Under the pieces are notes generated by a model. It saw only the letters and a program-made list of their open reading frames with translations, had not been told where the DNA came from and did no database searches. The position numbers and the translations under genes are program-made. From positions 9,599 to 73,598 of the forward strand of contig CAAFLE010000104.1 in NCBI GenBank assembly GCA_900763675.1: a DNA stretch of 64,000 nt, read 5' to 3'. How positions within the stretch are numbered: position 1 is the stretch's first letter; each line of letters starts with the position of its first letter. This document shows, piece by piece, positions 1-64,000 of this stretch. The DNA is from an uncultured Oscillospiraceae bacterium (lineage in GTDB: Bacteria; Bacillota; Clostridia; Oscillospirales; Oscillospiraceae).

Positions 1-1938
1 CTCCGGCAGCTCCGGGCAGCGCAGCGGCTGATTTTCCTTGAAGTCGCGCAGAAACGCGAAGAACAGCTGCAAAAGCTCCTCCTCCGTTTCGTCGAACGGA
101 ATGTTGGCGCAGCGCAGCTCCTGCTCGCGGGTGAGCGTAAAGCCCGCCTGCCGCACCTTGCCGATGAGCGTGATATACCGGCTCACATCCAGCTTGACGT
201 AGGGCGCGGCGGTCGGCATTTTGCTCCACTCGGTCAGTACTTCCAGCAGGTCATGCTCGACCTGCAGCACAAGCTCCGAAAAGCCTGCCACGGCGGTTTC
301 GAGCGGCGGCACGGTCGTTTCCAGCCCGGCGCGGATCAGCTCGAGATTTTCCGTCGCGCCGACATAGCCCTTGTCATACATCCCGTAGCGCCCGGCTCGT
401 CCGGCGATCTGCTGAATTTCGGCGGGCTTCAGCTCGCGCCGCTCCACGCCGTCGAACTTCTGCGTATCGAGAAAGATGACGCGCCGGATCGGCAGATTCA
501 GCCCCATGCCGATGGCGTCGGTCGAAACGACGTACTGCATCCGCCCTTCAAGAAAGCCCTCCATCTGCCGCCGCCGGGTCGTATAGGGCAGAGCGCCGTA
601 GATGATGGCGGGTTCCTTTCCGTGGGCGCGGAGGTCCTCCGCCACGGACAGCACGCCGAGCTTCGAGAACGTGATGAGCGCGTCGCCGGGCTTTACGTCG
701 TCAAAGTCGATCTCCCGGCGCATACAGACGAGCGGCGTTTTGCGCAGATGCCGGATCTCCTCCCATGTGTCGCCGGTGCTTTCAATGATGCGGATCAGAA
801 GCTCCCGCGCTTCCGGCGCGGCGCAGAGATGTACCTCCGGGGCAAGCACGCCGAGAATGGCGCGGGTCCACGCAAAGCCGCGCTCGCGGTCGGCGATCAT
901 CTGGCACTCGTCGATTACTGCCACGTCGTACCGGGCGGAGAGATCGAGCTTTTCCGCCGTGGCAGCGACGTGGGTGTCGCCCTCGCGGCGGTCCTCCTCC
1001 TCGCCGGTCGTGAGCGAGCAGGCAACCCCGGCGTCGAGCAGCCGCTCCTGCGCTTCAAGCGCGAGCAGACGGAGCGGCGCAAGGTATACGCCCGTCCCGG
1101 CGCGGCGCAGCCGTTCAAAGCCTGCATACGTCTTGCCGGTGTTCGTCCCGCCGGTATGCAGAATAAAATGGCGGTGCATGGCGCGAGCGTCCGGGTACTC
1201 GTCCTTCGGGTTGAGCGCAACAAGCAGTTTTAGGCTCGACCGGATGGCACGCGGGATATAGAATACGGAGTAGAGATAGGAGAGCGGGTGCTGCAAAAGC
1301 TCGCCCACGGGAAACGCGCCCTGTTCCAGCAGACCGTCGATGTTCGCCTCCGGCTGCGCGGCGGAAAAGGCGGCGATGTCCCGCCCGGCGAGCGCGAGCA
1401 GCACGGAGGCGTAGCGGCTTTTGAGCTTTCCGGCAAGCGGCGCGGCGGTATTTGCGCCGAGCCACGGCGCCGCGGTAATGAACCGCCGCAGCACCGCGCC
1501 GAGCGGCTCTCTGCCGCTCCCGGCTTCCAGGTGCAGAAAATGGTCGATGTAGCTGATGCTCTGCCCGATCTTGAGCCGTTTCGCCCAGCCGACGGCCGCG
1601 ATCTGGCGGACGATCGCCTCATGGTAGCGCCCGGCGAGGATCGTCTCGCGTACGGCGGGCTTTTCGGCGGCGTCCCATGCGCTCTTCAAAAGCTCCGCCG
1701 CGGCGAAAAGAGCGTCCGTCTCGGAAAGCTCCGACGCTTCGTCCTGCGCGGCGGCACGCTGCGAGCGGAAGCTCTCGCCCTGCTCGGCGGTCTGGATGTC
1801 CTCCACGCGCCATGCGCGGATGCGCCGCCCGTTCCGGTAGATCCGCTGCGGCGCCGGCAGCAGCGACGCAATCAGATCCTCCGACCAGCCGCGGCTTTTG
1901 AGCGTTCCCGCCGTCCATAGTTTGGAATTTTTACTCAC
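1..1938 (-). CDS. SUV3-like DEAD/DEAH-box ATP-dependent helicase (N-terminus complete, C-terminal end runs off the window)
   Basis: The minus-strand frame is open from GTG at 1938 (GGAGA about 10 nt upstream) to the window edge. The hand translation shows Walker A HTGGTNTGKT, a DExQ box (VIDECQ), STDAIGMGLNLP and QIAGRAGR. It is not in the ORF track because there is no stop inside the window. Confidence 0.8.
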   Translation of the reverse strand, partial: MSKNSKLWTAGTLKSRGWSEDLIASLLPAPQRIYRNGRRIRAWRVEDIQTAEQGESFRSQRAAAQDEASELSETDALFAAAELLKSAWDAAEKPAVRETILAGRYHEAIVRQIAAVGWAKRLKIGQSISYIDHFLHLEAGSGREPLGAVLRRFITAAPWLGANTAAPLAGKLKSRYASVLLALAGRDIAAFSAAQPEANIDGLLEQGAFPVGELLQHPLSYLYSVFYIPRAIRSSLKLLVALNPKDEYPDARAMHRHFILHTGGTNTGKTYAGFERLRRAGTGVYLAPLRLLALEAQERLLDAGVACSLTTGEEEDRREGDTHVAATAEKLDLSARYDVAVIDECQMIADRERGFAWTRAILGVLAPEVHLCAAPEARELLIRIIESTGDTWEEIRHLRKTPLVCMRREIDFDDVKPGDALITFSKLGVLSVAEDLRAHGKEPAIIYGALPYTTRRRQMEGFLEGRMQYVVSTDAIGMGLNLPIRRVIFLDTQKFDGVERRELKPAEIQQIAGRAGRYGMYDKGYVGATENLELIRAGLETTVPPLETAVAGFSELVLQVEHDLLEVLTEWSKMPTAAPYVKLDVSRYITLIGKVRQAGFTLTREQELRCANIPFDETEEELLQLFFAFLRDFKENQPLRCPELPE

Positions 1939-2074
1939 TTGTATCGTTTCTCCTCGAAATTTCGGAAATACTATACCAGATTATCTCCCGGCAGGCAAGT
2001 AAGGGCTTGACAGCACGGATGGATTGTGTATAATGAGCATACACAATAAATCATCCGACAGGGAGGAATGCGCG

Positions 2075-2923
2075 ATGGAGCTTTTGTCCGTGCGCGAGCT
2101 TTGCAAGGTTTATCCGGGCTTTACGCTCGATCATGTTTCGTTTTCGCTGGAAAGCGGGTATATCATGGGATTCATCGGGCGCAACGGCGCGGGTAAGACG
2201 ACGACGCTCAAAAGTATGCTCGGTCTGGTCCATCCGGACGGCGGCACGGTGGAGATGTTCGGAAAGGACTTCCGGGAAAACGAGACCGCCTGCCGGCAGG
2301 AGCTTGGCGTGGTGCTGGGCGATGCGCGGTACTACGGCTCGAAGCGTCTGCGCGACGTTGCCGAGACGACGGCGCGGTTTTACACGCACTGGGACGACGC
2401 CGCGTACCGCGGCTATATGAAGCGCTTCGCTCTGGACGAGACGAAGCGCGTGCGCGAGCTTTCCACGGGGATGTGGGTCAAATTCACTCTCGCACTGGCG
2501 CTCTCGCACGGGGCGCGGCTTCTCATTCTCGACGAACCGACGAGCGGGCTGGACCCCGTGAGCCGCGACGAGCTGACGGACATTTTCCGCGACACGGTTT
2601 CCGACGGCACGCGGAGCATCCTCTTTTCCACGCACATCATTTCCGATCTCGAAAAGTGCGCCGACCTTATCACGTACATCCACGGCGGAAAGATCCTCAC
2701 CAGCACGGACCGCGACAGCTTCACCGACGCCTACCGCAAGGTGACCGGCGGCAGAGAGGAGCTGACGGACGCGGTGCGCGAGTGCGCCGTCGGGCTGCGC
2801 GAGCAGAGCTTCGGCTTTGAGACCATGATGAAAACGGAGGACGCGCTCGCGTCCGGTCTCGCAGTAGAGCCGATCGGCATGGAGGAGATCATGGTACACA
2901 TCGAACGGGAGGAGAGAGCATGA
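2075..2923 (+). CDS. ABC transporter ATP-binding protein
   Basis: Walker A GRNGAGKTT, signature-like LSTGMWVKF and Walker B LLILDEPTSGLD. GGGAGG lies 8 nt upstream of the ATG at 2075, so the track start at 2024 is probably too early. Confidence 0.9.
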   Translation: MELLSVRELCKVYPGFTLDHVSFSLESGYIMGFIGRNGAGKTTTLKSMLGLVHPDGGTVEMFGKDFRENETACRQELGVVLGDARYYGSKRLRDVAETTARFYTHWDDAAYRGYMKRFALDETKRVRELSTGMWVKFTLALALSHGARLLILDEPTSGLDPVSRDELTDIFRDTVSDGTRSILFSTHIISDLEKCADLITYIHGGKILTSTDRDSFTDAYRKVTGGREELTDAVRECAVGLREQSFGFETMMKTEDALASGLAVEPIGMEEIMVHIEREERA

Positions 2924-3573
2924 AAAATCTGCTGTATAAGGAGTTCCGGCTGGCGATCCATCCGAGCGTGTATCTGTTCTTCCTGCTCTCGGCGCTGCTG
3001 CTCGTGCCGTCGTACCCCTATTATGTGAGCTTTTTCTATCTGATGCTCGGCGTGTTTCTTACGTTCAAAACCAACCGCGCCGAGAACGATATTTTCTATT
3101 CGGCGCTGCTGCCGGTGCGCAAGGGCGACGTTGTCCGCGCCCGCGTCCTCGCCGTGGCGATTCTGGAGCTTGTCAACCTCCTGATCGCCGTGCCGTTTGC
3201 GATCCTCTCCGTGAAGATCAACCCCGCCGGGGAAAATAACGCCGGCATCGAGCCGAATGTGGCGTTTTTCGGACTGTCGTTTCTGATGTACGGCGGATTC
3301 AACTTTATTTTCTTCCCGATCTTTTATAAGACCGGGCGGAGCGAGGGCAAGGCGTTTCTCTGGAGCGGCGTGTTCACGCTTTTGTATATCGCCGTCGCGG
3401 AATCGCTCGCGCAGCATATCCCCTCGCCGGTGAGCGCGTATCTGGACACCGCGGAAAAAGCCGCGCAGCTGCGCCAGCTCCCGGTGCTGCTCGGCGGCAT
3501 CGTCCTCTGGGCGGTTCTCACGCTGCTCTCGGCGAAGCGCAGCGCGGAGCGGTTTGAAAAGGTGGATCTGTGA
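2920..3573 (+). CDS. ABC-2 type transporter permease
   Basis: Multi-pass hydrophobic protein. Its start overlaps the ATPase stop (ATGA), the usual ABC-2 partner arrangement. Confidence 0.7.
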   Translation: MKNLLYKEFRLAIHPSVYLFFLLSALLLVPSYPYYVSFFYLMLGVFLTFKTNRAENDIFYSALLPVRKGDVVRARVLAVAILELVNLLIAVPFAILSVKINPAGENNAGIEPNVAFFGLSFLMYGGFNFIFFPIFYKTGRSEGKAFLWSGVFTLLYIAVAESLAQHIPSPVSAYLDTAEKAAQLRQLPVLLGGIVLWAVLTLLSAKRSAERFEKVDL

Positions 3574-3950
3574 AGCTCGCCGTGACGAACACCTCGCCGC
3601 TGCCGCTCTACCGGCAGATCTATGACCAGCTCGCCGCGCAGATTTTGCGCGGGGACATTTCCTCCGGCGAGGTCCTTCCTCCGATCCGCACCGTGGCGCA
3701 GGAGCTTTCCATCAGTCTGATTTCCGTGCGCCGGGCGTGGGACGAGCTGGAGCGGGACGGATTCATCCACACCGCCGTCGGGCGCGGCACGTTTGCCGCC
3801 GCGCTCGGCGAAACGGACAAAACGGCGCTTCGCCGCCGCATACTGAGCGAGAAGCTCTCCGACGCCGCGCAGTTCTGCGCGGCTGTCGGCGCATCCGGAG
3901 AGGAAGCGTCGGCGCTTCTGCGCGAATTGATGGAGGAAAAAAACCGATGA
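3570..3950 (+). CDS. GntR-family transcriptional regulator (short YtrA-like type)
   Basis: N-terminal winged HTH (PLYRQIYDQLAAQILRG...LPPIRTVAQELSISLISVRRAWDELERDGFI). Short 126-aa protein coupled to the ABC pair through a GTGA overlap. Confidence 0.85.
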   Translation: MKLAVTNTSPLPLYRQIYDQLAAQILRGDISSGEVLPPIRTVAQELSISLISVRRAWDELERDGFIHTAVGRGTFAAALGETDKTALRRRILSEKLSDAAQFCAAVGASGEEASALLRELMEEKNR

Positions 3951-4939
3951 GTAAAAAACTGCTGCTGATCGCCACGGGCGGAACCATCGCCTCGCGCCCC
4001 GCGGAGGACGGACTGACCCCGGAGATGACGAGCGAGGAGCTGCTGCAATGCATCCCGGAGGTGCGCAGCCTGTGCGAGATCGACACGGTGCAGCCGTTCA
4101 ATCTTGACAGCACGAATATGCGCCCGGAAAATTGGGTGGAGCTGGTGAAGATCATCCGGGAAAACTATGAGCGGTACGACGGCTTTGTCATCACCCACGG
4201 CACCGACACGATGGCGTATGCCGCCGCAACGCTTTACTATCTCATCCAGAACAGCCCGAAGCCGGTCGTGCTGACCGGCTCGCAGGTGTCCATCTATGCC
4301 CGCGATACCGACGCCCGCGAGAATCTGCGAAACGCCGTTACCTACGCCGCGGACAGCGACGCCTGCGGCATCCATCTTGTGTTCGATAATAAAGTCATCT
4401 GCGCCAACCGCGCCCAGAAAACGCGCACGCGCAGCTTCAACGCCTTTTCGAGCATCGACTATCCGGAGGTCGCCGTCATCCGCGGCGGCGAGGTGCGCTA
4501 TTATATCCGCGAATCGTTCCCCGGACCGGTGCGGTTTTATGACCGGCTCGACAGCCGCGTGTGCGTCATCAAGCTCATCCCCGGCATGGCGCCGGGCATT
4601 CTCGACTATGTCGCCGAACACGCTCGCGCCGTCATCATCGAGAGCTTCGGCGTCGGCGGCGTGCCGTATTACGACAACGACGATTTCACCGAGAAGATCG
4701 GGCATCTGCTGCGCAACCACGTGAAAGTCATCTTCACCACGCAGGTCTCGCACGAGGGGAGCGACATGGAGCTGTACCGTGTGGGCTTTCGCATCAAGAA
4801 AAAATACGAGCTGCTGGAGGCGTACACCATGACGACCGAAGCGGTTGTGGCAAAGGTGGAGTGGGCGCTTGCCAACTCCGCCGACGACGCGGAGTTCCGG
4901 AAGCTCTTCCTCACGCCTGTCGGCAACGACCGGCTGTAA
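3947..4939 (+). CDS. ansA: L-asparaginase, type I
   Basis: MSKKLLLIATGGTIAS carries the catalytic Thr motif, and HGTDTM is present. The ATG at 3947 overlaps the GntR stop, so the track start at 3737 is an upstream extension. Confidence 0.9.
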   Translation: MSKKLLLIATGGTIASRPAEDGLTPEMTSEELLQCIPEVRSLCEIDTVQPFNLDSTNMRPENWVELVKIIRENYERYDGFVITHGTDTMAYAAATLYYLIQNSPKPVVLTGSQVSIYARDTDARENLRNAVTYAADSDACGIHLVFDNKVICANRAQKTRTRSFNAFSSIDYPEVAVIRGGEVRYYIRESFPGPVRFYDRLDSRVCVIKLIPGMAPGILDYVAEHARAVIIESFGVGGVPYYDNDDFTEKIGHLLRNHVKVIFTTQVSHEGSDMELYRVGFRIKKKYELLEAYTMTTEAVVAKVEWALANSADDAEFRKLFLTPVGNDRL

Positions 4940-4954
4940 TTCCGTCAAAAAGTA

Positions 4955-4985
4955 CCGCGCCCGGAGGATACCCCTCCGGGCGCGG
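4955..4985. terminator. Bidirectional intrinsic terminator hairpin between convergent genes
   Basis: CCGCGCCCGGAGG / CCTCCGGGCGCGG stem, flanked by an A-run upstream and a T-run downstream. Confidence 0.6.
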
Positions 4986-4989
4986 CGCG

Positions 4990-5631
4990 TCATTTTTCCG
5001 CAATGCGCCGGTGCAGATAGTCCAGCGCGTCGGACAGCCCGCCGAGCCGGTCGATCAGCCCCGATGAGACTGCCTCCTCGCCGTCCAGCACGCTGCCGAC
5101 GTCCTGCGTCAGCTCGCCGGTGCGGTTCATGTATTCGGTAAACTTTTCCGGCGAGATGTGCGAGTGGTCGGTGATAAACCGGACGATCCGGTCACTGATA
5201 CGCGAAATATAGTCGTAGGTCTGCGGCACGCCGATCACAACGCCGGTGATCCGTACCGGGTGGATCGTCACGGCGGCGCTCGGCACGATGAACGAGCGGT
5301 CCGCCGCCACGGCGAGCGGCACGCCAATGGAATGCCCGCCGCCGAGAACGAGACTTGCCGTCGGCTTGCGCATCCCGGCGATCAGCTCGGCAAGACCCAG
5401 CCCCGCTTCAATGTCTCCGCCGACGGTGTTGAGCAGTATGAGCAGCGCGTGGATGTCCTCGGCTTCCTCCACGGCGGCGAGCAGCGGCATGATGTGCTCG
5501 TACTTCGTCGTTTTTGTATCCGGCGGCAGCATCACGTGACCCTCGATCTGCCCGATGATCGTGATGCAGTGGATCTCGCCCGCCTTGGAACAGCCGAGCG
5601 AGCGCAGCGCTTCGGCTTCTCTGTCCTCCAT
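4990..5631 (-). CDS. ClpP-family (TepA-like) serine protease homologue
   Basis: ClpP/crotonase-like core (ILLNTVGGDIEAGLGLAELI..., GGGHSIGVPLA, VTIHPVR). AGGAGG lies 6 nt before the ATG at 5631. The longer track ORF would overlap the divergent promoter at 5700. Confidence 0.75.
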   Translation of the reverse strand: MEDREAEALRSLGCSKAGEIHCITIIGQIEGHVMLPPDTKTTKYEHIMPLLAAVEEAEDIHALLILLNTVGGDIEAGLGLAELIAGMRKPTASLVLGGGHSIGVPLAVAADRSFIVPSAAVTIHPVRITGVVIGVPQTYDYISRISDRIVRFITDHSHISPEKFTEYMNRTGELTQDVGSVLDGEEAVSSGLIDRLGGLSDALDYLHRRIAEK

Positions 5632-5699
5632 GAGCATCCCTCCTGTCCGGTCAGTATGCCGTGGCGGGCGGAGAAATATGCGCCGTGGGCAGGAATAAA

Positions 5700-5728
5700 T
5701 TGACAAATCCTGCGATTCTTTTTATAAT
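5700..5728 (+). promoter_or_regulatory. Sigma-70-type promoter for the MBOAT/DHHW operon
   Basis: TTGACA, 17 nt, TATAAT (exact consensus) about 30 nt upstream of the ATG at 5761. Confidence 0.6.
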
Positions 5729-5760
5729 TATTTGAAATTTGCTCGGAGAGGGCTTGCCGT

Positions 5761-7239
5761 ATGGTTTTTTCCAGTCTGCTGTTTTTATATGCGTTTCTGC
5801 CGCTGTGCCTGATCGTTTATGCCCTCTGCCGCAGTCTGAAAGCGAAGAATATCTGCCTTCTGGGATTCTCGCTTGTTTTCTATGCGTGGGGCGAGCCGGT
5901 ATACGTGCTGCTGCTCGCGGTAATGGCGCTGTTCGACTGGTACTTTGCCCTGCGCGTGCAGAGAGCGAAGGCGCAGAACGGAAACGCCAAGCTCTTTGTC
6001 GCGCTCGCGTGCGTGGTGAATCTCGGGCTGATCGGCTTTTTCAAGTACGCCGGCATGGTCTGCTCGATCTTCGGGACCGTCCCGGCGTTCGTGCAGAACA
6101 TCGCGCTCCCGCTCGGCATTTCGTTTTATACGTTCCAGCTTTTGAGCTACGTGGTGGACGTGTACCGCGGCGACGCCGAGGCGCAGGAAAAATACTGGCA
6201 CGTGCTGCTCTATGCCGCGCTCTTCCACCAGTGCATCGCCGGACCCATCGTCCGGTATAAGACCGTGGCGCAGGAGCTGTTTGAGGGACGCGACGAGCTT
6301 GCCGACCGCAGCCGCGGCTGCACGCGCTTCTGCGTGGGTCTTGCGAAGAAAACGGTCCTTGCCAACGTCTGCGGTTCCGTGGCGGACACGCTGCTGCTCA
6401 CCGACGCCGCCATCGGCTCGGCGGCGCAGCTTTCGGAAAATTTAGCCGCGCTCACGAGCGCCCCGGCGCTCGGGCTGTGGATCGGCATGATCGCGTATGC
6501 ATTCCAGATCTATTTTGATTTCTCCGCCTATTCGGACATGGCGATCGGCATGGGGCAGATGATCGGGCTGCACTATCTCGAAAACTTCAACTATCCGTAC
6601 ATATCCCGCACCGCCACGGAGTTCTGGCGGCGGTGGCATATGTCGCTCGGCACGTTCTTCCGCGACTATGTGTATATCCCGCTCGGCGGCAACCGGAAGG
6701 GGAGAGGGCGGACGCTTTTGAACCTCTTCATCGTCTGGGCGCTCACCGGTCTGTGGCACGGCGCAAGCTGGAACTTTGTCCTGTGGGGGATTTACTATTT
6801 CGTGCTGCTCATGCTCGACCGGCTGTTCTGGCAGAAGTTGCTCGACGCTCTGCCGAAAGCCGTCGGCGCGGTGCTGTCGCATATCACGCTGCCGCTCGCA
6901 GTGCTGTTCGGCTGGGTGCTTTTCAAATTCACCTCGCTGCCGCTTGCCGCGGCGGTCGTGCGCGGAATGTTCTGCGCCAACGGCAACGCCTTTACGACCT
7001 TCACCGTGACGGCGGAGGTCAAGAGCCATATGTATCTTCTCGCGTTCTGCGTCCTCGCCGCGACGCCGCTGTTCTCCCGCATCGCCAAACTCTGGGAGAG
7101 CGCCGGGGAGCAGAGCGTCCTTGCGAGAAAGACCTACGGAGCCGCCGCTTACGGCGTCGTACCCGTGGCGCTGCTGCTTTTGAGTACCGCGTGTCTTGTC
7201 GGCAACAGCTTCAACCCGTTTTTGTACTTCCGATTCTGA
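5761..7239 (+). CDS. MBOAT-family membrane O-acyltransferase (AlgI/DltB-like)
   Basis: Polytopic protein with the MBOAT signature region FWRRWHMSLGTFFRDYVYIPLGGNRKG. Confidence 0.9.
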   Translation: MVFSSLLFLYAFLPLCLIVYALCRSLKAKNICLLGFSLVFYAWGEPVYVLLLAVMALFDWYFALRVQRAKAQNGNAKLFVALACVVNLGLIGFFKYAGMVCSIFGTVPAFVQNIALPLGISFYTFQLLSYVVDVYRGDAEAQEKYWHVLLYAALFHQCIAGPIVRYKTVAQELFEGRDELADRSRGCTRFCVGLAKKTVLANVCGSVADTLLLTDAAIGSAAQLSENLAALTSAPALGLWIGMIAYAFQIYFDFSAYSDMAIGMGQMIGLHYLENFNYPYISRTATEFWRRWHMSLGTFFRDYVYIPLGGNRKGRGRTLLNLFIVWALTGLWHGASWNFVLWGIYYFVLLMLDRLFWQKLLDALPKAVGAVLSHITLPLAVLFGWVLFKFTSLPLAAAVVRGMFCANGNAFTTFTVTAEVKSHMYLLAFCVLAATPLFSRIAKLWESAGEQSVLARKTYGAAAYGVVPVALLLLSTACLVGNSFNPFLYFRF

Positions 7240-7249
7240 AAGGACGACT

Positions 7250-8644
7250 ATGCACGACGAAAAAAGCCCGGTAAACCGCCCGGACGAAGCGGCTTCCCCG
7301 GAAAAAACAAAAAAGCGCTCCCGGTTTGCGGGACTGCCGTTTTTCCTCGCGCTGGGTGTGCTGACGCTCGTCGCGTGGATGCTCCCGCTGCGCCCGACGG
7401 TTTCGGAAACGGAAAAGCGCACGCTCGAACCGTTCCCGGCGTTTTCCCTCGCCGCGGCGGCGGACGGGAGCTATTTCTCCGACATCGGTCTCTGGTTTTC
7501 CGACACGTTTCCCGGACGCGACGGCTGGATCCGCGCCGCGCAGCAGCTGGAAAGTCTGTACGGCGATTCCAGCGTGACGGTTTACGGCAACGCCTCCGCC
7601 GGGGACAAGATCCCCGTCCCGGCGGCGGTCACACCCGCGCCGGAGACGCCCGCGGACCCGGCAGAGCCGACGACCGAGCCGACGCCGACCCCGGAGCCGA
7701 CATCTACCCCGGAGCCGGAGTGGGGCGGGGAAAACCCGGACGACGAGCTGGTATCGCTTGGCGCCGTCATCCAGATCGGCGACAGCGTTTATACCTATAC
7801 GTCCTTCAACCAGTATTTTGCGGACGTCTATGCCGGGAATGTAACGAGAGCGGCGGACCTGCTCGAAGGCAAGTGCCGCGTGTTCGATGTGTTTGTCCTC
7901 CACGGCACAACGCTCATGCTCCCGCGGGAATACCGGGAATCCATCGGCGTCGCCTGCGAGGAGGACATCCTCACCTACGTCAATTCACAGATGGGCGACA
8001 ATGTCTACTGCGTGGATACGTTCAACTCGCTGCTGCCGCACAACAGCGAATACATCTATTTCCGCACCGACCACCACTGGACGGCGCTCGGCGCGTGGTA
8101 TGCCTATGCGGAGTGGGCAAAAACGGCGGGCTTTGAGCCGGTGCCGCTCAGCGAGTATGAGGAGGTCGTGCAGGAGCCGTTTTACGGCAGTCTCTTCTAT
8201 CAGGCACACCAGAGCAGCAAGCTGACGCCCGATCAGGTGTACGCCTATGTCCCGCCCGGAGACGTGCATCTTTATATCCATCAGGGCAGCGGAGACACGC
8301 TCGAAAACCGCGGCTATGAGCAGACGCTCATCACCCAGATCCGTGGGAACGACAAATATATGTGCTTCCTCACCGGCGATTTCCCGCTGTGTACGTTCGT
8401 GAACAACGACATCACCGACGGCAGCGCGTGTCTGCTCGTGAAAAACTCCAACGGCAACCCGTTCGGGTACTATCTCACGCAGCATTACCAGTATGTCTAT
8501 GTGATGGATTACCGGAAATACACCCGCCGCTCGCTGACGGAGTTCGCGGACTATTACGATGTGGACGACGTCATTTTCTGTCTGAGCAGCGGTCAGGCGC
8601 AGAGCTACGGCGGCAACACGCTGCTCACAAAGCTCGTCAAATAA
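7250..8644 (+). CDS. DHHW-family protein (AlgX/AlgJ-like partner of MBOAT)
   Basis: N-terminal TM anchor, Pro/Thr/Glu-rich linker and a literal DHHW motif (YFRTDHHWTALGAWYAY). The ATG at 7250 was chosen after the MBOAT stop. Confidence 0.85.
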   Translation: MHDEKSPVNRPDEAASPEKTKKRSRFAGLPFFLALGVLTLVAWMLPLRPTVSETEKRTLEPFPAFSLAAAADGSYFSDIGLWFSDTFPGRDGWIRAAQQLESLYGDSSVTVYGNASAGDKIPVPAAVTPAPETPADPAEPTTEPTPTPEPTSTPEPEWGGENPDDELVSLGAVIQIGDSVYTYTSFNQYFADVYAGNVTRAADLLEGKCRVFDVFVLHGTTLMLPREYRESIGVACEEDILTYVNSQMGDNVYCVDTFNSLLPHNSEYIYFRTDHHWTALGAWYAYAEWAKTAGFEPVPLSEYEEVVQEPFYGSLFYQAHQSSKLTPDQVYAYVPPGDVHLYIHQGSGDTLENRGYEQTLITQIRGNDKYMCFLTGDFPLCTFVNNDITDGSACLLVKNSNGNPFGYYLTQHYQYVYVMDYRKYTRRSLTEFADYYDVDDVIFCLSSGQAQSYGGNTLLTKLVK

Positions 8645-8651
8645 TAAAAAA

Positions 8652-8678
8652 GCCTCCTCTTTTGCAAGAGGAGGCTTT
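8652..8678. terminator. Bidirectional intrinsic terminator
   Basis: GCCTCCTCTT-TTGC-AAGAGGAGGC hairpin with an A-run before and a T-run after, between convergent genes. Confidence 0.7.
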
Positions 8679-8695
8679 GCCGTATCCGGACGGAT

Positions 8696-10099
8696 TTACC
8701 GATCCTTGTAGAACGCCCAGACCGCTTTGTAGGTCTCGTAGCAGTCGAACTTCGCCACGGTCTCAAACGGCGCGTGCATCGAGAACACGGGCGTACCGGC
8801 GTCGATGGTGTCAATGTTGCGGTTCGCCATATGCTGTGCGACCGTTCCGCCGCCGCCCTGATCGACCTTGCCAAGCTCGCTCGTCTGCCAGACGACGTCG
8901 TTGTCGGCAAAAATTCTGCGCAGCGTGCCGACGACCTCGGCAGAGGCGTCGTTGCTGCCGGATTTGCCGCGGGAGCCGGTGAACTTGCAGATGCCGACGC
9001 CGTAGTTGGCGCGGGCGCCGTTGCGGTTGGGATACTCGCTCACTTCCCAGAACGTCGGGTCGTAGGCGTTGCACACGTCCGCGCTGATGCAGAAGCTGTT
9101 CGCAAAGCAGTCGCGCAGATGCACGTCCTGCTGCTCGCAGAGATCCTCCATGAACGTTTCAAAGGCGCGGCTCTGCATACCGGAAACGCCCATCGAGCCG
9201 ATCTCCTCCTTGTCGGCAAGAACGCACACGGCGGTGCGCTCCGGCGTTTCGGTGTCGAAGATCGCCTTGAGCTCGGCATAGGCGCACACGCGGTCGTCCT
9301 GACCGTAGCCGCCGATCAGGGAGCGGTCCACGCCAATGTCGCAGGCTTCAAAGCTCGGCACGACCTCCAGCTCGGCGGAGAGGAAGTCCTCCTCCGTAAT
9401 GCCATAGCGGTCGTTGAGAAGCGACATGACCGCGAGCATCACGCGCTTGTTGCCTTCCCCGGCGTAGGGAATGCTTCCGGCGAGAACGTTGAGATATTCA
9501 CCCGGAATGATGTCCGAGCCGTGCTTTGCCATCTGGTCCTTGGCGAGATGCGGCAGCAGATCGGTGATGGTGAATTTCGGGTCATCCGGGTCCTTGCCGA
9601 TGACGACCTCCACGGTTTCGCCGTCCTTCTTCGTCACGACACCGTGCAGCTCCAGCGGGATGGCGACCCACTGGTATTTCTTGATGCCGCCGTAGTAATG
9701 CGTTTTGAAAAGGCAGATCTCGTCTTTTTCATAGAGCGGCAGCGGCTTGAGATCGAGCCGCGGGGAATCGACGTGCGCCGCGGCAATGTTCGCGCCCTTG
9801 TCCAGCGTCTCGCGCCCCATCACGGCGAGCAGGAGCGCCTTGCCGCGCACGCTCTTATAGACCTTCGTGCCGGGTTCCAGCACCATGCCGCGCTCGTAGG
9901 GAACAAAGCCCAGCGCTTCCGCCTGCGAGATCGCCTCGGCGACCGCCTCGCGCTCGGTGCGGGCGGCGTTGAGATACGCCTTGTACGCCGTGCAGTATTC
10001 CTCGAGCTTGATGCGCTCGTCTACGTTGATGAGATCGTAGCCGTGCTTCTGATGATAAAGAAGCTGCTCGCGCAGCGTATCCAGTTCTTTTTCTTCCAT
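8696..10099 (-). CDS. M18-family aminopeptidase
   Basis: AAHVDSPRLDLKP, DDRVCAYA, DKEEIGS, GGGGTVAQ and GTPVFSMHAP match the M18 (aspartyl aminopeptidase-like) metal-site blocks. AAAGGA precedes the ATG at 10099. Confidence 0.9.
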   Translation of the reverse strand: MEEKELDTLREQLLYHQKHGYDLINVDERIKLEEYCTAYKAYLNAARTEREAVAEAISQAEALGFVPYERGMVLEPGTKVYKSVRGKALLLAVMGRETLDKGANIAAAHVDSPRLDLKPLPLYEKDEICLFKTHYYGGIKKYQWVAIPLELHGVVTKKDGETVEVVIGKDPDDPKFTITDLLPHLAKDQMAKHGSDIIPGEYLNVLAGSIPYAGEGNKRVMLAVMSLLNDRYGITEEDFLSAELEVVPSFEACDIGVDRSLIGGYGQDDRVCAYAELKAIFDTETPERTAVCVLADKEEIGSMGVSGMQSRAFETFMEDLCEQQDVHLRDCFANSFCISADVCNAYDPTFWEVSEYPNRNGARANYGVGICKFTGSRGKSGSNDASAEVVGTLRRIFADNDVVWQTSELGKVDQGGGGTVAQHMANRNIDTIDAGTPVFSMHAPFETVAKFDCYETYKAVWAFYKDR

Positions 10100-10295
10100 G
10101 GGATATATCCTTTCTGTGTTATATTTTTTTAGGCAGCACCGCATAATTCGGCGAGAGCGGGCGGCGGGGGATTTTGGGATTGAAAATAGGCGCTTTCCCG
10201 CAGCAATACTTTGTGTATTGCAAGGGGAAGGAACGACTTTTCAGCGCAAAAGCGCCGCCGAACGCCGATGACGATATTGTGTGGTGCTGCCTCTA

Positions 10296-11501
10296 TTAAC
10301 CGATGCCAAAAAGCTCCCGGCATTTGGCTTTCAGTTCGTCACTTGTGCCGTCGTTGCGCAGCAGATAATCGCAGCGCGTTTCGTAATACTCGTCGTCCGG
10401 CTGCGCCTCGATGCGGGCGAGCGCGTAGTCCTCGGAAATGCCGTCCCGCGCCATGATCCGTTGGCAGCGGTTCTCGCGGGACGCCGTCACGCCGACGGTA
10501 AAAACGCAGTCCTCGGAAATGCCGCTTTCAAAAAGCGCGATAGCGTCTACGACCGCGACCGTGCCGCCCTGCCAGACATATCCGCGCAGCCGCCGGTAGA
10601 TGTCCTCGCGGACATAGCGGTGCGTGATGGCGTTGAGATCGCGCAGCGCCTCCGGCACAGAGAAAACGATGGCGCCGAGCATCTTCCGGTCGAGCGTGCC
10701 GTTTTTGAACACCGCCGGGAACCGGGCGCGGATCTCCGCGAGCATGGTCTCGTTCGTTTCCAGCAGCTCGTGGTAGATTTCGTCGCAGTCGAGCGATAGC
10801 ACGCCCTGCGCGGCGAGATAATCCGAAACGGTCGTCTTGCCGCTGCCGGAGCCGCCAGTCACGCCGATGAGCCGCACGCCGGAGAGCAGCGCGTTTTCGA
10901 TCTCCTCTCCCGGCAGAGCGCCCTCGCGCAGAATGGCGAAGGGCTTCTGCGTCAGATCGAGAATGGTGGACTCGCGGGAAAAGGCGCATTTGCCGCCGTC
11001 GATCACGCCCTCGATCTGCCCGTCAAAGTAGGCGAGGACCTGCTGCGCCGTCGTGGGGCTGGGTGCTCCCGACGGGTTGGCGGAGGGACCGGCAAGCGGA
11101 AGTCTTGCGCGTTCCAGCAGCGAGAGCGTAAGCTCGTGCGCCGGGCAGCGCAGCCCCACGGTGTCCTTTCCGGCGCGGACGATGGACGGCACCACGTCCT
11201 TTTTCGCTTCCAGCACGAGCGTGAGCGGACCGGGCCAGAACCGGGCGGCGAGAATAAACGCCGCCGGGGGGATGTGTTCGGCGTATTTTTCGATTTCGCC
11301 GGGTCCCGCGACCATGAGCGAGAGCGGCTTTATCTCCGGGCGGCCCTTGACCTCGTAGAGGTGCGCGACCGCCTCGGCGTCGAGACCGTTGGCGCAGAGA
11401 CCGTATACCGTCTCCGTCGGCACCGCGACCAGCCCGCCGAGCCGCAGCGACGCCGCGGCGACGGGGATGTCGCTTTCTTCGGTAAAAATACGGGTTTCCA
11501 T
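10296..11501 (-). CDS. Fusion protein: L-threonylcarbamoyladenylate synthase (TsaC/YwlC, YrdC domain) + dephospho-CoA kinase (CoaE)
   Basis: The N-terminal half carries YrdC-domain motifs (VAVPTETVYGLCAN, VKGRPEIKPL, FWPGPLTLVL, GPSANPSG). The C-terminal half carries the CoaE P-loop IGVTGGSGSGKTT and the CoaE-like remainder. Confidence 0.85.
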   Translation of the reverse strand: METRIFTEESDIPVAAASLRLGGLVAVPTETVYGLCANGLDAEAVAHLYEVKGRPEIKPLSLMVAGPGEIEKYAEHIPPAAFILAARFWPGPLTLVLEAKKDVVPSIVRAGKDTVGLRCPAHELTLSLLERARLPLAGPSANPSGAPSPTTAQQVLAYFDGQIEGVIDGGKCAFSRESTILDLTQKPFAILREGALPGEEIENALLSGVRLIGVTGGSGSGKTTVSDYLAAQGVLSLDCDEIYHELLETNETMLAEIRARFPAVFKNGTLDRKMLGAIVFSVPEALRDLNAITHRYVREDIYRRLRGYVWQGGTVAVVDAIALFESGISEDCVFTVGVTASRENRCQRIMARDGISEDYALARIEAQPDDEYYETRCDYLLRNDGTSDELKAKCRELFGIG

Positions 11502-11506
11502 GCCCT

Positions 11507-12577
11507 TTAAACGCCTCCCGGTTCGGAATTTTGCAGCTGTTCGGCGCGGTACGCGGTAAGCAGCGCGTCGATCAGCTCGTCGAGATCGCCGTTCATCACG
11601 GCGTCGAGCTTGTAGAGCGTGAGACCGATGCGGTGATCGGTCACGCGCCCCTGTGGGAAATTATAAGTGCGTATGCGCTCGTTGCGCATTCCGGAGCCGA
11701 CCTGCGATCTCCGCTGCGCGGAGACGGCGGCGTCCTGCTTGTCCTTCTCCGCCTGCGCGAGCCGCGAGGCAAGCACGCTCAGCGCCCGCGCCTTGTTCTT
11801 ATACTGGCTGCGCTCGTCCTGACATTCCACGACCGTGCCGGTCGGCAGGTGCGTCACGCGGATGGCGCTCGAGGTCTTGTTGACCTTCTGTCCGCCCGCG
11901 CCGGAGGAGCGGAACGTGTCGATCTGAAGCTCGGCGGGGTTTAAGTGAAACTCGCTCTCCTCCAGCTCCGGCAGCACCGCCACGGTGCAGGTGCTGGTGT
12001 GAATGCGCCCCTGCGTCTCCGTTTCCGGCACGCGCTGCACGCGGTGGACGCCGCTTTCAAACCGGAAGCGCGAAAAGGCGTTCGCGCCGCCGACGATGAA
12101 GTCGATCTCCCGGATACCGCCCAGCTCCGTTTCACTGCGGTTGATGATCTCGACCGAAAACCCCTTCCGCTCGGCGTACATTTCATACATCCGGAAAAGG
12201 TCGGCGGCAAACAGGGCGCTCTCCTCACCGCCGACGCCGCCGCGGATCTCCACGATGACGTTTTTCCCGTCGTCCGGGTCCTTCGGCAGCAGAAGGAGCT
12301 TCAGCTCCCCGGCGGTGCGTTCCAGCCCGGCGCGGGCTTCGTCGAGCGATTCCCGGGCGAGAGAGCGCATTTCCGGGTCGGAGAGCAGCGTCTCGGCGTC
12401 CTCCGCTTCCCGGCGGAAGCTCTCGTAGCGGTCGTAGGCTTCCATCAGGGGGGTCAGCTCCGCCTTCTCGCGGCTGAGCGCCGCGGCTCTGTCGGCGTCC
12501 GTCCAGATCTCCGGCTGCGCAAGCGTGTATTCGATCTCGGCAAAGCGCTGCGCCAGCTTTTGCAGCTTTTCGAGCAT
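11507..12577 (-). CDS. prfA: Peptide chain release factor 1
   Basis: GGQ motif (SSGAGGQKVNKTSSA) and the RF1-type PxT loop (VPETETQGRIHTS). GGGGGA lies 7 nt before the ATG at 12577. Confidence 0.95.
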   Translation of the reverse strand: MLEKLQKLAQRFAEIEYTLAQPEIWTDADRAAALSREKAELTPLMEAYDRYESFRREAEDAETLLSDPEMRSLARESLDEARAGLERTAGELKLLLLPKDPDDGKNVIVEIRGGVGGEESALFAADLFRMYEMYAERKGFSVEIINRSETELGGIREIDFIVGGANAFSRFRFESGVHRVQRVPETETQGRIHTSTCTVAVLPELEESEFHLNPAELQIDTFRSSGAGGQKVNKTSSAIRVTHLPTGTVVECQDERSQYKNKARALSVLASRLAQAEKDKQDAAVSAQRRSQVGSGMRNERIRTYNFPQGRVTDHRIGLTLYKLDAVMNGDLDELIDALLTAYRAEQLQNSEPGGV

Positions 12578-12692
12578 CCGGGCATCCCCCTTTCCATACA
12601 TAATTTATCATATCACACGCCGCGGCGAATGTAAACGCACAAAAAAGCCGCTTCCGTGTCCATCCCCACCGTCAAAGCCTGCGGCTTTGACA

Positions 12693-12748
12693 CCTCCCCT
12701 TGTTCCCAAGGGGAGGCAAAAAAGGCTCCCCTTGTACCCAAGGGGAGC
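12693..12748. repeat. Two adjacent copies of a CTCCCCTTG-N6-CAAGGGGAG palindromic hairpin element
   Basis: CCTCCCCTTgttcccAAGGGGAGG at 12693-12716 and GCTCCCCTTgtacccAAGGGGAGC at 12725-12748. A third copy lies at 19499-19522. Confidence 0.6.
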
Positions 12749-12784
12749 TGGCGAGCCGTAAGGCGAGTCTGAGGGGATGCCGTT

Positions 12785-13504
12785 TTACGAAATGTCGGGA
12801 AGGGCGTAGCACGAAGCCGATGGATCCCCCGGAGACGGCTCAACCATGATGTCAAAGATATGACCGCAGGTCGGGCAGCGCCATATGTGGGTCCATTCAT
12901 TGGGCTCGTACAAAACCTCCGTGTGTTCTCCCTGCCCTCCGCTGGCTCCGCATACGGTGCAGCTGCGGACGTGATAATCGCCCGCATCGGTGTAGCTGCC
13001 ATAGGTGTGCGGACCGCGGGCAAGGTCAAACTCGATGCCGCAGTAATCCTCGCACGTGCCGTAGCGCAGACCGATCCAGCGGCAGTCCTGATTGAATACG
13101 CGGTGCCAGCGGTATACGTGTTCGCTGTCCGGGTCCTTTTCCGGCGCGTAGCTCCTCACGGCGTCGATGAGCGTCTGCGAGGGCTTGTAGCCGTCGGCAA
13201 CGAAAATGCGCGTTTCTGTGCCGCCCTTGCCGGGGCGGATGACGAGCGGCATTTCCTCAAGGAGCTCGCGTTCGGTCTTGCCGTCCTTCGTCGTTTCCTT
13301 ATACCAGGAAACGGAGGTTTCGATCTCCTCGTCGATCGCGTCGCGGTCTACAAAGAAGAGCGCGAGCCGGTCGGCGGTGAGGAGCGTTTCGTCTGCCGGT
13401 TCCAGCACGACGGTGACGGAAGCGTCGTCCGCCGCGGCGGCGAATACCGCGCAGAGCGAGAGCGTGAGCAGCAGCGCCAGAAGAAGAGCGGTGAGCTTTT
13501 TTAT
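12785..13504 (-). CDS. Secreted Cys-containing hypothetical protein, apparent non-canonical ATA start
   Basis: The track ORF starts at GTG 13408. The same frame stays open upstream and encodes a textbook signal peptide, (I/M)KKLTALLLALLLTLSLCAVFAAAADD. AAAGGAGG lies 6 nt upstream of ATA at 13504, and the C-terminus has CxxC...CxxC. Confidence 0.55.
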   Translation of the reverse strand: MKKLTALLLALLLTLSLCAVFAAAADDASVTVVLEPADETLLTADRLALFFVDRDAIDEEIETSVSWYKETTKDGKTERELLEEMPLVIRPGKGGTETRIFVADGYKPSQTLIDAVRSYAPEKDPDSEHVYRWHRVFNQDCRWIGLRYGTCEDYCGIEFDLARGPHTYGSYTDAGDYHVRSCTVCGASGGQGEHTEVLYEPNEWTHIWRCPTCGHIFDIMVEPSPGDPSASCYALPDIS

Positions 13505-13561
13505 GGAGGTCCTCCTTTGATGGATTGTGGTCGTTCATGGTTTGGCTTATGTACCAATCGC

Positions 13562-13590
13562 ATTGTACCACAGCCAAAAGGAGAAAGCAA
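13562..13590 (-). promoter_or_regulatory. Promoter for the 12785..13504 gene
   Basis: On the minus strand: TTGCTT, 17 nt, TACAAT with an extended -10 TG (TGgTACAAT). Confidence 0.5.
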
Positions 13591-13604
13591 GCGATATTGC
13601 GCCG

Positions 13605-14135
13605 TCACTCATAAACGGAAATCAGAAATACCTTGTCCAGCGTGCCGAGCGCCGCCGCGTTCCGAACGGCAAACGCCAGCTTGGGGAGACAAAGCGACGT
13701 ATATTCCAGCGAGAGCGGCGGCAGACGCATAGCATCGTCCAACCGGCGCAGCGCTTCCGCCAGAGAGCCGCGGCAGGAGCCGTCAAAGGCGGTTTTCAGA
13801 AACGCGAGGAGATCGCCGTCGGAAACGCGGTCCTGCGTGTTGTTTTTCAGAGTATAAAATAAGCCGATCAGCTCGTGCAGCGTTTCCTCATAGTTCTCCG
13901 GCAGAATGTACGGCGAGGTGCAGAAGGTCTCGATCAGCGCTCCGACGATGCTGTCGCCCCACTCGATGCGCCGCGTCTCCCGCAGCGTGTCCGTGCGCGT
14001 CTGTGCCAGAGCAAGCGCCTGCGGCTCCGTGAGCGCCAGACCGTATGACATAGCCACATCGTTGCAGGCAAGGATCCTGTCCGCCGTCCGCCGCTCCCGA
14101 GAGAGCGCCGCCGGACACGGGCGGCAATTTGGCAA
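13605..14135 (-). CDS. Hypothetical protein (start uncertain; ATG at 14051 is an alternative)
   Basis: The ORF has normal, non-shadow amino-acid composition (LTEPQALALAQTRTDTLRE...HELIGLFYTLKNN...). I recognise no motif. Confidence 0.45.
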   Translation of the reverse strand: MPNCRPCPAALSRERRTADRILACNDVAMSYGLALTEPQALALAQTRTDTLRETRRIEWGDSIVGALIETFCTSPYILPENYEETLHELIGLFYTLKNNTQDRVSDGDLLAFLKTAFDGSCRGSLAEALRRLDDAMRLPPLSLEYTSLCLPKLAFAVRNAAALGTLDKVFLISVYE

Positions 14136-14163
14136 AGTTCACGGTTTGTTCCCAATCTCGCCC

Positions 14164-14192
14164 TTGACAAGAAACGCCGGAGAGCTTATAAT
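14164..14192 (+). promoter_or_regulatory. Sigma-70-type promoter for rpsU
   Basis: TTGACA, 17 nt, TATAAT (exact consensus) about 70 nt upstream of rpsU. Confidence 0.6.
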
Positions 14193-14260
14193 ACCCACGT
14201 TAAAAGCCGAAAGTTTGATCTTCCAAAGCGTTTCGGCGCCTGCGGAGGGAGGGATATAGA

Positions 14261-14440
14261 ATGTCTGAAATCCATGTCAAGGAAAACGAATCTCTGGATG
14301 CCGCTCTGAAGCGCTTCAAGCGCTCCTGCGCGAAGGCCGGAGTTCTGGCTGACCTGCGCAAGAAGGAGTACTACCAGAGCCCCAGCGTCAAGCGCCGCAA
14401 GAAGTCCGAGGCAGCCCGCAAGAACAAGCGCTATTATTGA
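14261..14440 (+). CDS. rpsU: 30S ribosomal protein S21
   Basis: 59-aa translation [69 protein letters not shown] lies upstream. It is absent from the ORF track because it is under 60 aa. Confidence 0.9.
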
Positions 14441-14445
14441 TTTGA

Positions 14446-16065
<1,620 letters not shown>

Positions 16066-16258
16066 CGGTGTTCAAACAAACCCCACTCCGCTGAGGGGTT
16101 TACTTGAGGGGCTGCGGCTCGCGGCAGTGCACTCGCTTCGCTCGCACGTTTGCGAGCCGAGCGGTATTTTCTCCGACGCGCATATCGCCGGAGAAAATGC
16201 TCCAAATTTATTTGTTCCTGCGGGAGCAAACTCTGGTGAGACCTTTTATACGAGAAAA

Positions 16259-16290
16259 CGGGAGACGAAATTGCCGTCTCCCGTTTTCTG
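16259..16290 (+). terminator. Intrinsic terminator (end of the guaB transcription unit)
   Basis: CGGGAGACG-AAATTG-CCGTCTCCCG followed by TTTTCTGTT. Confidence 0.7.
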
Positions 16291-16319
16291 TTGCGTATAT
16301 CGGAAAAAGTTGGTATAAT
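16291..16319 (+). promoter_or_regulatory. Promoter for cobB/tagA
   Basis: TTGCGT, 17 nt, TATAAT with an extended -10 TG. Confidence 0.5.
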
Positions 16320-16346
16320 ACTTTCAGTAAAAGGGGGAGTGTTTCC

Positions 16347-17066
16347 ATGCAGGACAATATTGCCGTGCTTCGCCGGTGGATCGCCGAGAGCGATAACATC
16401 GTCTTTTTCGGCGGCGCGGGCGTGTCCACGGAATCCGGAATCCCCGATTTCCGCAGCACGGACGGGCTGTACCGGCAGGAGTACAGGTACCCGCCGGAAA
16501 CGATCTTAAGCCATACGTTCTTTGAGCGGGACCCCGAAGAGTTTTTCCGGTTTTACCGCGCCAAGCTCATTCCCGACAAATCGGTCCGGCCCAATGCGGC
16601 GCACCGCCGCCTTGCCGAGCTGGAGCGGGAGGGAAAGCTCCGCGCCGTCATCACGCAGAACATCGACGGTCTGCATCAGGCGGCGGGCAGCCGGCGCGTT
16701 ATCGAGCTGCACGGCTCGATCCACCGGGCGCGGTGCTCCCGGTGCGGCAAGCCGTGTCCCGCAGAGACGGTCAACACCGGCGAGGGCGTGCCGCGGTGCG
16801 CCTGCGGCGGCGTGCTGCGCCCGGAGGTCGTGCTGTATGAAGAGCCGCTCGACGAGCGGGACATTACCGACGCGGTGAACTTTATCCGCGCAGCCGACGT
16901 CCTAATCGTAGGCGGAACGTCTCTCGCGGTCTACCCCGCGGCGGGACTGCTGCGCTATTATACCGGCAATAAGCTCGCGCTTGTGAACATGGGCGCGACA
17001 GACTACGATGAATCGGCGGACCTTCTCATCCGCGAGAAGATCGGCAAGGTATTCTCCAAAGTATGA
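16347..17066 (+). CDS. cobB: NAD-dependent protein deacylase (Sir2 family)
   Basis: GAGVSTESGIPDFRS, TQNIDGLH, a catalytic His in ELHGS, and the Zn ribbon CSRCGK...CACGG. AAGGGGGAG precedes the ATG at 16347. The track start at 16104 would span a terminator and a promoter. Confidence 0.9.
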   Translation: MQDNIAVLRRWIAESDNIVFFGGAGVSTESGIPDFRSTDGLYRQEYRYPPETILSHTFFERDPEEFFRFYRAKLIPDKSVRPNAAHRRLAELEREGKLRAVITQNIDGLHQAAGSRRVIELHGSIHRARCSRCGKPCPAETVNTGEGVPRCACGGVLRPEVVLYEEPLDERDITDAVNFIRAADVLIVGGTSLAVYPAAGLLRYYTGNKLALVNMGATDYDESADLLIREKIGKVFSKV

Positions 17067-17773
17067 AAGTGAACATTCTGGGCGTGGCGTTCGACGCGCT
17101 CACGCTCGATGAAGCCGAGGAGCGCTGCGGCGAGCTGCTGCGCGGACAAAAGGGCGGCGCCGTCGTCACGGCAAACCCGGAGATCGTGCTGCGCTGCCGG
17201 GACGACGCGGTTTACGCTGCGGCGGTGAACGGCGCGGAGCTGGTCCTCGCGGACGGCGTCGGCGATCTGTATGCCGCCCGCATTCTCGGCACGCCCCTCC
17301 CGGAGCGCGTCGCGGGGGCGGACCTTGTCCCGCGGCTGCTGGCGGCTCTGGCGCGGCGCGGCGGCAGCGTCTTTCTCTACGGCGCACGCCCCGGCGTGGC
17401 GGAAAGAGCTGGGGGGCGGCTGCAAAACGCCTACCCCGGACTTCGTATCGCCGGAACGGAAAATGGGTATATTTCCGATGAAACGGCGCTTTTTGCCGCA
17501 CTGAACGCACAAAAGCCCGATCTTCTTCTGCTCGGTCTCGGCGCACCGCGGCAGGAGCTTTGGATGGCGGAGAACCGCCGGAGCATAAGCGCCGTGATGA
17601 TCGGCGTCGGCGGTCTGCTCGATGTGCTTGCCGGAGATGTTCCCCGCGCACCCGAACGCTGGCAGAAGCTGGGGCTGGAATGGCTTTACCGGCTTGTCCG
17701 CGAGCCGAAACGCATCCGGCGCATGATCCGCCTGCCGGAAATACTGCTCATCGCTCTGCGCGAGCGCAAATAA
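17063..17773 (+). CDS. WecB/TagA/CpsF-family glycosyltransferase
   Basis: Family-typical MKVNILGV.FD...., GAPRQELW and GVGG blocks. The ATGA overlap with cobB suggests translational coupling. Confidence 0.85.
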   Translation: MKVNILGVAFDALTLDEAEERCGELLRGQKGGAVVTANPEIVLRCRDDAVYAAAVNGAELVLADGVGDLYAARILGTPLPERVAGADLVPRLLAALARRGGSVFLYGARPGVAERAGGRLQNAYPGLRIAGTENGYISDETALFAALNAQKPDLLLLGLGAPRQELWMAENRRSISAVMIGVGGLLDVLAGDVPRAPERWQKLGLEWLYRLVREPKRIRRMIRLPEILLIALRERK

Positions 17774-17796
17774 AAAGGAGACCCCCGAAGGGGTCT
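17771..17796 (-). terminator. Intrinsic terminator for the minus-strand microprotein gene
   Basis: GAGACCCC-CGAA-GGGGTCTC hairpin. A T-run follows it on the minus strand (AAAAA on plus, 17771-17775). Confidence 0.65.
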
Positions 17797-17805
17797 CGCG
17801 GAGAA

Positions 17806-17952
17806 CTCAGCAGCCGCAGCCGCAGCCGTTGTTGTTTCCGCAGCCGCAGCCGTTGTTGCAGCCGCAGCCGCAGCCGCATCCGCCGCAGCCGAAGAGCAGG
17901 ATGAGAATGATGATGATCCAAAGGCAGCCGCCGTTATTATTTCCGCAGAACA
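17806..17952 (-). CDS. 48-aa Cys/Gly/Asn-rich tiny transmembrane protein (YjcZ-like architecture)
   Basis: Translation MFCGNNNGGCLWIIIILILLFGCGGCGCGCGCNNGCGCGNNNGCGCGC. GGAGAAAGGGA Shine-Dalgarno upstream and its own terminator downstream. Absent from the ORF track because it is under 60 aa. Confidence 0.6.
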
Positions 17953-18112
17953 TGGAATATTCCCTTTCTCCGTGCAAGACTTACGCACCGGCGGCGCACG
18001 GCGTCTCTGCCGGTCGGCGCTGTCGCTGGTAGGAGTTCCGGGGTTTTCGCCCCGTCTGCGGTATTCTATGCCCGGCAGCGCCGGGCGGTTACAACCCCCA
18101 AGGAGAGCATTT

Positions 18113-19492
18113 ATGTCAGACGAAGAAAAAATCGTTCCCGAAGCGGAAAATCCCGCGCCGGAGCCGCCTGCCGCGCCGGAGCGCCCGGCGAAGCCGGAAA
18201 AGAAGCCGGAGAAAACGCCGGGGAAAAAAACGGAGAAGCGACCGGCGCGTCCGGTCCGTCCGGCGCGTGCGGAAAAGAAGCCGGAGCCGAAAAAGGAAAA
18301 ACCGCAGCCACAGCCGGTACAAGCCGAGCTGGACCCGCGGGAGGCGGAGCGGGCGTATATGCCCATCCGTTCGCGGCGCGACGGGCGCATCGGCTGTATG
18401 GGCGGCATCATGTACGCGGCGTTCATCCTCTGCGCGAGCGTGCTGCTCGCCGTGTTCGGCTGGATGGCGGCGTCCGACGTGCTTGCGCTCAACAAGACCG
18501 CCGAGAGCGTGGAGATCACGCTGCCGGAAAGCGCCTTCACGCAGAAAACGGTGGATGTGACGGACGACGACGGCAACGTCACCGGAACAAAAACCGTCCG
18601 TGTGGCGGATATGAACACCGTGTCCGGCATATTGAAGGACTACGGTCTCATCAACTATAAGTGGCTCTTCCAGCTTTACTCGAAATTTTCCAATGCCGAA
18701 GCGCAGCTCAGCCCCGGAACGTATGCGCTCACGACGAATCTGGACTACCGTGCGCTCGTGAAGAAGATGCAGACGGGCGCGGACTCGCAGCTCCAGACGC
18801 TCGTCATGTTCCCCGAGGGGTACAATCTCGACCAGGTGTTTGCCAAGCTTGAGGAAAACGGCGTGTGCAGCAAGGACGATCTCTATACCGCCGCGGCGAA
18901 TGCCGAGTTCTCGTATGCCTTTTTGGAGGGCGTGGAGACAGGCGATCCGTACCGGCTCGAAGGCTTCCTTTTCCCGGATACGTACTATTTCTATCAGGGA
19001 ATGCAGGCGTCGAGCGCCATCAACAAGTTCCTCTCCAACCTCCATTACCGCATTACGGACGAGATGTGGCAGAAGGCGCAGGCGATGAACCTTACGTTCC
19101 GGCAGGTGATCACGGTCGCCTCGCTCATCGAACGCGAAGCGGCGAACGACGCCGAACGCGCCACGATCGCCTCGGTCATCTATAACCGTCTGAACGTCGG
19201 AATGCCGCTCCAGCTTGACTCCACGGTCGTGTACGCGCTGCGCGATACTGGCGAGACGACGATGTCCGTCGAGCTGATCCAGTCTACCGACAGCCCATAC
19301 AACACGTACCTCTATCAGGGGCTGCCGCCCGGACCGATCTGCAACCCCGGCATGAAGTCCATCGAAGCGGCGCTCAACCCGGAGCAGACAAACTATTACT
19401 ACTTTGCGCTGAACATGGAAACGAAGAGCATGGAGTTTTTCACCACGCTTGAGCAGCACGAAGCCTTTGTAGCGACGCAGGATTACGGATAA
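18113..19492 (+). CDS. mltG: Endolytic murein transglycosylase MltG (YceG-like) with a Lys/Pro/Glu-rich N-terminal extension
   Basis: One TM segment followed by a YceG domain (EGFLFPDTYYF, VITVASLIEREA, ASVIYNRL, LQLDSTV, YNTYLYQGLPPGPICNPG). AAGGAGAG precedes the ATG at 18113. Confidence 0.9.
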   Translation: MSDEEKIVPEAENPAPEPPAAPERPAKPEKKPEKTPGKKTEKRPARPVRPARAEKKPEPKKEKPQPQPVQAELDPREAERAYMPIRSRRDGRIGCMGGIMYAAFILCASVLLAVFGWMAASDVLALNKTAESVEITLPESAFTQKTVDVTDDDGNVTGTKTVRVADMNTVSGILKDYGLINYKWLFQLYSKFSNAEAQLSPGTYALTTNLDYRALVKKMQTGADSQLQTLVMFPEGYNLDQVFAKLEENGVCSKDDLYTAAANAEFSYAFLEGVETGDPYRLEGFLFPDTYYFYQGMQASSAINKFLSNLHYRITDEMWQKAQAMNLTFRQVITVASLIEREAANDAERATIASVIYNRLNVGMPLQLDSTVVYALRDTGETTMSVELIQSTDSPYNTYLYQGLPPGPICNPGMKSIEAALNPEQTNYYYFALNMETKSMEFFTTLEQHEAFVATQDYG

Positions 19493-19498
19493 TGCTAA

Positions 19499-19526
19499 CC
19501 TCCCCTTGGAAACAAGGGGAGGTTTT
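19499..19526 (+). terminator. Intrinsic terminator after mltG (third copy of the CTCCCCTTG hairpin)
   Basis: CCTCCCCTT-GGAAAC-AAGGGGAGG followed by TTTTA. Confidence 0.7.
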
Positions 19527-19529
19527 ATG

Positions 19530-19558
19530 TTGTCAATGCAAAGTCAGCGTGGTATAAT
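19530..19558 (+). promoter_or_regulatory. Promoter for ylmH
   Basis: TTGTCA, 17 nt, TATAAT with an extended -10 TG. The -10 box ends 7 nt before the ATG at 19566. Confidence 0.55.
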
Positions 19559-19565
19559 CGTTTGC

Positions 19566-20309
19566 ATGGAAACAAACGATCTTATCCGGCGTGCAGAGGA
19601 TCTTGCCGCACGCTGCGAGCGCACCGGCGCCGTGACGGTGACCGCCTTTTTAACGCCCGCCGAGCGCATGGAGCTGCAGAACGCCCCGACGCTTCGCTCC
19701 GCCGCGGCGGTCTATTCCGGCGGCGGTACGGAGTGCGAGCGGACGTGCGCCTTTTTCCTCCCGTTTTACCTGACGCCGGAGGAGTTTGACGCCGCGGAAT
19801 ACATCTCCGCGGTGCATTTCCGCAGCTATTTCGGCGAGCCGGGACACCGCGATTATCTCGGCGCACTGCTCGCGCTCGGCGTCCGCCGCGAATGGGTGGG
19901 GGACATCCGCATCCGGGGCGAGGAGGCATGGGTGTTCTGTCTGCCGAGCGTCGTTAAAACGCTCTCCGAGCTGGACCGCGCCGGACGGTACACCGTCCGC
20001 GGCGAGGAATGCCCGCTCTCCGCCGTGCCGGAGGAAGAAGTAAAAACCGAGACCGTGAGCTTCACGGTGCAGAGCCTGCGGCTCGACGCCGTAACGGCGG
20101 GGCTTTTTCATCTTTCCCGCACGGCGTCGGCGGAGCTGATCCGGCTCGGCAGCGTGTCGCTCAACTATCAGCCGTGCCTGCACCCGGACGCCGCCATCCG
20201 TGACGGCGACGTTATTTCCGTGCGCGGCAAGGGAAAGGGAACCGTCTCCGACACCGGAGGGCGCTCCCGCAAGGACCGCATTTTCGTCACCGCCGAACGG
20301 CGGGTCTGA
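19566..20309 (+). CDS. ylmH: YlmH-like S4-domain RNA-binding protein
   Basis: YlmH-like N-terminus (LIRRAEDLAARCERTGAVTVTAFLTPAE) and a C-terminal S4-like domain (RLDAVTAGLFHLSRTASAELIRLGSVSLNYQ). The start at 19566 follows from the promoter geometry; the ATG at 19527 is the alternative. Confidence 0.75.
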   Translation: METNDLIRRAEDLAARCERTGAVTVTAFLTPAERMELQNAPTLRSAAAVYSGGGTECERTCAFFLPFYLTPEEFDAAEYISAVHFRSYFGEPGHRDYLGALLALGVRREWVGDIRIRGEEAWVFCLPSVVKTLSELDRAGRYTVRGEECPLSAVPEEEVKTETVSFTVQSLRLDAVTAGLFHLSRTASAELIRLGSVSLNYQPCLHPDAAIRDGDVISVRGKGKGTVSDTGGRSRKDRIFVTAERRV

Positions 20310-20329
20310 TATACAAAGGAGGAAAAACC

Positions 20330-22120
20330 ATGATCCCTGAAAGACTTGCCCGGCTGCGCCGGGAAATGGAGCAGCGCCGTATCGACGTTTATGTTGTCCC
20401 GACGGCGGACTTTCACGAGTCCGAATATGTCGGCGACCATTTCAAAGCCCGTTCGTACATCACCGGCTTCACCGGCAGCGCCGGCACCGCGGTCGTCACG
20501 GCGGCGGAAGCCGGACTTTGGACGGACGCCCGCTATTTCCTTCAGGCGAGACGTCAGCTGGAAAATACCGGCGTAACGCTCTACCGCATGGGCGAAGAGG
20601 GCGTGCCGACGCTCATGGAATATCTGCGCACGGCGCTGCCGGAGGGCGGGACGCTCGGCTTTGACGGCCGTGTCATCAACGCCCGTCTCGGCGCGGCGTT
20701 TCTTGCGCTGGCAAAGGAGAAAAACGCCAAGCTCGCCGTCGGCGAAGATCTTGTCGGCATCATCTGGGACGACCGCCCCGCGCTGCCGCAGGGCAAGGTC
20801 CGCATTCTCACGGCGGAATACGCCGGACGCTCCGCGCAGGATAAGCTTGCGGCAGTGCGCGGAGAGATGAAGAAGCAGGGCGCAGGCGTGCATCTGCTCA
20901 CGTCGCTTTACGACATCGCGTGGCTTCTGAACGTCCGCGGCGGCGACATCGAGTATGTGCCGGTCGTGCTGTCGTACCTTGCGCTCACGGAAAAGAACTG
21001 CTTCTGGTTCGTGCAGGACGCGATCCTCACGCCGGAGCTGCGGGACTATCTCGCGTCTGTCGGCGTGGAAACGCGCCCCTACGAGAGCTTCTATGCCTAC
21101 GCCGCCGCCATCCCCGCCGGGGAGACGGTGCTGCTCGACAAGGGCGTATGCAACTACCGCCTTGTCTCGGAGCTTGCCGAGGGCGTTAAGACCGTGGACG
21201 AGACGAATCCCTCCACGATCATGAAAGCGGTCAAAAACGAGACCGAACAGAAAAACACGGTCAACGCCCACATCAAGGACGGCGTCGCCGTGACGAAGTT
21301 TATTTACTGGCTCAAGAAGAACATCGGCAAAGTCCCCATGACGGAGCTTTCCGCCTCCGACTATCTCGCCGCCCGCCGCGCCGAGCAGGACGGCTATCTT
21401 GATCTGAGCTTTGATACGATCTGCGCCTACGGAGCGCACGCCGCGATCATCCACTATGCGCCCACGCCGGAGACGGACATCCCGCTGGAAGCGCACGGAC
21501 TGCTGCTCGTAGACTCCGGCGGACACTATCTCGAAGGCACGACCGACATCACCCGCACCATCGCGCTCGGACCCGTGACGGACGCCGAACGCGCCGACTT
21601 CACCCGCGTTCTCCGCTCGCACCTGCATCTGGCGAACGCCCGCTTCCTCCATGGCTGCACGGGGCTGAATCTCGACATCCTTGCCCGCGAGCCGCTGTGG
21701 GAGGCGGATATGGACTATAAGCACGGCACCGGTCACGGCGTCGGACACATCCTCAACGTCCACGAGGGACCGAACGGCTTCCGCTGGAAGCAGTCGCCGG
21801 AGCGCAGCGAAGGCAGCGTCCTTGAAGAGGGCATGATCACGACCGACGAACCGGGACTGTACATCGAGGACGCCTACGGCATCCGCATCGAGAGCGAGCT
21901 TCTCTGCCGCCGCGGCGTGAAAAACGAGTTCGGACAGTTCATGTACTTCCAGAATCTCACCTGTGCGCCGATCGACCTCGACGCCGTGGACGTGAACGCT
22001 CTCACCTCCACGGAGCGCCGCTGGCTCAACGAGTACCATGCCGCCGTGTATGATACCGTCGCGCCGCACCTTGCCGAGGACGAGCGCGAATGGCTGCGCG
22101 GCGCCACCCGCGCCATTTAA
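20330..22120 (+). CDS. Xaa-Pro aminopeptidase (M24B family)
   Basis: Creatinase/prolidase N-terminal domains plus the M24 metal site blocks (LVDSGGHY, DITRT, HGTGHGVGHILNVHEGP, EPGLY). Confidence 0.9.
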   Translation: MIPERLARLRREMEQRRIDVYVVPTADFHESEYVGDHFKARSYITGFTGSAGTAVVTAAEAGLWTDARYFLQARRQLENTGVTLYRMGEEGVPTLMEYLRTALPEGGTLGFDGRVINARLGAAFLALAKEKNAKLAVGEDLVGIIWDDRPALPQGKVRILTAEYAGRSAQDKLAAVRGEMKKQGAGVHLLTSLYDIAWLLNVRGGDIEYVPVVLSYLALTEKNCFWFVQDAILTPELRDYLASVGVETRPYESFYAYAAAIPAGETVLLDKGVCNYRLVSELAEGVKTVDETNPSTIMKAVKNETEQKNTVNAHIKDGVAVTKFIYWLKKNIGKVPMTELSASDYLAARRAEQDGYLDLSFDTICAYGAHAAIIHYAPTPETDIPLEAHGLLLVDSGGHYLEGTTDITRTIALGPVTDAERADFTRVLRSHLHLANARFLHGCTGLNLDILAREPLWEADMDYKHGTGHGVGHILNVHEGPNGFRWKQSPERSEGSVLEEGMITTDEPGLYIEDAYGIRIESELLCRRGVKNEFGQFMYFQNLTCAPIDLDAVDVNALTSTERRWLNEYHAAVYDTVAPHLAEDEREWLRGATRAI

Positions 22121-22128
22121 GAAAAAAA

Positions 22129-22164
22129 CCGCTGCATCCGAGCTTGCCGGATGCAGCGGTTTTT
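22129..22164. terminator. Bidirectional intrinsic terminator
   Basis: CCGCTGCATCCG-loop-CGGATGCAGCGG, with an A-run before and TTTTT after, between convergent genes. Confidence 0.75.
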
Positions 22165-22169
22165 GCCGT

Positions 22170-22799
22170 TCAGGAGAATTTCGCGGCGAGAGAGGAGACG
22201 TTCACCAGCCCCGCGAGCAGCCAGCAGACAACGGCGGTCGGGAGCGCGGTCACGGCGTCGATGACCATGTGCTGCTTTACGAGCATTGTCGAGGCGACGA
22301 TGGCGAGCGACCACGCGATGATGAGGAGCCGTACCCACAGCGGCAGAACAGGCGCGGCGAGCGCCGCAAACGCGAACAGGAACGACACCGAGCAATGCAC
22401 GCTCGGCGCACAGTTGAGAAAGCGGTGGTTCGCGCCGTACACCGTGCGCATACAAAAGCCGGTCAGACCCTTGTCCGGCGGCACGGGACGCTGAAACGTT
22501 GTCGGGTAGATGAGATAGATGACGTTGCTCAAAAGCTGGTCGATGCAGTGCGCGAGAATGTATTTGAGAGAAAGCTCCGGCGCAACGATGTTGAGCAGCA
22601 GCGGCACGCCGAGAAGCAGCACGAACCAGGAGCTGTAAACATAGATCCAGCCGGGGCGGAACGGGATGCGCTCGTCAAGCGCTCCGCCGACGGTGTGCGG
22701 CTCGCCCTCAAGATACTGCGAACCGAAATACAAAACCAGATGAAAGACCATCATCCCCGCCCAGAGGAGAAAGAAAATGCCCCAGCGAATGAGAACCAC
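22170..22799 (-). CDS. PAP2_C / sphingomyelin-synthase-like membrane phosphatase family protein
   Basis: Polytopic protein with APSVHCSVS and KQHMVIDAV blocks, which resemble the C-terminal PAP2 motifs. GTG start without a clear SD, so the start is uncertain. Confidence 0.6.
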   Translation of the reverse strand: MVLIRWGIFFLLWAGMMVFHLVLYFGSQYLEGEPHTVGGALDERIPFRPGWIYVYSSWFVLLLGVPLLLNIVAPELSLKYILAHCIDQLLSNVIYLIYPTTFQRPVPPDKGLTGFCMRTVYGANHRFLNCAPSVHCSVSFLFAFAALAAPVLPLWVRLLIIAWSLAIVASTMLVKQHMVIDAVTALPTAVVCWLLAGLVNVSSLAAKFS

Positions 22800-22895
22800 C
22801 CCATTAAAAATTTGCTTTACGGATTATTATAGAGCAATTTCCTTATTTTTCAACCGTTTCTTCCGCTAAAAAACTGCTACAGATTTCAAGATGTG

Positions 22896-23174
22896 TCATC
22901 GCTCCCTGTCGAGAAACCGCCAGAGCGTCCAGCGATGCGCCCGCACGCCGTAGCGCAGCTCAAAGCACCGCAGCCTGCCGTCCAGCAGCGCCAGACAGAC
23001 GAACCGGATGGATTCAACGCCCATGAGCCGGATATCCTCCCGGCGGCGTATTTCACGGATGCGCACCGTAATGCGCTCGCCGCTCTCCGTTTCCAGCCGG
23101 AACCGCGCCGGGGAAAGCTCTCCGTCCGGCGAGCATACGGCGATCATTTCCAGCGGCGTATTCAGCGCGTCCAT
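22896..23174 (-). CDS. Small hypothetical protein divergent from the S24 repressor
   Basis: AGGAGG lies 8 nt before the ATG at 23174 (MDALNTPLEMIAVCSPDGELSPARFRLETE...). I recognise no motif. Confidence 0.5.
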   Translation of the reverse strand: MDALNTPLEMIAVCSPDGELSPARFRLETESGERITVRIREIRRREDIRLMGVESIRFVCLALLDGRLRCFELRYGVRAHRWTLWRFLDRER

Positions 23175-23212
23175 CGCCAAATCCTCCTAACAAGCGATTT
23201 TCTTTATTATAA

Positions 23213-23252
23213 TTCGCTTATTAAGCGAAATCAAGCGGAAAATTTTCGCTTA
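23213..23252. promoter_or_regulatory. Candidate operator sites (TTCGCTTA half-sites) in the divergent promoter region
   Basis: Perfect 8-1-8 palindrome TTCGCTTAtTAAGCGAA at 23213-23229 and a third TTCGCTTA at 23245-23252. An AAGCGAT half-site-like copy lies at 23192-23198. Confidence 0.45.
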
Positions 23253-23337
23253 ACAGGAGAAAATCCCTTGCGTTTTCCGGCGGCAGCCGGTATTATTTAT
23301 TTATAAATAGAAATCATCCACAGAAAGGAGACCGGAT

Positions 23338-23937
23338 ATGGACGACAACAGCTTTGGCGCCCGTCTGGCGTCGGCGCGGCGTGCCGCGGGATACAATCAG
23401 ACGGAGGTTGCGGAGTATATCACCGCGGCGGGCTTCCCGGTGCGGACGCAGGCGGTGAGTAAGTGGGAGCGCGGCACAACGCTGCCGAGCGCCCGGCAGC
23501 TTGTGGAGCTGTGCCGGCTTTATCATATCCGCGATGTGGTGTCGGCGTTCTCCCCGGCGGAGGAAAAGCGCACGGTGCGCACGCTTCCGCTCTACCGGCT
23601 GGCGGTGTCCGCCGGTACGGGCGAGCTGCTTGACGGCGCGGATTACGAACCCGTGGAGGTCGGCGACGAGGTGTCGCCCGCGGCGGATTTCGGCGTGCGC
23701 ATCGCCGGGGACAGCATGGAGCCGCACTTTGTCCACGGGCAGATCGTCTGGGTCCGGCGGCAGGAGACGCTGCGCTCCGGCGAGATCGGCATTTTCCTGT
23801 ATAACGGCGCGGGCTACTGCAAGCGACTGGAGCGCTCGCCCGGCCGTGTGGAGCTTGTGTCGCTCAACCCGCGCTACGCGCCCATCCGCGTAACGGCAGG
23901 GGACGAGCTGCGCGTGTTCGGGCGCGTCGTCGGATGA
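23338..23937 (+). CDS. XRE-HTH / S24 peptidase repressor (LexA/CI-like)
   Basis: N-terminal HTH (LASARRAAGYNQTEVAEYI...AVSKWERG). The C-terminal S24 domain has the Ser nucleophile in GDSMEP and a Lys in CKRL. AAAGGAG is the SD. Confidence 0.85.
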   Translation: MDDNSFGARLASARRAAGYNQTEVAEYITAAGFPVRTQAVSKWERGTTLPSARQLVELCRLYHIRDVVSAFSPAEEKRTVRTLPLYRLAVSAGTGELLDGADYEPVEVGDEVSPAADFGVRIAGDSMEPHFVHGQIVWVRRQETLRSGEIGIFLYNGAGYCKRLERSPGRVELVSLNPRYAPIRVTAGDELRVFGRVVG

Positions 23938-23938
23938 C

Positions 23939-23967
23939 TTGCTTTTTCCGCGCCGCTCCGGTATAAT
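23939..23967 (+). promoter_or_regulatory. Promoter for the PAP2-barstar gene
   Basis: TTGCTT, 17 nt, TATAAT. Confidence 0.5.
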
Positions 23968-24017
23968 GCCAAAGATAGCCAGCAGGAAATTACGTATAAG
24001 AAAAAGGAGTCCGGACT

Positions 24018-25100
24018 ATGCAACTCACGGCTCTGGCGCTATGGCTGAATACCGCGTTCGCCGGCTTTGACGAAGCGGTCGCCACCGCGATCCATCAGCT
24101 CTATGTCGCCGCCGGGTGGTTTTTCACCCCGTTCCTATCGTTCATTTCGCTTCTCGGCAAGGGCGGCATCTTTCTGATCCTGCTCTCGATCGTTCTGATG
24201 CTTTTCCGCAAAACGCGGCGCTACGGCACAACGATGCTTTTGGCGCTTGCCATCGGCGCGTTGGTGACAAACGTGTGCTTCAAGCCGCTTGTCGCCCGCC
24301 CGCGGCCGTATACGCACGACGGAAGCATATTCCAGCAGTACTGGGAGATGCTCGGCAAGCACACCGAAAGCGACAAGAGCTTTCCCTCCGGTCATATGAC
24401 CGCCGCGATGGCGGCGTCGCTCGCGGTGTTTCTCCGCGGCAACCGGAAAGTCAGCTGGACGGCGCTGCTGTTCGCGCTGGCGATGGGCGTTTCGCGCGTT
24501 TATCTCAGCGTTCACTATGCCACCGACGTACTCGGCGGCGTGATCACCGGCTCGATCGGCGGCTTTGCGGGATATGCGATCTCCAACCGCATTCCGGAGA
24601 GCTTCTATACCGCCGATCTGCGCGACTATCTTCCGACCGGAAGGGGGAAAAAAGGCGGCGCTGCCCGGAAAGCCCCGGCGGCGGAAGTGCCGTCCGACGG
24701 CAGACGCCGCACCCTTGTGATTGACGGGGCGAACTTCTCCACGATCGACGGGCTGTTCCGCGAATTCAACCGTCTCTTTGACGTCGGACCCGAGGACGCC
24801 GTGCGCAGTCTCGATGCACTCAACGATCTGCTTGGCGGCGGCATCGGCGTGATCCCCGCCGGGACACGGCTGCACATCCGCTGGCTGAACTCCGAAAAGA
24901 GCCGCGAGGACTTTGGCTACGGCGCTACGGTGCTGTACTATGAAAAGCTCCTGCGCCGCTGCCACCCGAACAACCGCCCGCGCATGGAGGAGCTGCTTGC
25001 CGCGGCACGCCGCGGCGAAGGGGAGACGCTTTTTGAAAAGCTCACCGCCCTCATCGCCCGCACCGACACCGGTCACGACTGCACACTTTCTCTGGAATGA
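24018..25100 (+). CDS. PAP2-family membrane phosphatase fused to a C-terminal barstar-like domain
   Basis: PAP2 motifs KPLVARPRP, FPSGH and SRVYLSVHYATDV in the TM-rich N-terminal 200 aa. After a Lys/Gly/Ala linker, the tail RRTLVIDGANFSTIDGLFREFNRLF...SLDALNDLLGG...LHIRWLNSEKS aligns by eye with barstar ([24 protein letters not shown]...NLDALWDCLTG...LEWRQFEQSK). Confidence 0.8.
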   Translation: MQLTALALWLNTAFAGFDEAVATAIHQLYVAAGWFFTPFLSFISLLGKGGIFLILLSIVLMLFRKTRRYGTTMLLALAIGALVTNVCFKPLVARPRPYTHDGSIFQQYWEMLGKHTESDKSFPSGHMTAAMAASLAVFLRGNRKVSWTALLFALAMGVSRVYLSVHYATDVLGGVITGSIGGFAGYAISNRIPESFYTADLRDYLPTGRGKKGGAARKAPAAEVPSDGRRRTLVIDGANFSTIDGLFREFNRLFDVGPEDAVRSLDALNDLLGGGIGVIPAGTRLHIRWLNSEKSREDFGYGATVLYYEKLLRRCHPNNRPRMEELLAAARRGEGETLFEKLTALIARTDTGHDCTLSLE

Positions 25101-25118
25101 AATAGGAAAAACCCAATA

Positions 25119-25175
25119 CGCCCTCCGTGAGAGACAGCATACAAGAGCTGTCGATCACGGAGGGCGCTTTTTTTT
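25119..25175 (+). terminator. Intrinsic terminator (long hairpin + T8)
   Basis: CGCCCTCCGTGA ... TCACGGAGGGCG with an inner ACAGC/GCTGT stem, followed by TTTTTTTT. It abuts the stop of the convergent GntR gene. Confidence 0.75.
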
Positions 25176-25926
25176 ATTCCATGGTGTACGGAAGATAGAT
25201 TTTTAAATCCAGATTGCGCTGGTGGGTGAATACCGAACCCATTGCCATCTGCTGGTTCCGTTCGCAGATGGCGCTGTAGAGCTGATGGTGGAGCTGATAG
25301 GGATGATCCTTGGAGAAATGGTGTGTTCCCGATTGGGTGCGGTCGAAAAAGCTCTTGTAGGTGAGCCATACCTGCTGGATGATGCGCACGCGATTGATCT
25401 GCCATGCATTGATGAGGTACGGATTCCGGCACATTTTGCTCAGCCGGTCGTGGAACGCCATCTCCACGTCTACGAACCGGCGGATGTCGTCGTCTCCCGG
25501 GGCGGCAGTAAGATCAATTTGACGGAAGCCCTCCAGCAGCCTGCCCAGCTCGGCGAGATCGTCCTCGGTAGCGTATTTTGTGGCGAGCTTTACGGTGAAC
25601 GGCTCCAGCATCTCCCGGAAAATCACAATGTCGTGCAGCGTTTCCATGGCCGGCTTGGCGGCAATGTAGCGGCTGTGTTCGTCCAGCGAGATCCAGTTTT
25701 CCTTGCGCAGACATTCCAGAGATTTGATCACCGTTGTGCGGCTGAGACCCAATGCATTTGCGAGCGGATAAACGTTGATGACCGTTTTCGGCGCGATGCG
25801 GTCGTTGGCAAGAAAAATCTGCAAAGCTGAGTTCAGATTTTCATAGGCAAAGGCAAAGGGATTTTGCTCCTGCTGCTCCTGGAATATATCAATCAAACGT
25901 TTTTCACGCATGAGCCTTTTCTCCAT
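25174..25926 (-). CDS. GntR-family regulator with FCD (FadR C-terminal) ligand-binding domain
   Basis: HTH block NVYPLANALGLSRTTVIKSLECLRKENWI and an all-helical C-terminal domain. Start ambiguous between 25926 and 25911; the latter has GGAGAAAAGG about 9 nt upstream. Divergent from the OFOR operon. Confidence 0.8.
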   Translation of the reverse strand: MEKRLMREKRLIDIFQEQQEQNPFAFAYENLNSALQIFLANDRIAPKTVINVYPLANALGLSRTTVIKSLECLRKENWISLDEHSRYIAAKPAMETLHDIVIFREMLEPFTVKLATKYATEDDLAELGRLLEGFRQIDLTAAPGDDDIRRFVDVEMAFHDRLSKMCRNPYLINAWQINRVRIIQQVWLTYKSFFDRTQSGTHHFSKDHPYQLHHQLYSAICERNQQMAMGSVFTHQRNLDLKIYLPYTME

Positions 25927-26135
25927 TTCTTTTGCAATTGCCTTTTTTGAGGTGCAATTTGTCATAAGCTGTCGGCGAAATGACGGCAAAAAGTATAATA
26001 AATCGAAAGCGATGTGGCGAAAACACCGAAAAATAAAACGGATTGCACTTTTTTAGGACAATCTGCCCCGGCTTTGCTTTAACTATACTTAACCATACGG
26101 CTTTGGAATTGTCAACTTGAAAGGGAGGTTTCCTC

Positions 26136-26348
26136 ATGGGAAAAATCGTTGTGGACATGAGCATATGCAAGGGCTGCGGCTACTGTGTGCAGTTTTGTCC
26201 CGCCCACGCCATCCGTATAGGCGATAAGCGAAACACAAGCGGCTATGGGAATCATTGCGCCGAACCGGTGGAAGGAGCCAAGTGCGTCGGCTGTGCGGTC
26301 TGCGCCATTGTGTGTCCGGACACGGCGATCACGGTATACAAGGAATAA
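26136..26348 (+). CDS. 2-oxoacid:ferredoxin oxidoreductase delta subunit (2x[4Fe-4S] ferredoxin)
   Basis: Two CxxCxxCxxxCP motifs (CKGCGYCVQFCP, CVGCAVCAIVCP). AAGGGAGG is the SD. Confidence 0.85.
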   Translation: MGKIVVDMSICKGCGYCVQFCPAHAIRIGDKRNTSGYGNHCAEPVEGAKCVGCAVCAIVCPDTAITVYKE

Positions 26349-26367
26349 GAGAAAGGACGGTTTTGCT

Positions 26368-27480
26368 ATGGAACAGAAACGAAAGCTTGTTCTGATGGGG
26401 AACGACGCGGTGGGCGAAGCGGCACTGCGATGCGGCTGCACGTTTTTCGCCGGCTATCCGATTTCACCGCAGACGCAGATTCTGGACTATCTGGCGCGGG
26501 AAATGCCGAAGCGCGGCTGCACCTTTCTTCAGGCAGACAGCGAGCTTGGCGCAATCAACATGGTCATCGGCGCTTCCATCGCGGGCGCAAGAGCGCTTAC
26601 GGTTTCCTCCAGCACGGGACTGGCGCTGATGTACGAGGCGTTTGCCGCCGCGGCAGACGGCGAATTCCCCATGGTGATCATGGATGTGACGCGGGAAGGC
26701 GCGGCGCAGACCGGCATCAAGGCGTCGCAGAGCGATTACAATATGCTGACAAAATCTTTCGGCGACGGCGGACTTCGCGTGCCGGTGCTGACGCCCTCCA
26801 CGGTGCAGGAGCTGGCAGAGCTTGTCGGTCTGGCGTTTGACATGGCGGACCGTTATCGCACTCCGGTCGTGATTATGACCGAGCCGACTACGGCGCAGAC
26901 CATCGAGGCAGTCGATTTCGACCGTGTCATGCCGGACAAGCATTACGACAAAACGCCGTATACGCCGTCCGGACGCGATACCCGTCCCATTCCCGGTTCG
27001 CTGTATGTACAGGACAGCCCGCACCACTTCGGCACCGAGCTTGGACCGGAAACGATGAACATCTATAATATGCGTCATTTCCAGGCGCTTGCCGACAAGC
27101 ACGAAGAGATCGGCAGAAAGGAAATGATCTGCGAAGAGTACATGATGGACGACGCAGAATATGTCATCGCCGCGTTCGGCGCTCCTGCCCGTTACGGAAT
27201 CGACGCCGTCCGCGAGCTTCGTGCGGAGGGCTGGAAAGTCGGCATGATCCGTCCGGTCATGATCTCTCCGTTCCCGGAGAATGTGTTCGCCGGACTTGCC
27301 CCGGAGCGGATCAAAGGCGTTCTCGCGGTGGAAATGTGCATTCCCAAGGCATTCTACCATGACGTCCGGGAGTTTGTCCCCGACGCGATCCCGGTCTGGA
27401 GCTGTGCGACAGCCGGCGGAATCATTGCCGATTGCGACCGGATTGAAGAAGCGTTCCGCGCCTGCGCCGGCCGCGGTTAA
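26368..27480 (+). CDS. 2-oxoacid:ferredoxin oxidoreductase alpha subunit
   Basis: MGNDAVGEAALRCGCTFFAGYPISPQT is the typical N-terminus of POR/KOR/VOR alpha subunits. The ATG at 26368 is used; the track start at 26245 overlaps the delta gene. Confidence 0.9.
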   Translation: MEQKRKLVLMGNDAVGEAALRCGCTFFAGYPISPQTQILDYLAREMPKRGCTFLQADSELGAINMVIGASIAGARALTVSSSTGLALMYEAFAAAADGEFPMVIMDVTREGAAQTGIKASQSDYNMLTKSFGDGGLRVPVLTPSTVQELAELVGLAFDMADRYRTPVVIMTEPTTAQTIEAVDFDRVMPDKHYDKTPYTPSGRDTRPIPGSLYVQDSPHHFGTELGPETMNIYNMRHFQALADKHEEIGRKEMICEEYMMDDAEYVIAAFGAPARYGIDAVRELRAEGWKVGMIRPVMISPFPENVFAGLAPERIKGVLAVEMCIPKAFYHDVREFVPDAIPVWSCATAGGIIADCDRIEEAFRACAGRG

Positions 27481-27494
27481 GGGAGGAAGAAAAA

Positions 27495-28235
27495 ATGGAA
27501 ATGAAAGCTGTGTATTCCCGTCCCAAATATCTCCGTCCCATGCTTACGTATTACTGCGCCGGCTGCCAGCACGGCATCGTATCCAAGCTGCTGACGGAAC
27601 TGGCGGAGGAGATGGACATTGCCGGAAACCTCGCCGTGTGCTACGGCATCGGATGCTATGTCGCAGGACTGATGAATGTGGACCTCGATATGTTTCCGGC
27701 GCTTCACGGACGCGGCTGCGCCGTGGCGACCGGCTTCAAGCGCTGCCGTCCGGAACAGCTCGTCATCACCTATCAGGGGGACGGCGACTGCGCGTCGATC
27801 GGTCTGGGCGATACGCTGCAGGCGGCGGCACGCGGCGAAAACATCACCACCATCATGGTGAATAACCAGAACTACGGCTGCACCGGCGGACAGCTTGCCC
27901 CGACGACGCCGCTGGGGATGGTCACCAATACCTCGCCTTACGGACGCAGCGTGGAAGCGCAGGGATACCCCATCCATATGGCGGAGCTGGTTGCGCAGAT
28001 GGACGGCTGCCGGTTTGCCGCCCGCGGCGCACTGACGACACCGGCGCAGATCCGCAAGTCCAAGGAATATCTCCGCCGCGCCATTACATTGCAGCAGCAG
28101 GGACAGGGCTACACGTTCGTGGAGCTTCTCAGCGCCTGCCCCTCTACATACAAGGTACCCTTTGATCAGGTTCGGGAGTTTCAGGAGAAGAACGTGTTCC
28201 CGATCTTTGAGCAGGGCGTTTTCAAGGACGAATAA
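27495..28235 (+). CDS. 2-oxoacid:ferredoxin oxidoreductase beta subunit (TPP-binding)
   Basis: N-terminal Cys pair (YCAGCQHG) and the TPP motif GDGD...NN (YQGDGDCASIGLGDTLQAAARGENITTIMVNNQNYGCTGGQ). Confidence 0.9.
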   Translation: MEMKAVYSRPKYLRPMLTYYCAGCQHGIVSKLLTELAEEMDIAGNLAVCYGIGCYVAGLMNVDLDMFPALHGRGCAVATGFKRCRPEQLVITYQGDGDCASIGLGDTLQAAARGENITTIMVNNQNYGCTGGQLAPTTPLGMVTNTSPYGRSVEAQGYPIHMAELVAQMDGCRFAARGALTTPAQIRKSKEYLRRAITLQQQGQGYTFVELLSACPSTYKVPFDQVREFQEKNVFPIFEQGVFKDE

Positions 28236-28247
28236 AGGAGAGCGGCG

Positions 28248-28793
28248 ATGGAAAAAACGTTTTTTATCTCCGGCATCGGCGGGCAGGGCGTGCAGGTCCT
28301 CTGCAAGGTCCTCGCCACGGTTGTGGATGAATGCGGAATGAATATGTGCCTGTTCCCGTGGTATCAGGGGCAGCGCCGCGGCGGCGCAACGTTCGGTCGG
28401 CTCATCATTTCCGACGAACGTGTGGGAGCGCCGGAAAAGCGGCACTACGATGTCTGCGTATACCTTGACCCGGCGTCTCTGCGGGATTATGCGGATAAAC
28501 GCCGGAAAGGCGGTCTTGTCATCGCCAACACCGACCTCATGGAGCTTCCGGATTTTGACGACGTGACCGTAGTCGGCGCTCCGTTTTCCTCGACGGCGGA
28601 ATCCGCGGGCAACGAGCGCAGCTTCAATCTGGTCGTCGGCGGTTTTCTCGCGGCGTATACGAAGATCGTACCGGAAGAGAAGCTCCGCCGGGCGCTGCTG
28701 GAAAAAACGGCAAGAAACGAACAGCAGGCGGAGCTTTACGGTCGGGCTTTCGATATGGGCGTAGAGCTGGCGGAAGCAAACGCCGGGAACTGA
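28248..28793 (+). CDS. 2-oxoacid:ferredoxin oxidoreductase gamma subunit
   Basis: FFISGIGGQGV is the N-terminus typical of the POR/KOR gamma family. It follows beta directly, with AAAGGAG as SD. Confidence 0.85.
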   Translation: MEKTFFISGIGGQGVQVLCKVLATVVDECGMNMCLFPWYQGQRRGGATFGRLIISDERVGAPEKRHYDVCVYLDPASLRDYADKRRKGGLVIANTDLMELPDFDDVTVVGAPFSSTAESAGNERSFNLVVGGFLAAYTKIVPEEKLRRALLEKTARNEQQAELYGRAFDMGVELAEANAGN

Positions 28794-28809
28794 AACAGGA
28801 GGCGAGTAT

Positions 28810-30912
28810 ATGCTGGACAAGCTGTTTAAACCACAGAGCGTCGCGCTCATCGGCGCGAGCGACCGTCCCGGCTCTTTCGGCTGCGACGCGGCGAAAAGCC
28901 TTATGAAAAGTCACGAGAAGCTGCGGTTTTATTTCATCAACCAGCGCAAGAGCGAAATATTCGGCATCCGGACGTACCCGCTGCTGGCAGAGCTGCCGGA
29001 GGTACCGGAGCTTGTGCTGATCGCAACCCCGGCATCGACGGTAAACGGACTCATCCGCGACGCGGCACAGCGCGGCGTGCGCGACTTTATCGTCTACTCC
29101 AGCGGCTTTGCGGAGGATCACCGCTGCAACGGCGAACAGATGGAGCGGGAACTGGAAGCGCTTGCCGGAGAGTACGGGCTGCGCATCGTCGGACCGAACT
29201 GCTGCGGAATATTCAACAACTCGGACGGACTGTCCCTCTGGGGCAGCACGGGGAACTATCAGCTCGGGCGCGAACGCGGCGCGGCGGTTCTCGGTCATTC
29301 CGGCGGATATACCATGGGCGGCATGGATCGCCCGTGGGTGGGCATTACGTATGGTATCTCCGGCGGCAACGGCAGCATCGTTTCGCAGGAGGAACTGGCG
29401 GAATACTGCGTGGACGACCCGGAAACAAAGCTCCTGTGTATGTACATGGAGGGGATAAAGAAGCCGGAGGTCGTGTACCGGCTCTTCAAAAAATGCATCG
29501 ACCGGAAGGTTCCGTGCGTTGTTCTCAAATCCGGGCGGAGCCGTAAGGGCGCGATCTCTGCATCCTCGCATACCGGGAATCTGGCCGGCTCCTATGAATC
29601 CTTCCGTGCCGTGTTCGACAAGTACGGCGTTCTCTCCCCGGACGGGGTGGAGGAATACTACGGTCTGGAATCGGTGCTGGATACGCTCAAAGGAAATCTC
29701 CCGCGCAGCAACCGGTTTGCCATTGTCTGCCGGTCCGGCGGCGAAGCGACCATGAGCGCCGATCTTGCGGAGCGGCACGGGCTGTTTCTTCCGGATATTA
29801 CGCCGGAGACGCAAAGCCGGATCAACGCCATGATGCCGGATTTCGGTACGGCAAAAAACCCGCTGGATATGACGGCGGGACTGCTGGGGGATCCTGCGAA
29901 GCTGAGCGCAACGCTCAATCTCCTCGCGGAGGACCCGAACATCGACGCGATGATCGTGGCGTTCGATTTTGCCGAGCTGGATCTGGACCTCGGCTATGAT
30001 ATGAACACCTTCCTCGGAAATCCCGTGCTGGAATGCGCGGCAAAGCATCCGGATGTGCCGATCTTTGTCATGCCGCAGTATGAGCAGAAGCGCAATCTGG
30101 ATTGGCGCATGAAGCTCCGGGCGGCGGGCGTGCCGATCCTTCCCCCGGCGGAAATCGGCTATAAGCTGATCGGGACGCTGATCCGATTCATGGAATACGA
30201 TCCGTCGACGCACCGGCTGGAATGGGCGGTGCCGGACCGCTATCCGGAAAATGCGAAGCCGATGTCGGAGTACGACAGCAAACGGGAGCTTTCCCGTGCC
30301 GGGATTCCCGTTCCGGAGCAGACCGTCGTGCGAAGCGCGGAAGAGCTGCGCGATGCCTGCCGGGCGTTCGGCTACCCGCTGGTGCTGAAAATCAACTCCC
30401 CCGACATTCTCCACAAAACGGAGGCAGGCGGCGTCCGGCTGAATATCCGCACGCCGGAGGAAGCCGAAAAAGCCTATGACGGCATCCTCTCCGCCTGCCG
30501 GACGTATGCGCCCGATGCACGGCTGGACGGCGTTCTTGTGCAGAAAATGGCGCCCAGCGGCGCGGAGGTCATTCTCGGCGTGAAAAATGACCGGCAGCTC
30601 GGACCGCTGCTGCTGGTCGGACTCGGCGGCGTATTCGTGGAGGTTTTCCGCGACACCGCTCTGATTCCCTGCCCAATCTCACTGGAGGAAGCCCACGCGC
30701 AGCTAAAAAAACTCCGCAGCTATAAGCTCCTTACCGGCTATCGCGGCAGCGCCCCGCTGGATACCGACGCTCTCGCAGAGCTGATGGTTAAGGTCTCTGA
30801 ATATGCCGCCGCCAACAAAAACACTCTCAAGGAAATGGACATCAACCCGGTATACGTATACGAAAAAGGCAAAGGTCTCTGCGTAATCGACGCGCTCATT
30901 GTTAAGGAATAA
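28810..30912 (+). CDS. ADP-forming acyl-CoA synthetase (fused alpha/beta, ACD family)
   Basis: CoA-binding N-terminus (KPQSVALIGASDRPGSFG), a phosphohistidine loop (SASSHTGNLAGS) and a C-terminal ATP-grasp domain (YDSKRELSRAGIPVPE...FGYPLVLKINSPDILHKTEAGGVRLNI). Confidence 0.9.
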   Translation: MLDKLFKPQSVALIGASDRPGSFGCDAAKSLMKSHEKLRFYFINQRKSEIFGIRTYPLLAELPEVPELVLIATPASTVNGLIRDAAQRGVRDFIVYSSGFAEDHRCNGEQMERELEALAGEYGLRIVGPNCCGIFNNSDGLSLWGSTGNYQLGRERGAAVLGHSGGYTMGGMDRPWVGITYGISGGNGSIVSQEELAEYCVDDPETKLLCMYMEGIKKPEVVYRLFKKCIDRKVPCVVLKSGRSRKGAISASSHTGNLAGSYESFRAVFDKYGVLSPDGVEEYYGLESVLDTLKGNLPRSNRFAIVCRSGGEATMSADLAERHGLFLPDITPETQSRINAMMPDFGTAKNPLDMTAGLLGDPAKLSATLNLLAEDPNIDAMIVAFDFAELDLDLGYDMNTFLGNPVLECAAKHPDVPIFVMPQYEQKRNLDWRMKLRAAGVPILPPAEIGYKLIGTLIRFMEYDPSTHRLEWAVPDRYPENAKPMSEYDSKRELSRAGIPVPEQTVVRSAEELRDACRAFGYPLVLKINSPDILHKTEAGGVRLNIRTPEEAEKAYDGILSACRTYAPDARLDGVLVQKMAPSGAEVILGVKNDRQLGPLLLVGLGGVFVEVFRDTALIPCPISLEEAHAQLKKLRSYKLLTGYRGSAPLDTDALAELMVKVSEYAAANKNTLKEMDINPVYVYEKGKGLCVIDALIVKE

Positions 30913-30959
30913 TGCGGGAAAAGGAAACCCGCGTTAAAAAATTATGGGAGGGCAACACA

Positions 30960-32144
30960 ATGAAAAACGTGAAAAAAGGAGCATCCTTAGGCGCAATCAT
31001 CGGCGTAGCATTTGCTTTTATGACTACATTCTTCGGCGGCGGATGGGCGACGGGCGCACAGACCGGCGCATACGCGACGCAGCACGGCTGGACTGCGATC
31101 TGGGCGCCGCTGCTGGGCGTTGCGGGTATCTGCGCCGTGGGCTGGGTTATTGTGGAAATGGGTCGTCTGTACAATGTCTGGAACTACGGCGACTTCATGG
31201 AGCGCTTTTACGGCTCGAAAATCGTTAAGGTCATTTTCGACGTGATCCAGCTTTGCAGTATGCCGATTTCCTTCTCCGTGTGTACGGCGACGTTCGGCAG
31301 CACCATGTCGCAGGCGTGCGGCGGTTCGGTTCTGATGTGGACGATCGTATTTGCCATTTTGATCCTTGCCAGCGTTATCTGGGGTACCGCGATTGTCAAC
31401 AAGCTTGCCACCGTCATGGGTACGGCGATCCTGATCCTCCTTACGGTTATTTTCTTCTCCATCGTCTCGAATGGCGGCAGCTCGGTCGTTAACGAGATGA
31501 TCTCCGAGCGCGTCATGTACACGAGCTATAAGGAAGCCATCTGGTGGGGCGGCGTGAAATTCACGATGCTCACGTCGGGTCTGGCGCTGTCGGTGCTGCC
31601 GTGCTATGAGCCTTTGCAGACCCGAAAGGATGTCACCAAGACCAGCCTGTTTGCTTTCCTGTTCTGCGGTCTTTTCTGCATCATCGTCTGCTTCAACGTT
31701 ATGTCCGGTATGCCTGAGGCGATCAAGAATTCCGTCCCGATGATGTACGTCATCGAGAAATACAATCTCCAGTGGCTCCGTCCCATCTATGTGATCATCG
31801 TGGATCTTGCCGTTCTGACGACGGCGAACGCCATGTGCAACGGCTACGGCCGCCGCTTCATGAACTTCAGCTTCCTCAAAGGCTGGAAGGCGAAGGACAT
31901 GACAAAGATGATCATCATCAGCTCCATCATCATTGTTCTGGGTGCCGCTATCGGTATGCTCGGTCTGAACTGGATCTTCTACAAGGCGTATAACTGGGTC
32001 GCCTTTATGAACACGCCGCTCGTCGCGCTGGGCATTCCGGTCGTCGGCATTGCCAAACTCATTCAGATCCGCCGCCGCGGCATCAGCATCGAGCGCGGTT
32101 CTCTGGCGGACAAGCCCTCCTGGTATATGTTCAAGAAACAGTAA
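30960..32144 (+). CDS. Polytopic membrane transporter (family not recognised)
   Basis: About 11 hydrophobic segments. GGGAGGG lies about 8 nt before the ATG at 30960. It sits inside the operon. Confidence 0.65.
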   Translation: MKNVKKGASLGAIIGVAFAFMTTFFGGGWATGAQTGAYATQHGWTAIWAPLLGVAGICAVGWVIVEMGRLYNVWNYGDFMERFYGSKIVKVIFDVIQLCSMPISFSVCTATFGSTMSQACGGSVLMWTIVFAILILASVIWGTAIVNKLATVMGTAILILLTVIFFSIVSNGGSSVVNEMISERVMYTSYKEAIWWGGVKFTMLTSGLALSVLPCYEPLQTRKDVTKTSLFAFLFCGLFCIIVCFNVMSGMPEAIKNSVPMMYVIEKYNLQWLRPIYVIIVDLAVLTTANAMCNGYGRRFMNFSFLKGWKAKDMTKMIIISSIIIVLGAAIGMLGLNWIFYKAYNWVAFMNTPLVALGIPVVGIAKLIQIRRRGISIERGSLADKPSWYMFKKQ

Positions 32145-32193
32145 AGCGCCGTTCGGAAGCACTTACCGCAGCTGAAACAGAAAGGAGTTTTCC

Positions 32194-33444
32194 ATGCAGG
32201 AATACACTCTTGCACAAAACCGATGGTATGGAGACGAACCGGTCACGATCTCTCTGCCGGACGACTGGGATGTGCAGTTTCTTGCTTCACAGGGTGACGA
32301 GCGCAGCGCGTTGACCGCCGAACAGATCCGCGAGCGCTTCCGGCACCCCGTAGGCAGCAAAACCATCCGTGAGCTGGCGGAAAATGCGGAGCAGGTCGTC
32401 ATCGTATTTGACGACCTGACCCGAGGAACGCCGGTACAGCCGATCGCCGAAGCGGTACTGGAGGAGCTGCACGCCGCGGGCATTCCGAAAAACCATATCC
32501 GGTTTATCTGCGGCACGGGTCTGCACGGGGCGCACTCCCGCAATGATTTCGCCCGAAAGCTGGGCGAACGGATCATCCGGGAATACGCGGTTTTCAATCA
32601 CAATCCCTATGACAACTGCGCCGAGGTAGGCTTCACGCCGAACGGGATCCGCGTCAGTCTCAACCGGGAGTTTCTCTCGTGCGATCTGAAAATTGCCATC
32701 GGCGGCGTTGTGCCGCATCCGCTCAACGGCTTCGGCGGCGGCGGAAAGATCATTATGCCGGGCATTGCCTCCGCGGAGACGATCAACGGCACCCACGCCA
32801 CCAAAGTCAAAAGCTCCATGTCCGGCGGCAAAAATCCTCTTGCCGGAAGCGGCAACCTGTCGGACGATTCGTTCCGCTCCGAGGTGGAGGCGTGCTGCCG
32901 TCTGTCCGGACTGAACGTCGTGTGCGACGCGCTGCTCAATACCCGCTGCGAAATGTGGGAGCTTGTCGTGGGCGATCCGCTGGAGGCGTATTATGAGGCG
33001 GTGCGGCGTGCCGACGGTATGTACGGCGTGAAGCTCAGCGGACAAAAGAACGTTGTTATTGCCAACGCCAACGCCAAGGCGAGCGAAGCGGGCATTGCCA
33101 TGTATACCGGAATGATGGCGCTTCAGCCGCCCTGCGGCGATCTTGTTCTGGTAGACTTCACGCCGGGACAGTGCGTTCACTTCGGAAGCGGACCGATGGG
33201 CTTTTTGCCGGATATGGGCGGTCGCGCCTACAGCGGCATCCGGGACAGAATCCCGCTTATGAAGCGCCTGATCGTCTATTCGCCGTATCCGGACTATACC
33301 AGCGCCTGCTGGTTCTGCAAACCGGAGCAGATGATCTGGTGCGAAACGTGGGATGAGGTGCTTGCGCTGATTTCCGATAACGGACCGGGTACTACCGCCG
33401 CAATTTTCTCCGATGCAACCATACAATACATAGAACACGAATGA
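32194..33444 (+). CDS. LarA-family nickel-pincer-dependent 2-hydroxyacid racemase/epimerase homologue
   Basis: DUF2088/LarA-like blocks: ICGTGLHGAHS, then GGVVPHPLNGFGGGGKIIMPGIAS...NGTHA. From memory of LarA, these correspond to the His / PH...GG.K...H cofactor-binding and catalytic pattern. Confidence 0.75.
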   Translation: MQEYTLAQNRWYGDEPVTISLPDDWDVQFLASQGDERSALTAEQIRERFRHPVGSKTIRELAENAEQVVIVFDDLTRGTPVQPIAEAVLEELHAAGIPKNHIRFICGTGLHGAHSRNDFARKLGERIIREYAVFNHNPYDNCAEVGFTPNGIRVSLNREFLSCDLKIAIGGVVPHPLNGFGGGGKIIMPGIASAETINGTHATKVKSSMSGGKNPLAGSGNLSDDSFRSEVEACCRLSGLNVVCDALLNTRCEMWELVVGDPLEAYYEAVRRADGMYGVKLSGQKNVVIANANAKASEAGIAMYTGMMALQPPCGDLVLVDFTPGQCVHFGSGPMGFLPDMGGRAYSGIRDRIPLMKRLIVYSPYPDYTSACWFCKPEQMIWCETWDEVLALISDNGPGTTAAIFSDATIQYIEHE

Positions 33445-33481
33445 ATAACACATCGTCCCATGGACGGAAAGGAGCAACCCC

Positions 33482-35182
33482 ATGAGAAGCGACATTATGA
33501 AGAACGGCACCGAGCGTACCCTTTCCCGACTGCTGATGCAGGCGGGCGGACTTACCAAAGAACAGGTCAGCAAGCCTCTGATCGGCGTCATCGGTTCCTA
33601 CACCAACCTCTTCACCGGTCATGCGCTGCTCGATCGGATCAGCAACTGGGTACAGGAGGGCATCCTGATGGCGGGAGGCACCCCGGCGGTGTCCAACACA
33701 ATTGCCCTGTGCGACGGCATGGCGGAAAATACGCCGGGTATGCGTTATCCGCTGCCCAGCCGCGATATTATCTGCAATTCCGTGGAAGCCTTCGTTGAGG
33801 GACATTCGCTGGACGGTCTCGTGTGCATTGCCAACTGCGACAAGATCGTTCCCGGTATGCTGATGGCGATCATGCGCCTGAACATCCCTGCCATCTTTAT
33901 CTCCGGCGGTCCCTCGGCTCCTCCCGAGAACGGCTATGACGACGGCAAAGCGTTTGCCGATCTCATGAGCGCCGCGGCGCTGGGCGTCGATGCAATCACC
34001 AACGAAATGCAGAACAATACCTGCGGACCCTGCCCGGGCTGCAACTGCGGCATGGGTACGGCGGTCTCCATGCAGTTCCTCTCGGAAGTCATGGGTCTTG
34101 CGCCCATGGGCAACGGCACCGTTCCCACGTACTACAACGACCGTACCTATATGGCGAAATGGACCGGTCAGCGTATCGTGGAGATGGTTCGCGAGGATCT
34201 GAAGCCCCGCGACATCGTCACGCGGGAAACATTCAAAAATGCGCTGCGCGTCGATATGATGATGGGCTGCTCCACCAATACCGCACTCCACCTGCCCGCA
34301 ATCGCCGCGGAGGCGGGCTACAGTCTGACGCTGGAGGACTTCCGCCGCGCCAGCCGTTCCACGCCGCAGATCGTCAAGCTCTATCCGAGCAACAACCCGC
34401 ACTCCGTAGAGGACTTCCGCCGTGCCGGAGCGCTCGCCGCGGTCATTCGTCAGGGCATCGACGCCGGATACCTCAACGGCAGCACCGGCACCATTTACGG
34501 CAAGACTCTGGATGAGATGACCAAGGACGCCAAGGTCAAGAATACCAGCGTGATCCATCCCTTTGATAATCCGTACTATAAAGAAGGCGGTCTTGCCGTT
34601 CTTCGCGGCAATCTTGCGCCGGACGGCTGCGTCATCAAGACCGGCGGCGTTGTTCCGGAAATGCTGGAGCATACCGGTCGTGCCGTCTGCTATGACAGCG
34701 AAATAGCCTTCTATGACGAGGTCGTTGCCGGTAAGAGCCGTCTGAAGCCCGGCGACTGCGTTGTCATCCGTTACGAAGGACCCGTGGCGGGACCCGGTAT
34801 GCGCGAAATGCTGACCGCGACGCATATGGTGCGCAGTCTCGGACTTTCCAGCACCGTGTCTCTCATCACGGACGGGCGCTTCTCCGGCGGCTCCGTCGGC
34901 GGCGTGATCGGTCATGTTTCGCCGGAAGCCTGCAAGGGCGGTCTCATCGGTCTCATTGAGGACGGCGACATCATCGAGTACAGCATCCCCAAGGGAACCA
35001 TTGAACTGAAAGTCGATGAAGCGACGCTCGCAGAGCGCCGCGCCAAGTGGGTCTGCCCGCCGCCGAAATTCAAAACCGGTCTGCTTGCCCAGTATGCGGC
35101 TCTGGCAGCGCCCGCTCCGCTCGGCGCCCGCATGATCGGCGATATGAGCAGTCTGGACGATCTCGTGCCGGTTGATTTCTGA
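33482..35182 (+). CDS. IlvD/Edd-family dehydratase
   Basis: MRSD..KNG, PLIGVIGSYTNLFTGH, CDGMA, ANCDKIVPGMLMA, CGMGTA and VVIRYEGP.GGPGMREML-type blocks, followed by ITDGRFSGG. Confidence 0.9.
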   Translation: MRSDIMKNGTERTLSRLLMQAGGLTKEQVSKPLIGVIGSYTNLFTGHALLDRISNWVQEGILMAGGTPAVSNTIALCDGMAENTPGMRYPLPSRDIICNSVEAFVEGHSLDGLVCIANCDKIVPGMLMAIMRLNIPAIFISGGPSAPPENGYDDGKAFADLMSAAALGVDAITNEMQNNTCGPCPGCNCGMGTAVSMQFLSEVMGLAPMGNGTVPTYYNDRTYMAKWTGQRIVEMVREDLKPRDIVTRETFKNALRVDMMMGCSTNTALHLPAIAAEAGYSLTLEDFRRASRSTPQIVKLYPSNNPHSVEDFRRAGALAAVIRQGIDAGYLNGSTGTIYGKTLDEMTKDAKVKNTSVIHPFDNPYYKEGGLAVLRGNLAPDGCVIKTGGVVPEMLEHTGRAVCYDSEIAFYDEVVAGKSRLKPGDCVVIRYEGPVAGPGMREMLTATHMVRSLGLSSTVSLITDGRFSGGSVGGVIGHVSPEACKGGLIGLIEDGDIIEYSIPKGTIELKVDEATLAERRAKWVCPPPKFKTGLLAQYAALAAPAPLGARMIGDMSSLDDLVPVDF

Positions 35183-35306
35183 TTTTATAAACCCTCTCTG
35201 TGCTTCTGCTCCTCCGGCAATGCCGGAGGAGCAGAAAAAACTTCCCACATATGGCGCGGAGCTTGTCCGATGCCCGTCGTCAGCCATTGGCAAGGAGGTG
35301 GCGCTT

Positions 35307-36713
35307 ATGCACCCGGAGAAAAAACTGTGGCTCCATTTTCTCCCGGTTCTCACCGCTGCGGTCGTGATCACACTGCTGAGCATGATCACCAGCGTCGGCA
35401 TACCGTATATCACAGATTCGTTCGGGCTGACCAGCCGTCAGGCCCCGTGGATCAATACGGCAGGTACGATGGCGAGCGCCGTTCTTGCCCCTTTGCTTGG
35501 CTGGACAGGCGACCGCCGCGGCATTCGGGCGCAGCTCCTTATCGGTATTTTCTGCGCTGTCGTTTCCAATCTCATCTGCGCCTTTACCGGCACCTTTTTA
35601 CTGTTCTGCTTCGGACGTTTTCTTGGCGGGATCGGTCTTGCCGCCGCGCTTCCCGCGGCAATGAAGTATATCTCTCTCCAATTCCCGGAAGAAAAAAAGG
35701 TGGGCGGATTTGCCGTACTGGCGGCGTGCATTTGTCTCGGCTCAGGGCTTGGACCGGCAGTCGTCGGGCTGGCGCTCTCAAAAATCGCGTGGAGAAGTCT
35801 CTTTCTTCTCAGTGAAATTCCGCTGGCGCTGCTCGGCCTGTGCGTCTGGCTCACTGTTTCCAGTCCGTATGGAGAGCCGCGGCGTAGCAAGCCGGATGCT
35901 GCCGGTATGACGCTGCTCTTTTTCGGCGTCGGTGCGCTGCTGGCACTTTTAACGCTTACGACGCAGTATTCATGGAACGGCATTCTTCTTCCGGCGCTGC
36001 TTGCGGTGAGTCTTATATGTCTGGTATGCTTCTACCGGAGGGAAAAGAAAACGGCCGAACCGGTGCTGGATGTTTCGCTGCTGATAAACCGGCGCTTTAT
36101 CATCCCGGCGCTTACCGGCTTTTTCATTTACGGCGTAAAATGTTATTGCTGCACCGCCGTTCCGTATTACTTTACTCAGGGACTTCATCTCCCTTCCACG
36201 GTTTCCGGGAGCTGGCTGACGGTGTACTTCCTGTCGGGCTTCCCGCTTTCGCTGGGGCTGAACCGGCTCAACCGCCGCTTTACGACGCGAGCGCTGGCGG
36301 TGTTCGGGGCGGCGACATGGCTGGTAAGCATGGGGATGCTGGTTCTGTCCTCGGCAGATACGCCGCTCTGGGTTTTCTTCCTGTCCGCCGTGATTTCCAG
36401 TGTCGGCATTGCCATCCTTGGCGGTATGCCCAATGCCTGTGCGCTGAAAACCGTACCGGCGGAGCGATCCGGCGCAGCTTCCGGCGCCATTTCCACGATC
36501 TCCAATCTGGGCGCTGCCATGATCTCCGCCGTGCTGATCCCTCTTTTGAGCGTGATAGACAGCCGCGGCGGCGTGCCGGACTATGCCGCCTCCTTTCCTA
36601 AAACCTCTCTTATTATGCTGGGGATTCTTGCGGTGTGCTTCTTCCTCTCGTTTTTCTTCCCGGCAAACAAAAGCTCCGGCATACCGGAGACAAAGGAATG
36701 TGACGGACTATGA
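35307..36713 (+). CDS. MFS transporter (14-TM DHA2-like)
   Basis: Repeated hydrophobic segments and the MFS loop GWTGDRRGIRA. AAGGAGG precedes the ATG at 35307. Confidence 0.8.
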   Translation: MHPEKKLWLHFLPVLTAAVVITLLSMITSVGIPYITDSFGLTSRQAPWINTAGTMASAVLAPLLGWTGDRRGIRAQLLIGIFCAVVSNLICAFTGTFLLFCFGRFLGGIGLAAALPAAMKYISLQFPEEKKVGGFAVLAACICLGSGLGPAVVGLALSKIAWRSLFLLSEIPLALLGLCVWLTVSSPYGEPRRSKPDAAGMTLLFFGVGALLALLTLTTQYSWNGILLPALLAVSLICLVCFYRREKKTAEPVLDVSLLINRRFIIPALTGFFIYGVKCYCCTAVPYYFTQGLHLPSTVSGSWLTVYFLSGFPLSLGLNRLNRRFTTRALAVFGAATWLVSMGMLVLSSADTPLWVFFLSAVISSVGIAILGGMPNACALKTVPAERSGAASGAISTISNLGAAMISAVLIPLLSVIDSRGGVPDYAASFPKTSLIMLGILAVCFFLSFFFPANKSSGIPETKECDGL

Positions 36714-37357
36714 TCGTCGAAAAGCTCGTCGTCGGCTTTATGAAAACCAATTGCTATATCGTATATTCACCCGATGACCGCGGCTGTGCCGTGATCGACC
36801 CCGGCGGGGAAAGCCGCCGCATTTGCGCGGAGATGGAGAAGCGTGGGCTGACGCCCGACGCCATTTTGTTGACGCACGCTCATGCCGACCACGTGCGCGG
36901 ACTGTGGCACCTGTATGAAAAAACGGGAGCGTGTGTGTACATTCACACAAGGGAACTGGACGCAAGGATCAACATAGGTCCGTTCCGCTTCGTTCCGCCG
37001 CCGAAAACACACTTTATCCGCGAGGGCAGCGCGATCTGCGCTGGTTCGCTGCGCTTTTCGGTGCTGGAATGCCCGGGTCATACGCCCGGCAGCGTGGCGT
37101 ACCGGTGTGAGGATACGCTTTTTACCGGCGACACCCTTTTACATATGGGAAGCGGGCGCGTCGATTATCCGTGCAGCTCCCGCGAGGATATGATCGCCTC
37201 TCTTTCCCGTCTGTGCGGGCTTTCCGGCGATTACCGTATCTGCCCCGGACACGGAGAAGAAACGACGCTGGGCTATGAACGTGCGCACAATCCCGCTCTG
37301 CTGCCCGGCTCCGGATATTTTGATCCTCCCGACGAGTGGGAAGAAAAGCTGTTATAA
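36710..37357 (+). CDS. MBL-fold metallo-hydrolase (glyoxalase II-like)
   Basis: THAHADH metal motif and CPGHTPGS. The ATGA overlap with the MFS gene indicates the same operon. Confidence 0.85.
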   Translation: MIVEKLVVGFMKTNCYIVYSPDDRGCAVIDPGGESRRICAEMEKRGLTPDAILLTHAHADHVRGLWHLYEKTGACVYIHTRELDARINIGPFRFVPPPKTHFIREGSAICAGSLRFSVLECPGHTPGSVAYRCEDTLFTGDTLLHMGSGRVDYPCSSREDMIASLSRLCGLSGDYRICPGHGEETTLGYERAHNPALLPGSGYFDPPDEWEEKLL

Positions 37358-37364
37358 AAAAACC

Positions 37365-37401
37365 CCGGCTCCCACGCACAAAGGCGGCGGGAGCCGGTTT
37401 T
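37365..37401 (+). terminator. Intrinsic terminator closing the OFOR operon
   Basis: CCGGCTCCC ... GGGAGCCGG hairpin followed by TTTT. Confidence 0.65.
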
Positions 37402-37484
37402 CGATTCTTGTGGATTTTGCCGCTTTTCATTTGCCGCGGCGAGAGGTATAGTATCCGCGCAAATTTGGAAAAGGAGCGATTTGC

Positions 37485-38825
37485 GTGGACAGACCGTTAA
37501 CGGAGGGACGGGCGTTTCCCGTGCTGCTGCGCTTTGCGCTGCCGGTGCTTGGCGGAAACCTCTTCCAGCTTTTCTATACGCTTGCCGACACGGTCATCGT
37601 CGGAAAGACGCTTGGCGCGGACGCGCTTGCCGCCGTCGGTTCGACGGGCATTATCAGCTATTTCGTTCTCTGCTTTGTGCAGGGATTGACCGGCGGCTTC
37701 GGCATCTGTCTGGGACAGAGCTGCGGGGCGCAGGACGAGACCGGGATGCGCCGGAGCGCCGCGGTGTCATGGACGCTCTCGGCGATCTTCACGCTGCTGC
37801 TCACGCCGCTTGTGTGCGCTCTGGCACGTCCGGTGATGGTCTGGATGCAAACGCCGGAGGACATCTTTGCCGACGCCTATGCCTATCTTTTCGTCATTCT
37901 CCTCGGTACGGGTGCGACGGTCTTTTATAACATCATTTCCTATATGCTCCGCTCGCTCGGCGACAGCCGGACGCCGCTCATTTTCCTCGTGCTCTCGTCG
38001 CTGCTCAATATTGCGCTGGACATCCTGTTCATTGTGCCGTTCCGCATGGGCGTTGCGGGTGCGGCGTGGGCGACGGTACTCAGCCAGCTCCTTTCCGCGG
38101 TGCTGTGTACGCTCGTGGCGCTGCGGAAATACCCGGTGCTGCGCACGCGCCGGGCGGACTTCACCGGCTGCCGGAGCGCCGCCGTGCGGCACCTTCGCGT
38201 TGGGTTTCTCATGGGCTTTCAGATGTCCGTGATGTGCATCGGGCAGCTCGTCGTGCAGTCGTGCGTCAACCGGCTCGGCACGGCGGCAGTTGCGGGATAC
38301 ACCGCCGCGACGAAGGTCGATCAGCTCTCGGTCCTCGTCAACACAGCGTACCAGATCGCCATTTCCAGTTATGTGGCGCAAAATTACGGGGCGCACCGGT
38401 TCGACCGCATCTGTGATGGCGTCCGTGCCTCGCTCCTTCAGCTCGAGAGCGTCAACGTACTCATGTGCGCGGCGATGCTCCTTGGCAGAAATGCGATCGT
38501 TTCCCTCTTTATCGACGCGCCCACGGCGGAGATCGTGTCCTACGCCGGCGGGTATCTGCAAACCGTCGCGCCGTTTTATGTTGTGCTGGGGCTGCTCATC
38601 GTCTACCGCTCCACGGTGCAGAGCATGGGCAACGGCACCGCGCCGTTCCTCGCGTGCGTTGTCGAACTCGTCATGCGCATCGGCGGGGCGCTGGGACTTT
38701 CGCGCCTGCTCGGCTATACGGGCGTGTGCTTTTCCTCGCCGCTTGCGTGGCTCGGCGCAACGGCGCTGCTCATCCCGTTCTATATCCGGGAAATGCGCAA
38801 AGGGAAGAACGCCGCCGCCGCATAA
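37485..38825 (+). CDS. MATE-family efflux transporter
   Basis: FPVLLRFALPVLGGNLFQLFYTLADTVIVGK is a typical MATE N-terminus, and the protein has 12 TM segments. GTG start with AAGGAG upstream. Confidence 0.9.
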   Translation: MDRPLTEGRAFPVLLRFALPVLGGNLFQLFYTLADTVIVGKTLGADALAAVGSTGIISYFVLCFVQGLTGGFGICLGQSCGAQDETGMRRSAAVSWTLSAIFTLLLTPLVCALARPVMVWMQTPEDIFADAYAYLFVILLGTGATVFYNIISYMLRSLGDSRTPLIFLVLSSLLNIALDILFIVPFRMGVAGAAWATVLSQLLSAVLCTLVALRKYPVLRTRRADFTGCRSAAVRHLRVGFLMGFQMSVMCIGQLVVQSCVNRLGTAAVAGYTAATKVDQLSVLVNTAYQIAISSYVAQNYGAHRFDRICDGVRASLLQLESVNVLMCAAMLLGRNAIVSLFIDAPTAEIVSYAGGYLQTVAPFYVVLGLLIVYRSTVQSMGNGTAPFLACVVELVMRIGGALGLSRLLGYTGVCFSSPLAWLGATALLIPFYIREMRKGKNAAAA

Positions 38826-38840
38826 ATCGAGAACAAAAGA

Positions 38841-38888
38841 GCGTCCCCGGCGCGGCTTTGCCGCACCGGGGACGCCCTTTTGCTTTTA
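38841..38888. terminator. Bidirectional intrinsic terminator
   Basis: GCGTCCCCGGCGCGG-CTTTG-CCGCACCGGGGACGC followed by CCTTTTGCTTTTA, between convergent genes. Confidence 0.7.
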
Positions 38889-39224
38889 TTGGATCTCTTT
38901 TAGCAACTCCTCCGGCGTTGTGCCGAAGAGCTTCGCGAGCGCAATGAGATTCGCGGTACTCGGATCGGATGCGCCGCTCTCCCATTTAGACACCGCCTGC
39001 CGGCTGACGCCCAGTGCCTCCGCCACAAACTCCTGCGTCATTCTGCACTCTGCCCGGCGGCGCTTCAAACCCTCGCCGAGCGAGCTGGCACTCGCCGCTT
39101 TCTCCTTCCGCACCGGCTCGGAGCGGATGTATTTTCGCAGCGCACGGATGAGCAGCACGAACACATAAATGCCAACGGTCAAAATCGGGAGCAACACAAC
39201 GGTCGCAAGGATGGAAAAGCGCAT
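38886..39224 (-). CDS. Membrane-anchored XRE-family HTH protein
   Basis: N-terminal TM segment (FSILATVVLLPILTVGIYVFVLLI), then the HTH block MTQEFVAEALGVSRQAVSKWESG. AAAGGAGG lies 9 nt before the ATG at 39224. Confidence 0.8.
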   Translation of the reverse strand: MRFSILATVVLLPILTVGIYVFVLLIRALRKYIRSEPVRKEKAASASSLGEGLKRRRAECRMTQEFVAEALGVSRQAVSKWESGASDPSTANLIALAKLFGTTPEELLKEIQ

Positions 39225-39392
39225 AACCAACAACCTCCTTTTGCCGGCAATATAGCATCATACTGCCGGTTGCGACACCAACTATCGCTCAACTTTTCCG
39301 TTCGGTCAAGGTTCTTTTAAATAAAAAAGCTCCATCGTCCCGTGCAGAACTGTTTCCGGTCGCTTGATTTGCCGGAAAGCGGGCTTTTTAAA

Positions 39393-39665
39393 TTATAGTT
39401 TGTTCTTTGCTTTTAGGTTTTCCCATTCGATGCTGGAAATGTATTTTAAATTTGCCTCAAACGCCTTTCAGACATCTACCAGCACAGGTCGGTCCTTGCG
39501 CGTATCTGCGTTTTTCTTCTTTCGGTCAAATAATCCCAACAATTCCATTGCGTTTGCTCCTGCAAATTCCTATAATCTGATTCCATATTGAGCAAAAAAT
39601 TCATCCGGGTCGGTTACCAGACTGAAAGTACAGTCGAACAGTATGTCGTACAGATCGCTCCACTC
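39393..39665 (-). pseudogene. Degenerate AT-rich ORF remnant with two in-frame stops
   Basis: A single minus-strand frame reads EWSDLYDILFDCTFSLVTDPDEFFAQYGIRL(TAG)EFAGANAMELLGLFDRKKKNADTRKDRPVLVDV(TGA)KAFEANLKYISSIEWENLKAKNKL(TAA). There is no start codon. Its composition is far more AT-rich than the surrounding DNA. Confidence 0.35.
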
Positions 39666-39684
39666 TTTTTTTTTTTTTTTTTTT
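39666..39684. repeat. T19 homopolymer (A19 on the minus strand)
   Basis: 19 consecutive T counted at 39666-39684, directly abutting the degenerate ORF. Confidence 0.95.
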
Positions 39685-39733
39685 CGATTATTTTTGCGTT
39701 ATATAATTCGTCGCAAAGAATCCTATGTACAGC

Positions 39734-39768
39734 TGCCCCGTCCGAACCGCTTTGATTCGGACGGGGCA
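39734..39768 (-). terminator. Hairpin downstream of the threonine aldolase gene (no strong U-run)
   Basis: TGCCCCGTCCGAA ... TTCGGACGGGGCA, a 13-bp stem about 20 nt after the stop at 39790. Confidence 0.45.
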
Positions 39769-39789
39769 ATCATATCGTTATATATCGGT

Positions 39790-40827
39790 TCAGGCGTGGA
39801 TGGGAACGGCGTCGAGCAGCGCGTCGATGTCGGCGTCGGTCGTTGCCCAGCTCGTGCAGAAGCGCACCGCGCTCATGCCGCCGGGAAGCGACTGCGTATG
39901 GCTGCACGAGAACTCCGGCGCGAGTTTTTCAATGAGCGCGTCCGGGAGAATCGGGAACTGCTGATTGGTGGGGGATTCTACAAGAAAGCTCCAGCCGCGG
40001 GCGCGGAAGCCGTCGCGCAGACGCAGCGCGAGCCGCACCTCCTCGGCGCCGATACGGTCGTACAATCCGTCCTTGAACGCGGCGAGAAACTGTACGCCGA
40101 GCAGCCGCCCCTTGGCGAGCATACCGCCGTTCTGCTTGATGTAATAGCGAAAATCCTTCGCCAGCTCCGGCGCGGAGAACACCGCCGCCTCTCCGAACAG
40201 AAGCCCCATTTTCGTGCCGCCGATGGTGAACACATTGCACAGATGCGCCATCTCCGCAAGCGTATAGTCGCACGCCGGGCTGTGCAGCGCACAGCCGAGC
40301 CGCGCCCCGTCGATAAAAAGCGGGAGACGGCGCTTCCGACACACGGCGTAGAGCGCTTCCAGCTCGCTTTTCGTATACACGGTGCCGAACTCGCTCGGAT
40401 TGGAGATATACACCATGCCCGGCTGGACCGTATGCTCAAAGCTCGCGTCGGCGTAGTGGGCGCGGCACAGCTCCTCGACCTGCGCGGCGGCGAGCTTGCC
40501 GTCTGCGTTCGGTACGGTCAGGACCTTGTGACCGGAATTTTCAATCGCGCCGGTCTCATGCACAGCGATATGACCGGTGTCTGCGGCGACGACGCCCTGA
40601 TGCGGCCGGAGAATCGTGGCGATCACCGTGCGGTTGACCTGCGTGCCGCCGACGAGGAAATGCACCTCGCTCTCCGGCAGCGCACAGCGCTCGCGCAGCA
40701 GAGCGCGGGCGGCTTCGCAGTAGGTATCCTCTCCGTAGCCGGGTGTCTGGTCGCCGTTCGTTTCGATCAGCGCACGAAGTATATCCGGGTGTGCGCCTTC
40801 CAGATAGTCGCTTTCAAACCGTTTCAT
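39790..40827 (-). CDS. Low-specificity L-threonine aldolase family (PLP-dependent)
   Basis: MKRFESDYLEGAHPDIL, GYGED.YC and GGTQ.N blocks, plus GGTKMG carrying the PLP Lys. Confidence 0.85.
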   Translation of the reverse strand: MKRFESDYLEGAHPDILRALIETNGDQTPGYGEDTYCEAARALLRERCALPESEVHFLVGGTQVNRTVIATILRPHQGVVAADTGHIAVHETGAIENSGHKVLTVPNADGKLAAAQVEELCRAHYADASFEHTVQPGMVYISNPSEFGTVYTKSELEALYAVCRKRRLPLFIDGARLGCALHSPACDYTLAEMAHLCNVFTIGGTKMGLLFGEAAVFSAPELAKDFRYYIKQNGGMLAKGRLLGVQFLAAFKDGLYDRIGAEEVRLALRLRDGFRARGWSFLVESPTNQQFPILPDALIEKLAPEFSCSHTQSLPGGMSAVRFCTSWATTDADIDALLDAVPIHA

Positions 40828-41566
40828 TGTATTCCATCCTCAATAAAAATCTCTCTTTTTCGTCTGCGGTTCCCCGCACATATAGAGTACTATTATCGAG
40901 CGAATACGTCAACTCCGATTCCATGCCGCGGGGCATTTCCTTGCGGTAGTCGATCCACACGCTGCGCAGCGCGTGCGTGCGCAGAAACTCCTCCGGCAGC
41001 AGGTCCTGTCCCCAGCGCAGATACAAACAGTTGTTCAGATGCCCGTTGCCGTCGGTCTCGGCGTCCGTCACGCGGCGGGAGATATGCTCCGGCAGCGCCT
41101 GCGGAAACGGGATCGCCTTGAATACCGCAGGCAGCTCTCCCTCGACCGTTACCCGTACAACGCCCGCTGCCCATGCATGGTCCTTCGTGAGAGCGCGGGA
41201 CGCTATGTCCATAATGACCCAGATCGAAACAGCGTAGAGAAGCGCGTCGCCGTTTTCGGCGACGATGCGGTAATGCCGCCAGAACAGCCCGTGCGCGTGC
41301 CGCCCGACCCACGTATCCAGAAATATGCGCTCACCGATCTCCGGCAGCCGGGCGATCTTCATTTCCGTGCGGGCAAGCGCCCAGAAAGAGCCTTTTTCGA
41401 CGGCAACCTCCTGCCCGACGCCGAGTGCGGAATGATGCACGCCCGCAATCTCCTGAAACCGATAGGCAAGCGCGTCCGGACGCACACGGCGAAATGCGTC
41501 CGTCTCCTCCGGCGAAAAAGTGATCTCCTCCCGGTAAACGCCTTCCGGCAGAGCTTGTGCGCACAT
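40814..41566 (-). CDS. Acyl-ACP thioesterase family protein
   Basis: Double hotdog organisation with the DGNGHLNN block in the second half. GGAGG lies 7 nt before the ATG. It overlaps the aldolase start by 14 nt. Confidence 0.75.
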   Translation of the reverse strand: MCAQALPEGVYREEITFSPEETDAFRRVRPDALAYRFQEIAGVHHSALGVGQEVAVEKGSFWALARTEMKIARLPEIGERIFLDTWVGRHAHGLFWRHYRIVAENGDALLYAVSIWVIMDIASRALTKDHAWAAGVVRVTVEGELPAVFKAIPFPQALPEHISRRVTDAETDGNGHLNNCLYLRWGQDLLPEEFLRTHALRSVWIDYRKEMPRGMESELTYSLDNSTLYVRGTADEKERFLLRMEYNETV

Positions 41567-41768
41567 AATATAACCTCCACAACATATGAAGCATATTTCG
41601 GTTTATCTTGTGTTCTATATTAGCAGAGCTGGAAGAAGAAATCAATATACGGTTCGCCCGAAAGTGTTAGGGAACAACAGTCGCTGGATTCTGTCAGATT
41701 GGATATTGATTTTTGACGATAATGCCGTAAAATATAAAAGAGAAAAAGGGGAACAGGGGAGAAGAGAT

Positions 41769-41993
41769 ATGACTTTGGACAAACTGCGTGTAGGGCAGTC
41801 GGGGATCATCCGCAGCGTTGGCGGCGAGGGGGCGCTCCGCCTCCGGCTGCTGGACATGGGCGTCATTCCCAAAACGCACGTCACCGTAACGCGCATCGCT
41901 CCGATGGGCGATCCGGTGGAGGTATTTCTGCGCGGGTATACGCTCTCGCTGCGGCTGGAGGACGCCGCCAAGGTGGAGGTGGAGACCGTATGA
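41769..41993 (+). CDS. feoA: Ferrous iron transport protein A
   Basis: 74-aa SH3-like FeoA (LDKLRVGQSGIIRSVGGEGALRLRLLDMGVIPKTHVTV). The track ORF start at 41586 is too early. Confidence 0.9.
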   Translation: MTLDKLRVGQSGIIRSVGGEGALRLRLLDMGVIPKTHVTVTRIAPMGDPVEVFLRGYTLSLRLEDAAKVEVETV

Positions 41994-43975
41994 GATTCGC
42001 TCTCGCCGGAAACCAGAACTGCGGCAAAACGACGCTTTTTAACCAGCTTACCGGCAGCAATCAGCACGTCGGCAATTTTCCCGGCGTCACGGTAGACAGC
42101 AAAAGCGGCGTCATCCGCAACACCAAGGGCGACGAGGTCGTCGATCTGCCGGGCATTTATTCGCTGCGCCCATACTCCGCCGAGGAGATCGTGACACGCG
42201 ATTTCATTCTGGACGGAAAGCCTGACGGCATCATCAACATTGTAGACGCCACGAACATCGAGCGCAATCTTTATCTCACACTGCAAATGATCGAGATGCA
42301 GGTGCCGATGGTGCTGGCGCTGAACATGATGGACGAGGTCCGCGCCAACGGCGGCACGATCGACACCGTGAAGCTCTCGGAGCTGCTCGGCATCCCGGTC
42401 GTACCGATCAGCGCGGCAAAGGGGGAGGGCATTGCCGATCTTACGGCGCTTGCCTGCCGCACGGCGGCGGATCGCCGCAAGCCGGAGGTTTACGACTTCT
42501 GCCCGCCGGGCGCGGTCCACCGGTGCATCCATGCCGTGACGCACGTGGTCGAGGATCATGCTGAGCGGGCGCGGATGAGTCCGCGCTGGGCGGCGATGAA
42601 CGTCATCGAGGGCAACGGCGACATTGTGGCGCGGCTGGCGCTGGACGAGAACGAGCTGGAGCTGTGCGAACACAGCATCGTGGAAATGGAGCGCGAAACC
42701 GGTCTTGACCGCAACGCCGCCATCGCCGATATGCGCTACTCGTTCATTGAATCTGTCTGCGCCGAAACGGTGAAAAAGCCGGAGGAGAGCCGCGAACGGA
42801 AGCGCTCCCGCCGCATCGACAACGTACTTACGCACCGCATTTTCGCCCTGCCGATCTTTATCGGCATTATGCTGCTCGTATTTTATCTCACGTTTGAGGT
42901 CATCGGCGCGTTTCTCTCCGACCTTCTTGCGAGCGGGATCAACGCGCTTGCCGGTGTCGTGGATACGGCGCTCACGGCGTATGGGATCAACCCGGTCGTG
43001 CATTCGCTTGTCATTGACGGGCTGTTCGGCGGCGTCGGCAACGTGGTGAGCTTCCTTCCGGTCATCGTAGTGCTGTTTTTCTTTCTCTCCATGCTGGAGG
43101 ATACCGGGTATATGGCGCGTGTCGCGTTCGTGATGGACAAGCTCCTGCGCCGCATCGGGCTTTCCGGAAAGAGCGTTGTGCCGATGCTCATCGGCTTCGG
43201 CTGCACCGTTCCGGCGGTAATGGCGACGCGCACTCTTACAAGCGAGCGCGACCGGCGCATGACCGTGCTGCTCACGCCGTTTATGAGCTGCAGCGCCAAG
43301 ATCCCCATCTATTCCGTGTTCGTCGCGGCGTTTTTCCCAAAGTATAAGGCGCTTGCGATGGGCGGACTGTATTTCCTCGGCATTCTTATCGGCGTGCTTG
43401 CCGCGCTTGTATTCGGAAAAACGCTCTTTCGCGGCAACCCCATCCCGTTTGTGATGGAGCTGCCGAATTACCGTATGCCTTCCGTGCGCACGACGCTTCA
43501 GCTCATGTGGGACAAGGCGAAGGACTTTCTGCACCGCGCCTTTACCGTTATTTTCGTGGCAAGCCTTGTGATCTGGTTTTTGCAGACATTTGATACGCGC
43601 ATCAACCCCGTTTCGGACAATGCCCAGAGCCTTCTTGCCGGACTCGGCGGGCTGCTTGCCCCGCTCTTTGCCCCGCTCGGCTTTGCCGACTGGCGGGTGT
43701 GCACCTCGCTCATCGCGGGCTTTATGGCAAAGGAAGCCGTGGTCAGTACGCTCGGCGTTCTCACCGGCGGCGCGGCGCTCTCGACGCTCTTCTCCGTGCA
43801 GAGCGCGTCGGCGTTTCTGGTGTTCACGCTTTTGTATACGCCCTGTGTGGCGGCGGTCGCCGCCATCCGGCGGGAGCTTGACTCGGCGTGGAAAACGCTC
43901 GGCGTCGTGCTGTTCCAGTGCGCTGCCGCCTGGTGCTTCGGCGCTCTCGTCTACCGGATCGCGCTGCTTATCTGA
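41990..43975 (+). CDS. feoB: Ferrous iron transporter B
   Basis: N-terminal G-domain (ALAGNQNCGKTTLFNQLTG, DLPGIYSL, NMMD) and a polytopic C-terminal domain. Confidence 0.95.
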   Translation: MRFALAGNQNCGKTTLFNQLTGSNQHVGNFPGVTVDSKSGVIRNTKGDEVVDLPGIYSLRPYSAEEIVTRDFILDGKPDGIINIVDATNIERNLYLTLQMIEMQVPMVLALNMMDEVRANGGTIDTVKLSELLGIPVVPISAAKGEGIADLTALACRTAADRRKPEVYDFCPPGAVHRCIHAVTHVVEDHAERARMSPRWAAMNVIEGNGDIVARLALDENELELCEHSIVEMERETGLDRNAAIADMRYSFIESVCAETVKKPEESRERKRSRRIDNVLTHRIFALPIFIGIMLLVFYLTFEVIGAFLSDLLASGINALAGVVDTALTAYGINPVVHSLVIDGLFGGVGNVVSFLPVIVVLFFFLSMLEDTGYMARVAFVMDKLLRRIGLSGKSVVPMLIGFGCTVPAVMATRTLTSERDRRMTVLLTPFMSCSAKIPIYSVFVAAFFPKYKALAMGGLYFLGILIGVLAALVFGKTLFRGNPIPFVMELPNYRMPSVRTTLQLMWDKAKDFLHRAFTVIFVASLVIWFLQTFDTRINPVSDNAQSLLAGLGGLLAPLFAPLGFADWRVCTSLIAGFMAKEAVVSTLGVLTGGAALSTLFSVQSASAFLVFTLLYTPCVAAVAAIRRELDSAWKTLGVVLFQCAAAWCFGALVYRIALLI

Positions 43976-43986
43976 AAGGAAACCCT

Positions 43987-44136
43987 ATGACCGTTTTAGA
44001 CATTGTCATTCTGCTCGGCGTCGCCGTATGGGCGGTCGTTGCCGTAAAGCGCGGCTGGAAAAACCGGAAGCGCGGCTGCGGCGGAGACTGCTCCGGCTGC
44101 ACCGGCGGCTGTGAAAAAAAGGAGAACAAGCCATGA
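43987..44136 (+). CDS. FeoB-associated Cys-rich small membrane protein
   Basis: 49 aa, MTVLDIVILLGVAVWAVVAVKRGWKNRKRGCGGDCSGCTGGCEKKENKP: one TM segment plus a Cys-rich tail, immediately after feoB. Confidence 0.75.
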   Translation: MTVLDIVILLGVAVWAVVAVKRGWKNRKRGCGGDCSGCTGGCEKKENKP

Positions 44137-44783
44137 AAAAGAGCTGTGCCGCGCTGCTGGCGGGGATCTTCTGTCTGCTGCTGACGGCGTGCGGAGCGAC
44201 CAGCCCGGATACGCCCGCCCCGACGGCGGAGCCGACGGCAGCGGCGACCGCCGCGGCGGAGCCAACGCCGGAGCCGCCGGAAGCGCCGACGCCGGAGCCG
44301 ACCGCCGCGCCGCGCTTCGCCGCCGGGGAAGAAGTCGGGTATGTTCTTTGCGAAGGAAAGACCGACGGGGCAAAGGCGCTCAGCCGGTGGCTGCGTTCCG
44401 CGGGACGGGATGTCCTCGCCGCCTTTATCCCCGAGGGACTCGATACGCCCATGTATATACCGCTTCTCCCGGAAACGGCGGAGGAGGAGCTTCCTGCCGC
44501 GACGGATGAGACGCGCATTGTCCGCGTTGCAGCGGATACCGAGCTTCTGGAAAGCGGCATTCTCTCCGCGTGGCTCCCGGCGTTTGAAGCCGATACCGGC
44601 TTTATCGCCGAGGTTTATGCCGGAGACGCCGCCGTGCTTACCGCCGAAGCCGCCGCCGGGACGGCGGATGTGCTGCTTATGAAAACAACCGATGCTTCCG
44701 CCGCCGGCTCGATGACGCACTATCCGCTGCGGTACGATCTTATGACCACCATTTATTCTGTTATCGGAGGAGAAACGCCATGA
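44133..44783 (+). CDS. Lipoprotein with a partial TupA/PBP-like substrate-binding lobe
   Basis: Lipobox LLLTAC and a Pro/Thr/Glu/Ala linker. The remainder, VAADTELLESGILSAWLPAFEADTGFIAEVYAGDAAVL...GTADVLLMKT...IYSVIGG, resembles only the first half of tungstate/phosphate-type binding proteins. Confidence 0.6.
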   Translation: MKKSCAALLAGIFCLLLTACGATSPDTPAPTAEPTAAATAAAEPTPEPPEAPTPEPTAAPRFAAGEEVGYVLCEGKTDGAKALSRWLRSAGRDVLAAFIPEGLDTPMYIPLLPETAEEELPAATDETRIVRVAADTELLESGILSAWLPAFEADTGFIAEVYAGDAAVLTAEAAAGTADVLLMKTTDASAAGSMTHYPLRYDLMTTIYSVIGGETP

Positions 44784-45481
44784 AACGATTTTTCCGGAAC
44801 TTTGCCTTCGCCGCGTTCGGCGTGAGCATTCTCTGTCTCGCGCTCGGCGTCGCGATGCTCGTCTGGACGGCGACCGCCGTGAAGTGGATCAGCTATGGCT
44901 TCGGCGCGGTGATGGTCCTTTCGGGCATTTTGCAGATCGCCTCCTATCTCACCGGGGAGCGCGTGGGGCTGCTGCGAAAGCTGCTTTTGATCTCCGGCAT
45001 TATCGCCGCGGTCGCGGGCGCGTGGATTTTGCTTACGCAAAGTCTTGTTTCGCAGATCATGCGCCTGACGGTCATCGTGATGGGCGTCGTGCTGCTCTAC
45101 CATGGCTTTCTGGACTGCAAGCACGGGCTGGACATCAAGGGCTGCGGCACCCGAGGCGCGGGCGCGGCGCTCGTGCTGGGCGTGTGCATCTGCGCCGCCG
45201 GTGTGCTGGTCCTTGTCAACCCGTTCGACAAGGCGGACACGCTCCTCTTTGCCGCGGCGCTCGGCTTTCTGCTGGACGGCATTTCCGGGCTTTTCACCGC
45301 GGTCGCGCTCGCGCACGGCAAGGCGCACGCCGAGTTTCTTGCCGGACAAGCGCCCGTCATAGAGCTGGACCCGGCGAAGAACGCGGAAACGCTGCCGGAC
45401 GAACCGAAGTCTGAGCCTCTCCCCACATCCGACGCGGCGCCGGCGGAAACCGCCGAAACGGAAACGACCAAAACCGAATAA
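44780..45481 (+). CDS. HdeD/DUF308-like membrane protein with an acidic C-terminal tail
   Basis: Six hydrophobic segments arranged in repeats. ATGA overlap with the upstream lipoprotein gene. Confidence 0.6.
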   Translation: MKRFFRNFAFAAFGVSILCLALGVAMLVWTATAVKWISYGFGAVMVLSGILQIASYLTGERVGLLRKLLLISGIIAAVAGAWILLTQSLVSQIMRLTVIVMGVVLLYHGFLDCKHGLDIKGCGTRGAGAALVLGVCICAAGVLVLVNPFDKADTLLFAAALGFLLDGISGLFTAVALAHGKAHAEFLAGQAPVIELDPAKNAETLPDEPKSEPLPTSDAAPAETAETETTKTE

Positions 45482-45568
45482 CTGCCAGCAAAAGCGGCGG
45501 CGCCCGGAATGCTCCGGACGCCGCCTTGCTGCATTTATCACAAAAACCGCCGCTTTGCACGGATTACC

Positions 45569-45605
45569 GAAAACGCCGCCGGGTCGGTCTCCGACCCCGG
45601 CGGCG
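45569..45605 (-). terminator. Intrinsic terminator after hydA
   Basis: CGCCGCCGGGTCGG-TCTC-CGACCCCGGCGGCG hairpin. A T-run follows on the minus strand. Confidence 0.65.
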
Positions 45606-45620
45606 CATTGCGGATAAAGA

Positions 45621-47315
45621 TTAAATTTCGCGTCCCTTATAATGGACGTGGAGCAGCTCGTGCTCGCGCTCGCCGATGTCGTGCAGCAGCGTTTCGATGA
45701 CGGGGTTCTGCTCGCTGCGCTTGATGAGCGCGGTCTTGTCGGCGTTGTAGAGTCCTGCAGCGCGGTCGTACTTGTCCTTGGTCAGTCCGTGCGGCTGACC
45801 CGCGCCGCCGACGCAGCCGGCGCGGCAGGTCATGACCTCGATGAGATCAAAGTATTCGCGCCCGGTCTCGATCTCGTCGATGAGCTTCTGGGCGTTGAGA
45901 AGTCCGTTGCACACCGCAAGGCGGATGGTGCGCTCGCCGACGAGCATCGTTGCCACGCGGACGCCGTCCACGCCGCGCAGACCGGAATACTCAATCGCCA
46001 TGGCGGCGTTTTTGCTCTTGTCCGGGCAGCAGCAGCGGGCGACCGCTTCCGCCACACCGCCGGTCGCGCCAAAAATGACACCGGAGCCGGTCGTGATGCC
46101 GAACGGCATATCCACGGCTTCGTCCTCCAGATTGGCAAAGTCGATGCCGCTTTCCTTGATCATATTGATCAGCTCGATCGTCGTGAGAACGGCGTCCACG
46201 TCGGGCTTGCCGTTGTGCGTGAACTCCTCGCGCTTTGCCTCGCCCTTCTTCGCAGTGCAGGGCATGATGGCGACATGGTACACCTCGCGCCCGTCGCCGT
46301 TCTTTTCGTAGTGATCGCGCAGCACGGCGGCGAACATCTCCATCGGGGACTTGCAGGAGGAGATGTGGCGGAGAAGCTCCGGACGCTGGTACTCGACATA
46401 CTTGACCCACGCCGGGCAGCAGGAGGTGAACATCGGGAATGTTCCGCCGTTTTCCAGCCGGTTCATAAACTCCTTTGCCTCGACAACGGTGGTAAGGTCG
46501 GCGGCGAAGGACGTATCAAACACCTCCGCGGCGCCCATGAGCCGGAGTGCAGCGACCATTTTGCCCATGGCGTTGTCGCCGGGACGCAGACCGAACGCCT
46601 CGCCGATGGCGACGCGGACCGCCGGGGCGATCTGGAACACAACGCGCTTGTTCCGGTCGTGCAGCGCCCGCCACACACGGCCGATGTCGTTATATACGGT
46701 GATCGCGGCGGTGGGACACACGGCGGCGCACTGACCGCAGCCGATGCAGTCGGTCTCCGCGAGCTTCTGGTCAAACGCGGGCATGACGCGCAGATTGGCA
46801 CTGCGGTGCGTAAAGTCGATGATGTTCATGCCCTGAATCTCCTCGCACGTGCGCACGCAGTCGCCGCAGAGGATGCACTTGTTCGGGTCGCGCACGACCG
46901 ACGGGCTGGAGGCGTCGAGCGGAAGCTGCTCGCGGGTGTCCTCAAACCGGACACGGCGCACGCCGAACCGCAGCGCGAGACGGCGCAGCTCGCACGCGCT
47001 GGATTTTTCGCACAGCGTACAGTCGCGGTTGTGAGAGGCGAGCAGAAGCTCAATGATCATCCGGCGGTATTTGAGCAGCCGGGCGGTGTTCGTGTGGATG
47101 GAAAGCCCGTCGCGGGGTTCCATGGAGCAGGAGGCGTCGATGCGCCCCTTGTCGTCCTCGACCACGCACATACGGCACGCGCCGTATACGGAGAGGTCGG
47201 AGTAATAGCACAGCGTCGGCATATTGATGCCCGCCTTGCGGATCACGGCGAGAACGTTTTTCTCCCCGTCGAACGGTACGCGCTGACCGTTGATATACAT
47301 GATACCCTTTGCCAT
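45621..47315 (-). CDS. hydA: [FeFe]-hydrogenase catalytic subunit (HydA, multimeric NADH/ferredoxin type)
   Basis: N-terminal 2Fe-2S and 4Fe-4S domains, and H-cluster motifs TSCCPAW, MPCTAKKGE and EVMTCRAGCVGGAGQP. GGAGGTG precedes the ATG at 47315. Confidence 0.95.
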   Translation of the reverse strand: MAKGIMYINGQRVPFDGEKNVLAVIRKAGINMPTLCYYSDLSVYGACRMCVVEDDKGRIDASCSMEPRDGLSIHTNTARLLKYRRMIIELLLASHNRDCTLCEKSSACELRRLALRFGVRRVRFEDTREQLPLDASSPSVVRDPNKCILCGDCVRTCEEIQGMNIIDFTHRSANLRVMPAFDQKLAETDCIGCGQCAAVCPTAAITVYNDIGRVWRALHDRNKRVVFQIAPAVRVAIGEAFGLRPGDNAMGKMVAALRLMGAAEVFDTSFAADLTTVVEAKEFMNRLENGGTFPMFTSCCPAWVKYVEYQRPELLRHISSCKSPMEMFAAVLRDHYEKNGDGREVYHVAIMPCTAKKGEAKREEFTHNGKPDVDAVLTTIELINMIKESGIDFANLEDEAVDMPFGITTGSGVIFGATGGVAEAVARCCCPDKSKNAAMAIEYSGLRGVDGVRVATMLVGERTIRLAVCNGLLNAQKLIDEIETGREYFDLIEVMTCRAGCVGGAGQPHGLTKDKYDRAAGLYNADKTALIKRSEQNPVIETLLHDIGEREHELLHVHYKGREI

Positions 47316-47320
47316 ATCGT

Positions 47321-49192
47321 TCACACCTCCCGAATCGCGCCGAACTTGCAGCCTTTGACGCAGGCGTTGCAGCGGATGCATTTTTCCGTGTCGATCACAA
47401 ACGGCGACTTGATCTCGCCGGAGATTGCCTCTACCGGGCAGTTCCGGGCGCACAGCCCGCAGCCCTTGCATTTTTCCGGGTCAATCTGTAATACCTTGGG
47501 CTTGCCGTTGCAGAGCGGACAGTGCTTGTCGCGCACATGGCGCTCATAGTCCTCGCGGAAGTAGCGCAGCGTAGACTGCACGGGCTTGCAGGCGCTCTGC
47601 CCGAGACCGCAGAGCGCGGTGTGGGAGATCGTGTCGGAAAGCTCCTCAAGAAGCTCAATGTCCTCCTCGCTGCCCTCGTTGCCGACAATGCGCTCGAGCG
47701 CTTCGAGCATACGCTTCGTACCCTCGCGGCAGGGGATGCACTTGCCGCAGGATTCCTTCTGCGTGAATTTCATAAAGAAGCGGGCGACCTCCGCCATGCA
47801 GGTGTCCTCGTCCATGACGACGAGACCGCCGGAGCCCATGATTGCGCCGACGTGCTTGAGCGAGTCGTAGTCCAGCGGGAGATCCAGATGCTCCTCGGTG
47901 AGACAGCCGCCGCTCGGTCCGCCGATCTGTACGGCCTTGAATTTCTTTCCGTCCTTGATGCCGCCGCCGATGTCAAAAATGATCTCACGCAGCGTCGTTC
48001 CCATCGGCACTTCGATGAGACCGGTGTGGCGGATGTTTCCCGCAAGCGCAAAGGCCTTGGTGCCGGGGGAGGTCGCGTTACCGATGGCGCGGTAAGCGTT
48101 GGCGCCCTCGTTGATGATATAGGGGATGTTGGCAAAGGTTTCCACATTGTTGAGCACGGTGGGCTTTGCCCAGAGACCCTTTTCCACGGTGCGCGGGGGC
48201 TTGGTGCGCGGCATGCCGCGGTTGCCCTCGATGGACGCGGTCAGCGCGCTGCCCTCGCCGCAGACGAACGCGCCCGCGCCGCGGTTGATGCGGAGGTCAA
48301 AGGAGAACGCCGTGCCGAGAATGCTCTCACCGAGCAGACCGACGTCGCGTGCCTGATCAATGGCCTTCTGCAAGCGTTCGACCGCGAGAGGATACTCCGC
48401 ACGGACGTAGATATAACCGCTGCCGGCACCGACCGCGATCGCGGCGATCATCATACCCTCCAAAATGGAGTGCGGATTGCCCTCCATGATGCCCTCGTCC
48501 ATGAACGCGCCGGGGTCGCCCTCGTCGCCGTTGCAGACGATATATTTGACCGGAGAATCTTGACGGCGCACGCTGTCCCACTTTTTGCCGGTGGGGAAGC
48601 CGCCGCCGCCGCGCCCGCGCAGACCGGAGGAAATGACCTCCATGCAGATCTGCTCGTCCGTCATTTCAAAAAGGGCTTTTTCAAAGGCGGAATAGCCGCC
48701 CTTGGCGATGTACTCCCAAATATCCTCGCAATTGGAGAGACCGCATTCCCGGAGAATCAGCCGCTGCTGCTTCAAATAAAAGGGAATATCGTCGCGCGCC
48801 TTGTACTTTTTTCCGTCCTCCTCAAAGAGAAGGCGCTGGATCACCTTGCCACCCTTTACGGTCTTTTCGATGATTTCCTCGCAGTCCTCGGGCTTGACAT
48901 GGGTATATATGACGTTCATCGGGGAGATGTTCACAAGCGGACCGATCTCGCAGAAGCCGTGGCAGCCGGTTTTCTTGAGATGGACGGCGTCGTCGGCGTG
49001 TTCCGAAAGACTGACGGAAACCGGCAGGCCCTTTTCCTTGCACAGCCGGTGCAGCGTCTCATATACTGCCATGGCGCCGCTGGCGATGCAGCCGGTGCCG
49101 GCGCAGACCATGACCGACAAGCCCTCGCGGGCAAGAGTCTTTTCCGCCTTCCAGCGCTGGGCGTCAAACGTAAGCTTTGTGCGTCGGATCAT
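47321..49192 (-). CDS. hydB: NuoF-like flavoprotein subunit of the hydrogenase (HydB)
   Basis: GLRGRGGGGFPTGKKW (FMN/NADH site), ESCGKCIPCREG, and C-terminal CKGCGLCARNCP / CIRCNACVKGC. The ATG at 49192 overlaps the hydC stop. Confidence 0.95.
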   Translation of the reverse strand: MIRRTKLTFDAQRWKAEKTLAREGLSVMVCAGTGCIASGAMAVYETLHRLCKEKGLPVSVSLSEHADDAVHLKKTGCHGFCEIGPLVNISPMNVIYTHVKPEDCEEIIEKTVKGGKVIQRLLFEEDGKKYKARDDIPFYLKQQRLILRECGLSNCEDIWEYIAKGGYSAFEKALFEMTDEQICMEVISSGLRGRGGGGFPTGKKWDSVRRQDSPVKYIVCNGDEGDPGAFMDEGIMEGNPHSILEGMMIAAIAVGAGSGYIYVRAEYPLAVERLQKAIDQARDVGLLGESILGTAFSFDLRINRGAGAFVCGEGSALTASIEGNRGMPRTKPPRTVEKGLWAKPTVLNNVETFANIPYIINEGANAYRAIGNATSPGTKAFALAGNIRHTGLIEVPMGTTLREIIFDIGGGIKDGKKFKAVQIGGPSGGCLTEEHLDLPLDYDSLKHVGAIMGSGGLVVMDEDTCMAEVARFFMKFTQKESCGKCIPCREGTKRMLEALERIVGNEGSEEDIELLEELSDTISHTALCGLGQSACKPVQSTLRYFREDYERHVRDKHCPLCNGKPKVLQIDPEKCKGCGLCARNCPVEAISGEIKSPFVIDTEKCIRCNACVKGCKFGAIREV

Positions 49193-49671
49193 TTCGACTC
49201 CTCCTTCCGGATCCTCTCTACAAGAGCGATCGCCTTTTCCGGCGTCATCTTTGCGTGGACCTCGCCGTTCACGGTAAGCACCGGCGCAAGACCGCACGCG
49301 CCGAGACACGCAACGGTCTCCAGCGTGAAGAGCATATCGCTGCTCGTCACCTTCTTCTCGTTCAGCCCGAGATGCTCCTCCAAAGCCTCCAGGATCGGCT
49401 GGGATTTTCGCACATGGCATGCCGTGCCGTCGCACACGCGTAGGATGTACTTGCCCTTCGCCTCCAGCGAAAAGCGGTCGTAGAACGTCGCCACGCTGTA
49501 GACCTTGCCCGGACTGATGTGCAGCCGCCCCGCCAGATGCACCAGCACCTCCGGCGGAAGATACTTGTAATGCTCCTGCACATCCTGCATCATGCCGATC
49601 AGGTTTTCCCGCCGGCAGTCGTGGTTGTCCACGATCTGGTCGGTCAGGGTGAAATCGCCATCAAATAACAT
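49189..49671 (-). CDS. hydC: NuoE-like [2Fe-2S] subunit of the hydrogenase (HydC)
   Basis: VCDGTACHV ... CLGACGLAP, the thioredoxin-like 2Fe-2S motif. Confidence 0.9.
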   Translation of the reverse strand: MLFDGDFTLTDQIVDNHDCRRENLIGMMQDVQEHYKYLPPEVLVHLAGRLHISPGKVYSVATFYDRFSLEAKGKYILRVCDGTACHVRKSQPILEALEEHLGLNEKKVTSSDMLFTLETVACLGACGLAPVLTVNGEVHAKMTPEKAIALVERIRKEESK

Positions 49672-49749
49672 AACACAAATTCCCCTTTTTGTTGTTTAGA
49701 TAACGGTTTAACATGGAAAAACACTATCCTCACAAGCATACCACATGAG

Positions 49750-49764
49750 TGTTGAATTATCAAC
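49750..49764. promoter_or_regulatory. Candidate Rex-like operator upstream of hydCBA
   Basis: TGTTGA-ATTA-TCAAC near-palindrome about 80 nt upstream of the hydC start. It resembles the Rex consensus TTGTTAAnnnnTTAACAA only partially. Confidence 0.3.
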
Positions 49765-49807
49765 CCTTTTTTCAAAGAGTGACAGGTTTTTTACACGGAA
49801 TCTTTCG

Positions 49808-49836
49808 TTGCACCGGCGATGACCTTGTGGTATAAT
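49808..49836 (+). promoter_or_regulatory. Promoter for the DUF362 gene
   Basis: TTGCAC, 17 nt, TATAAT with an extended -10 TG. Confidence 0.55.
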
Positions 49837-49874
49837 CAACAATTAGACTGTAGCTGAATAAGGGAGAAAGAACC

Positions 49875-51023
49875 ATGCAGGAACCGAGGCTTTCCATCGT
49901 ATCGTGCCGGGATTATTCCCCGGAAAATGTGCGCTCGGCGCTTATCTCGGCGCTCTCCGCCGCCGGCGGGCTGGACTGGGTCAAGCCCGGAATGCGCATC
50001 GGCATCAAGCTCAATCTCTGCGCGGCGCGAAAGCCCGAGCAGGCGGCGACGACGCACCCGGTCATGGCGGCGGAGCTTACAAGACTTTTGCACGAGCGGG
50101 GAGCGGAGGTCGTCCTCGGCGACAGCCCCGGCGAGCCGTTTTCCGCTGTGGTGCTTAACCGTGTATACTCGCTCGGAAACTATGCCCTATGCGAAGCGGC
50201 GGGCGGCGTGCTGAACCGGGACTTTTCGCACCATACGGTCGAATACCCGGCGGCGGTCACGGTAAAGAGCTTTGAATATACCTCGTGGCTGGAAAGCTGC
50301 GACGCCGTTATCAACTTCTCCAAGCTCAAAGCCCACGGGCTGATGGGCATGACGGCGGCGGTGAAAAACCTATACGGCGTCATCCCCGGCACGGTGAAGA
50401 GCGAATACCACTTCCGCTATCCCGATCCGACGGCGTTTGCGAATATGCTTGTCGATCTGAACGAATACGTCCGCCCGGTGCTGTGCCTGTGCGACGCGGT
50501 GGACATCATGGAGGGCAACGGTCCCACGCAGGGAACGCCCCGCCATATGGGGGCGCTCATCGCGTCCACCAGCTCCTACGAGCTGGACCGGCTGTGCGCA
50601 TGGCTGTGCGGGCTGGAGGAAAAGGAGCTGCCGTATCTCACGGCGGCAAAGCAGCGCGGACTGCTCTCCGAAAACGGCGAGCCGCTCTGCCGCGAGGACG
50701 CCGCGCCGTACCGTGTGACCGGCTTTGTCCGCTCCGGCGCAACGTGCAGCTGGTTCACGCCGAACCCGGAGGATAAGCCGTTCCGCAAGCTCGTAAAAAA
50801 GTGCATTGCCGTGCTGCTCCGTTCCAAGCCGGCGCTTGGCGAGGGCTGCACCGGCTGCGGACACTGCGCCCGGCTCTGCCCGGCGGGCGCGATCACCATC
50901 GTGAACAAACGCGCCGTCATCGACCGGAAGAAGTGCGTGCGCTGCTTCTGCTGCCAGGAGTTCTGCCCCTCCGGCGCAATGCGGGCAAAGCGCTCGTTCG
51001 TGGCGCGGCTGCTGAGTAAATAA
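49875..51023 (+). CDS. DUF362-domain protein with a C-terminal 2x[4Fe-4S] ferredoxin domain
   Basis: DUF362-like N-terminal region (IKLNLC...THP) and CTGCGHCARLCP / CVRCFCCQEFCP. Confidence 0.75.
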   Translation: MQEPRLSIVSCRDYSPENVRSALISALSAAGGLDWVKPGMRIGIKLNLCAARKPEQAATTHPVMAAELTRLLHERGAEVVLGDSPGEPFSAVVLNRVYSLGNYALCEAAGGVLNRDFSHHTVEYPAAVTVKSFEYTSWLESCDAVINFSKLKAHGLMGMTAAVKNLYGVIPGTVKSEYHFRYPDPTAFANMLVDLNEYVRPVLCLCDAVDIMEGNGPTQGTPRHMGALIASTSSYELDRLCAWLCGLEEKELPYLTAAKQRGLLSENGEPLCREDAAPYRVTGFVRSGATCSWFTPNPEDKPFRKLVKKCIAVLLRSKPALGEGCTGCGHCARLCPAGAITIVNKRAVIDRKKCVRCFCCQEFCPSGAMRAKRSFVARLLSK

Positions 51024-51059
51024 TGAGAGATTTAAGAGAATCATAAGAAGGAAACATCC

Positions 51060-52313
51060 ATGCATTTCTTTTCACAGTACCGGGGACTCCGCCGGGAGAA
51101 CTATGTTCTCTTTTTCGGGCGGATCGTGACGAATATGGGGTCTATGGTCTGGCCCATGCTCACGATGATCCTCAACCAGAAGCTCGGCATGAGCGCGGCG
51201 AACATCGCCATTCTGACCGCCGTCACCGGCATACTGATGATGCCGGCAAATTTGCTCGGCGGTAAGCTCGCCGACCGGCTGAACAAAAAGAATATCATCA
51301 TCGTCGGCGACATCGTTTCGGTGGTGTGCTACATACTCTGCGGCTGCTTCCCGCTCGGCATGGGGACGATCGTTCTCATGCTGGTGGCAAGTCTGTTCCA
51401 GAGCGTTGAGGGACCGGCGTACAGCGCCATGATCGCCGACATTACGCCCATGGAGGATCGCGACAGGGCGTATTCGCTCCAGTACTGGGGCGCAAATCTC
51501 GGTCTGGTCCTCTCGCCGACGCTCAGCGGACTGCTGTTCAAAAACTATCTGTGGCTGGCGTTCATCATCAGCGGTGTCGCCATCGGCTGCTCGACGGTTC
51601 TCATCTGGTTTTTCGTCCGCGATATAACGCCGGTGGAGCAGACCGGCAGCCGCGCCGAGTACCAGATTGCCCGCGACGGGGAGAGCATTTTCTCGATCCT
51701 CCGCCAGAATCCGACCATCATTCTCTACCTTGCCGTGTCGGCGCTGTGCAGCGCGGCATACGACCAGTACGGCTATCTCATGCCGCTCGATCTCGGACGC
51801 ATCCACGGGGAGAACGGCGCGGTGATCTACGGCACGGTGTCCAGTCTCAACTGCATCGTGGTCGTGCTGTTCACGCCGCTCATCACGCGCCTTTTCCGCC
51901 GCATGACGGACACGAAAAAGTTCCTGACCGGACGGATGCTGTTCCTCGCAGGCTACGTCATGTTTCTTGCGTTCCTCGGCGTTATCCCGATGTACTATGC
52001 CGCCATGCTGGTGTTTACCTGGGGCGAGATCATCAACACGATCGCCGACGGACCGTATCTCGCGGCGCGTACCCCGGCGTCGCACCGCGGGCGCATCCAC
52101 GGCGTTTCCATCGTGATCTATACGGTATTGCGCGGCATATTCAATATTGCCGAGGGCAAGGCATACGATGCCTACGGCTCCACCGCCGCGTGGGGACTGA
52201 CCATCGGCGCTCTGACCGTATCCATCGTGCTTTCCGTCTGGCTGATCTTCCGCGACCGGGCGCGGTATCCGCGTCTGTACGAGGAAGCCGCGGCGGAACC
52301 GGCAAGCAAGTAA
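51060..52313 (+). CDS. MFS transporter
   Basis: 12 hydrophobic segments and the MFS loop GGKLADRLNKK. Confidence 0.8.
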   Translation: MHFFSQYRGLRRENYVLFFGRIVTNMGSMVWPMLTMILNQKLGMSAANIAILTAVTGILMMPANLLGGKLADRLNKKNIIIVGDIVSVVCYILCGCFPLGMGTIVLMLVASLFQSVEGPAYSAMIADITPMEDRDRAYSLQYWGANLGLVLSPTLSGLLFKNYLWLAFIISGVAIGCSTVLIWFFVRDITPVEQTGSRAEYQIARDGESIFSILRQNPTIILYLAVSALCSAAYDQYGYLMPLDLGRIHGENGAVIYGTVSSLNCIVVVLFTPLITRLFRRMTDTKKFLTGRMLFLAGYVMFLAFLGVIPMYYAAMLVFTWGEIINTIADGPYLAARTPASHRGRIHGVSIVIYTVLRGIFNIAEGKAYDAYGSTAAWGLTIGALTVSIVLSVWLIFRDRARYPRLYEEAAAEPASK

Positions 52314-52318
52314 AAAAA

Positions 52319-52356
52319 CATCCCCGGAAAACCGTTTCTGCGGTTTTCCGGGGATG
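52319..52356. terminator. Bidirectional intrinsic terminator
   Basis: CATCCCCGGAAAACCG-loop-CGGTTTTCCGGGGATG, with an A-run before and a T-run shortly after. Confidence 0.7.
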
Positions 52357-52374
52357 CAGCTGCTTTTTCGGCGT

Positions 52375-52821
52375 TCAGCGTTCGCACTCCGTCCAGAGCA
52401 TGGGAATATGAGGAATGTCGTCCTCCAGAAACTCGTCGCCGACCTGCCGGAAGCCGTGACGCTCGTAGAGCTTGCGGGCGTAGGTCTGCGCCTCAATGCG
52501 GATGGTTTCGGCGCCGTACTTTTCCCGTGCCGCGGCGATGCCCGCATCGAGAATTTTATGTCCGAGCCCGCGGCCGCGCTCGGTCGTCAGCACACGCCCG
52601 ATGGACACCTCTTCAAACGAAACGCCCCGGTCCAGCACGCGCAGATACGCCTTGATGCCGGTCTCATCGCGGAGCCAGATGTGGTATGCCTGCTTGTCGC
52701 GCCCGTCCACCTCTTCATAGGGGCAGTGCTGCTCCACGACAAAAACCTGCACGCGGACGCGCAGAAGCTCGTACAGCTCGTCCGCCGTCAGCTCGGAATA
52801 GTGCTTTACGATAAGCTCCAT
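52375..52821 (-). CDS. GNAT-family N-acetyltransferase (ElaA-like)
   Basis: ELYELLRVRVQVFVVEQHCPY and RGRGLGHKIL (acetyl-CoA loop). Confidence 0.85.
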   Translation of the reverse strand: MELIVKHYSELTADELYELLRVRVQVFVVEQHCPYEEVDGRDKQAYHIWLRDETGIKAYLRVLDRGVSFEEVSIGRVLTTERGRGLGHKILDAGIAAAREKYGAETIRIEAQTYARKLYERHGFRQVGDEFLEDDIPHIPMLWTECER

Positions 52822-52914
52822 TGTCTCGTTCTCCTTCGCAAAAACGCTTTTTCAATTATACGCCCGGCGGCACCTTTTGTAAACGGCGCTGCGCGGTGCA
52901 AAAGGAGTTTTTCC

Positions 52915-53742
52915 ATGAAACGTATTCTTGCCGGACTGCTGGCGCTCGCCGCGCTGCTCGCGCTCTGCGCCTGCGGAAACGCCGCGCCGGACGGCGCTTT
53001 TTCGCTGGATATACTCGATACCGGAAAATCGGACTGCATCCTTGTGTGCATGGATGGCGTCGTGATCGTGAACGACGCTGCCGACGAGGATGATTTCGAC
53101 GTCATCTGCGCTGCGCTGGAGCGCCGCGGCGCGGAGCGTATCGACTATCTGATCCTCAGCCATTACGACAAGGACCACATCGGCTCGGCGGCGGCGCTTG
53201 TGCGCTCGTACCCGGTGGGGCAGATCCTCGGTCCGGCGTATGAGGAGAAGTCGGTGTATTATACGCAGCTCAAACGCGCCGCGGCGGAGCGGAACACGCC
53301 CTTCCTCCGTCTGACGGAGGACCGGACGCTCCAAACGGAAAACGGCTCGGTCACCGCCGACCCGCCCGACACCGACTACGGCGACGATAACAACAACTCC
53401 GTCGTCACGACCGTAACGTGGCGCGGCGAGAGCTTCCTCCTGCTCGGCGACGCGAAGAAAGACCGCATGAACGAGCAGCTCGACAAAACGCCGGAGACGC
53501 TGGAACTCATCAAGCTCCCGCACCACGGCGACAGCAATAAGCCGCTTTTGAAGCTCATCGGGCAGACGAGACCGCGCTATGCCGTCGCCACCGTCTCCCC
53601 GGCGGAGGAGGTTGAGGATAAGCTGCTTGCAGCGCTTGCCGCGGCGGGAACGCAGGTTTTCCGAACCGACGGCGGCGCGGTGAGCGTCGAGTGGACGGAC
53701 GGCGGCTTCACCGTTATGCAGCAAACCCCGCAGGATTTTTAA
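52915..53742 (+). CDS. MBL-fold lipoprotein (ComEC C-terminal-domain-like)
   Basis: Lipobox LALCAC, SHYDKDHIG and LPHHGDS. AAAGGAG precedes the ATG at 52915. The track ORF start at 52354 is antisense to the GNAT gene. Confidence 0.8.
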   Translation: MKRILAGLLALAALLALCACGNAAPDGAFSLDILDTGKSDCILVCMDGVVIVNDAADEDDFDVICAALERRGAERIDYLILSHYDKDHIGSAAALVRSYPVGQILGPAYEEKSVYYTQLKRAAAERNTPFLRLTEDRTLQTENGSVTADPPDTDYGDDNNNSVVTTVTWRGESFLLLGDAKKDRMNEQLDKTPETLELIKLPHHGDSNKPLLKLIGQTRPRYAVATVSPAEEVEDKLLAALAAAGTQVFRTDGGAVSVEWTDGGFTVMQQTPQDF

Positions 53743-53754
53743 AATCCTGCGGGG
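53726..53754. terminator. Perfect 14-bp-arm palindrome spanning the stop codon (bidirectional terminator candidate)
   Basis: CCCCGCAGGATTTT-T-AAAATCCTGCGGGG between convergent genes. Confidence 0.55.
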
Positions 53755-53762
53755 TGTTTCGT

Positions 53763-54191
53763 TCAGGTTTTCTTCTCAAAGGCATAGCCACAGCGCGGAC
53801 ACGTGATGCGGATCTTTCCCTTGCCGCGGGGGACGCGGACGACCTCCCGGCAGCTCGGGCAGCGGAAAAAGGCGTATTCCTTCCTCTGGCGGAAGCAGCT
53901 CCCGAGCAGACGGAACAAGCCGAGAAAGCGGTTCCGATAGGAGAGGTATTTCCGATTTTCCTCGCTGCGGCGCGTGATGTTCCGGGAGAAAATGCGCACA
54001 TAGCACCAGATCAGCAGCGCCAGCGCCGCCGCGGAGAACACAAGCGTAAAAAAAGAACTCTTTCCCCGCAGAGCGAGAGAGAGCAGAATGCACACGCATC
54101 CGCAGACGGACAAAAACCGACCCAATGCATCCGCGCCATATCTGCCGTTGAGAAAAGAAGAAAAATTCCGGTTGGGGAAACCACGCCGCAT
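53763..54191 (-). CDS. Membrane protein with a C-terminal zinc-ribbon
   Basis: Two TM segments followed by CPSC...CPRC. Confidence 0.65.
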   Translation of the reverse strand: MRRGFPNRNFSSFLNGRYGADALGRFLSVCGCVCILLSLALRGKSSFFTLVFSAAALALLIWCYVRIFSRNITRRSEENRKYLSYRNRFLGLFRLLGSCFRQRKEYAFFRCPSCREVVRVPRGKGKIRITCPRCGYAFEKKT

Positions 54192-54330
54192 AAATAAGAC
54201 CTCCGAGGAAAGGGAGACATTTCTTTGCCTCCCAATGACATAAACTTTAATACGAAATCGTAAATAAGTCGTGAACTTTGCGACGAATTAACAAAAAATT
54301 CATTTTTCCGGTGAACCGCCGAGCGAAATA

Positions 54331-54359
54331 TTGACAAAAAAACACGCGAGAGGTATAAT
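54331..54359 (+). promoter_or_regulatory. Sigma-70-type promoter
   Basis: TTGACA, 17 nt, TATAAT (exact consensus) upstream of 54404. Confidence 0.6.
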
Positions 54360-54403
54360 TTCATCAAAAATTTTATGTTTCCACATGAATCGGAGGGAAG
54401 ACA

Positions 54404-55273
54404 ATGCGCCCGGACGGAACGCTCGTCAAGCACGAGGACCCCATGTACTACCTCATCCCGCATTTTCTTACGAAGCGGTATGACGCCATGAATATGATCA
54501 CGCTGGACATCCCGGAGATGCCCATGCGTGCCTATATGAACGAAAAGCGCCGGGAAGGAAAGCAGATCAGCCATCTTGCGCTGGTACTGACGGCGTATCT
54601 CCATACGATCGAGAAATACCCCGCGCTCAACCGCTTTATCAAGGGGCGGAAGATCTACCAGCATAAGGACATCAAGGTCTCCATGGTCGTTCTCAAGCCG
54701 GACGGCGGCGATACCATGTCGAAGATCGACCTGCTGCCCACGGACGACGTATTTGATGTGCAGGAGAAGATCACCAACTATATCGAGCAGAACCGGCAGA
54801 TGGGCGAGGCAAACTCGCTCGACAAGGCGATGAATATCTTTGTGGAGAAGCTCGGAGGACTTACGGGCTTTCTCATCCGTCTGGTCTGGTGGCTGGATAA
54901 CCGCGGACTTCTGCCGCAGTCGCTCATCGACGTAAGCCCGTTCCACGCGAGTCTCCTTATCTCGAACCTTGCGAGCATCCGCACGAACCACATTTACCAT
55001 CACGTTTATGAGTTCGGCACGACGAGCGTCGCTATCACTATGGGCAATATGCGCGAGGTGCCGCGCCGCGGCAAGGACGGCATTGTCTTTGACCGGTGTA
55101 TGCCGCTCGGCGTTGTGATGGACGAGCGCATTGCAAGCGGTCACTATATGGCGCAGGCGTTCGCGCAGATCAAGAAGTATCTCGCCGACCCGCACCTCAT
55201 GGAGCGCGAGAGTCTTGACGCCGAAAAGACGGCGGAGCGGAGCGAAAACGCGCCGCTTGAAAAGGCAGAGTAA
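54404..55273 (+). CDS. Stand-alone 2-oxoacid dehydrogenase E2-type acyltransferase catalytic-domain homologue
   Basis: CAT/E2-fold-like sequence ending in GVVMDERIASGHYMAQAF, at the position of the canonical DHRxxDG motif. It has no lipoyl or E1/E3-binding domain. Confidence 0.65.
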   Translation: MRPDGTLVKHEDPMYYLIPHFLTKRYDAMNMITLDIPEMPMRAYMNEKRREGKQISHLALVLTAYLHTIEKYPALNRFIKGRKIYQHKDIKVSMVVLKPDGGDTMSKIDLLPTDDVFDVQEKITNYIEQNRQMGEANSLDKAMNIFVEKLGGLTGFLIRLVWWLDNRGLLPQSLIDVSPFHASLLISNLASIRTNHIYHHVYEFGTTSVAITMGNMREVPRRGKDGIVFDRCMPLGVVMDERIASGHYMAQAFAQIKKYLADPHLMERESLDAEKTAERSENAPLEKAE

Positions 55274-55343
55274 AAAGAGAAAACCGGTTTCTCCTGCGGC
55301 AGCTGCGCCGGGAGAAGCCGGTTTCCTGCTATGCCGGGAGATT

Positions 55344-55372
55344 TTGACATCCCCGGCGCAATGTGGTATTCT
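55344..55372 (+). promoter_or_regulatory. Promoter for the PPK2/PPK1 operon
   Basis: TTGACA, 17 nt, TATTCT with an extended -10 TG. Confidence 0.5.
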
Positions 55373-55374
55373 AA

Positions 55375-55414
55375 ATAGATAAAAAGACTTCGGAATAGAT
55401 AAAAAGACTTCGGA
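55375..55414 (+). repeat. Perfect 20-bp tandem duplication in the 5' UTR
   Basis: ATAGATAAAAAGACTTCGGA occurs twice back to back (55375-55394 and 55395-55414). The second copy runs into the GGAGG SD of the gene at 55425. Confidence 0.95.
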
Positions 55415-55424
55415 GGCGCAGAAA

Positions 55425-56951
55425 ATGCTTCACGATTTTAAACCGGAAGAGGACGGATTGGATAAAGCGCAGCGAAAGGCGGAGATCCGCCGGCTGCGGG
55501 ATAAGCTCACGGCGCAGCAGCAGAGCGTCATGGCGGCAAAGCTGCCCGTGATCGTTCTGGTGGAGGGCTGGGACTGCGCGGGAAAGGGTCATCTCATCAA
55601 CGAGCTGATCAGCGAGATGGACCCGCGGTTTTACCGCGTGGCGACCTATAAGCGCGTGCCGGAGGACGAGGAACGCTATCCGTTTCTCCATAAGTTCTTC
55701 GAGCCGCTGCCGGAAAACGGCAAATTCCTTTTTATGGACACCGGCTGGATGGAGGACTGCGTTTCCCGCTATCTCCGCCGGGAGATCACATCCGAGGAGT
55801 ACGAGCGCCGCGTAGAGGCGTGCAATATATTTGAGCGGCAGCTGCGCGACAACGGCTATGTCGTTATAAAGCTCTTTCTGCACATCTCCCGTGCCGAGCA
55901 GCTCTCGCGCATTGCCGCGCTGCGCGAAAATCAGGATACCGAGTGGCGCGTCACCCGGGACGATCTCTGGCAGCAGAAGGAATATAACCGCTTCCGCCGC
56001 GCTTACGGCGATTTTATGGAGGATACGTCCGAATCCGGCAAATGGCACGTTCTCGATGCCGAGGGGCGGAAAAAATGCCTGCTCGCGGGCTTTCGCGCCG
56101 TTACGGAGACAATCGACGAAGCGCTGAAAAACGGGCGGTATGTCGGAAAGCCGACGGACACGCGCTTCCCGCTGCTGGGAAAACCGTCGCTGCGCGACGC
56201 CGATCTCTCGAAGAGCGTCACGCCGGAGGAATACAAGACCGAGCTCAAGCGCCTGCAGAAAAGGCTCGCGGCACTCCACAATACCATCTACCGCAAGCGC
56301 ATTCCGGTCGTGATCTGCTTTGAGGGCTGGGACGCCGCCGGAAAGGGCGGCAGCATCCGGCGGCTTGCGTATCCGCTCGACCCGCGGGGGTTCGACGTTA
56401 TCCCCATTGCAAGTCCCACGCCGGGCGAGCTTGCCCGTCACTATCTCTGGCGGTTCTGGACGCGCCTGCCGCGCAGCGGTCATGTGACGATCTTTGACCG
56501 GAGTTGGTACGGCCGCGTCATGGTCGAACGGATCGAGGGTTTCTGCGGCGAGGACGACTGGAAGCGTGCCTACGGCGAGATGAACGAATTTGAAAAGGAG
56601 CTGACCGATTACGGGACGGTCGTTCTCAAATTCTGGATCCATATCGACCCGCAGACGCAGCTCGAACGCTTTGAGGAGCGGCAGAACACGCCGGAAAAGC
56701 GCTGGAAGATCACCGATGAGGACTGGCGCAACCGCGAAAAGTGGGGGCTGTACGAACAAGCCGTCGAGGAAATGCTGCAAAAGACCAGCACCGAATATGC
56801 CCCGTGGCATATCGTGGAATCCGTGGATAAGAAATACGCCCGTCTGCGCGTCTTGCAGATCGTGACGGACGCGCTGGAGCGCTCGGTAAACGAGCATATC
56901 ACCCGAGGAGTGAAAAAGGAATGTGCAAAGCCGAAAAAGGACCGGAGCTGA
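55425..56951 (+). CDS. Two-domain PPK2-family polyphosphate kinase (polyphosphate:AMP phosphotransferase-like)
   Basis: Two PPK2 repeats, each with a Walker A-like block (VEGWDCAGKG and FEGWDAAGKGG); the second has DRSWYGRV. Confidence 0.85.
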   Translation: MLHDFKPEEDGLDKAQRKAEIRRLRDKLTAQQQSVMAAKLPVIVLVEGWDCAGKGHLINELISEMDPRFYRVATYKRVPEDEERYPFLHKFFEPLPENGKFLFMDTGWMEDCVSRYLRREITSEEYERRVEACNIFERQLRDNGYVVIKLFLHISRAEQLSRIAALRENQDTEWRVTRDDLWQQKEYNRFRRAYGDFMEDTSESGKWHVLDAEGRKKCLLAGFRAVTETIDEALKNGRYVGKPTDTRFPLLGKPSLRDADLSKSVTPEEYKTELKRLQKRLAALHNTIYRKRIPVVICFEGWDAAGKGGSIRRLAYPLDPRGFDVIPIASPTPGELARHYLWRFWTRLPRSGHVTIFDRSWYGRVMVERIEGFCGEDDWKRAYGEMNEFEKELTDYGTVVLKFWIHIDPQTQLERFEERQNTPEKRWKITDEDWRNREKWGLYEQAVEEMLQKTSTEYAPWHIVESVDKKYARLRVLQIVTDALERSVNEHITRGVKKECAKPKKDRS

Positions 56952-59101
56952 CGCCGCCCGCCGCGCCGGAGGAGACCGCCGCGCCGGAGGACGCGCTGCT
57001 TTGCGAAGCAAAGGAACAACAGCTCTTTCTTGACCGCGAGCTGAGCTGGCTGCAATTCAATCTCCGCGTGCTGGAGCAGGCGGGCGATCCGACCGTGCCG
57101 CTGCTCGAGCGGCTCAAGTTCCTCGGCATTTACCGCTCCAATCTGGAAGAGTTTTTCATGGTCCGCGTCGGCTCGCTGACGCACCGCGCCGCGCTTTTGC
57201 CCGACGAGCGCGACGAAAAGACCGGGCGCACGCCCGGCGAGCAGGTCGCGGATATTCTCGCCGCCGTCGCCGCGCAGCAGGAGCGGGAGGAGCGGATCTA
57301 CCGCCGCCTGTTCGAGGATATGCGCGACGCCGGGATCGACGTGCTGGATTTTCATAAAATGACAAAGCCGGAGGAGGTCGTTGCGAAAAAGTTCTTTTCC
57401 GAGCTGCGTCCGCTCCTCTCGCCGCGGGTGGTGGACGGCGGACACCCGTTCCCGTTCATCTCCAACCGCGAGGTTTATGTGGCGGCGTCGCTGGGCAGAG
57501 GCGAGGACTTCCGGCTGGGGCTTGTCTCGCTGCTGCGCATTCCGCCGTGGCGCGTGGTCGAGCTGGACGGACGGCAGAAGGTCATGCTCACGGCGGAGCT
57601 GGTGCGCCATTTCGTGCCGCAGCTTTTCAAAAAGCAGGAGGTGCGCGACGCCGTGCTGCTGCAGGTGACGCGGAACGCCGACGTATTCATTGACGACGAT
57701 CTGCGCGGGTACGACGCGGATTTCCGCGCCAGCATGGAAAAAATGCTGCGCAAGCGCAAGCGTCAGCAGCCGGTGCGGCTCGTGATCGGCGGCAAGCCGT
57801 CCGGACGGCTGCGCTCGGCGCTCGTGAAGGAATTAAAGGTCCCCGAGCAGAACGTATTCACGGTGAAGCTGCCGTTCGATCTTTCGTTCGGCTCCGGCGT
57901 AAAGAAGCTGCCCGGCATGAAATATCCCGAGCGGCGCAGCCGGAAAACGGTAAAGCTGCAAAAGGGCGAGTTCTTCCCATATCTCGAAAAGAAGGATCTC
58001 CTGCTTTCGTACCCGTTCCAGAGCATGAGCGCTTTCGTGGAGTTTCTCTACGAGGCGGCGGACGATCGGGACGTTGTGTCCATCCGCATCACGCTCTACC
58101 GGCTCTCGGCAAGCAGCAAGGTCGCCGCGGCGCTCGCATATGCCGCCGACCGGGGGAAGAGCGTTCTCTGCCTGCTGGAGCTTCGGGCGCGGTTTGACGA
58201 GCAGAACAACATCGACTATTCCGAGGTGCTGGAGGACGCCGGCTGCCAGGTCATCTACGGGCTGCCGGAGATGAAGGTCCACAGTAAGCTGTGCCTTGTC
58301 ACGCGGCGGCGCGGCGAGAGCGTGCAGTACTTCACGCAGGTCGGCACCGGCAACTATAACGAGGTCACGAGCGAGCAGTATACCGATCTTTCGGTCATCA
58401 CGTCCGACGAGCGCGTCGGGCGCGACGCCGCGCAGACGTTTGAAGCGCTTGCCACCGGGCAGACGCCGCCGGAGACCGAGTCGCTCTGGGTCGCGCCGCT
58501 GAGCTACCGTTCCCGCGTGCTGGAGCTTATCGCCGCGGAGACGGAAAAGGGCGCCGCCGGGCGCATTGCGATCAAGGTCAACTCCATGAACGACATCGGC
58601 GTTATGCTCGCGCTCATCCGCGCCTCCCGCGCCGGGGTGCGCGTGGAGCTTTTCATCCGCGGCATCTGCTGTCTGCGCCCCGGTGTGCCGGGCTATACCG
58701 AAAACATCGCGGTCCGCAGCGTCGTGGGACGGTATCTCGAGCATTCGCGTATCTTCGCCTTCGGCGAGGGGACAGAGCAGCGCATTTTCGTCGGCTCGGG
58801 CGATCTTCTCAACCGGAACACCCGCCGCCGCGTGGAGGCGTTCATCGAATGCACCGCGCCGGAGACGCGCACCGGCGTTCTTGCCATTCTCGACGCGCTG
58901 CGCGGCGATAAGGAAAAGAGCTGGACGATGCAGCCGGACGGCACATATCTCCGCGGGGAGATCGTCCCCGGCACGGCGAGCCACGACACGCTCTATGCGT
59001 ATTTCGGCGCACAGACCGTTGAACCGCTCCCGCCGGAGAAAAAGCACGGCTGGCTCTGGCGGCTGTTTCACCCGAAAAAGAATACTACTGCACGGAAATG
59101 A
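56921..59101 (+). CDS. ppk1: Polyphosphate kinase 1
   Basis: RELSWLQFNLRVLEQA N-terminus and PLD-like HxK blocks (KVHSKLCLV, YLEHSRIFAF). It overlaps the PPK2 gene by 31 nt. Confidence 0.9.
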   Translation: MCKAEKGPELTPPAAPEETAAPEDALLCEAKEQQLFLDRELSWLQFNLRVLEQAGDPTVPLLERLKFLGIYRSNLEEFFMVRVGSLTHRAALLPDERDEKTGRTPGEQVADILAAVAAQQEREERIYRRLFEDMRDAGIDVLDFHKMTKPEEVVAKKFFSELRPLLSPRVVDGGHPFPFISNREVYVAASLGRGEDFRLGLVSLLRIPPWRVVELDGRQKVMLTAELVRHFVPQLFKKQEVRDAVLLQVTRNADVFIDDDLRGYDADFRASMEKMLRKRKRQQPVRLVIGGKPSGRLRSALVKELKVPEQNVFTVKLPFDLSFGSGVKKLPGMKYPERRSRKTVKLQKGEFFPYLEKKDLLLSYPFQSMSAFVEFLYEAADDRDVVSIRITLYRLSASSKVAAALAYAADRGKSVLCLLELRARFDEQNNIDYSEVLEDAGCQVIYGLPEMKVHSKLCLVTRRRGESVQYFTQVGTGNYNEVTSEQYTDLSVITSDERVGRDAAQTFEALATGQTPPETESLWVAPLSYRSRVLELIAAETEKGAAGRIAIKVNSMNDIGVMLALIRASRAGVRVELFIRGICCLRPGVPGYTENIAVRSVVGRYLEHSRIFAFGEGTEQRIFVGSGDLLNRNTRRRVEAFIECTAPETRTGVLAILDALRGDKEKSWTMQPDGTYLRGEIVPGTASHDTLYAYFGAQTVEPLPPEKKHGWLWRLFHPKKNTTARK

Positions 59102-60663
59102 GGCATGAATCCATGAAAGACGCATTGGCGCTGGTATTTGACGTCGGAACGCAGAGTGTCCGGGCGATGCTGTTTGACACCGCCGGGCATATCGTCAGCT
59201 CGGCGCAGGACGTGTATGAGCAGCCCTACTATTCCCGCAATCCGAACTGGGCGGAGCAGCGCCCCGATTTCTATTTCGAGCATATGTGCATCGTTTCGCA
59301 GCGGCTCAAGGACTCCGCCCCGGCGGCGTTTGCCCGTGCTGCGAGCGTTGCGGTGACGGTGTTCCGCGATACGACCGTGTGCATGGGCAAGGACGGCCGC
59401 CCGCTGCGCGACTGCATCCTCTGGATGGATCAGCGCCGCGCCGAAAATCCGAAGCCGCTCCCGGCGGACCGCAAGGCGCTGTTCGCCCTTGCCGGCATGA
59501 CCGAGACCATTGATATGCTCCACCGCACCGCCGCCTGCAACTGGATCGCCGAGAACGAGCCGGAGCTGTGGAAGGAAACGGACAAATACGTCTGTCTTTC
59601 CACGTATCTCAACTACCGTCTCACCGGGCGCATCGCCGACAGCAGCGCGAGTCTGATGGCGAAGATCCCCTACGATTACAAAAACCGCACATGGGACAAA
59701 CACGGGCTTACCCGCTGTGTGTACGACATTCCGCAGGATAAGCTCTGCGAGATCCTGCCGTCCGGCACGACGGTCGGCGGCGTAACGCCCGAGGCGGCGC
59801 GGCTGACCGGCATCCCGGCGGGGCTTCCGCTGCTTGCGACCGGCTCGGACAAGGGCTGCGAAACGATCGGGCTTTCCGTCATCCGCGAGGATCAGGCGGC
59901 GCTCTCGTTCGGCACAAGCTGCACCGTGCAGTTCACAAGCAAAAAATACTTTGAGCCGACGCCGTTCATGCCCGCGTACCCCGCGGTGCCGAACGATATG
60001 TACAACCCCGAAATTCAAATTCTGCGCGGCTACTGGATGCTCACATGGTTCAAGCAGAACTTTGCGCAGGCGGAGTGCGAAGCCGCCAAGGCGCTCGGCT
60101 GCTCGGCGGAGGAGATACTGAACAAGCACCTTGCCGACATCCCCGCCGGGAGCGACGGACTGCTCGTCCTGCCGCACTGGACGCCGGGGCTTTCCACGCC
60201 GAACACCCGCGGCGCGATGATCGGCTTTACAGACCATCACACGAAATACCATATGTACCGCGCCATCATCGAGGGACTGAACTTCGCGCTCATGGACGGA
60301 ATGTACGGCATGGAGCGCCGCTCGGGGCAGAAGATACGCCATCTCTATCTCGGCGGCGGCGGCAGCCGCAGCGACGAGATCTGCCAGATCACGGCGAATA
60401 TGTTCGGGCTTCCTGTCTCGCGCATCCAGACGCACGAGTCCTGCGCTCTCGGCGCGGCGATCTGCTCGTTCGTGTCGCTCGGCGCGTTTGATTCCTACGA
60501 GGACGCTATCGCGCATATGGTGCAGATCCGGGACACCTTCACGCCGGACGCGGAGGAACATAAGCTCTACGAACGCATTTACCGCGAGGTCTACCGCCGG
60601 TATTACCGCGCCGTGACCCCGCTGCACAAGCTCCTCGGCGCGATCACGCGCAAAGAAAAATAA
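59098..60663 (+). CDS. FGGY-family carbohydrate kinase
   Basis: LALVFDVGTQSVRAMLFD (N-terminal actin-fold phosphate loop) and the GGGSRSD block. Start is either 59098 (ATGA overlap with ppk1) or 59113. Confidence 0.85.
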   Translation: MRHESMKDALALVFDVGTQSVRAMLFDTAGHIVSSAQDVYEQPYYSRNPNWAEQRPDFYFEHMCIVSQRLKDSAPAAFARAASVAVTVFRDTTVCMGKDGRPLRDCILWMDQRRAENPKPLPADRKALFALAGMTETIDMLHRTAACNWIAENEPELWKETDKYVCLSTYLNYRLTGRIADSSASLMAKIPYDYKNRTWDKHGLTRCVYDIPQDKLCEILPSGTTVGGVTPEAARLTGIPAGLPLLATGSDKGCETIGLSVIREDQAALSFGTSCTVQFTSKKYFEPTPFMPAYPAVPNDMYNPEIQILRGYWMLTWFKQNFAQAECEAAKALGCSAEEILNKHLADIPAGSDGLLVLPHWTPGLSTPNTRGAMIGFTDHHTKYHMYRAIIEGLNFALMDGMYGMERRSGQKIRHLYLGGGGSRSDEICQITANMFGLPVSRIQTHESCALGAAICSFVSLGAFDSYEDAIAHMVQIRDTFTPDAEEHKLYERIYREVYRRYYRAVTPLHKLLGAITRKEK

Positions 60664-60670
60664 GAAAAAA

Positions 60671-60704
60671 CCGTTTCCCGAAAGTACATCGGGAAACGGT
60701 TTTT
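60671..60704. terminator. Bidirectional intrinsic terminator
   Basis: CCGTTTCCCGA-loop-TCGGGAAACGG, with an A-run before and TTTTT after. Confidence 0.75.
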
Positions 60705-61843
60705 CATTCGTTGTATACGACCGGCGGGCGGTCCGGGTCAAGAACGCTGTCCACATCGAAAAAAAGCTCGTTGAGAGTGTCGCGGTAATAGGTCATCGAA
60801 TAGCCGCCGATCTCAATGCGCGACTGGAGGGCGTAGCCGTCGTACAGCTCGTTGACTACATGGTCGTCCACGGTGCAGTAGATATTGAACCCGGCGTTCA
60901 GCACGTGCTGCAAGGCGTCGCCCGTCGCCCGGTAGCCGAAGGGCGCGAGAAAGAGGTTCGTCGTACCGATCCACGGCGTTACGCGGTCGACCCACTTGTT
61001 GATGTCATAGTAGATCTTATCGGGATCGCAGCCGCTGCCCCAGAAACCGTATACGCCGGAGTTGTGCGTATAGCTGTGGCTGGCAAAGCTCCATCCGCCG
61101 GCGCGGAGCGCGTCGGCGACCTTTTTTATCTCGGTCTGGCAGGCGGGATCGTCGTAGCTCGCGTAGCCGAACGCCCCCTGAAAGCCGGTGAGCGCGATCG
61201 TCCCCTTGTGTCCGTTCCACGAAAAGTCCGGATGGTCCGCCACAAAGGCGTCCACGACGCCCATCACGTCGCCGTCCGGGATCACGTCCATCCCGCCGGA
61301 GGGGTTCGGAACCTCATAGAGCAGCGAGCCGGACTCGCTCACGAAAAGGCGGCTCGCGTACCCTGCGCCGTAGGCATACGCCACATCGTCCACCGAGAGG
61401 ATGAGCGGCATTTTCCCTGCGGGGAGCAGAATCTCCTTGCGGCGCATTTTGCCGTCCGCCATTTCGTAGCACTCGTTCAGATCGTAAAGGACGTACCCGC
61501 GCTCGTAGAGCTGCGGCAGAATCTTTTCCAGCTCCGCTTTTTCCGCAAACCCGGCGTTGTAGCCGCCCATCGGCGTTTCCCGGTCGGTGAACACCATTTC
61601 GGGGTAGACGATCAGACTGTGAAAGAAAATGTGGCGGATATCGCCCTCATACGGTACGAGCGGCTCGCTCGTCGGCGCGGCGGTCGGCGTCGGCTCCGCG
61701 GTGGGGGAGGGCGTCGGCGCGGCGGTCGCCGTGGGCGACGGCGTCGGAAAGAATAGATCGAGCGCCGCTTCGCCGCTGCATCCGGCGAAAAGCGATACAA
61801 GCAGGATCAAAGAAAGAAAAAGCAAAATCGTTCGTTTCATCAT
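60704..61843 (-). CDS. Polysaccharide deacetylase-like lipoprotein
   Basis: Signal peptide with lipobox SLFAGC, a Pro/Thr/Ala linker, and blocks LILSVDD, FASHSYTH and LFLAPFG. The track start at 62077 is too early. Confidence 0.7.
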   Translation of the reverse strand: MMKRTILLFLSLILLVSLFAGCSGEAALDLFFPTPSPTATAAPTPSPTAEPTPTAAPTSEPLVPYEGDIRHIFFHSLIVYPEMVFTDRETPMGGYNAGFAEKAELEKILPQLYERGYVLYDLNECYEMADGKMRRKEILLPAGKMPLILSVDDVAYAYGAGYASRLFVSESGSLLYEVPNPSGGMDVIPDGDVMGVVDAFVADHPDFSWNGHKGTIALTGFQGAFGYASYDDPACQTEIKKVADALRAGGWSFASHSYTHNSGVYGFWGSGCDPDKIYYDINKWVDRVTPWIGTTNLFLAPFGYRATGDALQHVLNAGFNIYCTVDDHVVNELYDGYALQSRIEIGGYSMTYYRDTLNELFFDVDSVLDPDRPPVVYNE

Positions 61844-61910
61844 GGCTTCATAGTATCCGCCGCGACGGAAAAAGTCAAGGCGCGAGAATTTCCCATTCCG
61901 TAGGAGAAGT

Positions 61911-62213
61911 TTAAAAAATCCCATGGTTGTATTTGATCTGTCCGTACAGAATGAATGCCAGACCGACGGCGAGCCCCAGAAGAACGATGAACGAAACGGC
62001 AGCCTCATTCCGCAGGGAAACAAAAAACGCCGCGGTGAGCGAAATGCCGATGATGAGCGTTCCCGTGCCGACGGCACGGCCGTATTTCGGGATGTCCTCT
62101 TCTCTGACGTTCCGGCGGTTGTAGGCGTGGATCGTGCGGATGTTCCCCTTTATATTCACCGCACCGAGAACGGACAAAAGAATGCCCACAATGAGCAGCA
62201 GATAGTTTTCCAT
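61911..62213 (-). CDS. DUF3784-like small membrane protein
   Basis: Three TM segments. AAGGAGG precedes the ATG at 62213. Confidence 0.6.
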   Translation of the reverse strand: MENYLLLIVGILLSVLGAVNIKGNIRTIHAYNRRNVREEDIPKYGRAVGTGTLIIGISLTAAFFVSLRNEAAVSFIVLLGLAVGLAFILYGQIKYNHGIF

Positions 62214-62223
62214 GACGGCCTCC

Positions 62224-62430
62224 TTAAAAATAAAACAGCTCTTCAAATTTCTTATCCAGAGCGATGCAGAGGACTAAGGCAAGCTTTGCCGTGGGATTGA
62301 ATTGGCCCGTTTCAATGGAGCTGATCGTATTTCGCGATACGCCCACCATCTCCGCAAGCTGCGCCTGAGAAAGCGCCTTTTCCGTACGAGCCTCCTTCAG
62401 CCGGTTTCGGAGTTTCAGCTCATCGTTCAT
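62224..62430 (-). CDS. Small XRE-family HTH regulator (68 aa)
   Basis: LKEARTEKALSQAQLAEMVGVSRNTISSIETGQFNPT. ATGA-type overlap with the upstream gene. Confidence 0.85.
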   Translation of the reverse strand: MNDELKLRNRLKEARTEKALSQAQLAEMVGVSRNTISSIETGQFNPTAKLALVLCIALDKKFEELFYF

Positions 62431-62756
62431 CCGCGCACCCCAACGAGCCGTACAGCGAAAAGAACAAGGAACAGGAGAAACATGGCAAAATACAAAATGG
62501 TGAGCGTAAGCTCCGTTCTCCTTTTCTTTTTTCGGTATATCACCAGACTGTGCGTGCCGAGAATGCTGAAATAAATGACCCAGGGACTGTAGAGCATCGT
62601 TCCGGTCGCCCAGACGAAGACCACGGACACCAGACAGCACACACATGCGCCGACACGCCCGGCAATATTCCCGGCCTGCTGTGCCGTTGCCGCTTCCGCA
62701 AGATCCCGGTTCTTGTTTTCCCGGCGGCTGATCGCCAGAATTTCTTCCTTTTCCAT
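62427..62756 (-). CDS. Small membrane protein (first gene of the membrane-XRE-membrane operon)
   Basis: CAGGAGG precedes the ATG at 62756. Three predicted TM segments. Confidence 0.6.
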   Translation of the reverse strand: MEKEEILAISRRENKNRDLAEAATAQQAGNIAGRVGACVCCLVSVVFVWATGTMLYSPWVIYFSILGTHSLVIYRKKKRRTELTLTILYFAMFLLFLVLFAVRLVGVRG

Positions 62757-62895
62757 ATCGATCCTCCTGTGCCAAGTTTTCTTGTCATTATTATAGCAAC
62801 GCCAAGTAAACTTGTCAACAGGAAACAATGCTCCTTGCCCGGCGCGGGGAATTGTGGTAAAATTCATATCCAATCTTTTGAAGGAGACACCACGC

Positions 62896-64000
<1,105 letters not shown>

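Follow-up and report, generated by a model that had tools for sequence, protein, structure and literature searches.

Gut Clostridia pass from one host to another as spores and, to our knowledge, the spore envelope of the Oscillospiraceae and their relatives is almost unstudied. Among cysteine-rich spore proteins, CotY and CotZ of B. subtilis and CdeC and CdeM of C. difficile are produced late in the mother cell and form Cys cross-links in the outer spore layers. A comparable chemistry occurs in the insect eggshell, where the Cys-Gly arms of chorion proteins harden the shell through disulfides. As for structured leader RNAs, Rfam contains several riboswitch classes that fold as H-type pseudoknots, namely preQ1, SAM-II, fluoride and guanidine-III. 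Very small proteins also take part in sporulation: SpoVM and CmpA are produced in the mother cell of B. subtilis (PMC10730256), and yjcZ of the same organism is a member of the sigma-K regulon (PMC517825). The consensus recognized by B. subtilis sigma-K consists of a -35 element, KCACM, and a -10 element, GCATANNNTA (PMC3416734), with a reported gap of 14-16 nt (PMC517825).

The window considered here, i.e. the whole 64,000-nt stretch of an uncultured Oscillospiraceae genome, contains on its minus strand a micro-ORF of 48 codons, which is a real and conserved gene, whose protein is under selection. The gene probably encodes a late mother-cell sporulation microprotein, which may serve as a thiol component of the spore envelope.

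The micro-ORF and its local signals

Reading of both strands gave the start and stop codons listed in Table 1, together with the other features of the locus. The encoded peptide contains 12 Cys, 15 Gly and 8 Asn. A preliminary description of this DNA had reported the 48-residue sequence and its Cys and Gly numbers exactly, but placed the ORF at 17806-17952, one base off. Its remarks on a strong Shine-Dalgarno sequence, on a terminator with a T-run belonging to the micro-ORF itself, on a central hydrophobic helix and on a 314-aa shadow ORF hiding the gene all agree with the present data. Indeed, in the AlphaFold2 prediction, for which the family alignment was supplied, residues 9-22 form a helix (mean pLDDT 77 over the block 11-20) and the tail is unstructured and of low confidence; the hydropathy of the peptide (11-residue mean) peaks at 3.6. 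A signal peptide is absent and charged residues are almost nil. The DNA coding for the tail repeats in tandem, with periods of 6 and 24 nt, so that the open frame by itself proves nothing.

Table 1. Positions of the features of the micro-ORF locus, numbered from the first nucleotide of the window.
Feature	Positions	Strand	Basis or remark
-35 element GTAACC of the sigma-K-type promoter	18087..18092	-	conserved block in the aligned family loci
-10 element GCATAGAATA of the sigma-K-type promoter	18062..18071	-	exact match to GCATANNNTA
5'-terminal hairpin of the putative leader, CGGGG / CCCCG	18039..18054	-	RNAfold; start site deduced
Candidate H-type pseudoknot	17970..18013	-	covariation
Pseudoknot stem 1	18013-18009 with 17992-17988	-	
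Pseudoknot stem 2	18001-17996 (loop CCGTGC) with 17975-17970 (GCACGG)	-	immediately 5' of the Shine-Dalgarno sequence
Shine-Dalgarno sequence AGAAAGGGA	17961..17969	-	direct sequence reading; 7 nt from the ATG
CDS, 48 codons and stop	17807..17953	-	Cys/Gly/Asn-rich peptide with a single hydrophobic helix
Start codon ATG	17953-17951	-	both strands read
Stop codon TGA	17809-17807	-	both strands read
Intrinsic terminator, 8-bp stem (6 G-C pairs) and T-run	17768..17797 (hairpin 17797-17778)	-	terminator scan
314-aa ORF overlapping the micro-ORF	17686-18630		different frame; antisense to mltG

The signals around the ORF are shared with its relatives: GGAGAAAGG or GGGGAAAGG is invariant as the Shine-Dalgarno sequence of the near ones, and also in the relatives the stop codon is trailed by a G+C-rich hairpin and a T-run. 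The genes for IMPDH, a SIR2 deacetylase and a WecG/TagA-type glycosyltransferase lie on the plus strand and converge with the micro-ORF, while the MltG/YceG gene begins at 18113 and is divergent from it; a YlmH-like gene is also found among the neighbours. Only 21 nt separate the -35 box of the micro-ORF from the start codon of mltG. According to the terminator scan, the terminator past the micro-ORF acts on the minus strand only; given this directionality and the position of the -35 box near the start of mltG, either an mltG promoter or read-through from wecG must run antisense across the micro-ORF and its leader. Transcriptional interference at 17773-18113 by such antisense transcription of mltG or wecG is therefore possible.

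A family of Cys/Gly/Asn-rich peptides

A word-indexed search of 5.8 billion proteins returned 114 matches at E<=1, and a profile search of 1.84 billion cluster representatives returned 135 of them at E<=0.001. At the genome level, six-frame searches detected the family in 14 of the 19 other genomes of the genus; within the order, 72 of 298 high-quality genomes were positive, corresponding to 53 of 151 genera and to about a quarter of the genomes. The preliminary description had proposed to look for homologous small ORFs in related genomes, and these are the ones that were found; conservation in both protein and genome searches indicates that the gene is beyond chance. A single-protein search for related loci was discarded, its sole result being an actinomycete artefact swamped by GC-repeat matches.

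Members of this uncurated family are 34-58 amino acids long and share the same plan: a head with Met-(Phe)-Cys and an Asn/Gly/Cys stretch leads to an invariant Trp, followed by 9-15 Ile/Leu/Val residues and then by a Cys/Gly/Asn tail, which ends with GCGC in 24 of 43 distinct members. In these 43 sequences five residues, G (23%), C (22%), N (17%), I (11%) and L (7.5%), account for 81% of the total, Lys is 0% and Arg 0.2%; on average each member has 9.8 Cys and 3.5 CxC motifs.

Selection on the protein is visible in the hydrophobic block, where the Trp codon never changes among loci and the between-loci differences at codon positions 1, 2 and 3 amount to 4845, 1589 and 5455, respectively; as the differences are fewest at position 2, the middle T specifying hydrophobic residues is kept. 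Within the genus changes are mostly synonymous, and all differences in tail length between members are in frame. A 6-nt deletion at 17858, corresponding to one Gly-Cys unit, was observed in contigs of this organism from two public runs, indicating that the number of tail repeats varies between strains, again in frame.

The family extends to further orders of the same class, where many genomes carry two tandem paralogues about 70-190 nt apart; the sigma-K-type box, where found, is usually located 5' of the upstream copy, which suggests that the two paralogues may share one two-gene transcript. In one member, of 76 aa, two full modules are fused head to tail, giving two helices and two Cys/Gly tails; its NCBI name is "chorion class high-cysteine HCB protein 13", and, apart from this spurious silkmoth name, the members appear in databases only as "hypothetical protein". 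No Pfam or NCBIfam model covers the family, and literature searches found no account of it. Gene callers usually miss the members or add a false N-terminal extension: public gene calls are often 20-40 residues too long at this end, because the G+C-rich leader is open in frame, and the true start is likely the conserved ATG right after the Shine-Dalgarno sequence.

Promoter and sporulation genes

Of 45 family loci, 43 have a CATAnnnT[AG] box in the 200 nt that precede the ATG, compared to 8% of background 200-nt windows. When 35 non-redundant loci were aligned on this -10 box, a second block, tGTAAC(c/a), was found at a fixed distance, with -35 position counts of G23/T24/A20/A32/C26/C26; the resulting family pattern is GTAAC(C/A), 15 nt, GCATAnnnT(A/G). 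Compared with the B. subtilis sigma-K consensus, the promoter of the window agrees in 4 of 5 positions at the -35 element (TAACC), has a gap of 15 nt and agrees in all 10 positions at the -10 element, so that the micro-ORF promoter has the -35 element, the gap and the -10 element of a sigma-K promoter. No sigma-70-type promoter was found for the micro-ORF. A position weight matrix, built without sequences from the genus itself, was used to scan the whole 2.0-Mb assembly, and the micro-ORF promoter ranked first with 22.7 bits; other matches to the matrix or to the regular expression lie at dapA, murA, a pdaB-like gene and spoIIR, as well as at unrelated genes, and only part of them concern sporulation. 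A different -35 element, TYATATTT, belongs to the sigma-E consensus; in the same genome spoIVA has a sigma-E-type TCATATTT, 13 nt, CATAGGAT (contig C61), so the two mother-cell promoter types can be told apart in this organism. The preliminary description had pointed to sporulation and to the region upstream of the ORF as a place for a sigma-E, sigma-K or sigma-G promoter: a sigma-K-type one is indeed located there, at 18062-18092, and the link with sporulation is supported by its conservation, yjcZ being likewise a sigma-K regulon member (PMC517825).

The genome encodes SpoIVA (672.7 bits), sigma-E (354.8 bits) and Spo0A. Two Spo0A-type genes, in fact, score above the cut-off of the Spo0A model in the 2.0-Mb genome, with 296.5 and 289 bits (C24:1583-2362 and C59:13930-14709). 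A search for sigK in the 80%-complete assembly did not find it, the best-scoring locus being sigE. In five relatives, four of the same genus and one of the same family, a second sigE/K-type gene was identified, scoring 261-281 bits (261-267 bits in the same-genus genomes, which are more complete than the present assembly), below the sigK cut-off of 298.65; thus, the sigK model may be too strict for this order. Searches for dpaA and yabG, which were candidate controls for sigma-K promoters within the genome, gave nothing above cut-off. Among the 298 genomes of the order, SpoIVA is present in 277 and the peptide family in 72, which makes their co-occurrence uninformative, and the occurrence of the family does not follow the capacity to sporulate. 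Sigma-K dependence of the micro-ORF is, on the promoter sequence, well supported, although we infer it rather than observe it, the search for sigK in this assembly having been negative.

The leader RNA

In the bacterial family of the host the distance between the -10 box and the ATG is 73-153 nt, while elsewhere it is mostly 31-66 nt. The leader hairpin and the pseudoknot (17954-18056, minus strand) are mostly confined to this bacterial family, the leaders of other lineages being short. The 5'-terminal hairpin occurs at the same place in relatives with different sequences (GATGG..CCATC, GATGAC..GTCATC and GATGGCG..CGCCATC).

The helices of the leader covary. In a covariance-model alignment of 10 loci 99.2% of the cells are paired and 6 of 12 pairs are changed on both sides; in a control in which the partners were slid by 1-3 columns, 27-45% of the cells were paired. 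Distant loci, which neither MAFFT nor the covariance model could align and which were therefore compared by anchoring on the helices, keep the architecture of the pseudoknot with unrelated sequences, such as CTTATCA/TGATAAG with CTGCGCG/CGCGCAG, and CCCGCC/GGCGGG with ACGCGC/GCGCGT. Moreover, several G-U pairs of the leader are compatible with the micro-ORF strand only. The folding energies of single sequences are not significant: the MFE z-score of this G+C-rich leader is -1.29, and the duplex energies were equalled or beaten in 0-48% of shuffles; it is thus the covariation that supports the pseudoknot. Rfam 15, searched over 17600-18300, gave no match to the leader even at E<=10, with all scores far below the gathering score. 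Hairpin and pseudoknot together represent a candidate new RNA motif. As a guess, the 5' hairpin might stabilise the mRNA and the pseudoknot might control or enhance ribosome binding.

Genomic context and hints of expression

In 26 of 47 loci the micro-ORF and mltG are divergent neighbours, a linkage that is lineage-bound; in many lineages the members are located away from mltG. Indeed, the contexts differ by lineage and include alaS-PAP2-mltG, ctsR-mcsAB-clpC/alr and S8 peptidase/ffh, so that a functional pairing with MltG is unsupported. The case in which the region is only the 5' UTR of mltG, considered in the preliminary description, can be rejected, since the micro-ORF lies on the strand opposite to mltG and many lineages have members at a distance from mltG; the absence of an adjacent modification enzyme, also noted there, holds for this locus and for every other context examined, where no maturase was found next to the micro-ORF or its relatives. 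No YcaO was found in this genome. A self-contained gene would be expected to have such varying contexts without maturases.

The organism is common in pig-gut metagenomes. RNA-labelled runs were examined as assembled Logan contigs, which are unstranded; two of them cover part of the micro-ORF at a depth of 2-3 and may be DNA. In a gut metatranscriptome, short contigs matching the repeat have a word depth of 86-157, compared with 2-9 for pieces of the neighbouring genes. The flanking (loose-end) sequences from two runs translate to helices of the family type (VWLILIVILI and LIIVFCCCGN), indicating that the high-depth contigs come from other members, and this is suggestive of high transcript levels of those members.

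Proposed role and alternative explanations

The favoured explanation would be as follows. The micro-ORF would be a monocistronic late-sporulation gene, on which sigma-K RNA polymerase would start at GTAACC-N15-GCATAGAATA, producing an mRNA of about 290 nt, in which the 48-codon ORF would be preceded by some 100 nt of structured leader and followed by a terminator of its own. The Ile/Leu core of 11 residues, flanked by Trp and by Cys/Gly, would bury the peptide in a membrane, probably the outer forespore or the mother-cell membrane, or in a hydrophobic spore layer. The lack of a signal peptide and the near absence of charges would favour such partitioning; the strictly apolar core of 11 residues is short for a bilayer span. 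The tail, with Cys-Gly-Cys units and Asn runs between them, would expose many close-set thiols, and its most likely role would be that of a small structural or redox part of the spore envelope, cross-linking by disulfides or by thiolate-metal bridges. The dependence on sigma-K, the insertion into a membrane, the place in the spore and the chemistry of the thiols are points that we infer.

The roles suggested in the preliminary description, namely metal binding, disulfide cross-linking and a modified-peptide precursor, are conjectural. Functions other than envelope cross-linking may be considered for a peptide of this kind. The abundance of CxC motifs in the tail, with few other residue types, might indicate a membrane-anchored metallothionein-like binder, whose task in the maturing spore would be to sequester or deliver Zn, Cu or some other metal and not to build structural cross-links. 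A promoter of the late mother-cell type agrees with this function, which is nevertheless unlikely: none of the contexts examined contains linked genes for metal handling, the searches gave neither a structural nor a family match, and the number and spacing of the cysteines vary freely by repeat gain and loss, which poorly fits a defined metal cluster. Small size, hydrophobicity, the same promoter and the divergent position next to mltG in over half of the loci would be explained also by a holin-like or lytic peptide, permeabilising the mother cell for spore release, perhaps together with MltG-like wall hydrolases. However, MltG is a housekeeping glycan-strand terminase, its linkage is limited to some lineages, with other members beside unrelated genes, and the peptide has neither a charged C-terminus nor a second helix, so a lytic function appears decidedly improbable.

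It is very unlikely that the peptide is the precursor of a modified peptide (RiPP), with a Cys-rich core converted to thiazoles or modified by a radical-SAM enzyme. The C-terminal Cys/Gly repeats superficially resemble heterocycle-forming cores, and one member has a weak match, at the level of chance (E 0.068), to a family of Cys-Xaa-Xaa-Xaa radical-SAM targets; however, the precursor idea is weakened by contexts that vary and never include a maturase and by the lack of YcaO in the genome, while the hydrophobic core is in the middle of the peptide and a conserved cleavable leader motif is missing. Hardly more credible is the absence of any functional protein, the ORF being either a by-product of the GGCTGC repeat in the wecG-mltG spacer or mltG 5' region, or a type I toxin-like element. 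In fact, the tail is a simple tandem repeat, open in several frames, and, the terminator being one-strand, transcription reading through from wecG in the direction of mltG would cross the micro-ORF in antisense; on the other hand, conservation concerns the head and the helix, which are not repetitive and have the codon-position signature of a coding sequence; start codon, Shine-Dalgarno sequence, terminator and promoter are all conserved, and members are found far from mltG. As for a type I toxin, the composition of the 43 distinct members, nearly devoid of Lys and Arg, does not provide the charged end of such peptides.

If the peptide is a thiol component of the spore envelope, it would represent a new building block of spores and a late-sporulation marker for metatranscriptomes. 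A broader and rather doubtful picture sees it as abundant in Clostridia spores, where, as a structural or redox component embedded in lipid, it would build a mesh of disulfides or thiolate-metal bonds at the outer forespore membrane and perhaps shield the spores of strict anaerobes from oxygen, with the leader pseudoknot setting translation, in one bacterial family, on a late-sporulation signal. Such a component would have been missed by standard proteomics, because it offers no Lys or Arg to trypsin and is very hydrophobic. In practical terms, the analysis yields a curated model of the family, its correct start codon, a logo of the sigma-K promoter in this order and a candidate leader RNA motif.

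Comparison with known systems

The leader resembles the pseudoknot riboswitches of Rfam in its topology, with a hairpin loop that pairs with a strand beside the Shine-Dalgarno sequence; unlike them, it matches no model, its 3' strand abuts the Shine-Dalgarno sequence instead of covering it, and no ligand is implied. The Cys-Gly repeat arms are a feature in common with the silkmoth chorion HCB protein 13, but the bacterial peptides have a hydrophobic helix and lack the chorion domain, with no Pfam match; the shared name rests on low-complexity similarity only, and its use in the literature was found for Bombyx only.

Among spore proteins, CotY/CotZ and CdeC/CdeM share with the micro-ORF product the late mother-cell origin, which for the peptide is predicted, and the many cysteines, and the same cross-linking role is here proposed for the peptide; those proteins, however, are folded and far larger and lack a hydrophobic helix, and no search revealed a sequence relation to cysteine-rich coat or exosporium proteins. 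SpoVM and CmpA are, as proposed for the peptide, tiny mother-cell products, and they act at the forespore surface; SpoVM differs in being a 26-aa amphipathic, sigma-E-dependent helix without cysteines, with which no sequence similarity was found.

The preliminary description had compared the layout of the peptide to the YjcZ family, and this holds for the size below 60 aa, the Gly/Asn/Cys-rich head and the single helix at residues 9-22, but not for family membership as judged by the available HMM models (PF09680, YjcZ_2, and TIGR01732, tiny_TM_bacill). These two models do not match the peptide at E<=10, match none of 103 family members at E<=1 and find nothing in six frames of this genome; PF09680 is also absent from 60 other genomes of a sample of the phylum. 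In a protein atlas the nearest named cluster is YjcZ, with a weak score of 0.58. The peptide family differs from YjcZ in its invariant Trp and in the addition of a long Cys-Gly-Asn repeat tail. With the YjcZ proteins of Bacilli it shares a length of less than 60 aa, a Gly-rich head, one Ile/Leu/Val-rich helix and a standalone gene, and the sigma-K-type promoters of the family have their counterpart in the place of yjcZ in the sigma-K regulon (PMC517825); by this analogy of plan and putative regulation, YjcZ is the nearest named analogue of the micro-ORF product.
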